Positions 1 through 30,844 of a stretch of 30,844 bases of DNA are shown piece after piece. The DNA comes from Cytophagales bacterium (lineage in GTDB: Bacteria > Bacteroidota > Bacteroidia > Cytophagales > UBA9547), in NCBI GenBank assembly GCA_013298205.1, contig JAAFJZ010000003.1, positions 1-30,844 of the forward strand, given 5' to 3'. The notes beneath the pieces were generated by a model. The model saw only the letters and a list, made by a program, of their open reading frames with translations, did not search any database and was not told the DNA's origin. A program made the position numbers and the translations under genes. Numbering within the stretch: position 1 is the stretch's first letter; each line of letters starts with the position of its first letter.

Positions 1-719
1 AAAATGTCGATTGCGGCAAAAGTATCTTTGGTGGTTTCTTTTTCGTTGGTAAAAATCAAACCTAATTTTTCAGCTATTTGCCATATTATTTCTGCGTTTA
101 GGTTTGGTGTTCTTTCTGCTGTTTGCCCGATGGTTTGTTGTTTGGTGGTTTCTGGGTATAGGTAGAGGGGGAAAAAATAGTTTCCTTCTTGTCCTTTATT
201 TGAGATTAGGCATCTATCACTAATATCGTCTGCTACAAAAGTATGATAGTAAAATTTGCTCGATAATATTTTTGTAGTAACTAATGCAATATTCTCTTTT
301 ATAAAATGCTTTTGTAAGTCAACTCTTAATCTTTGAATTAATTGATTATTGTATATAAACTTTCTTTTATCAAATAATCTATAATTGTAAACAACGATAT
401 CATTTTCATCATAAGTTATATGGTTTTGATTTAATTGCGCTTTTAAACTTTCATTATTCATTCCCACAAAAATATCATCTTTACCAGTGGCTGTACCCAT
501 TTTAAATAATGTAAAAACTTCATCAACCTTAAACCCCTTTTCATAACCTTCATTTCCTTCAAAATTCTTTTTCACCAAAAAGAAATTGGGCGTTTTTGGT
601 TTTAGTTCGTTCCACTCAATGCATTTCAAAGAGTTATTATTCAAAAACTCGTATTTCGCATCTCGTTTGCCATAGAGGTCAAAATGAAATACTTGGGCGT
701 GGGTGGTATCTTTAGTCAT
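1..719 (-). CDS. C-terminal half (specificity/target-recognition region, Type ISP C-terminal-like) of a split Type IIG-like R-M enzyme; runs off the left edge
   Basis: Not in the ORF track. Manual translation from ATG at 719 is open to position 1 (239 codons): MTKDTTHAQVFHFDLYGKRDAKYEFL...YNYRLFDKRK...YFFPLYLYP...RTPNLN...TFAAIDI. These motifs are typical of the C-terminal part of ~1000 aa N6-MTase/Type ISP_C proteins. The ATG overlaps the upstream stop (ATGACTAA). Confidence 0.85.
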   Translation of the reverse strand, partial: MTKDTTHAQVFHFDLYGKRDAKYEFLNNNSLKCIEWNELKPKTPNFFLVKKNFEGNEGYEKGFKVDEVFTLFKMGTATGKDDIFVGMNNESLKAQLNQNHITYDENDIVVYNYRLFDKRKFIYNNQLIQRLRVDLQKHFIKENIALVTTKILSSKFYYHTFVADDISDRCLISNKGQEGNYFFPLYLYPETTKQQTIGQTAERTPNLNAEIIWQIAEKLGLIFTNEKETTKDTFAAIDI

Positions 720-1779
720 TATTATTATCTAGTTGATGGGTGAGTTGCTCTATGCTTGGTAAGGCATTTTTAATGTTTTCGGGGAGTTGCGTATAAGTAT
801 ATTCACTCACACCCAAAGGTTTATTGATATCATGTAAAGCAAAATCAACTACAACATTGTTTTTACTTTTGCACAACAAAATCCCAATAGTGGGCTTGTC
901 TGTTTCGTCTTTTACTAATTTATCCACCGTTGTAACATAAAAATTTAATTTCCCCAAATATTCAGGTTTAAAATTAGTTACTTTTAATTCTATTATTACA
1001 TAACATTTTAGCTTGGTATGGTAAAACAACAAATCTGTTTTGAATAATTCACCCCCTACATTAAGTTCAAATTGTCGCCCCAAATAGGCAAACCCTTTGC
1101 CCAATTCCAACAAAAAACGAGTAATATTTTCTATCAATTTTTGTTCTAATTCCAACTCTTTTACTTTGCTAGATAGTGTCAGAAACTCAAAATTATAAGT
1201 ATCTTTTAACAAGGCATTGGCTAGGTCGCTATCAGGGGTAGGTAATGTAGTATGAAAGTTGGTAATTGCTTTGCCCTGTCTTTCAAAAAGTTTTATTTCT
1301 ATTTGATACTCCAACACGGCTCTACTCCAATTGTTTTCAATGGTTTGTTGCACATAAAAAACGGCAATATTGGGGTCTTTTATTTTTTGTAATATTTTGA
1401 TATGATGCCCCCAAGGCACTAAGCTCAATTCCGAAACAAGTTGTTTCGTTTTTTCAATATCCAAAAGTAGAGCATCTTGTTCTACTTTTGGATATTGACT
1501 ATAAAACAGATAAAAATTTCTAATATGATATAGATTATACTTCGAAAAACCATTCATTTCTGAAAACTCCTCTTTCAAATCCTTGCTCAGTTGCTCAATA
1601 AAACCACTACCCCAATTAGTATTTTCTTGCTTTTCAACAATTTGTTTACCCAAATCCCAATAGAGTAGAATTAGTTGAGAATTAACAGCTAAAGCTGCCT
1701 TAATTTGGCTTGATTTAATAGTGGCTTTCAGTTCTATTAGCCAATATTTATAAGCTTGATTTTTAATTAGCTGGCTCAA
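712..1779 (-). CDS. YhcG/DUF1016 family PD-(D/E)XK nuclease-domain protein
   Basis: N-terminal LYWDLGKQI..WGSGFIEQLSKDL, middle PWGHH and WSR, C-terminal TDLLFYH..YVIIELK nuclease motif, GKLNFY, GILLCK. TTG start 1 nt after the upstream stop. Confidence 0.93.
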   Translation of the reverse strand: MSQLIKNQAYKYWLIELKATIKSSQIKAALAVNSQLILLYWDLGKQIVEKQENTNWGSGFIEQLSKDLKEEFSEMNGFSKYNLYHIRNFYLFYSQYPKVEQDALLLDIEKTKQLVSELSLVPWGHHIKILQKIKDPNIAVFYVQQTIENNWSRAVLEYQIEIKLFERQGKAITNFHTTLPTPDSDLANALLKDTYNFEFLTLSSKVKELELEQKLIENITRFLLELGKGFAYLGRQFELNVGGELFKTDLLFYHTKLKCYVIIELKVTNFKPEYLGKLNFYVTTVDKLVKDETDKPTIGILLCKSKNNVVVDFALHDINKPLGVSEYTYTQLPENIKNALPSIEQLTHQLDNNND

Positions 1780-1780
1780 C

Positions 1781-3649
1781 TTATTTCTTCTTTTTTACAA
1801 AAATATTGATGCTCACGCCCTGCATAATATCAAATACGTTTTGGTCTACACCTCCGTCAAGGCAAACCTCTTTCTTTTTAGCATTGCCGTGTAAATCAAG
1901 GATATAAACCTTATCAAATGTCTTTAGCAATTCTTCTCTCATTTTTCTATGAATAATTCCATCAATAAAACTATTGTTGGAAATAAATGCCAAAATGCCT
2001 TCACCAGTTTTCTCTACATAGTGTTGTCCTAAGCGAAGAAATTTTATGTAATCGTCAGAAAGTGGTTGAATATTTCGTTCGTTCAAATCCTTCTTATAAT
2101 CAGCCGTTAAGCTTTCAATCCAAGGCGATTTATTTGTGCTACTTACAGAATACGGTGGATTTCCAATCACACACATTACGGGAGCATCTCGCTTTATGTG
2201 GTTGGCTTCGTTGGCTTCGGCACTGAGCCAATTGGCAAAAAGCGTGCCTGTGTCGGGGTGGCTTTCTTCCAAGCTATTTGTGAGATAAACACGTAGTCTT
2301 TGATTTGAGGTAGGCTTGTAGCCGGTTTCGGTCAGTAGCAAATCTAGTTTAAGGTGTGCCATGGCATAACTTGCCATTAGCAGCTCAAAACCATTGAGGC
2401 GAGGCAATAGATGTGTTTCTACATAATTGCTCCAAATTCCTTTTTGCCCTTCAAATTTTTTGTGAATGTGTTTTACCACTTCTGCCAAAAAAGTGCCCGT
2501 GCCTGTGGCAGGGTCAAGTATTTGAACTTTATGTACCTCTTGCTCCGTTTTTTTGCCTTGTACATCAACCATTATTTTGGTTTTGCTGCTGTCGGCAAGT
2601 CCTTGCGGTAAATCAAATTCGGTTTTTAAAATATCATCCACCGCACGCACTATGAAGTTTACTACTGGTGCAGGTGTGTACCAAACGCCTCTTGCCTTTC
2701 GCAAAGCAGGGTCGTATTCACTCAAAAATGTTTCATAAAAATGGATGATGGGGTCTTCCATTTTTGTTGATTTGCCATAGTTTTTTAAAATCTCGGCTAC
2801 ATTGCAAGCCAAAAATACATCTACCAAACTATCTACAATCCATTTTATACGGTCGTCTATATCTGGTCCAGCTATGTAGCCAAACAGTTTGCGTAAAAAA
2901 GGATTTGATTTTGGAATGAGCTCAGCCGCTTCTTGTCGGCTAAAAGTTGCCAAAGTAGGGTCGTGCAAACGAGCGGCAAACATACCGTAAGCAATCGTTT
3001 GGGCATACACATCGGCAAATCCTTGTGGGGTAATGTCGTGTATAAGTATTTGTTTGAAAGCCAACATTTGGTCTTTCAAGGTGCTATCTTCGTTATGGGT
3101 TTCGTCACTTGTCAAAGCCTTTTCGATCACATCAGAAAGTAATCTAGCTTTGCCTGCCATCATTTCTGCCAATTTTTGTGAGCTTTTTATTGATTGACCT
3201 ACATGACTACAAAAATCTTTGATGAGGTTTTCAAAAGTTTCAAAATTTTGAGGTAAGGCAATTATTCCTTTTACTGTTATTTCTGCAATGGCAATTTTGG
3301 TAATGAATAACCCATTTCTATAAAAATGAAAATCTAAATAATCGGTAAATAACAAATTATTTAAAGATGCTTTATATCGGTCAAACTGCTCTTTATTTCC
3401 TGTTTTTTTATTGCCTTCCAGGTCTTTATCTCCAATATCTTTGGCTTCTATAAAACCTACGGGTATATCTTTTTTGGTTAAAATATAATCGGGAGCTCCG
3501 CAAGATTGTCTTTTAGGTTCGTTTGTAGCTCTTACATCGGGCAACATATTTTCCAATAGCTGTTGCAAATCCCCACGAAATGTATGCTCGGTAGCATTAC
3601 CAAGTGTATATCGCTTATTTAGATTGTCGATGTATTGCTGAATGGTCAT
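1781..3649 (-). CDS. N-terminal half of a Type IIG-like restriction-modification enzyme (endonuclease + N6-adenine methyltransferase)
   Basis: N-terminal APD...FIEAK PD-(D/E)XK motif, GVWYTP (motif X), ILDPATGTGTF (motif I), GNPPY (motif IV), FISNNSF, NVFDIMQGVSINIFVK (motif VIII region), then stop. Confidence 0.9.
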   Translation of the reverse strand: MTIQQYIDNLNKRYTLGNATEHTFRGDLQQLLENMLPDVRATNEPKRQSCGAPDYILTKKDIPVGFIEAKDIGDKDLEGNKKTGNKEQFDRYKASLNNLLFTDYLDFHFYRNGLFITKIAIAEITVKGIIALPQNFETFENLIKDFCSHVGQSIKSSQKLAEMMAGKARLLSDVIEKALTSDETHNEDSTLKDQMLAFKQILIHDITPQGFADVYAQTIAYGMFAARLHDPTLATFSRQEAAELIPKSNPFLRKLFGYIAGPDIDDRIKWIVDSLVDVFLACNVAEILKNYGKSTKMEDPIIHFYETFLSEYDPALRKARGVWYTPAPVVNFIVRAVDDILKTEFDLPQGLADSSKTKIMVDVQGKKTEQEVHKVQILDPATGTGTFLAEVVKHIHKKFEGQKGIWSNYVETHLLPRLNGFELLMASYAMAHLKLDLLLTETGYKPTSNQRLRVYLTNSLEESHPDTGTLFANWLSAEANEANHIKRDAPVMCVIGNPPYSVSSTNKSPWIESLTADYKKDLNERNIQPLSDDYIKFLRLGQHYVEKTGEGILAFISNNSFIDGIIHRKMREELLKTFDKVYILDLHGNAKKKEVCLDGGVDQNVFDIMQGVSINIFVKKKK

Positions 3650-3746
3650 TTATTGATTTTCTAGTAAAATAAGATTTTTCTTTTTGCTCACAAGAAAACA
3701 TAATTGACAGGAAAAAATATTTAAAATGATTCTTGAACCCTATCTA

Positions 3747-4550
3747 TTATTTCCTCATCACCCTAAGCTTGATTTCTGTCAGTTTTCGCTTGGTATCTCT
3801 AGGGAAATCGCCATTCATCATCCAATCAAAATAAGAAGGCTCTTGTTTGAATACATCTACAACCGCTTTATCTTTGTGTTTTCCAAAATTAAACACTTCT
3901 ACACCCAATTGGTTTAACTTCATTCTGCCTGCCAAATCCACAATTTGAGTAAAACTAAGTTTGTGCAACGATTGTATATCATTGGTTATCGGAGTAGTTT
4001 TGCCTCCTTTATCATCAATGACTTCTTTATCGGCATATTTTTCTATTTGGGCATCCAAAACTTCATAAGTAGCCAATGTATCGGCCTCTGCGCTATGGGC
4101 ATTGGTAAGCGATTTATTGCAATAAAATTTGTAGGCTGCAGACAAAGTACGGGGTTCCATCATGTGGAAAATCTTTTGCGCATCTACTATACATCTATTT
4201 TTGAGGTCAAAATCAATTTCTGCTCTTAAAAATTCTTCTACCAAGAGAGGAATATCAAATTTGATTAGATTATAACCTGCCAAATCGCAACCTTCCATAA
4301 ATTTGGCTAAATTTTTGCCTAATTGATTGAAAGTAGGTTGGTCTTTAAGCTCTTCATTCGTGATTCCGTGCACAAAAGTAGCTTCTGCCGAAATAGGAAC
4401 TGTAGGGTTTAGGCGGTAAGTTCTAGCTTCTTTTTCTCCATTAGGATTCACTTTCAGCATACCTATTTCAATAATCCTGTCATGGGTAATATTCATTCCA
4501 GTGGTTTCTAAATCAAAGAAAAGGAGTGGCTTTTTGAGGTGTAAAAACAT
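3747..4550 (-). CDS. DEDDh 3'-5' exonuclease (DnaQ/epsilon-like)
   Basis: FFDLETTG (ExoI), GYNLIKFD (ExoII), HSAEAD (ExoIII); C-terminal FNFGKHK module. Confidence 0.92.
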   Translation of the reverse strand: MFLHLKKPLLFFDLETTGMNITHDRIIEIGMLKVNPNGEKEARTYRLNPTVPISAEATFVHGITNEELKDQPTFNQLGKNLAKFMEGCDLAGYNLIKFDIPLLVEEFLRAEIDFDLKNRCIVDAQKIFHMMEPRTLSAAYKFYCNKSLTNAHSAEADTLATYEVLDAQIEKYADKEVIDDKGGKTTPITNDIQSLHKLSFTQIVDLAGRMKLNQLGVEVFNFGKHKDKAVVDVFKQEPSYFDWMMNGDFPRDTKRKLTEIKLRVMRK

Positions 4551-4572
4551 AATTGGATTTAAGAAGAGTGGG

Positions 4573-5946
4573 TTAGGCTGTAATTTTTTTTGCTATTTGC
4601 TCAAGTGGAAGTCCGCTAAAGTTGCCAGAACTCATTAATAAGAGATTTTTGTTTTCCCAGTTTTGAGCTAGAATGTAAGTTTCTAAAGCTTTGCTATCGG
4701 TAAAAAGCTTAATTTTTTTATTATCAAAAGCTTTCCAGATTTCTGCTTCGGTAATCATTTCCATTTTTTTGGCTTCAATCGTATGTGCGCTTACAAAAAC
4801 AATGGCTTCATCTGCCGCATCAAAAGTATGGGCATATTCTTGGATAAATTTTTTGTTCAAACTGCTAAACGTATGCAATTCTAAACAAGCAAGAAGTTTT
4901 CTTTTCGGAAATTGTTTGGCTACCGATTGGGTAGTAGCCAATAGTTTGGAAGGAGCATGGGCAAAATCTTTGTAAACCACAGTATTTGAATTTTGGGCTA
5001 AAACTTGCAAACGACCAGCCGCACCTTTAAAAGAACGAATTGCTCTATAAAAGCTCGTGCTATCTATCCCCAATTTATCACAAACCGCTTTAGCCGCACT
5101 CAAATTAAGAATGTTATGTTCCCCAAAAACCTGAATATCTACATTTCCTGTAGTTGTTTTAAGAGAAGTTAAGCCATTTTTTATAGTGCTAGGGTGCGCT
5201 TCATACGGAATTAAGCGAATATCTTCACGCTCAAAATCACAAAGTTTTTTGAGCTTTTTATCTGTAGAATTATAAATGATTACACCTGCTTTTGGTGTAG
5301 CGTCAATCAGCTTTTTAAACTGCAATTCATAACTTTCCTGTGTAGGGAATACATTGATGTGATCCCAAGAAATGCCACTAATTACAACCAGATGATGTTG
5401 ATAAACCAAAAATTTAGACCTTCTCGTAATCGGAGAATCCAAATATTCATCTCCTTCTATTACAATCAAAGGTGCATCACTCAGTTTGACCATTTTATCA
5501 AAGCCATCAAGCTTTGCTCCCACAAGGTAATCAAATTGCACACCCAAATTTTTGAGCACGTGCAAAATCATAGAGGTAATCGTGGTTTTACCATGGCTAC
5601 CCGCTATAACGATGCGGTGTTTTTGCTTGCTATTTTCAAAAACGAAGTCAGGATAAGAATATACTTTAAGCCCAAGTTCTTTTGCTTTAATCAGCTCTGG
5701 ATTGTCTTCTTTTGCGTGCATACCCAGTATGATAGCATCAAGAGAGGAATCTATTTTTTCAGGATACCATCCCATTTCAGGAGGTAAAATGCCATTGTCT
5801 TTTAGTCTAGTAAAAGAGGGTTCAAAGATTTCATCATCAGAACCACTGACAATGTATCCATTTTCCTGTAATGCAAGGGCGAGATTGTGCATTGCACTTC
5901 CACCTACGGCAATAAAATGTATTTTGGGACGCTTATTTGATAACAT
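4573..5946 (-). CDS. mpl: Mur ligase family, Mpl-like peptidoglycan-recycling ligase
   Basis: IHFIAVGGSAMHNLA, GSD, AGSHGKTT P-loop, EGDEY, WDH, DFAHAP. Start moved from 5961 to ATG 5946 because the promoter element lies at 5963-5970. Confidence 0.85.
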   Translation of the reverse strand: MLSNKRPKIHFIAVGGSAMHNLALALQENGYIVSGSDDEIFEPSFTRLKDNGILPPEMGWYPEKIDSSLDAIILGMHAKEDNPELIKAKELGLKVYSYPDFVFENSKQKHRIVIAGSHGKTTITSMILHVLKNLGVQFDYLVGAKLDGFDKMVKLSDAPLIVIEGDEYLDSPITRRSKFLVYQHHLVVISGISWDHINVFPTQESYELQFKKLIDATPKAGVIIYNSTDKKLKKLCDFEREDIRLIPYEAHPSTIKNGLTSLKTTTGNVDIQVFGEHNILNLSAAKAVCDKLGIDSTSFYRAIRSFKGAAGRLQVLAQNSNTVVYKDFAHAPSKLLATTQSVAKQFPKRKLLACLELHTFSSLNKKFIQEYAHTFDAADEAIVFVSAHTIEAKKMEMITEAEIWKAFDNKKIKLFTDSKALETYILAQNWENKNLLLMSSGNFSGLPLEQIAKKITA

Positions 5947-5962
5947 TTGTTTATTAAACACG

Positions 5963-5970
5963 CAAAAATA
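5963..5970 (-). promoter_or_regulatory. Bacteroidota -7 promoter element (TATTTTTG) for mpl
   Basis: Exact TAnnTTTG match 17 nt upstream of the ATG at 5946. Confidence 0.6.
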
Positions 5971-6220
5971 AAAAAATCTTGCATCTAAAAATCATTTTAG
6001 CGTTCAATTTTTAAAAAATTAATTTTTCTTGAAAAAACTTTACTTATTAAAAGATTGAGAAATAAACAAAAGCCTAGTTGCAAATTTTATTATTGTTGTT
6101 TGAAAGACATTTAAAAAGATTTTTGAGAGAATGAATTTTTCTTACAAGCGTACTTTTCATCAAATTTTGATATCAATGTTGATTAGATTTCAATTTATTT
6201 TAAAAAGAGAAATTATTATT

Positions 6221-6898
6221 TCAATTCCAAATTTCTTTAAAAACTTCCAAAGATTTAAGTTCAAATTTACCTACATGATGACTTCTAATATATGCTAAAA
6301 AAGCGTTTAAAACAGAATTTCGTTCTAGATTAGTAAAAGTAAAATCAGATTCAATATCATTGTTTATCATCATTTTCAAAAAAGTTTTAATATTATTGTT
6401 TACATTTTGAGAGGGAAAAAACTCTACCCACTCATTTATACTGTCAGGCAAAACACCCATTAAATCCATTATTTTAATTAAAAAAATTAGATGTAAATCT
6501 TGATAATTATGTGCTCTTACATCAATTTCTTTAATAATTAAAACCAAATTATCATAAAAATCAGATTCGATGTGGTCGTTTGTAAGCGAAAGTTTTAATA
6601 CTTCAGCCATAAAAAGAAACACACTTCTTTTATAAGGGTGTGAGTAGGCACTAGTAAAAGAATAAAAAGCTGTCATTTCTACAACTCTGTAAATAGGCTG
6701 ATTTTGTCTAAAATAAATCTGTAAATCCAAAAGAGTTAAAGGTTCCATAAGTCCAATTCCCCATTTTGGCTTTGATTTTCTAATTCCATTAATTTCCAAA
6801 CTTATTAACCCCATTTCACGACAGAATACTTTAGCTATAATCGAGCTTTCTTTATATTTGATATAATTGATTACAATAGCCTGTATTTGGGTGTTCAT
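6221..6898 (-). CDS. recO: DNA repair protein RecO
   Basis: N-terminal OB-fold pattern AIVINYIKYKESSIIAKVF...GIRKSK...EPLTLLDL, FMAEVL, C-terminal LKSLEVF. Confidence 0.85.
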   Translation of the reverse strand: MNTQIQAIVINYIKYKESSIIAKVFCREMGLISLEINGIRKSKPKWGIGLMEPLTLLDLQIYFRQNQPIYRVVEMTAFYSFTSAYSHPYKRSVFLFMAEVLKLSLTNDHIESDFYDNLVLIIKEIDVRAHNYQDLHLIFLIKIMDLMGVLPDSINEWVEFFPSQNVNNNIKTFLKMMINNDIESDFTFTNLERNSVLNAFLAYIRSHHVGKFELKSLEVFKEIWN

Positions 6899-6927
6899 AA
6901 ATATGTATTTTTATTATGAGGTTAACA

Positions 6928-6935
6928 AAATTATA
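6928..6935 (-). promoter_or_regulatory. -7 promoter element (TAATTTTG) for recO
   Basis: Exact TAnnTTTG match about 30 nt upstream of the recO ATG. Confidence 0.55.
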
Positions 6936-6970
6936 TAGAACTCCGTAATAAGTAAAATTACTTACATTCA

Positions 6971-9121
6971 ATGCATAAACAAACTACAAAAAAAGTATTT
7001 CTTTTTTTATTTTTAATTTTATTTCATATTGAATCTAAAGCCGAAAGGACGATTGTACTGAAAGATGAAATTTCACAATATGACGTTTCCTATAATTACA
7101 TTGAAATTTTAGAAGACAAAACAGCATTACTTAGTTTGAAACAAGTAATTAATTTATCTAATTTAGGCAAATTTCAATCCAATAAAATACAATTACCTAG
7201 GAATAAGAATCTAAAATCAGCTTATTGGTTAAAGTTTAAAATCAAAAATTATGCCAATTCAGATAAAAAATGGCTATTAGAATACTATGATTCTTCTATT
7301 GAAAATATAGAGCTTTTTGTACCCAATGCCAAAGGCGGGTTTAAAAAATTTGTTAGTGGTAATTCAAAATTATTTGAGAACAAGATTGTTTCGCACAAAA
7401 ATTTTGTTTTTCTACTTCCTGATTTAGACACAGAGGAACAAACTTTTTATGTCAGAATTTATTCTGCTCACACTATTTTTATGTTTTCAGTTTTAAGAAA
7501 CTATCAAAGGTTTAGTTTTTACGCATTAAATGAATATTATTTTCTAGGTATTTTTTATGGAATAATTATAGCTATTGCTTTGTACAATTTTTTTATGCTC
7601 ATATCTGTGAAAGACAGAGCATATTTGTTTTATGTTTTTTATGTCCTATTCAACGGGCTTTATTCTATGTCTTTAGATGGAACTGGTTTTCAATATTTAT
7701 GGCCAAACCTTCCTGATTACAACCAAATTATAGGCACTGGAGCTCGGTTTGGGATGATAATTAGCGTATTATTTTATTCAGCATCTTTTTTAAAGCTGAA
7801 CGAGTTTTCTTCAGGTTTCAACATTTTAAAACAAATAGTAGTTCTTGTTTATTTAGTTCTTTTTATTTTGCAAATCACTATTTTACCAGGATTAAAGCAA
7901 TACATAAGTTTAGATGTAATACCTCTAGTGATTTGTTTTGCAGCTGGTTTTAGGGTTTTAAACAAAGGATTTGTGGCTGCTAGGTATTTTTTGATGGGTT
8001 TTACTTTTCTTTTAGCTGGTTTTATTGTTTCAAACTTAACCGTAAATAGTTTGATGGGTCTTTCTTTGCCTAACAATATATTTACAGTTTATAGCATTAA
8101 TTTTGGAACATTTATTCAGCTCATGTTTCAATCATTTGCTTTAGCTGACCGTTTTAAAATGATGAAACGAGACACGGAAATTGCTCAAAATCAGCTTATT
8201 CTCCAACTTAAAGAAAAAGATGAGTTAAAAGAAAAAGTAAATAAAGAACTAGAGAAAAAGGTAAAAGAGCGTACTTTCGAAATAGAAACTCAAAACTATG
8301 AAATTCTTTTACAGAAAAAAGAAATTCAAGACCAAAGTGAAAAAATAGAATATTTGTACAAAGAAGTTACAGATAGCATCAGTACGGCAAAACTTATCCA
8401 GCAATCTATTCTTCCTGCCGAGCATGTTATCAAATCTTTTTTGCCCGATTCTTTTGTTTTTTATCGGCCTAAAGATGTTGTGAGTGGCGATTTCTATTGG
8501 TTTTATGTGAAAGGTGATAGTATTATAATCGCAGCTGTAGATTGCACAGGTCATGGTGTGGCTGGTGCTTTTATGTCTTTAATAGGTTATAATTTACTAA
8601 ATCAAGTAACAAAAGAAAGAACAACTTTAACTGCTGCAGATATTTTAAATAAATTAAATGCAGATTTGATTCGCTCATTAAATCAAGACAAAGAAGGTGC
8701 AACTTCACGAGATGGAATGGATATTGCGATTTGTATTATTTCTACAACTAAAAAAACTATTCAATATGCAGGAGCAAATAATCCATTGTATTTGATAAGA
8801 AATAACGAATTGCAAATTATTAAAGCAGACAAATATTCAATTGGCATTCAACACAATAACAAAGTTGCGATTTTCCTTAACAACATCATCAATTATGAAG
8901 CGGGTGATTGTTTATACATCTTTTCTGACGGATTTCCTGGTCAGTTTGGTGGTGAAAATGGTGAAGATAAGTTTATGTACCACAGGTTTAAAGATATGTT
9001 GCTAAAAAATTCAAGATTTCCAATGTCTGAACAAAACATTAATATTAGCAATGAGTTTGATAATTGGAAAGGCAATTATGAACAAATTGATGATATTTTG
9101 CTCATAGGCTTTAGAATGTAA
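6971..9121 (+). CDS. 7TM-DISM sensor fused to a SpoIIE/PP2C-type phosphatase
   Basis: Signal peptide, extracellular 7TMR-DISMED2-like domain (YWLKFKIKN..WLLE..IELF), seven hydrophobic segments, coiled coil, then YRPKDVVSGDFYW, AAVDCTGHGVAGA, FSDG, QIDDILLIG. Confidence 0.9.
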   Translation: MHKQTTKKVFLFLFLILFHIESKAERTIVLKDEISQYDVSYNYIEILEDKTALLSLKQVINLSNLGKFQSNKIQLPRNKNLKSAYWLKFKIKNYANSDKKWLLEYYDSSIENIELFVPNAKGGFKKFVSGNSKLFENKIVSHKNFVFLLPDLDTEEQTFYVRIYSAHTIFMFSVLRNYQRFSFYALNEYYFLGIFYGIIIAIALYNFFMLISVKDRAYLFYVFYVLFNGLYSMSLDGTGFQYLWPNLPDYNQIIGTGARFGMIISVLFYSASFLKLNEFSSGFNILKQIVVLVYLVLFILQITILPGLKQYISLDVIPLVICFAAGFRVLNKGFVAARYFLMGFTFLLAGFIVSNLTVNSLMGLSLPNNIFTVYSINFGTFIQLMFQSFALADRFKMMKRDTEIAQNQLILQLKEKDELKEKVNKELEKKVKERTFEIETQNYEILLQKKEIQDQSEKIEYLYKEVTDSISTAKLIQQSILPAEHVIKSFLPDSFVFYRPKDVVSGDFYWFYVKGDSIIIAAVDCTGHGVAGAFMSLIGYNLLNQVTKERTTLTAADILNKLNADLIRSLNQDKEGATSRDGMDIAICIISTTKKTIQYAGANNPLYLIRNNELQIIKADKYSIGIQHNNKVAIFLNNIINYEAGDCLYIFSDGFPGQFGGENGEDKFMYHRFKDMLLKNSRFPMSEQNINISNEFDNWKGNYEQIDDILLIGFRM

Positions 9122-9145
9122 TTTTTTTTTCATTCTTAAATATTC

Positions 9146-9153
9146 TACATTTG
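9146..9153 (+). promoter_or_regulatory. -7 promoter element (TACATTTG) for the cytochrome c peroxidase gene
   Basis: Exact TAnnTTTG match about 29 nt upstream of the TTG at 9182. Confidence 0.55.
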
Positions 9154-9181
9154 GGGAAAATTATTTATCAAAAACCAAAGA

Positions 9182-10294
9182 TTGAAGTCTATTTACCAAA
9201 CCAAAATTATTTCGTTGCTTTTTTTAATTTTATTTGTTTCGTTTTCTTCCTGTGATGAGCCCAAAAGCGAAGATCTTTTAAAACCTATCCCTTTTGAAGT
9301 AAAGACACCCTTTTATTTTGGTGATAAAATCAGGCGACATTCTGAAGAAGGAAATCCTATGACTGTTCAAGGAATAGAGCTGGGCAGAATGCTTTTTTAC
9401 GAAAAAAAACTTTCATTAGATAATAGCATAAGTTGTGCCTCATGCCACAAGCAACAGTTTTCATTTAGTGACCCAAACCCATTTAGCACAGGTGTTCATG
9501 GAAAAATCGGGAAACGTTCCAGTATGGCTTTGGTGAATCTTTTTTGGGTAAGAAATTTTTTTTGGGATGGCAGAGTAAATAGCCTAGAAAAACAAGCTTT
9601 ATTTCCAATTCAGGATTCTTTAGAAATGAATCAAAGCCTAACTCAAGCTATTTTAAAACTCAAAAACACAGACTTTTATCCTAAAAAGTTTAAGCAAGTA
9701 TTCGGAAACGACTCTATTACTGCCGAGCGAATAGGCAAAGCTATAGCTCAGTTTGAGCGAACTTTGGTTTCATCTAATTCACGATATGATCAATTTTTTC
9801 AAAAAAAAATATCTGCTACAGAACAAGAGATTCGTGGCATTAATCTTTTTTATAATCACCCAATTTCTAATCCCAATTTGGGAATCGTAAGGGGTGGAAA
9901 TTGCGGAGATTGTCATGGTGGACCTCTTACTTCTTCTCATTCTTTTCACAATAATGGCCTAGATGCTTCACCTAAAGATTTAGGCCGATTTTTGGTTACA
10001 GATTCTGTAAGTGATAAAGGGCTTTTCAGGGTTCCCTCATTGCGAAATATAGCACTAACTGCACCCTACATGCACGATGGCAGATTCAAAACTTTGGAAG
10101 AAGTACTAGATCATTACAACGAACATATTCAAACATCACCTACACTTGATTTACTTATTTTAGCTGGAACGAACGATGTAAATGGCACAAAACTGGGGCT
10201 CACAGCACAAGAGAAAAAAGATATAATCGTATTTTTAAAAATGCTCACAGATTCAAGCTTTATTAAAGATCCAAGGTTTTCAGATCCGTTTTAA
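9182..10294 (+). CDS. Di-haem cytochrome c peroxidase, bCcP/MauG superfamily; probable lipoprotein
   Basis: Two CxxCH motifs (CASCH, CGDCH), LGRMLFYEKKLS, FWDGR, FRVPSLRNIALTAPYMHDG; lipobox-like FSSC after a hydrophobic leader. Confidence 0.92.
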   Translation: MKSIYQTKIISLLFLILFVSFSSCDEPKSEDLLKPIPFEVKTPFYFGDKIRRHSEEGNPMTVQGIELGRMLFYEKKLSLDNSISCASCHKQQFSFSDPNPFSTGVHGKIGKRSSMALVNLFWVRNFFWDGRVNSLEKQALFPIQDSLEMNQSLTQAILKLKNTDFYPKKFKQVFGNDSITAERIGKAIAQFERTLVSSNSRYDQFFQKKISATEQEIRGINLFYNHPISNPNLGIVRGGNCGDCHGGPLTSSHSFHNNGLDASPKDLGRFLVTDSVSDKGLFRVPSLRNIALTAPYMHDGRFKTLEEVLDHYNEHIQTSPTLDLLILAGTNDVNGTKLGLTAQEKKDIIVFLKMLTDSSFIKDPRFSDPF

Positions 10295-10389
10295 TGTAAA
10301 AATCATTTAATTTTTACATTTGGTTAAAGATTAGAACAAAAAACTTGCATAAAAAATATTTTTTTTAACTTATTGCATTTAAAATAATT

Positions 10390-10397
10390 TATATTTG
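10390..10397 (+). promoter_or_regulatory. -7 promoter element (TATATTTG) for sodA; a second match (TACATTTG) at 10315-10322
   Basis: Exact TAnnTTTG matches in the 122-bp intergenic region. Confidence 0.6.
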
Positions 10398-10416
10398 TAT
10401 AAAAAATATAAATATA

Positions 10417-11019
10417 ATGGCATTTACACTTCCAACATTACCTTATTCTACAGAGGCCTTAGAACCTTATTTTGATAAAACGACCATGGAGATTCACCAT
10501 GGAAAACATCACAATGCATACGTAACCAACTTGAATGCAGCTTTAGCGGGTACAGATGCAGAAAATTTAAGCATAGAAGAGATTTGCTTAAACATTAGCA
10601 AATACCCAATGCCCGTAAGAAACAATGGCGGTGGACATTTTAACCACAGTTTATTTTGGCAACTACTTACTCCAAATGGAAAAGGAACTCCTTCTGGAGC
10701 ACTTTTGGAAGCTATTGTTAAAAAATTTGGCTCATTTGACACATTTAAAGAAGAATTTGCTAAAGCAGGTACAACACGATTTGGTTCAGGTTGGGCTTGG
10801 CTTTGTACTAAAGAAGGCGAACTTTCTATTTGCTCTACCGCCAATCAAGATAATCCTTTAATGGACATTGAGGGTGTCAAATGTGGAACTCCTATTTTAG
10901 CATTAGATGTTTGGGAACATGCTTATTACTTAAAATATCAAAACAAACGCCCAGATTACATAGCTGCTTTTTGGAATGTTGTAAACTGGGATAAAGTAGC
11001 AGAACGTTACGGTAAATAA
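10417..11019 (+). CDS. sodA: Fe/Mn superoxide dismutase with Mn-type signature
   Basis: [39 protein letters not shown] and NQD are the Mn or cambialistic-type signatures. Confidence 0.96.
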
Positions 11020-11036
11020 TTTCAAGTTTTATTTTT

Positions 11037-11075
11037 AAAAATCCCTGTTAACCTTTTTAACAGGGATTTTTTTTT
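11037..11075 (+). terminator. Rho-independent terminator after sodA
   Basis: Perfect 15-bp inverted repeat AAAAATCCCTGTTAA-CCTTT-TTAACAGGGATTTTT followed by more Ts. Confidence 0.88.
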
Positions 11076-11144
11076 GCTTTTCTAAAGCACTCAAAACTTT
11101 TTTTTAAAAACAATCAATATTTTTATAAGTTGTAGTACTAATTT

Positions 11145-11795
11145 ATGCTATCAGAAGAACATATAAAAATTCTTATTGCTTCGGGAGAAGGTTTAAGATT
11201 GGATTTTAAACAAACAATAACGAGTGCTCAAAAAATTGCAAAAACTTTAGTGGCATTTGCAAATACAGATGGAGGCGTGATACTGGTAGGAGTAAAAGAC
11301 AATAGAGCTTTGGCAAAAATTGAACCAGATGAAGAACGTTATATGCTTGATGGGGCTAATGCGCGCTACTGTTCGCCTGAAGTAGCTATTTCGTTTCAAA
11401 CAGTTTTAGTACAAAATAAGAAAATTTTATATGCCGAAGTTATGAAAGGAAATCAAAAACCTTATTTGGCTTTAGATGAAGACGGAAAATATTGGGCATA
11501 TATTAGGCAGGAAGACAATACGATGTTGGCTTCAAAGATTATGCTTGATATACTAAAGCTTTCTTCTCAAACAGAAAGTGTGGCTTTTGAGTTTGGTGAA
11601 AATGAAAAAAATATCATTAAATTTATTTATAACAACACCGAAGTAAATTTGTATGAATTATGTAAAAATCTTAAAATAAAAAGATTTTTGGCTATAAATG
11701 TGATTGTAAAACTGATCGCTTGTAAAGTTTTGGACTTAGTTTATAAGAATAATATTGAACATTATATTATTAGCCGTGAATATAATAAGATGTAA
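11145..11795 (+). CDS. AlbA_2/Schlafen-like domain protein with a probable C-terminal winged helix
   Basis: GEGLRLDFKQ..IAKTLVAFANTDGGVILVGVKD, YIR near the domain end, then a helical segment (IIKFI..VNLYELCK..VIVKLI). Confidence 0.85.
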   Translation: MLSEEHIKILIASGEGLRLDFKQTITSAQKIAKTLVAFANTDGGVILVGVKDNRALAKIEPDEERYMLDGANARYCSPEVAISFQTVLVQNKKILYAEVMKGNQKPYLALDEDGKYWAYIRQEDNTMLASKIMLDILKLSSQTESVAFEFGENEKNIIKFIYNNTEVNLYELCKNLKIKRFLAINVIVKLIACKVLDLVYKNNIEHYIISREYNKM

Positions 11796-11803
11796 ATAAC
11801 TTA

Positions 11804-12223
11804 TTATTGATTGCTTTTCTTTTCTAAAAAAGATTGTAAAATAATAACTGAACTTATTTTATCTGTATGTCCTTTAACGGCTCTATTTTTTTTGGTTGTA
11901 TTCAATTGAAATAATGTCTCTTTTGCTATTTTACTTGTAAATCTCTCATCTTCAAGATAAACAGGAATAGAAGGAAATAATGAAATTAATATTTTTTCCA
12001 TTTTTTTTACATCTTCTGCCATTTCACTTGGTTTGTTTTCCAATGTTTTGGGGTAGCCCATTACGATCGCTTCTACCGATTCTTTAATAAAGTATTTTTT
12101 TAAATAATCAATCAAATCTTTAGTAAGCACAGTTTCTAATCCAGTTGCTATAATCTGTAATGAGTCGGTTACGGCTATCCCAGTGCGAACTTTTCCCAAA
12201 TCTAAAGCTAAAATTCTAGCCAT
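11804..12223 (-). CDS. ruvX: YqgF/RuvX family RNase H-fold nuclease
   Basis: ILALDLGKVRTGIAVTD, IVMGYP, EDERFTS, DKISSVIILQSFL. Confidence 0.95.
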   Translation of the reverse strand: MARILALDLGKVRTGIAVTDSLQIIATGLETVLTKDLIDYLKKYFIKESVEAIVMGYPKTLENKPSEMAEDVKKMEKILISLFPSIPVYLEDERFTSKIAKETLFQLNTTKKNRAVKGHTDKISSVIILQSFLEKKSNQ

Positions 12224-12226
12224 ATT

Positions 12227-12964
12227 TTATGCAAGAATAAATTTAGAGTACACTCTTTTTTCTAAATCTAACGCTTTGGGAAAAAGTATATGGTCTTCTA
12301 TTTTAGCATGTTTGATTAAATCTAGTTCAAAATTTTGTAATTCTGCATAAATTACCTTGAGGTGAATATCTTTTGGGTTTGTAATTTTATAATTATTAGT
12401 TAATTCTCTAATACCAGCCATTTCATCATCATGAACTTCATGATTATGGGCGTATTTTTGAATAGTTTTACTTTCTATTTGCTGGTTTAGCTCAGATGAA
12501 GGAATAATTTTACTTTCATCTATTGCTATCAAAGATTTAATATAGGAAAATAAGTTATCCTCTTCTTCGTACAAATGATAAATAAAGTCTTGAACAAAAC
12601 TTGGAAAAATAAATTTAATATCTAGTTCATCTGAATCTTGATTTTCTAAAGGTTTGTAGCTAGAAACTAAACCTGCTAAATAAGGTAATTTTTGTTTTAC
12701 AAATAAGTGATGTACGTGTTTGAGATATTCGATTAGTAAATCTAAAGGGATATTTTTTAGTAAAAAATCTATGTTTTCTTCTTTATCTATTTGTTCAAAT
12801 TGGGTTAAAACTTTTGTAGTGTCAATTTTTTTTTCTGAACAAACTTGTTCTAAAGTTTTGTCAGAATAATTATAGAAGTCTATACCGAAATAATGTAAAA
12901 CAGCCGCAAAAACATAGTTTTCTTCAATGATTTCATTAATTTTTTTTTTCTTGATTAAGCTCAT
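12227..12964 (-). CDS. Ric/YtfE/ScdA-like hemerythrin-type di-iron protein (iron-sulfur cluster repair family)
   Basis: ScdA_N-like start (VLHYFGIDF..KTLEQVC), LIEYLKHVHHLFVKQKLP, HLYEEE..LF, HAKIEDHILFP. Confidence 0.8.
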   Translation of the reverse strand: MSLIKKKKINEIIEENYVFAAVLHYFGIDFYNYSDKTLEQVCSEKKIDTTKVLTQFEQIDKEENIDFLLKNIPLDLLIEYLKHVHHLFVKQKLPYLAGLVSSYKPLENQDSDELDIKFIFPSFVQDFIYHLYEEEDNLFSYIKSLIAIDESKIIPSSELNQQIESKTIQKYAHNHEVHDDEMAGIRELTNNYKITNPKDIHLKVIYAELQNFELDLIKHAKIEDHILFPKALDLEKRVYSKFILA

Positions 12965-12981
12965 AATATTGAAATTAGAAA

Positions 12982-13638
12982 TTATTCAATTACGCCTTCT
13001 AAAACATCCTTAATTTTAAGTCTTTGATTTCCTTTGTAAGGTACAATCCAAGCATCTTTCACACCCATTTCTCTTATATATTTTTTAAAATTATCGGCTT
13101 CCCAATACTCGTTAAAAAAACCAATGGTATATTTTTTAGTTCCATCAGAATCGGTATCTCCACTAAAATTTTTATTATTTTCAAAGTATTTGCTCAAATC
13201 TTTGTTTTTGAAAGCTCCAATTTGAACTTTAAAAATCACTCCTTGTGTATTTATTTTGGAAGATATCGCTTCGTTTGATGTCGGTTTAGATGGTTCTTTT
13301 GTTGAATTATTAACTGGTGTGGGATTAGCTGCTGCTTGAATAGTTGTGGCTTTTAGGCTTTCATTTTCCAGCTGCAAAGCAGAAATTAACTGTTCTTTTA
13401 AAGTAAGTTGAGAAGCAATATCCTTCATTTTCCATTCTAAATCTTTTTTCTCGGCTTCTAATGACGATTTTGATTCGAGTAAAGCTTTATAGTCTAAAGG
13501 ATTTAGCTCTTTTAGCTTTTTTGACCATTCTTTTTTTTCAGCTTGAGCTTGTTTTTTTTCTTCTTTGGTTTGAGAAAAAACTGTTAATGAAAAGCAAATT
13601 AAAAAAAGTATAGTTATTTTGTTACGTGTATTAAACAT
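12982..13638 (-). CDS. Secreted coiled-coil protein with a C-terminal SPOR-like domain
   Basis: Signal peptide, coiled coil, P/T/S-rich linker, FKVQIGAF...YTIGFF..EA..FKKYIREMGVKDAWIVPY. Confidence 0.7.
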   Translation of the reverse strand: MFNTRNKITILFLICFSLTVFSQTKEEKKQAQAEKKEWSKKLKELNPLDYKALLESKSSLEAEKKDLEWKMKDIASQLTLKEQLISALQLENESLKATTIQAAANPTPVNNSTKEPSKPTSNEAISSKINTQGVIFKVQIGAFKNKDLSKYFENNKNFSGDTDSDGTKKYTIGFFNEYWEADNFKKYIREMGVKDAWIVPYKGNQRLKIKDVLEGVIE

Positions 13639-13747
13639 TGTTTTTATTTAAAATTTTATTAAAATACTTATGCAAGTATAGTTATTCTTTAATGAATCTT
13701 AAAAATTATTATACAATTTTTGTGAATACTTTCATAGTATTTATTTT

Positions 13748-14626
13748 CTATAATCTTGAAACATCAACAGAAACTTTTAGTTTTGGGTTTGAACCTGTAA
13801 TTACAACTCCTTTCACTGGGCTAATATCTTCAAAATCACGTCCATAGGCTAAAACTACATGTTGTTCATTTGGTTGTATATTGTTTGTCGGATCAAATTC
13901 TAGCCAGCCCCATTCACCAAAAAATACAGAAACCCAAGCATGTGAAGCATCAGTTCCTACAAGTTTTTCTTTACCCTCAGGAGGTAAGGTTTCTATATAC
14001 CCACTCACATATCTTGCAGGGATTTCCCAAGCCCGTAATGTAGCAATCATTAAATGTGCAAAATCTTGACATACACCCTTTTTTTGAGATAGTATTGTTG
14101 GAATGGGAGTATTTATGTTAGTAAATCCACTTTCGAATTTAAAGTTTTTATAAATGTAATTCATTAAATTAATGCAATTGCTATATAAACTAAAACCTGT
14201 GTTTAGTACATTATTTGCAAACTCTTTAACTTCTTTACTTATGTCTATAAAAATAGAAGGAATTATGAATTGTGAAGCAAGATAAAAACTACTTTCACTA
14301 GAATATTTGAATTTATTTTTGTAATCTAGTAATTGAATTTGATGAATATCACCAAAATATGAAAATGAATTGTAAGTCTCTACAACACTATTTGTGTTTA
14401 TAATTAGCTCTTTATGGGTTTGATTAATGCAAAAATAATGTACATTATTACCAAAAAAATCTATTCGTTCATCAATTGAGGGTTTTATGTTTTCTATTGA
14501 TATTTCAAAGCTAATTAAATGCTGTTTCCCTATTAAATTAATAGGCTTTAAAATAACTTGATTATGACAAAGGTTTACTTTTTCCAAATAAGAATATTTT
14601 GTCTTATGTTTTATTTGTAATTTCAA
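13748..14626 (-). CDS. Transglutaminase-like protein (Bact_transglu_N + core)
   Basis: IKHKTKYSY..DFFGN N-terminal domain; catalytic triad GVCQDFAH, ASHAWV, EFDPTN; AYGRDF.DISPVKG. TTG start. Confidence 0.94.
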   Translation of the reverse strand: MKLQIKHKTKYSYLEKVNLCHNQVILKPINLIGKQHLISFEISIENIKPSIDERIDFFGNNVHYFCINQTHKELIINTNSVVETYNSFSYFGDIHQIQLLDYKNKFKYSSESSFYLASQFIIPSIFIDISKEVKEFANNVLNTGFSLYSNCINLMNYIYKNFKFESGFTNINTPIPTILSQKKGVCQDFAHLMIATLRAWEIPARYVSGYIETLPPEGKEKLVGTDASHAWVSVFFGEWGWLEFDPTNNIQPNEQHVVLAYGRDFEDISPVKGVVITGSNPKLKVSVDVSRL

Positions 14627-14630
14627 AATC

Positions 14631-17168
14631 TTAAATTGAGGATTCGTCTATAATTGGTTTGTCTAGTAATTTTATGTGAGAATGGCTGAAATAATTTTGA
14701 TTGATTAAATCATTGATTTCATAAAGTTTTGAAGTGGATGTTGAAAGTATATAATCTAAGTCTTCTCTTAAAAAGCCTTTTGATTGAGCGAGATTTTCTG
14801 CCATAGAAAGTTTAAATGAACTTGTTAGTTCAAAGGCCAATCTTGTGGTTCTTACATTTTGATTTTTGTCACCTTGAGAAGCTAAATATTTTAATCTTTT
14901 ATCTAATTTTTTAAGTTGAAACGTTAAGGATCTTGGGTTTGTGCTATCTAATAAAATGAGATGTAAAATATTATCTATATTTAAATGACTTCTATACTTA
15001 TGTCTATAGTGATTTTGAAGTTCCAAGCCATCTAAGACTGTTTCCATAATAAGATATTCTGCGGATTCAGAAGCTTTATTGACCAAAGTAGAGCGAATGA
15101 GTGTTAAAAGACCAAGAGATTTTTCTATTCTGCGCCCTAAATCAAACAAATCCCAGCCCTGTTCTTTTGTAAGGCCTTCTTCTACTAGACCTACAAACGC
15201 TGTAAGGTTTATTATTTTTTGATCTAAATGATTTTGAAGTTGTGCTAGAGTTATTTTTTCAGTTTTATTTAGCAAATCTTTACCTTGTTCTAAAGACTCT
15301 AAAACTCTCCATATATCTGAAGACCAGTAACTTCTAATTTCGTTAACAGAGCGAAATAAACTTTGTAAAGAATAGGGTAAACTGCCCGGAATACTTAAAT
15401 CTCTTGCAATTTTAATAAGTTCTTTATCAGGTTTTTGTAAAATAGTTTTGTTGTTTTCGTCTAAAAATCCTGGATATGTAGAAGTAAAATGAGTAAATGA
15501 TTTAAGCAAAAATTGTGAAGCTACTTTTTCATCTTTTGATGATTTGAGCGATCTTTCATTTATACTTGCAATTAAAGTTCTCATTAATCTTGCCGTGCTA
15601 GTGATTCTTTCTGTGTATCGACCTATCCAAAATAAGTTTTCAGCCATCCTACTAGGTAAGCCAAAATCGTTATTATGGTCTCTATCTGTACCGATATGAA
15701 TTTGCTCAGAAGTATTTTTGGGCTCCATTCCAAGTACCCAAGTATCTTTTGAAATTCCTCCAGCTTGGTTTGAAATAATAAAGCTTCCTCTTTCTGCAGC
15801 ACTTCTGGCTAAACCGCCTGGCATTACCTGATAAGTGCTACCTGTACCTAATATTGAACATCTAAATACTGAAAATCTTGATTCGATTTGACAATTACTA
15901 AAAGAAGGAGTTGTGGTGAATTGAATATGCTCTTGTGCGGCAAAAGATTTGGGATTTTGTTTTATTTCTTCTTTTAAATCGTACAATTGTTGATTGGAAA
16001 GTTCCCAACCTATTATAGAATGAGAAAAGTGAGCTTTGTCAATTTTTTTAACAATTAAGTTATTGAGGTTATCAAAAACATACGTTTGTTCTTTTTCTTG
16101 CCCACACCACCAGGTTGCTACATGAGGTGAAATTAATTCTTCATTCAAAAAATATTTTGACAAAGAAGGTAAAAATCCTTGTAAACCTACATTTTCCAAA
16201 ATACTACTTCCTATTGGATTTGCGATAATTACATTTTTTTTTCTTACTGCTTGTAATAATCCAGGAACACCCAATCTGGAATCTGCTCTTAATTCTAATG
16301 GGTCACAAAAATTATCGTCAACTCTTCTTAAAATAATATCTACTTGTTCTAGGCCTCTTATAGATCGAATCCAAACTTTATCGTTTTGAATTGTTAAATC
16401 TTCACCTTGTACCAAAGTAATGCCTAAATAATTAGCTAAAAATGCTTGTTCAAAATAAGTTTCATTCCTTTGTCCGGGTGTTAAAACCACAATTCTTGGA
16501 TCTTCTTTATTTAAACAAAGTGCAGAAATTGTTTTTCTGTAAATCTTGAAAAATGAAGTCAACTTTCTTACTTGCGAATTTTGAAACCATTCAGGAAATA
16601 CCCGAGACATTACGCTTCTGTTTTCCAAACTATATCCCAATCCCGAAGGAGCTTGTGTTCTATCATTAAGCACCCAAACTCTTCCATCTGAACCCAAAGC
16701 CATATCAGCGGCATAAATAGTTAAGAATTGGTTGATATTTGAATTCATTTGAACGCAAGAGCGCAAAAATCCGCTATGTCCGTAAATTAACTCTAAGGGG
16801 ACAATGCGGTTTTTGATTATTTTTTGTTCGCCATAGATATCTTTTGCGATTAAATCTAATAAATGAGCTCTTTGAATTAAACCTTTTTCTATTGTTTGCC
16901 ATCTGTCTTGAGGAATCAAATAGGGCAAAGGATCTAATTGCCATGGCCTATTTAAACCGTTTGGATCTTTGTATACACTGTATGTAACTCCATTTTCTTT
17001 AATCAGTCGCTTAATTTCATTATGTCGATTCTCAAGCTCAAAAAGTCCTAATTTATCTATTTCATGGTTTAAATTTTGCCAATGTGACGAAACCATGCCA
17101 TTCTCAAGTAGCATTTCGTCCTTTTCTCCAGAATATAAATTGTAATTTTGTGTATATGTTAAATTCAA
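14631..17168 (-). CDS. Circularly permuted type 2 ATP-grasp protein fused to an alpha-E (DUF403) domain
   Basis: RPWQLDPLP, QRAHLL, DRTQAPSGLGYSLENR, LTPG..NETYFE, RRVDD.FCDPLEL..DS.LGVPGL, MPGGLAR, SKDTWV; alpha-E motifs LPSRMAENLFWIGRYTER, GRRIEK, NPRSL.FQL. Confidence 0.93.
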   Translation of the reverse strand: MNLTYTQNYNLYSGEKDEMLLENGMVSSHWQNLNHEIDKLGLFELENRHNEIKRLIKENGVTYSVYKDPNGLNRPWQLDPLPYLIPQDRWQTIEKGLIQRAHLLDLIAKDIYGEQKIIKNRIVPLELIYGHSGFLRSCVQMNSNINQFLTIYAADMALGSDGRVWVLNDRTQAPSGLGYSLENRSVMSRVFPEWFQNSQVRKLTSFFKIYRKTISALCLNKEDPRIVVLTPGQRNETYFEQAFLANYLGITLVQGEDLTIQNDKVWIRSIRGLEQVDIILRRVDDNFCDPLELRADSRLGVPGLLQAVRKKNVIIANPIGSSILENVGLQGFLPSLSKYFLNEELISPHVATWWCGQEKEQTYVFDNLNNLIVKKIDKAHFSHSIIGWELSNQQLYDLKEEIKQNPKSFAAQEHIQFTTTPSFSNCQIESRFSVFRCSILGTGSTYQVMPGGLARSAAERGSFIISNQAGGISKDTWVLGMEPKNTSEQIHIGTDRDHNNDFGLPSRMAENLFWIGRYTERITSTARLMRTLIASINERSLKSSKDEKVASQFLLKSFTHFTSTYPGFLDENNKTILQKPDKELIKIARDLSIPGSLPYSLQSLFRSVNEIRSYWSSDIWRVLESLEQGKDLLNKTEKITLAQLQNHLDQKIINLTAFVGLVEEGLTKEQGWDLFDLGRRIEKSLGLLTLIRSTLVNKASESAEYLIMETVLDGLELQNHYRHKYRSHLNIDNILHLILLDSTNPRSLTFQLKKLDKRLKYLASQGDKNQNVRTTRLAFELTSSFKLSMAENLAQSKGFLREDLDYILSTSTSKLYEINDLINQNYFSHSHIKLLDKPIIDESSI

Positions 17169-17288
17169 TTGCTAAGAGTTAATTACTGTTTATTGTCTGC
17201 TTCATGACAGAAATTATAATATTAAATAAAAATATAAAATTAGAATTCGTTTTGTTCATCCAATACCATTCATATTTCTTTAGACAAA

Positions 17289-17322
17289 CAAATATAATAA
17301 GGATGTTTCCTACTCCCCCAAA
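17289..17322 (-). promoter_or_regulatory. Complete Bacteroidota sigma-A promoter (-33 TTTG, -7 TATATTTG) for the ATP-grasp/transglutaminase operon
   Basis: On the minus strand, TTTG at 17322-17319 and TATATTTG at 17296-17289, 22 nt apart. Confidence 0.6.
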
Positions 17323-17434
17323 AAGCAAATTTCAAATTAAATAATCAATTGAACTAAAAGATGAATTAGCAATGAAATTGATACTGTATGTCTAACATTT
17401 TTAGGCAATATTTTTTTTAAGTAAAACTTCAATG

Positions 17435-17478
17435 TTTCATATAAAAAAATATTTTTTTCTTTATTTTTTTATATGAAA
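17435..17478 (-). terminator. AT-rich 16-bp hairpin downstream of the ion channel gene, possible terminator
   Basis: TTTCATATAAAAAAAT-N12-ATTTTTTTATATGAAA perfect inverted repeat about 40 nt past the stop codon; only one G-C pair. Confidence 0.4.
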
Positions 17479-17516
17479 TAAAAGCCTAAATTATTTCAAA
17501 ATGAGCCATTAAACTA

Positions 17517-19214
17517 TTACTCTAAATCTAATAAAAGCCCTTCTTTTATTGAGTCGGCCATAATGGCAGCGAAAGAAAATAATTTTTCATTGAAAACGTA
17601 ATCTTGAAAAATATTTATCAAAATTACATCTACTTCAAGCTCTTCATTTATATAAAGCAAGATATTGTTATCCCTTACACCGTATGCTTCAACGTTCTCT
17701 AAAATAACAGGGCTTAAACCGTATTTTTCCTCTGTGTTTTTTACCAATGCACTTTTAAAAACTTTAATTTTATTTTCGTCTTTAAAAGTTCGGTCATCAT
17801 TAATATTTTTTGATTTACCTTTTAAATATGAAATACTTACAGCTGCATGCTTTGAAGTTTTTTCAAAAGTATTGAATACCAAATATATACTATTTTTTTT
17901 TCGTATTCTAACTAAGTCGTTTTTCCATTGTATAAAATCGTCAGGAACAGGAAAATTTGAATCTTTTTTATAAGCTTTATTATGCCGAAAGCAAAAAGCT
18001 GTTTCTGGTTCTAATCCGATGTCCCCAAAACTCTCTTCGGTTGCAGTAGATTCATCTCCAAAAAATTCATTTGAGATGTAATTGCATTTCAACTTTTCAG
18101 CCACACAATACACAAAATAACCTATGCTTTGTTTGTTTAAGCTGTCGGGCGAAATTAAAGTTAGCGTACTATTTCTATTTGTTAATGTACCATAATCGGT
18201 ATTAATTTCTCTAAATTCTAAAAATAATTTATCCACAATCAAACCGTTTTGAATTACTTTTTTATATCGAAACCTAAATTCGTTTTTGCCTTCAGCTATT
18301 TTATAAACATCATTTTCTGAGAGTTCAAGGTTTACTTTTACAGCATCTACACTTAGTTGTCCTCTACGAACTTTAGTATCTAATTCGGGAATATATTTTT
18401 TGTAAAACGCTTCTTTCAATTTTTTTCTTATTTCTGCTATTCGTTTACTCAGTTTTGATTCCTCCATTTTTTGAATAAAACTAGAAGAAATAATACCTGT
18501 TGGAATAGCTACAATCATAACGCCCATCAAAGCAACAAACCCACCTAAAATTTTGCCAAATGCAGTTATGGGCACAATATCACCATATCCAATGGTTGTT
18601 AATGTAATTACACCCCACCAGAAGCCGTATAAAATGTTAGGAAAAACATTAGGTTGCGCCTCTCTTTCAAGATAAAACATAATAGAAGAAGCTAAAATTA
18701 GAACTGAAAACATAAGTAAAAAAGTAGCCAAAAGTTCTTGTTTTTTTTCACTAACAATTTTTCCTATCAAAATCATTGCATGTGAATATTTTGTAAGTTT
18801 AAAAACTCTCATCAACCTTATAAGCCGCAAAACTCTAAGATGCCTTAGGTCGATGTTTATCATAAATGGAACGAAAAAAGGCATTATTGCCAATAAATCA
18901 ATCCATGAATTGGGCGCCAAAGCAAACTTTTTGTACGATTCTTTTTTCGTTTTGGCAGGATATTGAATATCTGCTACCCATATTCTTAAAATGAATTCTA
19001 TTGAAAAAATGCTTACCGTAACTATTTCGAATAAATCTAACTCAAACCTATACTTTAAATAAATATCTTCAAAAGATTCTACTATTACAGCAATAACATT
19101 AGCTAAAACCAAGATTTCAATAAACACATCAAAATACCCAGAGAATTTATCATGCTTATTACCTGGACCTAAAAGCGAAACGATTCTACGCTTGATGATT
19201 TGGATATTGTTCAT
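17517..19214 (-). CDS. Voltage-gated K+ channel-like ion transporter (6TM) with a long C-terminal domain of unknown type
   Basis: S4 LRHLRVLRLIRLMRVFK, pore helix FWWGVITL, selectivity filter TTIGYGD, S6 GVMIVAIPTGII; about 315 aa soluble C-terminal tail. Confidence 0.9.
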   Translation of the reverse strand: MNNIQIIKRRIVSLLGPGNKHDKFSGYFDVFIEILVLANVIAVIVESFEDIYLKYRFELDLFEIVTVSIFSIEFILRIWVADIQYPAKTKKESYKKFALAPNSWIDLLAIMPFFVPFMINIDLRHLRVLRLIRLMRVFKLTKYSHAMILIGKIVSEKKQELLATFLLMFSVLILASSIMFYLEREAQPNVFPNILYGFWWGVITLTTIGYGDIVPITAFGKILGGFVALMGVMIVAIPTGIISSSFIQKMEESKLSKRIAEIRKKLKEAFYKKYIPELDTKVRRGQLSVDAVKVNLELSENDVYKIAEGKNEFRFRYKKVIQNGLIVDKLFLEFREINTDYGTLTNRNSTLTLISPDSLNKQSIGYFVYCVAEKLKCNYISNEFFGDESTATEESFGDIGLEPETAFCFRHNKAYKKDSNFPVPDDFIQWKNDLVRIRKKNSIYLVFNTFEKTSKHAAVSISYLKGKSKNINDDRTFKDENKIKVFKSALVKNTEEKYGLSPVILENVEAYGVRDNNILLYINEELEVDVILINIFQDYVFNEKLFSFAAIMADSIKEGLLLDLE

Positions 19215-19357
19215 TAAATAAGCCTATTTGATTTTTAATGTAAATGTAATTTATTGAACTAAATATCAAAATTTTTCTTCTTAAAATTTGCATTTTAGTT
19301 AGTTTTATTTTTTTGTTAAATTTTAAAAAATTGTTTTAGAATGTTTATGTACAAGAC

Positions 19358-19386
19358 AATGAATATTTTAGGTTAAAATATTCATT
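19358..19386. repeat. Perfect 13-bp inverted repeat with a 3-nt spacer, possible operator
   Basis: AATGAATATTTTA-GGT-TAAAATATTCATT in the divergent intergenic region. Confidence 0.6.
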
Positions 19387-19529
19387 TCGTTTTAAATAGG
19401 GTTGAATAAATTAATCGATAATAATTAAATCATTCGTGAGATTTTTCAAAAAATACACTAGGAATATAATTTTAGTAATTCAGATTAAAAAAATTATGTT
19501 ATTTGTTGGTTTTATACAATACAAGGTTA

Positions 19530-19537
19530 TAATTTTG
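19530..19537 (+). promoter_or_regulatory. -7 promoter element (TAATTTTG) for the symporter
   Basis: Exact TAnnTTTG match; TTTG/TTG at 19502-19508 upstream. Confidence 0.55.
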
Positions 19538-19559
19538 CTTGGTTTTAAATTAATTTATT

Positions 19560-21125
19560 ATGAATTTTATTGACATTTCTGTTTTTATACTTTACATTTT
19601 AACAGTAGTAGGTGTCGCTTTATGGGTTTCCAGACCCAAAAAAGGAGAGGTAAAAAATACAAGAGATTATTTTTTAGCTGGCAATACTTTGCCTTGGTGG
19701 GCAATTGGCACATCGCTTATTGCAGCCAACATTTCTGCTGAACAGCTCATAGGTATGACGGGCTCTGGGTTTACAATTGGCTTAGCAATAGCTTCTTATG
19801 AATGGATGGCAGCCATTACATTAATAATTGTAGCTAAATATTTCCTTCCTATTTTTTTAGAAAAAAAGATTTATTCTATGCCTCAATTTTTAAATATACG
19901 ATATGATGGAAGAGTACGAACCATTATGGCAGTTTTGTGGTTATTTCTTTATGTTTTTGTAAATTTAACATCTATTTTATATTTGGGTGCAGTATGCATT
20001 AAAGCCGTTTTTGGTATACCAATGTATTATGCAGTTATTGGAATTGCATTTTTTTCGGCACTTTATACTATTTTTGGTGGTTTGAAAGCCATTGCGTATA
20101 CAGATTTTATTCAGGTAACATTTTTGGTGGTAGGAGGGTTAATTACAACTTATTTAGCACTTGATCAATTTTCAGGTGGTTCTGGGTTTTTTAATGGATT
20201 GGGAATGTTGGCAAATAAATTTCCGGAAAAGTTTGATATGATTCTTTCATCAGAAAGCCCTCATTACAAAGACCTTCCAGGTATTATGGTTCTAGTAGGA
20301 GGGATGTGGATTGTGAACCTAAATTATTGGGGTTGTAATCAGTATATCACCCAAAGAGCATTGGCAGCAAAAAACTTATCTGAGGCACAAAATGGACTAA
20401 TATTTGCTGGATTTCTAAAATTATTAATGCCTTTGATAGTCGTAATTCCTGGAATCATTGCTTTCAGTTTGAATGCACCTATACAAAATAACGATGAAGC
20501 TTACCCTTGGCTCCTAAATACTTTCCTCTTCCCGGGAGTAAAAGGTGTAGCTTTTGCAGCTTTGGTAGCTGCAGTTGTTGGCTCACTTAGTTCCAAAACA
20601 AATAGCATTGCTACTATTTTTACAATGGATGTTTTTAAGCCACATTTTGGTAAAAAATATTCTGAGTCTCAATTGGTAACAGTAGGAAGAATTACTACAG
20701 CAGTTTCATTAGTTATAGCTGTAATAATAGCTCCTTTTATTGAAAATTTTGGCGGAGGATTCAAGTTTATTCAGGAATTTACAGGTTTTTTTAGTCCAGG
20801 AATTTTTGCAATTTTTATTTTTGGGCTATTTTGGAAGCGAGCCACAACTTCAGGTGCGCTTTGGGTTGCTGTGCTTACTTTGCCAGTTTCATTATTGTTT
20901 TATTTTGTGCCTATGTTTAATGAAATGCCATTTTTAAATAGAATGGGAATTACTTTTATAATTTTGTCATTCATTATGGTATTGATAAGTTTAAAATCCA
21001 ATCAAGAGAGAGATGAGAAATCAATTAATATATCAATAGGTTTATTCAAAACTTCTAAGCTATTTAATGTTTTATCTGTTATTATCATCATGATATTAAT
21101 CATTTTATATGCCAAATTTTGGTAA
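19560..21125 (+). CDS. Sodium:solute symporter (SSS/SLC5), vSGLT-like sugar transporter
   Basis: YFLAGNTLPWWAIGTSLIAANISAEQ, ASYEW, GGLKAIAYTDFIQ, YWGCNQYITQRALAA; about 14 TM segments. Confidence 0.95.
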   Translation: MNFIDISVFILYILTVVGVALWVSRPKKGEVKNTRDYFLAGNTLPWWAIGTSLIAANISAEQLIGMTGSGFTIGLAIASYEWMAAITLIIVAKYFLPIFLEKKIYSMPQFLNIRYDGRVRTIMAVLWLFLYVFVNLTSILYLGAVCIKAVFGIPMYYAVIGIAFFSALYTIFGGLKAIAYTDFIQVTFLVVGGLITTYLALDQFSGGSGFFNGLGMLANKFPEKFDMILSSESPHYKDLPGIMVLVGGMWIVNLNYWGCNQYITQRALAAKNLSEAQNGLIFAGFLKLLMPLIVVIPGIIAFSLNAPIQNNDEAYPWLLNTFLFPGVKGVAFAALVAAVVGSLSSKTNSIATIFTMDVFKPHFGKKYSESQLVTVGRITTAVSLVIAVIIAPFIENFGGGFKFIQEFTGFFSPGIFAIFIFGLFWKRATTSGALWVAVLTLPVSLLFYFVPMFNEMPFLNRMGITFIILSFIMVLISLKSNQERDEKSINISIGLFKTSKLFNVLSVIIIMILIILYAKFW

Positions 21126-21230
21126 AGTGAGTTAAATTAGATTTTTTTGATATTTTCATTTAATTCGAAAGAAATTGAATACAAAATTTAATTTATAATA
21201 TTTTTTTATAAATATGAATAATAAATAACT

Positions 21231-21238
21231 TATTTTTG
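21231..21238 (+). promoter_or_regulatory. -7 promoter element (TATTTTTG) for the divIVA-folB operon
   Basis: Exact TAnnTTTG match, partly overlapped by a 10-bp inverted repeat. Confidence 0.5.
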
Positions 21239-21315
21239 TGTATAACTGCTCAATAAGTTATGCTTTAATATTTTTTTGTTAAGGTAAATATCCAAAAGTC
21301 TAAAATATAAATAAA

Positions 21316-22035
21316 ATGAGAATTACCCCTTTAGAAATTAGACAAAAATCTTTTGAACGAAAATTAAGAGGTTATGATAAAGAAGAGGTTGATGCTTTTT
21401 TAACTGGCGTATCTCAGCAATGGGAAAAACATCTTGAAGAAAATCGAGATCAAAAAATGCGTCTTGAAATATTAGAAAGGGAAGTGCAAAAACTAAGAGA
21501 AGTAGAATCTTCTCTTTATAAAACGCTTAAAACTGCTGAAGATACAGGAAATAGTTTAGTAGAACAAGCCCACAAAACGGCTGAGCTTATCATTAGAGAA
21601 GCACAAATGAAAGCTGAAGTATTGCACAATGACAGTCGGAATGATGCTAGAAATAAAATGGAAGATGCAGATGATAAAGTAAAATCCATGTTATTTAATG
21701 CTCAAAATCACCTTAATGAACTCATTACCCAAATTCGACAAGTAGAAAACCATAAAGAAAATTTGATTTTAGAAGTTAATAATCTTCTATCTGAAACCCA
21801 AGAAAAAATTAATAGAGTAGCAAATAAAAATAAAAAATTTGAAATTAATATTCATACTGTAAATGAAACGAACATTTCTTATCAATCTGTTTCACAACTT
21901 TCATCTTATAGCCAAGAAAATACTGGTTTTTTAAAACAGGAATCGACTTTGAAACCTTCCTCAACAATAATTAATTTGCAAGTCCCTGAGAAAACGGTAC
22001 AACAAAAATTATCTTTTTTTGACGAACTAAATTGA
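21316..22035 (+). CDS. DivIVA domain-containing protein
   Basis: MRITPLEIRQKSFERKLRGYDKEEVDAFL followed by a long coiled coil. Confidence 0.93.
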   Translation: MRITPLEIRQKSFERKLRGYDKEEVDAFLTGVSQQWEKHLEENRDQKMRLEILEREVQKLREVESSLYKTLKTAEDTGNSLVEQAHKTAELIIREAQMKAEVLHNDSRNDARNKMEDADDKVKSMLFNAQNHLNELITQIRQVENHKENLILEVNNLLSETQEKINRVANKNKKFEINIHTVNETNISYQSVSQLSSYSQENTGFLKQESTLKPSSTIINLQVPEKTVQQKLSFFDELN

Positions 22036-22394
22036 TGACTGAAATCTATTTAAAAGAGCTTTCATTTTATGCATATCATGGTTTATTTGATGCAGAAAAA
22101 AAACTAGGAAATCGTTTTGAAGTAGATGTAAAGATTAATTTGAATGATTCTTTCGGTAATTTTCCTAAGAAATTAACTGATACAATTGATTATGGTTTAA
22201 TATATAAATTAGTAGCGATTAGAATGGAAATAGCTACAGAATTATTGGAAAATATTGTATATGACATTGCTTACCAAATACTTAATGAGTTTAATCTAGC
22301 ACAAAAAGTTATTGTAAGCATTCGAAAATACAATCCACCTTTTGGCGGATTGTGTCAATATGTAGAAGTTTCTGAATCAGTTTCCAGACTTTGA
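22035..22394 (+). CDS. folB: Dihydroneopterin aldolase
   Basis: FYAYHGLFDAEKKLGNRFEVDV, DTIDYG, LLEN, KYNPPFGG. ATG overlaps the DivIVA stop (TGATG); alternative TTG at 22032. Confidence 0.93.
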   Translation: MTEIYLKELSFYAYHGLFDAEKKLGNRFEVDVKINLNDSFGNFPKKLTDTIDYGLIYKLVAIRMEIATELLENIVYDIAYQILNEFNLAQKVIVSIRKYNPPFGGLCQYVEVSESVSRL

Positions 22395-22696
22395 GCCTCC
22401 TCTATTTCGCAAACAACAAAGCCTTGAAATTCAAACGAATCTATAAACACCAAATGTTTTCCATAAAGAAACATAATGTCTTTTTTTGCTATTAAAACAG
22501 CAAAATTTCCAAAATCGTATTTTAAATCTTGCTCTTTTTGTATATCACTAGCTACATGAAATGAAATTCCTGCACATCCGCCACCTTTGGCAAAAATTTT
22601 TAAAAAATAGTTTTCTGGAAAAAAACTGTTTGTAAGGAAATTATAAATTTTTTCTCTTGATTTCAGGCTTATTTCAATTGGAATTTGTTTGCTCAT
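22355..22696 (-). CDS. HesB/IscA-like protein lacking the C-terminal CxC motif
   Basis: IEISLKSREKI..LKIFAKGGGCAG..D..YDFG..VLIAKKDIMFLYG. Start set at ATG 22696 because the promoter is at 22732-22739. Confidence 0.7.
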   Translation of the reverse strand: MSKQIPIEISLKSREKIYNFLTNSFFPENYFLKIFAKGGGCAGISFHVASDIQKEQDLKYDFGNFAVLIAKKDIMFLYGKHLVFIDSFEFQGFVVCEIEEAQSLETDSETSTY

Positions 22697-22731
22697 TGCT
22701 CTAGTCGTAATTTGCGAAAAAAAATCATTAA

Positions 22732-22739
22732 CAAACATA
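22732..22739 (-). promoter_or_regulatory. -7 promoter element (TATGTTTG) for the IscA-like gene
   Basis: Exact TAnnTTTG match in the 60-bp divergent gap. Confidence 0.5.
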
Positions 22740-22756
22740 GCGCATTATTTCTCTTT

Positions 22757-23278
22757 ATGGAACTACTAATTGACTTCGTTAAAATTTTAATCCCTGCTGG
22801 CTCAGTACTATTTGCAATGTACCTCACAGTAAAGGCTTTTTTAAATAAAGAATTTGAAAAAAAACTTTTAGAAACCAAAGAAAATGCGTCAAAATTGGTC
22901 TTGCCTATTCGTTTGCAAGCATACGAAAGAATTTGTTTGTATTTAGAGCGGATTTCTCCCCACAATTTAATTTTGCGAACCAATGAACCAGGTTATACCG
23001 CAAGCCAATTTCAGCAAAAATTGATTTCTGATATTCGTGAGGAGTTAAATCACAATTTGGCTCAACAAATATATCTTTCTGATGCTGCTTGGAATTTAGT
23101 AAAAAGCACCACAGAAGACGTAATTGGCATTATTTCAGGTGCATCTCAATTCGTAGCTCCAGATGCAAAAGGAATAGATTTGGCAAAAGCGATTTTTAAT
23201 GAATTGGTCAATAGAAACGAAGATCCTACTTTGGCTACTTTAAAATTTGTTAAAAATGAAATCAGAAAAGTTTTTTAA
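22757..23278 (+). CDS. Conserved Bacteroidota hypothetical protein with an N-terminal membrane anchor
   Basis: MELLIDFVKILIP hydrophobic N-terminus; RLQAYERICLYLERISP, IREELNHNLAQQIYLSD.AW. The ORF-track start at 22685 overlaps the divergent gene, so ATG 22757 is preferred. Confidence 0.75.
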   Translation: MELLIDFVKILIPAGSVLFAMYLTVKAFLNKEFEKKLLETKENASKLVLPIRLQAYERICLYLERISPHNLILRTNEPGYTASQFQQKLISDIREELNHNLAQQIYLSDAAWNLVKSTTEDVIGIISGASQFVAPDAKGIDLAKAIFNELVNRNEDPTLATLKFVKNEIRKVF

Positions 23279-23344
23279 AGCTTTAATAAATCTTTAAAAA
23301 ACGAATTTTTAAACTAAATTATCCATACAAATAGCAAATAACTT

Positions 23345-26300
23345 TTGGAAAAAATAAGTGAAATTCAAATTTTAAAAGAAGAAAATAAGAAACTAAAATT
23401 TCAACTTGATGCCATTCATACTCAAGCTAAAGGTCTGAATTTGAACGGTTTCGTGGGTGAAGATTCTAATACTGATCTTATTCAGCTCCTAATTGAAAAC
23501 ACCCAAGATTTAATTTTTATCCATGATATGTATGGCAAAATAATTGGTTCTAATCATTTAGTGAATGATTTTTTACCCATTCAGCAATCATTTACCAATA
23601 TGCGAGACATTCTTTCGCCTGAAGTAAAAGATAAATTTGAAGGATATTTAGCTCGTATTTCACAAAACAAATTTGAAAGAGGATACATGAAAGTATTAGA
23701 TAAATCTGGTCAAATACGGATTTTAAAATACAACAACAAGCTAGTTTATGACAAAAGTTTAGGAAACGTAGTACATGGCATTGCTCATGATATAACAGAT
23801 CTATGGCAATCGAATAAAAAGCTTATTTCTTCTGAGGAAAGTTATAAAGGATTATTTAATTCAAGTCCGTACTCCGTTTTTATAACTACTTTAGAAGGGA
23901 AAATTATTGAAGCAAATGCAACTGCAATCGACAAATTTAATATTGAGCCTGACCAAATCAAATCAAAAGACTTAGAAATCGTACTTTTTGGAAGTAATAA
24001 AGTTAAAGTTTCTAAATCTTTTTCTTCTCTAATTAAAAAAGCAACTGATTCTTCTATTCAAAAATTAGAATGGAATTCAAAAGATAAGAATCAAAAAAGC
24101 ATTGTAAATGAACTAACTATAAGTGAAAATAAATATGCAGGAGCAAAAGTGCTTATTGCACAAGTAAAAGATATTACTGAAAATAAGATTGCAGAAGTCA
24201 AAGAACAAGATGAACTTTCATGGCAAAAAGCTGAAGATAAGCTTCATAAAGTATTTGATAAGTTGCGAATTATAACAATCGCAATTGATAGAACGCAAAA
24301 AATTAATTATTGCAATTTAGCTCTTTTAAAACTAACTGGCTTAAAAAAAGAATCTATAATAGGAAAAACAATAGATGAGATTTTTGTTCCAGATAAAAAA
24401 AGCTTAAAATCTGAAACTATTTTTTATCAGCTTGAATCTGAAGGCTTTGTTAATAAAATTGAAAAGAAAATCCTCTCTAAATATGGGGATATTCGAATTA
24501 TAGAATTTAGTGTTACCCTTCAAAACAACTCAGCAGGTACAACAACAGGACTTACTTTGGCTGGTGAAGATATAACTGAAAACAAAAGAGTAATTCGAGC
24601 ATTAAGAGAAAGTAATGAAAAGTTAAATGATATTTTTGAAAACGTAAACGACTTGATTTTTACGTTTAGCATTTCAGGTAAAATGCTTTTGGCAAACAAA
24701 ACAACAAAAGAAAGTTTGGGTTATTCAGAGGAGGAAATTAAAAACTTGAAATTTGGAGAGATTATTTCTCCTGATACTAAAGATAAGACTTTTGAATATT
24801 TAGCTAAAATTTTGCAAGGTGAAAAAGTAGAAAGATTTGAAACGGTTTTTATTAACAAACAAAAAAAAACTCTTTATGTGGTTGGTAGCATTAATTGCAA
24901 GTTTGTAAATGGAGAACCCGTAGAATATAGAGCTACTTTTTATGACAATACGTATAAAATTCGTTCAGAAAGAGCCCAAAATCTTTATAATAGTATAGCA
25001 AACATTACTTCAGATAGCCCAAATCTTGAAATTTTATTTTTAAATATCCATAAAGAGCTTAAAAGAGTTATAGATGTAAATAATTTCCACGTTGCTTTGC
25101 ATGAACAAGGAAGTGATATGATTTCCTTTCCTTATTATGTAGATGAACAATCTGAAGGTTCGATTTATAGGCCCATAAGGAAAATGGCAAAAGGGCTTTC
25201 GGAGTATACAATCGCTCAAGAAAAACCAATTTTTTTGTTTGAAGAAGATATAGAAAATTTAATCGCTAATGACAAAATAGAGATTGATATCAAAACACCT
25301 AAAATTTGGATGGGAGTTCCGCTAAAATGGGAAAATAAAATTATAGGTGTAATTGCAGTAAAGAGTTATAGTGATAGAAATAAGTATAGAAAAAGACATT
25401 TAGAGTTGCTAGATTTTGTTTCTGGGCAAATTGCGATAGCTATAGAAAGAAAGAAAAATGAAGGAAAATTAAATGAACAAACGGCACGCCTAAATTCTGT
25501 TGTAGAAACATCCTCTCACTTGATTTGGACTTTAAATAGAGAAAAAGCATTAACATCATTCAATCAAAATTACTCTGATGCGTATTGTAATTTTTCAGGG
25601 AAACGACCGCTTCTTGATATTAAAATAGGCAAATCAAGACCATTTATGGCTATAGATGAGCTTCAAGAATTTGTAAGTAAAAAATACGAAGCCGCATTTG
25701 AAGGTATACCTCAGCATTATGAGGTAAAAATGATAGACCAAAACAAAAGAACGATTTGGTGGGAAACATATCTAAATCCTATTGTTCTTCCCAATGGAGA
25801 AATAGAAGAAGTTTCAGGAATTTCTCATGATATAACTGATAAGAAAGGTCAAGAAATGAATCTTCTTGAAAGTGAAGAAAAATTTAGAAGCATATTTGAA
25901 TCATTTCAAGATATATATTATCGCACTGATGCTCAAGGTTATATTACTATGATAAGCCCTTCTGTAAATGAGCTGATAGGATTTAGTCCAGAGGAAATGA
26001 TGGGAAAACGAATTGAGCAATTTTATGAAAATCCAGTTGTTCAAGAACGTTTATTAAGAGAATTATATAGATATGGAAGAGTTCGAAATTTTGAAGTTAA
26101 TATTATAATTAAAAACAGAGCTTATATCAATGCAATTTCTAATATACATTTAATAAAGAATAGTCAAAACGAAGTTGTAGGAATAGAAGGAATAGCTAGA
26201 GATATAACTTTTCTGAAAAAAGCTGCGGAAGAGTTAATTGCTTCAAAAGAAGTAGTCGAGAAATCGCTTAAAGTAAAAGAAAGTTTTTTGGCAAATATGA

Positions 26301-27781
26301 GCCACGAAATTCGTACACCTATGAATGGGATTATAGGTATGATTGATTTATTAAGTGAATCTAATTTGAGTGAGGAGCAGCAATCTTATGTAGAAACTGT
26401 AAAAAAATCTTCTGAAACATTACTTAATATTTTAAACGATATTCTAGACCTTTCCAAGCTGGAAGCAGGAAAAATGCAACTTAAACCTAGTATCATTTCG
26501 ATAAAATATACTTTAGAAAAGCTTAAATCATTATTTTTTCATCAAGCCAAGCAAAAAAATATTGGTTTAAATTACCAAATAGATCACAAAATTCCTGACA
26601 GTTTACTTGTAGATGAAACTCGTTTATTACAAATATTTTCTAATCTCACTTCAAACGCAATTAAATTTACTGAAAAAGGTAGTGTAGAGATTAAATTAAA
26701 TTTAGAATTGCGGAATGAAAATATTGTTTCCATCAAAGCTGAAGTTTCAGATACAGGAATTGGAATAAACGATAATAACCAAAAATTGCTTTTTAATTCT
26801 TTTAGCCAAGTTGATAATTCAAACACTAAAACTTACGGTGGAACGGGCTTAGGTCTTGCTATATCTAAGCAATTATGTCAAATGATGAATGGTGAAATGG
26901 GGGTTTATTCTAAAGAAAATGAAGGAAGCACATTTTGGTTTAGTTTTGAAGCTCAGATTGCTGAAAATATTATTCCTGAACAAAATAATAATTCTAAACC
27001 TAATCGAGAGAATGTATCTTTAAATTATATACCTTACATTCTTCTTGTAGATGATAATGCTATTAATAGAAAAGTAGGAGAAGCTATGCTCAAGAAGTTA
27101 AATTGTCGAACAAAAACTTCAGAAAATGGTTTAGATGCTATAGATAAAATCACGAATGAGCGATTTGATTTAGTATTCATGGATATTCAAATGCCTGTAA
27201 TGGACGGCATTACGGCAACAAAAGAATTAAAAAAGAGTCTAAAATCATTACCTCCTCTTATTGCTATTACTGCTTTTTCAATGCAAGACGATAAAGAAAA
27301 ATTTCTTGATGCCGGTTTGGATGATTACCTTTCTAAGCCAATTAAAATAGAAAAACTCAGTGAAATGCTGAATAAATGGTTGAAAAATGATTTATCTAAA
27401 GTTGAAATAAATGATTCTTATAGTGAAGAAGAACCTATTGTAGACGAAGATGTTTTAAAGCAATTAAAAAGTTATGGAGGAGCCGAAATAATAAATGAAA
27501 CTTATGGTGATTTTATAAATGAAAATGAAAGTTTATTTATAAAATTCAATGACGCAAGTTATTTTAACCACCAAAATTTAATTGTAGAAGATTTACATAC
27601 TTTAAAAGGGACATCTGGAACATTAGGAATAAATAAAATAAAAATTAAAGCAGAAGAATTAGAAAATAAATTCAAACAAAATAAGCTTCAAAATATTCAA
27701 CAAGAATTTGTAAACTTGCGATTATTATTTGATGAGTTTAAAAATCATTATGAAAATAAAATTAAAAATAAATTACAATAA
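23345..27781 (+). CDS. Cytoplasmic hybrid sensor histidine kinase: multiple PAS, GAF, HisKA, HATPase, REC, Hpt
   Basis: About six PAS/PAC repeats (GIAHDIT, GEDIT, SHDIT, ARDIT), GAF (WMGVPL..IIGVIAV), FLANMSHEIRTPMNG, NLTSNAIKFT, GGTGLGL, VFMDIQMP, LHTLKGTSGTLG; no TM segments seen. Confidence 0.95.
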   Translation: MEKISEIQILKEENKKLKFQLDAIHTQAKGLNLNGFVGEDSNTDLIQLLIENTQDLIFIHDMYGKIIGSNHLVNDFLPIQQSFTNMRDILSPEVKDKFEGYLARISQNKFERGYMKVLDKSGQIRILKYNNKLVYDKSLGNVVHGIAHDITDLWQSNKKLISSEESYKGLFNSSPYSVFITTLEGKIIEANATAIDKFNIEPDQIKSKDLEIVLFGSNKVKVSKSFSSLIKKATDSSIQKLEWNSKDKNQKSIVNELTISENKYAGAKVLIAQVKDITENKIAEVKEQDELSWQKAEDKLHKVFDKLRIITIAIDRTQKINYCNLALLKLTGLKKESIIGKTIDEIFVPDKKSLKSETIFYQLESEGFVNKIEKKILSKYGDIRIIEFSVTLQNNSAGTTTGLTLAGEDITENKRVIRALRESNEKLNDIFENVNDLIFTFSISGKMLLANKTTKESLGYSEEEIKNLKFGEIISPDTKDKTFEYLAKILQGEKVERFETVFINKQKKTLYVVGSINCKFVNGEPVEYRATFYDNTYKIRSERAQNLYNSIANITSDSPNLEILFLNIHKELKRVIDVNNFHVALHEQGSDMISFPYYVDEQSEGSIYRPIRKMAKGLSEYTIAQEKPIFLFEEDIENLIANDKIEIDIKTPKIWMGVPLKWENKIIGVIAVKSYSDRNKYRKRHLELLDFVSGQIAIAIERKKNEGKLNEQTARLNSVVETSSHLIWTLNREKALTSFNQNYSDAYCNFSGKRPLLDIKIGKSRPFMAIDELQEFVSKKYEAAFEGIPQHYEVKMIDQNKRTIWWETYLNPIVLPNGEIEEVSGISHDITDKKGQEMNLLESEEKFRSIFESFQDIYYRTDAQGYITMISPSVNELIGFSPEEMMGKRIEQFYENPVVQERLLRELYRYGRVRNFEVNIIIKNRAYINAISNIHLIKNSQNEVVGIEGIARDITFLKKAAEELIASKEVVEKSLKVKESFLANMSHEIRTPMNGIIGMIDLLSESNLSEEQQSYVETVKKSSETLLNILNDILDLSKLEAGKMQLKPSIISIKYTLEKLKSLFFHQAKQKNIGLNYQIDHKIPDSLLVDETRLLQIFSNLTSNAIKFTEKGSVEIKLNLELRNENIVSIKAEVSDTGIGINDNNQKLLFNSFSQVDNSNTKTYGGTGLGLAISKQLCQMMNGEMGVYSKENEGSTFWFSFEAQIAENIIPEQNNNSKPNRENVSLNYIPYILLVDDNAINRKVGEAMLKKLNCRTKTSENGLDAIDKITNERFDLVFMDIQMPVMDGITATKELKKSLKSLPPLIAITAFSMQDDKEKFLDAGLDDYLSKPIKIEKLSEMLNKWLKNDLSKVEINDSYSEEEPIVDEDVLKQLKSYGGAEIINETYGDFINENESLFIKFNDASYFNHQNLIVEDLHTLKGTSGTLGINKIKIKAEELENKFKQNKLQNIQQEFVNLRLLFDEFKNHYENKIKNKLQ

Positions 27782-27793
27782 AAAAACTATAAA

Positions 27794-28171
27794 ATGAGCA
27801 GTATAAAAAAAGTGTTAATCGCAGAAGACAGTTCAGTGATTCAGAACTTAACCAAAAAAATTCTTCAATTCCAAAACTTTGAAATAAAATCTGTAAAAAA
27901 TGGAAAAGAGGTTTTAGATTTTTTGGTTTCCGATTCTGCAGATGTTATTTTACTAGACATTAATATGCCTGTCATGGATGGAATTGAGTGCGCAAAAGCA
28001 GTTAGGTTACATCCAGATGCTATAAAAGCTAAAATACCAATTATAGCAATTACAGGTAATGCAGCAAATTACAGCATTGAATTTTTCAAAGAGGCTGGTT
28101 TTAATGAGTACATGCAAAAACCACTTAATTTTGATCAATTGGTTGCTTTAGTAAAAAAATACACTGCATAA
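27794..28171 (+). CDS. Single-domain response regulator (CheY-like)
   Basis: LIAEDS, ILLDINMPVMDG, IIAITGN, MQKP. Confidence 0.95.
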   Translation: MSSIKKVLIAEDSSVIQNLTKKILQFQNFEIKSVKNGKEVLDFLVSDSADVILLDINMPVMDGIECAKAVRLHPDAIKAKIPIIAITGNAANYSIEFFKEAGFNEYMQKPLNFDQLVALVKKYTA

Positions 28172-28190
28172 TGAAAACCATTTAAAGCAT

Positions 28191-28466
28191 ATGGACGGGT
28201 TTGAAATCAAATATTCAAAACATTTTCAACACAAACTAGAAGATTTGTTTGCCGAAACCGACTATATGCTTAGATATGAAAAAGGAACCTTCAATGCAGG
28301 TTATTGCATTATTCATGACAAGAAGATTATTCTGATTAATAAATATTATGCTTTAGAAGGTAAAATTAATTGCTTAATCGAAATACTAAGGGTTCTTCCT
28401 ATTTCTATTGATGTTTTTTCTGAAAAGAACAAAGATTTATATTTAAAACTTTCGAATCAGAATTAG
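28191..28466 (+). CDS. Conserved hypothetical protein
   Basis: IKYSKHFQHKLEDLF..YMLRYEKGTF.AGYC..NKYY.LEGKINCL; sits between operon genes with short gaps. Confidence 0.7.
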   Translation: MDGFEIKYSKHFQHKLEDLFAETDYMLRYEKGTFNAGYCIIHDKKIILINKYYALEGKINCLIEILRVLPISIDVFSEKNKDLYLKLSNQN

Positions 28467-29228
28467 ATGAGAGTTGTATTTTTAGGAACAGGAACTTCTC
28501 AAGGAGTACCTGTAATAGCTTGTAAATGTGATGTTTGTACTTCTTTAGATGAAAAAGACAAGCGTTTGCGGACTTCCATCTTGATTTGTACCCCTCAAAC
28601 TCAAGTAGTAATAGATACTGGGCCAGATTTTAGACAACAAATGCTAAAATTTAATGTAAATTCTTTAGATGCAGTTGTTTTTACGCACGAGCACAAAGAT
28701 CATACAGCAGGTTTAGATGATATTCGAGCTTATAATGCAATTGTAAATCAACCCATGCCAATATATGCTCATCAAAGAGTTATAAATAGTTTAAAAGGTG
28801 AGTTTCCTTATATTTTTCATCAAACTAATTACCCTGGAGTTCCCAGGATTTATACCCATGAAATAAACTTAACACCATTTCAAATTGGAGATATCAATTT
28901 AATCCCAGTGGAAGTTATGCACCACAAATTACCTGTTCTAGGTTTTAGAGTTGGTAATTTTACTTATATCACCGATGCGAATTTTATTTCAGATTTAGAA
29001 ATTGATAAATTAAAAGGAACAGAGATTTTGGTTGTAAATGGCTTGCAAAAGGAGTCTCATCTTTCTCATTTTACTTTAGCAGAAGCTTTAAATTTTATTA
29101 AAAAAATTAATCCAAAGAAGGCTTATCTTACACACATAAGTCATCGCTTAGGAAAACATAAAGTTGTTTCAGAAGAACTGCCTGAAAATGTTGAAATTGC
29201 TTATGATGGATTGGAACTGAATTTTTAA
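28467..29228 (+). CDS. MBL-fold metallo-hydrolase (PhnP/YycJ-like)
   Basis: LGTGTSQGVP..C.C.VC, IDTGPDFR, THEHKDH, YITD, THISH. Confidence 0.93.
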   Translation: MRVVFLGTGTSQGVPVIACKCDVCTSLDEKDKRLRTSILICTPQTQVVIDTGPDFRQQMLKFNVNSLDAVVFTHEHKDHTAGLDDIRAYNAIVNQPMPIYAHQRVINSLKGEFPYIFHQTNYPGVPRIYTHEINLTPFQIGDINLIPVEVMHHKLPVLGFRVGNFTYITDANFISDLEIDKLKGTEILVVNGLQKESHLSHFTLAEALNFIKKINPKKAYLTHISHRLGKHKVVSEELPENVEIAYDGLELNF

Positions 29229-29250
29229 TTTCTTAAAAAAGAAAAGCAAG

Positions 29251-29619
29251 CTATTTTAGAATCTCTTCCACTTTAAAAACAAAGTATTTAGTTTCTCCTT
29301 GCCAAAAAAAGTTAGTATATTTTTCATAATAATACAGTTTAACTCTTTTATTATCATCAATTGCTTTGTTAATTTGATTTACTACACCATCGTCTTTTAC
29401 ACTAAAATCCCACACAGTTGGCACGCCAGTAGTTCCTTGAGCACCACCTACGTTAATACTTCCTTCCCAAGTTTTAAATACAAACCCTTTTTTGCTTAGT
29501 TTAGCAGGAACACCTACACGATACCCATCACTGTAACTTCCAAAAAGATAATTCCAAAGTAAAGTTCCGCCTAATAATAAAACTGAAAGACAAACAGTAA
29601 TTATGATTTTTTTAGTCAT
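29251..29619 (-). CDS. Hypothetical protein with an N-terminal membrane anchor
   Basis: One N-terminal TM helix; SDGYRVG...KLSKKGFVFKTWEG, WDFSV, LYYYEK pattern. Confidence 0.75.
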   Translation of the reverse strand: MTKKIIITVCLSVLLLGGTLLWNYLFGSYSDGYRVGVPAKLSKKGFVFKTWEGSINVGGAQGTTGVPTVWDFSVKDDGVVNQINKAIDDNKRVKLYYYEKYTNFFWQGETKYFVFKVEEILK

Positions 29620-29620
29620 T

Positions 29621-30004
29621 TTAATTATTTTTTAGTTGAGATGAGTGTTCTTTTAAATCTTTCATACTTACAAATTCTAATGCTCCAATATTCGTACATT
29701 CTAATACCGCCTTTGGTGCACAATTGTTGTCAAAAGCCTCTTTCCATCTCAAAGCGCATAAGCACCATTTATCACCTTCTTTGAGACCTTTAAACTGGTA
29801 TATTGGCATCGGAGTAATCAAATCATTGCCTTTTGACTTACTAAAAAGCAAAAAATCATTTGTAACCCTTACACATATTAAATGCGAACCCTTATCTTCA
29901 GGGCCTGTTCTGCAATGCCCATCACGATAAAATCCCGTCATTGGTGAAGTACAGCAACATTTAAGTGGTTGCCCTAATACATTTAGTTGTGTTTGGGATA
30001 GCAT
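29621..30004 (-). CDS. DUF2237 family protein
   Basis: NVLGQPL.CC..PMTGFYRDG.C.TG..D.G.H, GNDL.TP, GLKEGDKWCLCALRW. Start ATG 30004 lies downstream of the promoter at 30024-30031. Confidence 0.9.
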   Translation of the reverse strand: MLSQTQLNVLGQPLKCCCTSPMTGFYRDGHCRTGPEDKGSHLICVRVTNDFLLFSKSKGNDLITPMPIYQFKGLKEGDKWCLCALRWKEAFDNNCAPKAVLECTNIGALEFVSMKDLKEHSSQLKNN

Positions 30005-30023
30005 ATGATTTTTACGCAATTTT

Positions 30024-30031
30024 CAAAAGTA
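30024..30031 (-). promoter_or_regulatory. -7 promoter element (TACTTTTG) for the DUF2237 gene
   Basis: Exact TAnnTTTG match 20 nt upstream of the ATG. Confidence 0.55.
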
Positions 30032-30121
30032 TAATTTTTGTGTTATGAATTAATTTTAATTCATTTAAAAATGGGATAAAACTTTAAGTTGAAATAATAA
30101 AATTTGACCCAAATATTTATT

Positions 30122-30171
30122 AAAAAAATAACACCAACTTGAAGTTAAAGCAAATCCAAATTGGTGTTATT
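30122..30171 (-). terminator. Rho-independent terminator after ahcY
   Basis: Perfect 11-bp arms AATAACACCAA/TTGGTGTTATT, extended by 6 more pairs including G-U wobbles that form only on the minus-strand RNA, followed by a U tract. Confidence 0.75.
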
Positions 30172-30179
30172 GAATATAA

Positions 30180-30844
30180 CTAATATCTATATGCTTCTGA
30201 TTTGAAAGGTCCTTCTACAGGAACTTGTATATAATCGGCTTGAACTTTAGTTAATATATCTAATTCTACACCTATTTTTTCTAAATGCAAAAGTGCTACT
30301 TTTTCATCTAAATGTCTAGGAAGAGTATAAACTTTGTTTTCATATTGATTTCCACGCAACCAAAGCTCTAACTGTGCTAAAGTTTGGTTTGTGAATGAGT
30401 TTGACATTACAAAAGAAGGATGTCCGGTAGCACAACCTAAGTTTACTAAACGTCCTTCCGCAAGTACAAGAATATCTTTTCCATCAATCGTATATTTATC
30501 AACTTGAGGTTTGATTTCTATTTTTGATTTGCCATGGTTTTTGTTCAACCAAGCCATATCAATCTCATTATCAAAATGACCAATGTTACAAACGATAGCT
30601 TTATCTTTCATGGTTTTGAAATGTTTGTCTACAATTATAGAATGGTTTCCAGTTGCAGTAACTATAATATCTGCTCTTTTAACGGCATCATCCATTTTTC
30701 TTACTTCAAAACCATCCATAGCTGCTTGAAGAGCGCAAATTGGATCTACTTCTGTAATTATAACTCTAGCTCCAGAACCTTTTAATGAAGCTGCAGAACC
30801 TTTCCCTACATCGCCATATCCGGCTACAACAGCTACTTTTCCAG
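30180..30844 (-). CDS. ahcY: Adenosylhomocysteinase, 3' part (the 5' end is outside the window)
   Basis: The frame extends to the window edge: [74 protein letters not shown]. Confidence 0.97.

Follow-up and report, generated by a model that had tools for sequence, protein, structure and literature searches.

Our analysis revealed a restriction-modification (R-M) enzyme, normally made as a single chain, that is encoded as two tightly coupled genes around yhcG. The locus is in the window, the whole stretch of 30,844 nucleotides that was analyzed, which is the start of contig C223 of a Cytophagales MAG. Judged from its sequence, the enzyme is a member of the DrdV-like Type IIL/IIG family, in which a single chain is the norm. 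We consider it likely that the two genes produce a functional enzyme of this kind from an RM chain and an S-like chain, that the linker at the split serves as a slot for cargo genes, and that YhcG is an independent passenger in it. The features of the locus are:

1781 to 3649, minus strand: RM chain (‘N-half’), 622 residues, ending ..QGVSINIFVKKKK before the stop codon.
1777 to 1783, minus strand: junction 1, the TAA of the RM chain and the TTG that opens yhcG, with a single G between them.
712 to 1779, minus strand: YhcG/DUF1016 gene, 355 residues, the embedded cargo, a PD-(D/E)XK nuclease.
712 to 719, minus strand: junction 2, ATGACTAA, in which the ATG of the S-like chain and the yhcG stop share 8 nucleotides.
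1 to 719 (frame 719 to 3), minus strand: S-like chain (‘C-half’), first 239 residues, starting MTKDTTHAQVFHFDLYGKR.., with the Type_ISP_C target-recognition region.

The RM-chain frame ends with residues ..MQGVSINIFVKKKK followed by TAA. The C-half begins MTKDTTHAQVFHFDLYGKRDAKY... at its ATG (719 to 712), and its frame is open up to base 3 of the window. An earlier note on this DNA had described a one-nucleotide gap between the TAA and the YhcG frame and a YhcG stop overlapping a new ATG, and both were found as described. The TTG start is equivalent to the first residue of the YhcG homologues in two related genomes, G002 and G014 (MS(N)LIS..). The ATGAnTAA overlap is also present in L016, L098 and L099. 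Next on the same strand are two genes, one for an RNase_T exonuclease and the other for a Mur ligase.

The contig end interrupts the C-half frame. In an alignment, it coincides with the exact onset of a C-terminal block of ~165 residues common to five paralogs. These conserved residues are absent from the window C-half, compared with complete C-halves of 392-437 residues and with the single-chain paralogs. The earlier claim that both halves are intact cannot be confirmed for the C-half, which is cut at the contig start after 239 residues.

Across the region of the break the single-chain paralog C212 reads ..NIFVKTGKKKKTDLGQVFHYDLQGKR.. in one frame. The break follows the last strand of the methyltransferase (SINIFVK) and precedes the next strand (QVFHFDL). 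The same paralog has the short spacing from IFVK to VFH that the earlier note gave for single-chain members. The sole host sequence replaced is a Lys-rich linker of 6 codons, ~18 nucleotides at the DNA level, and no target-site duplication is visible at the split. Both results agree with the note, which had seen no duplication and almost no loss. By these alignments the host sequence is essentially undiminished, with only the linker replaced. Between two near-invariant blocks, conservation is lowest in the linker. In the AlphaFold model of a single-chain relative the linker corresponds to a loop (620-629) between strands 612-619 and 630-635, the pairing of these strands across the loop being read solely from the secondary-structure string of the model. 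The split had been assigned to the boundary between the methyltransferase and specificity domains. It lies in a loop predicted to connect two strands, ~40 residues ahead of the annotated border between methyltransferase and target-recognition domain (TRD) in DrdV.

The N-half contains a PD-ExK nuclease, a helical connector and a gamma-class N6-adenine methyltransferase. It matches the PADLOC model REase_MTase_IIG (PDLC03610) with 753 bits, compared with 1149 bits for a full-length paralog, and exceeds the cut-offs of Pfam N6_Mtase, MmeI_Mtase and Eco57I. The nuclease motif PD..ExK is APDY..(x12)..IEAKD at residues 53-70, and P53, E68 and K70 are invariant in 54 single-chain relatives. Of the methyltransferase motifs, motif I (DPATGTG) starts at residue 379 and motif IV (NPPY) at 497. 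The partial C-half matches Type_ISP_C (PF18135) with an E-value of 2.6e-22, and a complete paralog C-half with 4e-89. Complete C-halves show a single continuous match to this family, which argues for one TRD. Along PDLC03610, the window N-half covers positions 1-495+ and one complete C-half covers 655-1076.

The enzyme usually exists as one protein of ~1,050-1,150 residues. This form is found in ~69 of the 80 best species loci and in two paralogs in the same MAG. Searches with phmmer matched DrdV (4e-34) and LlaBIII and LlaGI (2e-33), and Foldseek aligned the AlphaFold model of a single-chain relative to DrdV along the full length (E 1e-42). The fold and the domain order, from PD-ExK nuclease through helical connector and gamma N6A methyltransferase to TRD, are common to DrdV (PDB 7lo5/7lvv), MmeI-type single-chain Type IIL/IIG enzymes and the split enzyme. 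Unlike DrdV, a single chain of 1029 residues, the window enzyme is cut in the loop after the methyltransferase core, has a foreign gene in the cut and carries a TRD of the Type_ISP_C kind. Its activities are not all in one polypeptide: a stop follows ..NIFVKKKK, then a foreign frame of 355 residues and a new ATG. Since the activities are spread over two frames, the enzyme is a two-chain variant of the family and not a canonical member.

Two other identities were considered and rejected. LlaGI and LlaBIII (PDB 5ffj, 4xqk) are Type ISP enzymes with a homologous methyltransferase-TRD module (Type_ISP_C), but they contain a RecA-like translocase domain. The phmmer match to LlaBIII is confined to its residues 839-1257. 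Pfam scans of the N-half and of a 1141-residue paralog detected no helicase family, including the RecA-like SF2 translocase domain. Without this domain the enzyme is not expected to be ATP-dependent and is not Type ISP. A Type I identity was rejected as well, with the nuclease fused to the methylase. In a Pfam scan of the three genes, neither an HsdS nor an HsdR family passed its threshold; HSDR_N scored a sub-threshold 16.3 bits against the N-half nuclease region (cut-off 25.1). Labels used in databases, among them ‘type ISP restriction/modification enzyme’ and ‘predicted helicase’, would suggest otherwise.

The split is recurrent. Sixteen split loci were found: the window, two more in the same MAG (C162 and C312), three in genomes of the same family (G002, G003 and G014), seven in metagenomes (L013, L015, L016, L098, L099, L100 and L101) and three in a phylum sample (G264, G304 and G336). 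The arrangement with an intervening DUF1016 gene is present in other genomes (G002, G014 and metagenome loci). In all 16 split loci, the gap holds one or more genes on the same strand. Among the best 120 matches, at least 36 distinct clusters are stand-alone C-halves with the same start residue (M + 4-11 residues + AQVFHFDLYGKR). Of the 50%-identity representatives, the best 150 include ~15 stand-alone and ~50 full-length proteins. Split loci are scattered on both trees. On the C-half tree the split state requires at least 14 changes, of which supported branches force at least 10; on the N-half tree it requires at least 7, of which 5 are forced.

The window YhcG matches DUF1016_N (PF17761, 1.1e-39) and YhcG_C (PF06250, 8.6e-60), both over their full length, and the PADLOC PDC-S02 models with up to 468 bits. 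Its translation contains the catalytic D..ExK of YhcG_C (TDLLFYH..IIELK). The cargo in the slot is diverse. YhcG is the most frequent, and KilA-N, Bro-N, RhuM+DUF4209, IS200-like genes and uncharacterized genes also occur; these are largely PADLOC candidate families, with matches to PDC-S02, S05, S13, S22 and S39. N-terminal fragments of YhcG in L016 and C162 are remnants of older cargo and indicate cargo turnover. Homologues 47-51% identical to the window YhcG occur alone on Runella and Pontibacter plasmids and also inside Type I operons, as hsdR-hsdM-YhcG-hsdS in Haliovirga abyssi pHIC and as M-S-YhcG-R in P. avellanae. Stops and starts overlap around the homologue in both operons.

The definition of these PDC families is based on their location inside BREX, DISARM and Type I R-M systems (bioRxiv 10.1101/2024.01.29.577857). 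The window yhcG has the features of an embedded gene, with the same strand, a 1-nucleotide gap and an 8-nucleotide overlap. The ‘guilt-by-embedding’ survey was restricted to multi-gene systems (Payne et al., 2024; bioRxiv 10.1101/2024.01.29.577857). The host here is a split single-gene system, a class outside that survey.

The earlier note had suggested YhcG as a possible third component of the module. It is unlikely that YhcG is a functional partner in an integrated three-component system, either as a guard or back-up nuclease or as an extra cleavage subunit. As a guard, it would be silenced by the RM:S complex and released once a phage anti-restriction protein disturbs the complex, similar to PrrC with EcoprrI, which is a precedent for an embedded back-up nuclease (bioRxiv 10.1101/2024.01.29.577857). 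The frequency of YhcG fits such a role: 10 of the 16 split loci carry it (C312 directly downstream of an orphan C-half), and no YhcG lies within 7 kb of any of the 80 best species loci, all single-chain except for some broken copies. The tight stop/start coupling fits as well, as does the presence of the family between hsdM and hsdS of Type I operons. However, other loci have unrelated genes in the slot (KilA-N, Bro-N, RhuM+DUF4209 and IS200-like), and the slot YhcGs belong to three subfamilies that are mutually only ~30% identical. The close homologues that stand alone on plasmids or are located inside Type I operons also speak against it. YhcG is best read as an independent passenger rather than an obligate subunit.

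A second alternative, which we regard as improbable, draws support from the precision of the insertion, with host codons kept. YhcG could be a free-standing homing endonuclease gene that targets the conserved surroundings of the linker and leaves its host unharmed, like mobE. The strongly conserved flanks could serve as target and homology arms, and split loci are scattered on both trees. Such an event has precedent: in the nrdA gene of phage Aeh1 the mobE homing endonuclease gene is inserted, and the products reassemble into an active enzyme (PMC3045599). Both loci have a free-standing nuclease gene within an enzyme gene, but nrdA is a phage metabolic gene split in a single event, whereas the slot described here is recurrent and holds diverse cargo. 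Some of this cargo is not nuclease (KilA-N, Bro-N and RhuM), YhcG homologues are also found elsewhere (on their own, or in the P. avellanae operon with S and R as neighbours), and intein or intron features are absent. In addition, we know of no site-specific cleavage by YhcG, which counts against this explanation.

Purifying selection is evident in the split genes. The N-half is 91% identical in amino acid sequence to the N part of the single-chain paralog C212, with a dN/dS of 0.089 and a dS of 0.68; this is the one unsaturated comparison and averages a split and an unsplit lineage. Synonymous sites are saturated in most other comparisons, which gave dN/dS values of 0.05-0.07 for the N-half against its relatives and 0.09-0.5 for C-halves. 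Against G014, YhcG gave a value of ~0.14 at a dS close to saturation. The PD..ExK and NPPY motifs are kept in 10 of 10 split N-halves examined, and motif I (DPAxGTG) in nine, the exception being the divergent G264 copy, in which it was not found.

These data bear on whether the insertion simply inactivated the enzyme, leaving the open frames as young remnants. The window C-half ends at the contig start, beyond which an inactivating lesion may lie, the G003 C-half is itself in two pieces, pseudogenised single-chain copies are common (e.g., L020, L052, L069, L084 and L094), and other intact paralogs in the MAG could make the window copy dispensable. Still, a dead enzyme is very improbable. The three-gene module persists across genera at saturated synonymous sites with dN/dS of 0.05-0.14, the nuclease and NPPY motifs are intact, and at least 36 clusters share the position of the C-half start codon. 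Many bacteria have a slot for different candidate anti-phage genes at this break point, and the split form is therefore read as maintained rather than dead. This supports the view of the earlier note that the locus is no decayed pseudogene and that a single-chain Type IIG enzyme has become two-chain. The arrangement is recurrent and selected, and includes the three genomes of the same family.

A mis-joining of paralogous copies in a fragmented MAG (562 contigs, 3% contamination, five paralogous copies with nucleotide identity up to 90%, and a contig break inside the gene) is extremely unlikely, since the 8-contig genome G002 has all three genes intact in one colinear match to window positions 513-3650 (71% identical), both junctions are in unique sequence, and the junction pattern is repeated in independent assemblies.

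The likely mode of action of the split enzyme follows the domain analysis. The first gene would provide the RM chain, with nuclease, connector and methyltransferase, and the third the S-like chain, with the target-recognition domain and a conserved C-terminal domain. Because the break is in a short, variable, Lys-rich loop between strands of the model, the two chains most likely reassemble non-covalently, and the S-like chain would complete the methyltransferase fold. The reassembled enzyme is predicted to behave as the single-chain form, recognizing an asymmetric site, methylating one adenine and cutting at a fixed distance. The split pair would thereby both restrict and methylate DNA. A gene inserted in the loop would be co-transcribed and translationally coupled. 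By analogy with family members embedded in Type I systems between hsdM and hsdS, YhcG, a candidate anti-phage protein (PDC-S02), most likely acts alone or as a back-up defence. Cargo and slot are exchanged between loci; the probable route is recombination within the strongly conserved codons on either side.

Related systems show similar divisions. Type I R-M systems with genes between hsdM and hsdS have cargo families in common with the slot (YhcG, PDC-S02; RhuM, PDC-S05). Their embedded genes and the window yhcG share a location between methylase and specificity module, run in the direction of the host genes and have stops and starts that overlap. In Type I, however, S has two TRDs, cleavage is via HsdR, and M and S are ancestrally separate, whereas the window host is normally single-chain and is made two-chain by the embedding. 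In Type IIB, BcgI and BsaXI consist of RM and S subunits and AloI, CjeI and TstI are fused RMS proteins, so one kind of R-M enzyme is known in both forms (PMC4081073, PMC2731913). Type IIB S subunits have two TRDs and both sides of a bipartite site are cut, in contrast to the probably single Type_ISP_C TRD of the C-halves described here. To our knowledge, no gene is located between the BcgI genes. An engineered EcoKI M-S fusion is reported to produce a new type of system (PMC3510504), a precedent for M and S being joined or separated. BREX PglX is a related methyltransferase-TRD protein encoded together or as two CDSs (PMC9881135), but it belongs to a BREX system, has no nuclease domain and has a different break point.

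Two further roles for the break are together rather unlikely: that YhcG is wired to the state of the enzyme, or that the RM chain pairs with alternative S-like chains. In the first, RM and S chains would be joined only non-covalently across the hairpin. Phage anti-restriction proteins or assembly failure would then release or activate YhcG or other cargo, as for PrrC with EcoprrI. In the second, candidate partners would be the orphan C-half on C312 and the cassette adjoining a complete enzyme in G014. If so, alternative S-like partners would give one RM chain several specificities. If YhcG is wired to the enzyme, the cargo would be a second line of defence, and the break would go beyond mere tolerance of an insertion.

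Three open reading frames run head to tail on the minus strand at the start of the window, which comprises the first 30,844 bases of contig C223. The MAG that carries them consists of 562 contigs, with 94% completeness and 3% contamination.

Genes of the split locus in the window
3649..1781, minus strand: N-half, the RM chain (nuclease and methyltransferase), 622 aa, C-terminus ..MQGVSINIFVKKKK-TAA
1779..712, minus strand: YhcG, 355 aa, TTG start 1 base past the N-half stop
719..3, minus strand: C-half, the S-like chain (recognition domain, TRD), 239 aa so far, frame open at the contig start

The ATG of the C-half overlaps the stop of yhcG (ATGACTAA). When the layout and the junctions were re-derived, all sequence details reported in the earlier note proved correct. 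The N-half contains a PD-ExK nuclease motif (APDY..IEAKD), motif I (DPATGTG) and NPPY. It matches N6_Mtase, MmeI_Mtase and Eco57I in Pfam and REase_MTase_IIG in PADLOC (753 bits). The middle protein is a complete DUF1016_N plus YhcG_C nuclease and matches PDC-S02, one of the PADLOC candidate families; it has no sequence relative in the PDB. The C-half has a match to the specificity domain Type_ISP_C. None of the three proteins received a useful name from NCBIfam. An exact-sequence look-up of the N-half among public assemblies gave no record. The G+C content (window 712-3649) is 38% for the N-half, compared with 32% for yhcG, 31% for the C-half and 30% for the remainder of the window. The higher value in the N-half hints that the history of the RM chain differs from that of its neighbours.

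A scan of window 1-4700 for sigma-70 promoters and terminators gave counts at chance level. The -7 promoter box of Bacteroidota is TAnnTTTG. Such boxes occur all over the scanned region and are uninformative, except for one within the NIFVK codons. These codons (AATATTTTTGTA) form the box TATTTTTG at window 1798-1805 on the minus strand, 19-26 nt before yhcG begins. The split loci L015, L016, L101 and C162 contain this box as well, and it may be a mere by-product of AT-rich codon use.

Database names assign the enzyme to Type ISP. Sequence searches with the full-length protein identified DrdV (7lo5, 4e-34), LlaBIII and LlaGI. When a single-chain relative was modelled with AlphaFold (pLDDT 82), the model matched DrdV along its whole length (Foldseek, 1e-42), with DrdV far ahead of MmeI, BpuSI and PglX. 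A translocase domain is absent from the enzyme. Type ISP identity was therefore rejected, and the enzyme is a member of the DrdV-like Type IIL/IIG family despite the database names.

The same MAG encodes two single-chain paralogs, C212 (1141 aa) and C462 (partial). The N part of C212 is 91% identical to the N-half in the window. Across the junction C212 reads ..NIFVKTGKKKKTDLGQVFHYDLQGKR.., and the window reads ..NIFVKKKK followed by the stop, yhcG and MTKDTTHAQVFHFDLYGKR.. At the DNA level, homology between the two stops and then resumes about 18 nt apart. No target-site duplication was found at the junction in this comparison, as the earlier note had stated. In an alignment of 54 single-chain relatives, conservation between two near-invariant blocks is lowest in the stretch TGKKK.NELG, which also tolerates insertions of 4 and 10 residues. 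In the AlphaFold model this stretch forms a loop (620-629, pLDDT 85-91), flanked by strands 612-619 (VSINIFVK) and 630-635 (KVFHSN). The border between methyltransferase and TRD in DrdV is placed at residues 635/636 by its authors (bioRxiv 10.1101/2021.01.06.425610). The split had been located at this domain boundary; it is indeed just upstream of the recognition domain, but sequence alignment maps it about 40 residues before the DrdV border. Judging from the secondary-structure string of the model, the last strand(s) of the methyltransferase fold would be supplied by the S-like chain, which would favor a tight two-chain complex. The TRD of single-chain C212 (L009:5924-9349) also has an in-frame insertion, about 90 aa long, which directly follows the conserved PLYLYPE motif. 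This insertion is rich in E, K, L and Q and is coiled-coil-like.

The earlier note considered both halves intact. This holds for the N-half, which is complete, but the C-half is cut by the contig start after 239 aa, at ..TFAAIDI. Complete C-halves elsewhere measure 392-437 aa. The cut point is the exact start of a block of about 165 aa that is nearly identical in all paralogs (FAPIDILDYIYAVLHSP...HYQKIIVAL.ETDRLMKEID). The MAG contains five TRD starts and five C-terminal ends, and five TRDs compared to only four methyltransferase parts. One of the C-terminal ends, a 56-aa TRD fragment, lies at the terminus of contig C312 in an orientation compatible with the window start. The C312 locus (L011:6659-11718) consists of, in order, the C-terminal 56 aa of another TRD, DUF4209 (PDC-S39), RhuM (PDC-S05), an orphan 402-aa C-half and YhcG. 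Its orientation would allow it to join the window start, in which case one RM chain would be accompanied by two S-like genes.

The C-terminal half of the single-chain paralog C462 (L008:3-2177) contains, in-frame between ..GLTFxxE and FAPIDILDYIY, a nuclease domain of the Vsr-like DUF559 family (PF04480, 5.9e-29). The insertion is also present in proteins P0005, P0027, P0030, P0040, P0046, P0060, P0061, P0064 and P0105, and occurs in both fused and stand-alone forms. This site is a second, domain-level insertion hot spot of the same enzyme. The contig break in the window coincides exactly with it.

The split with an intervening DUF1016 gene, whose recurrence the earlier note had raised as a question, is found in independent genomes. 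The MAG itself has two further splits, C312 and C162, the latter with the order N-half, YhcG fragment, 223-aa ORF, YhcG and 437-aa C-half. Three genomes of the same family also have it. All three genes are intact and colinear in G002, an 8-contig genome, at 71% nucleotide identity, and the C-half is broken in G003. In G014 (L114:5343-10459), a complete single-chain enzyme precedes a 204-aa ORF, a 104-aa N-half 3' remnant, YhcG and an intact 404-aa C-half. The remnant is 95% identical in amino acids to window residues 529-622. The arrangement represents a displaced cassette or, alternatively, a spare specificity module. The split was also found on seven unrelated metagenome or genome contigs. 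In a phylum sample of 400 evenly drawn genomes, the enzyme family is present in 53; the cargo-bearing split (cargo being a gene in the split) is confirmed in G264 and G304 and probable in G336, and further short frames, situated at contig ends, are unclassifiable. These splits include a subfamily at only 36-38% identity.

A complete C-half query returned 5169 relatives within the permitted length range. Among the top 120, stand-alone C-halves form 36 distinct clusters by a strict filter and about 45 by eye. The stand-alone proteins start with M, 4-11 residues and AQVFHFDLYGKR. A search without the length filter gave about 50 full-length and about 15 stand-alone proteins among the best 150 of the 50%-identity representatives, counts that depend on the sampling of each database. 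None of the 80 best species loci contains a cargo-bearing split, and the split form is therefore a minority. The absence from these loci was dropped as a case against recurrence, since splits were found in the family-level, phylum-level and metagenome searches. Nearly all of the 80 loci are single-chain, and none has YhcG within 7 kb; RhuM or DUF4209 is sometimes directly downstream of the gene.

The comparison of dN/dS in both halves, proposed in the earlier note, gave 0.05-0.089 for the N-half and 0.09-0.5 for the C-halves, most dS values being saturated. The N-half in the window has a dN/dS of 0.089 relative to single-chain C212, at an unsaturated dS of 0.68, and N-halves compared between genera have values of 0.05-0.07. 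In the C-halves the values are higher in the variable TRD. YhcG has a dN/dS of 0.14, at a dS close to saturation. PD..ExK and NPPY are intact in all 10 split N-halves; motif I (DPAxGTG) is present in 9 of the 10 and was not found in the divergent G264 copy.

In a tree of 108 C-halves, the split/fused state changes at least 14 times, at least 10 of which are forced by supported branches. In a tree of 78 N-parts it changes at least 7 times, 5 of them forced. These forced changes reject the idea that the split arose only once. The same pattern could arise through recombination among loci. Either many independent splits occurred, or recombination in the conserved flanks has moved the slot, together with its cargo, from locus to locus.

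In each of the 16 split loci examined, the gap contains one or more genes on the same strand, mostly with overlapping stops and starts; the overlap ATGAnTAA is found at four loci. YhcG is present in 10 of the 16, and in C312 it is located just downstream of the orphan C-half. The slot YhcG proteins belong to three subfamilies, about 30% identical to one another; the L098 copy is interrupted by Ns. Other cargo includes KilA-N (PDC-S22), Bro-N (PDC-S13), RhuM (PDC-S05) with DUF4209 (PDC-S39), IS200-like Y1 transposases and unknown ORFs. Old YhcG fragments are located beside complete copies in L016 and C162, indicating cargo turnover. The only split without cargo was observed in a Bacteroidales UBA2632 locus (L055:253-3485), with an N-part of 654 aa and a C-part of 450 aa in different frames and a 79-nt overlap. 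This arrangement resembles a simple frameshift in the same region.

Embedding in BREX, DISARM and Type I R-M was the criterion that defined the PDC families (bioRxiv 10.1101/2024.01.29.577857); that study makes no mention of Type IIG, DUF1016 or split genes. YhcG homologues 47-51% identical to the one in the window are found in three settings: between hsdM and hsdS (Haliovirga abyssi pHIC), between hsdS and hsdR (a P. avellanae plasmid), and alone (Runella and Pontibacter plasmids). Their occurrence in Type I operons and alone on plasmids suggests that YhcG is an autonomous passenger and not an enzyme-specific subunit, contrary to the earlier proposal that it is a possible third component of the enzyme. 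On Pontibacter akesuensis plasmid Paks1 (NZ_CP014767.1), the two genes right behind the stand-alone YhcG encode DUF4209 and a NERD domain. The YhcG and DUF4209 cargo families thus travel together there outside any R-M gene.

In the best-supported reading of these sequences, the locus would encode a DrdV-like enzyme in a functional RM+S form with two chains, the linker having become a slot for accessory, probably defensive genes. Several precedents are known. Type IIB enzymes exist in both RM+S and fused RMS forms (PMC4081073, PMC2731913). PglX is encoded as one or two CDSs, and DUF1016 adjoins a cj0031-type IIG gene and is also found inside Type I loci (PMC9881135). The nrdA gene of phage Aeh1 is split by a homing endonuclease gene, and the enzyme is still functional (PMC3045599). 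In the literature searched, we found no paper describing such a split of DrdV/MmeI-type enzymes. The linker slot mirrors the hsdM-hsdS junction of Type I systems, which likewise hosts cargo. The natural split is the reverse of an engineered EcoKI M-S fusion, which created a new type of system (PMC3510504). The border between Type I systems, in which M and S are separate, and single-chain Type IIG/IIL enzymes has apparently been crossed repeatedly in nature at one loop.

'Guilt-by-embedding' may extend to nominally one-gene systems, and searches that require a multi-gene host will miss such cargo. The halves will go under wrong names in annotation pipelines: 'DNA methylase', 'type ISP enzyme, partial' or 'predicted helicase'. 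Nature indicates a site, shortly before the recognition domain, at which enzymes of the DrdV/MmeI type tolerate a split. Swappable recognition modules are a long-standing aim for programmable restriction enzymes, and through this site they could become separate subunits. YhcG is a very common nuclease, and the split locus provides a well-defined operon context for testing its function.
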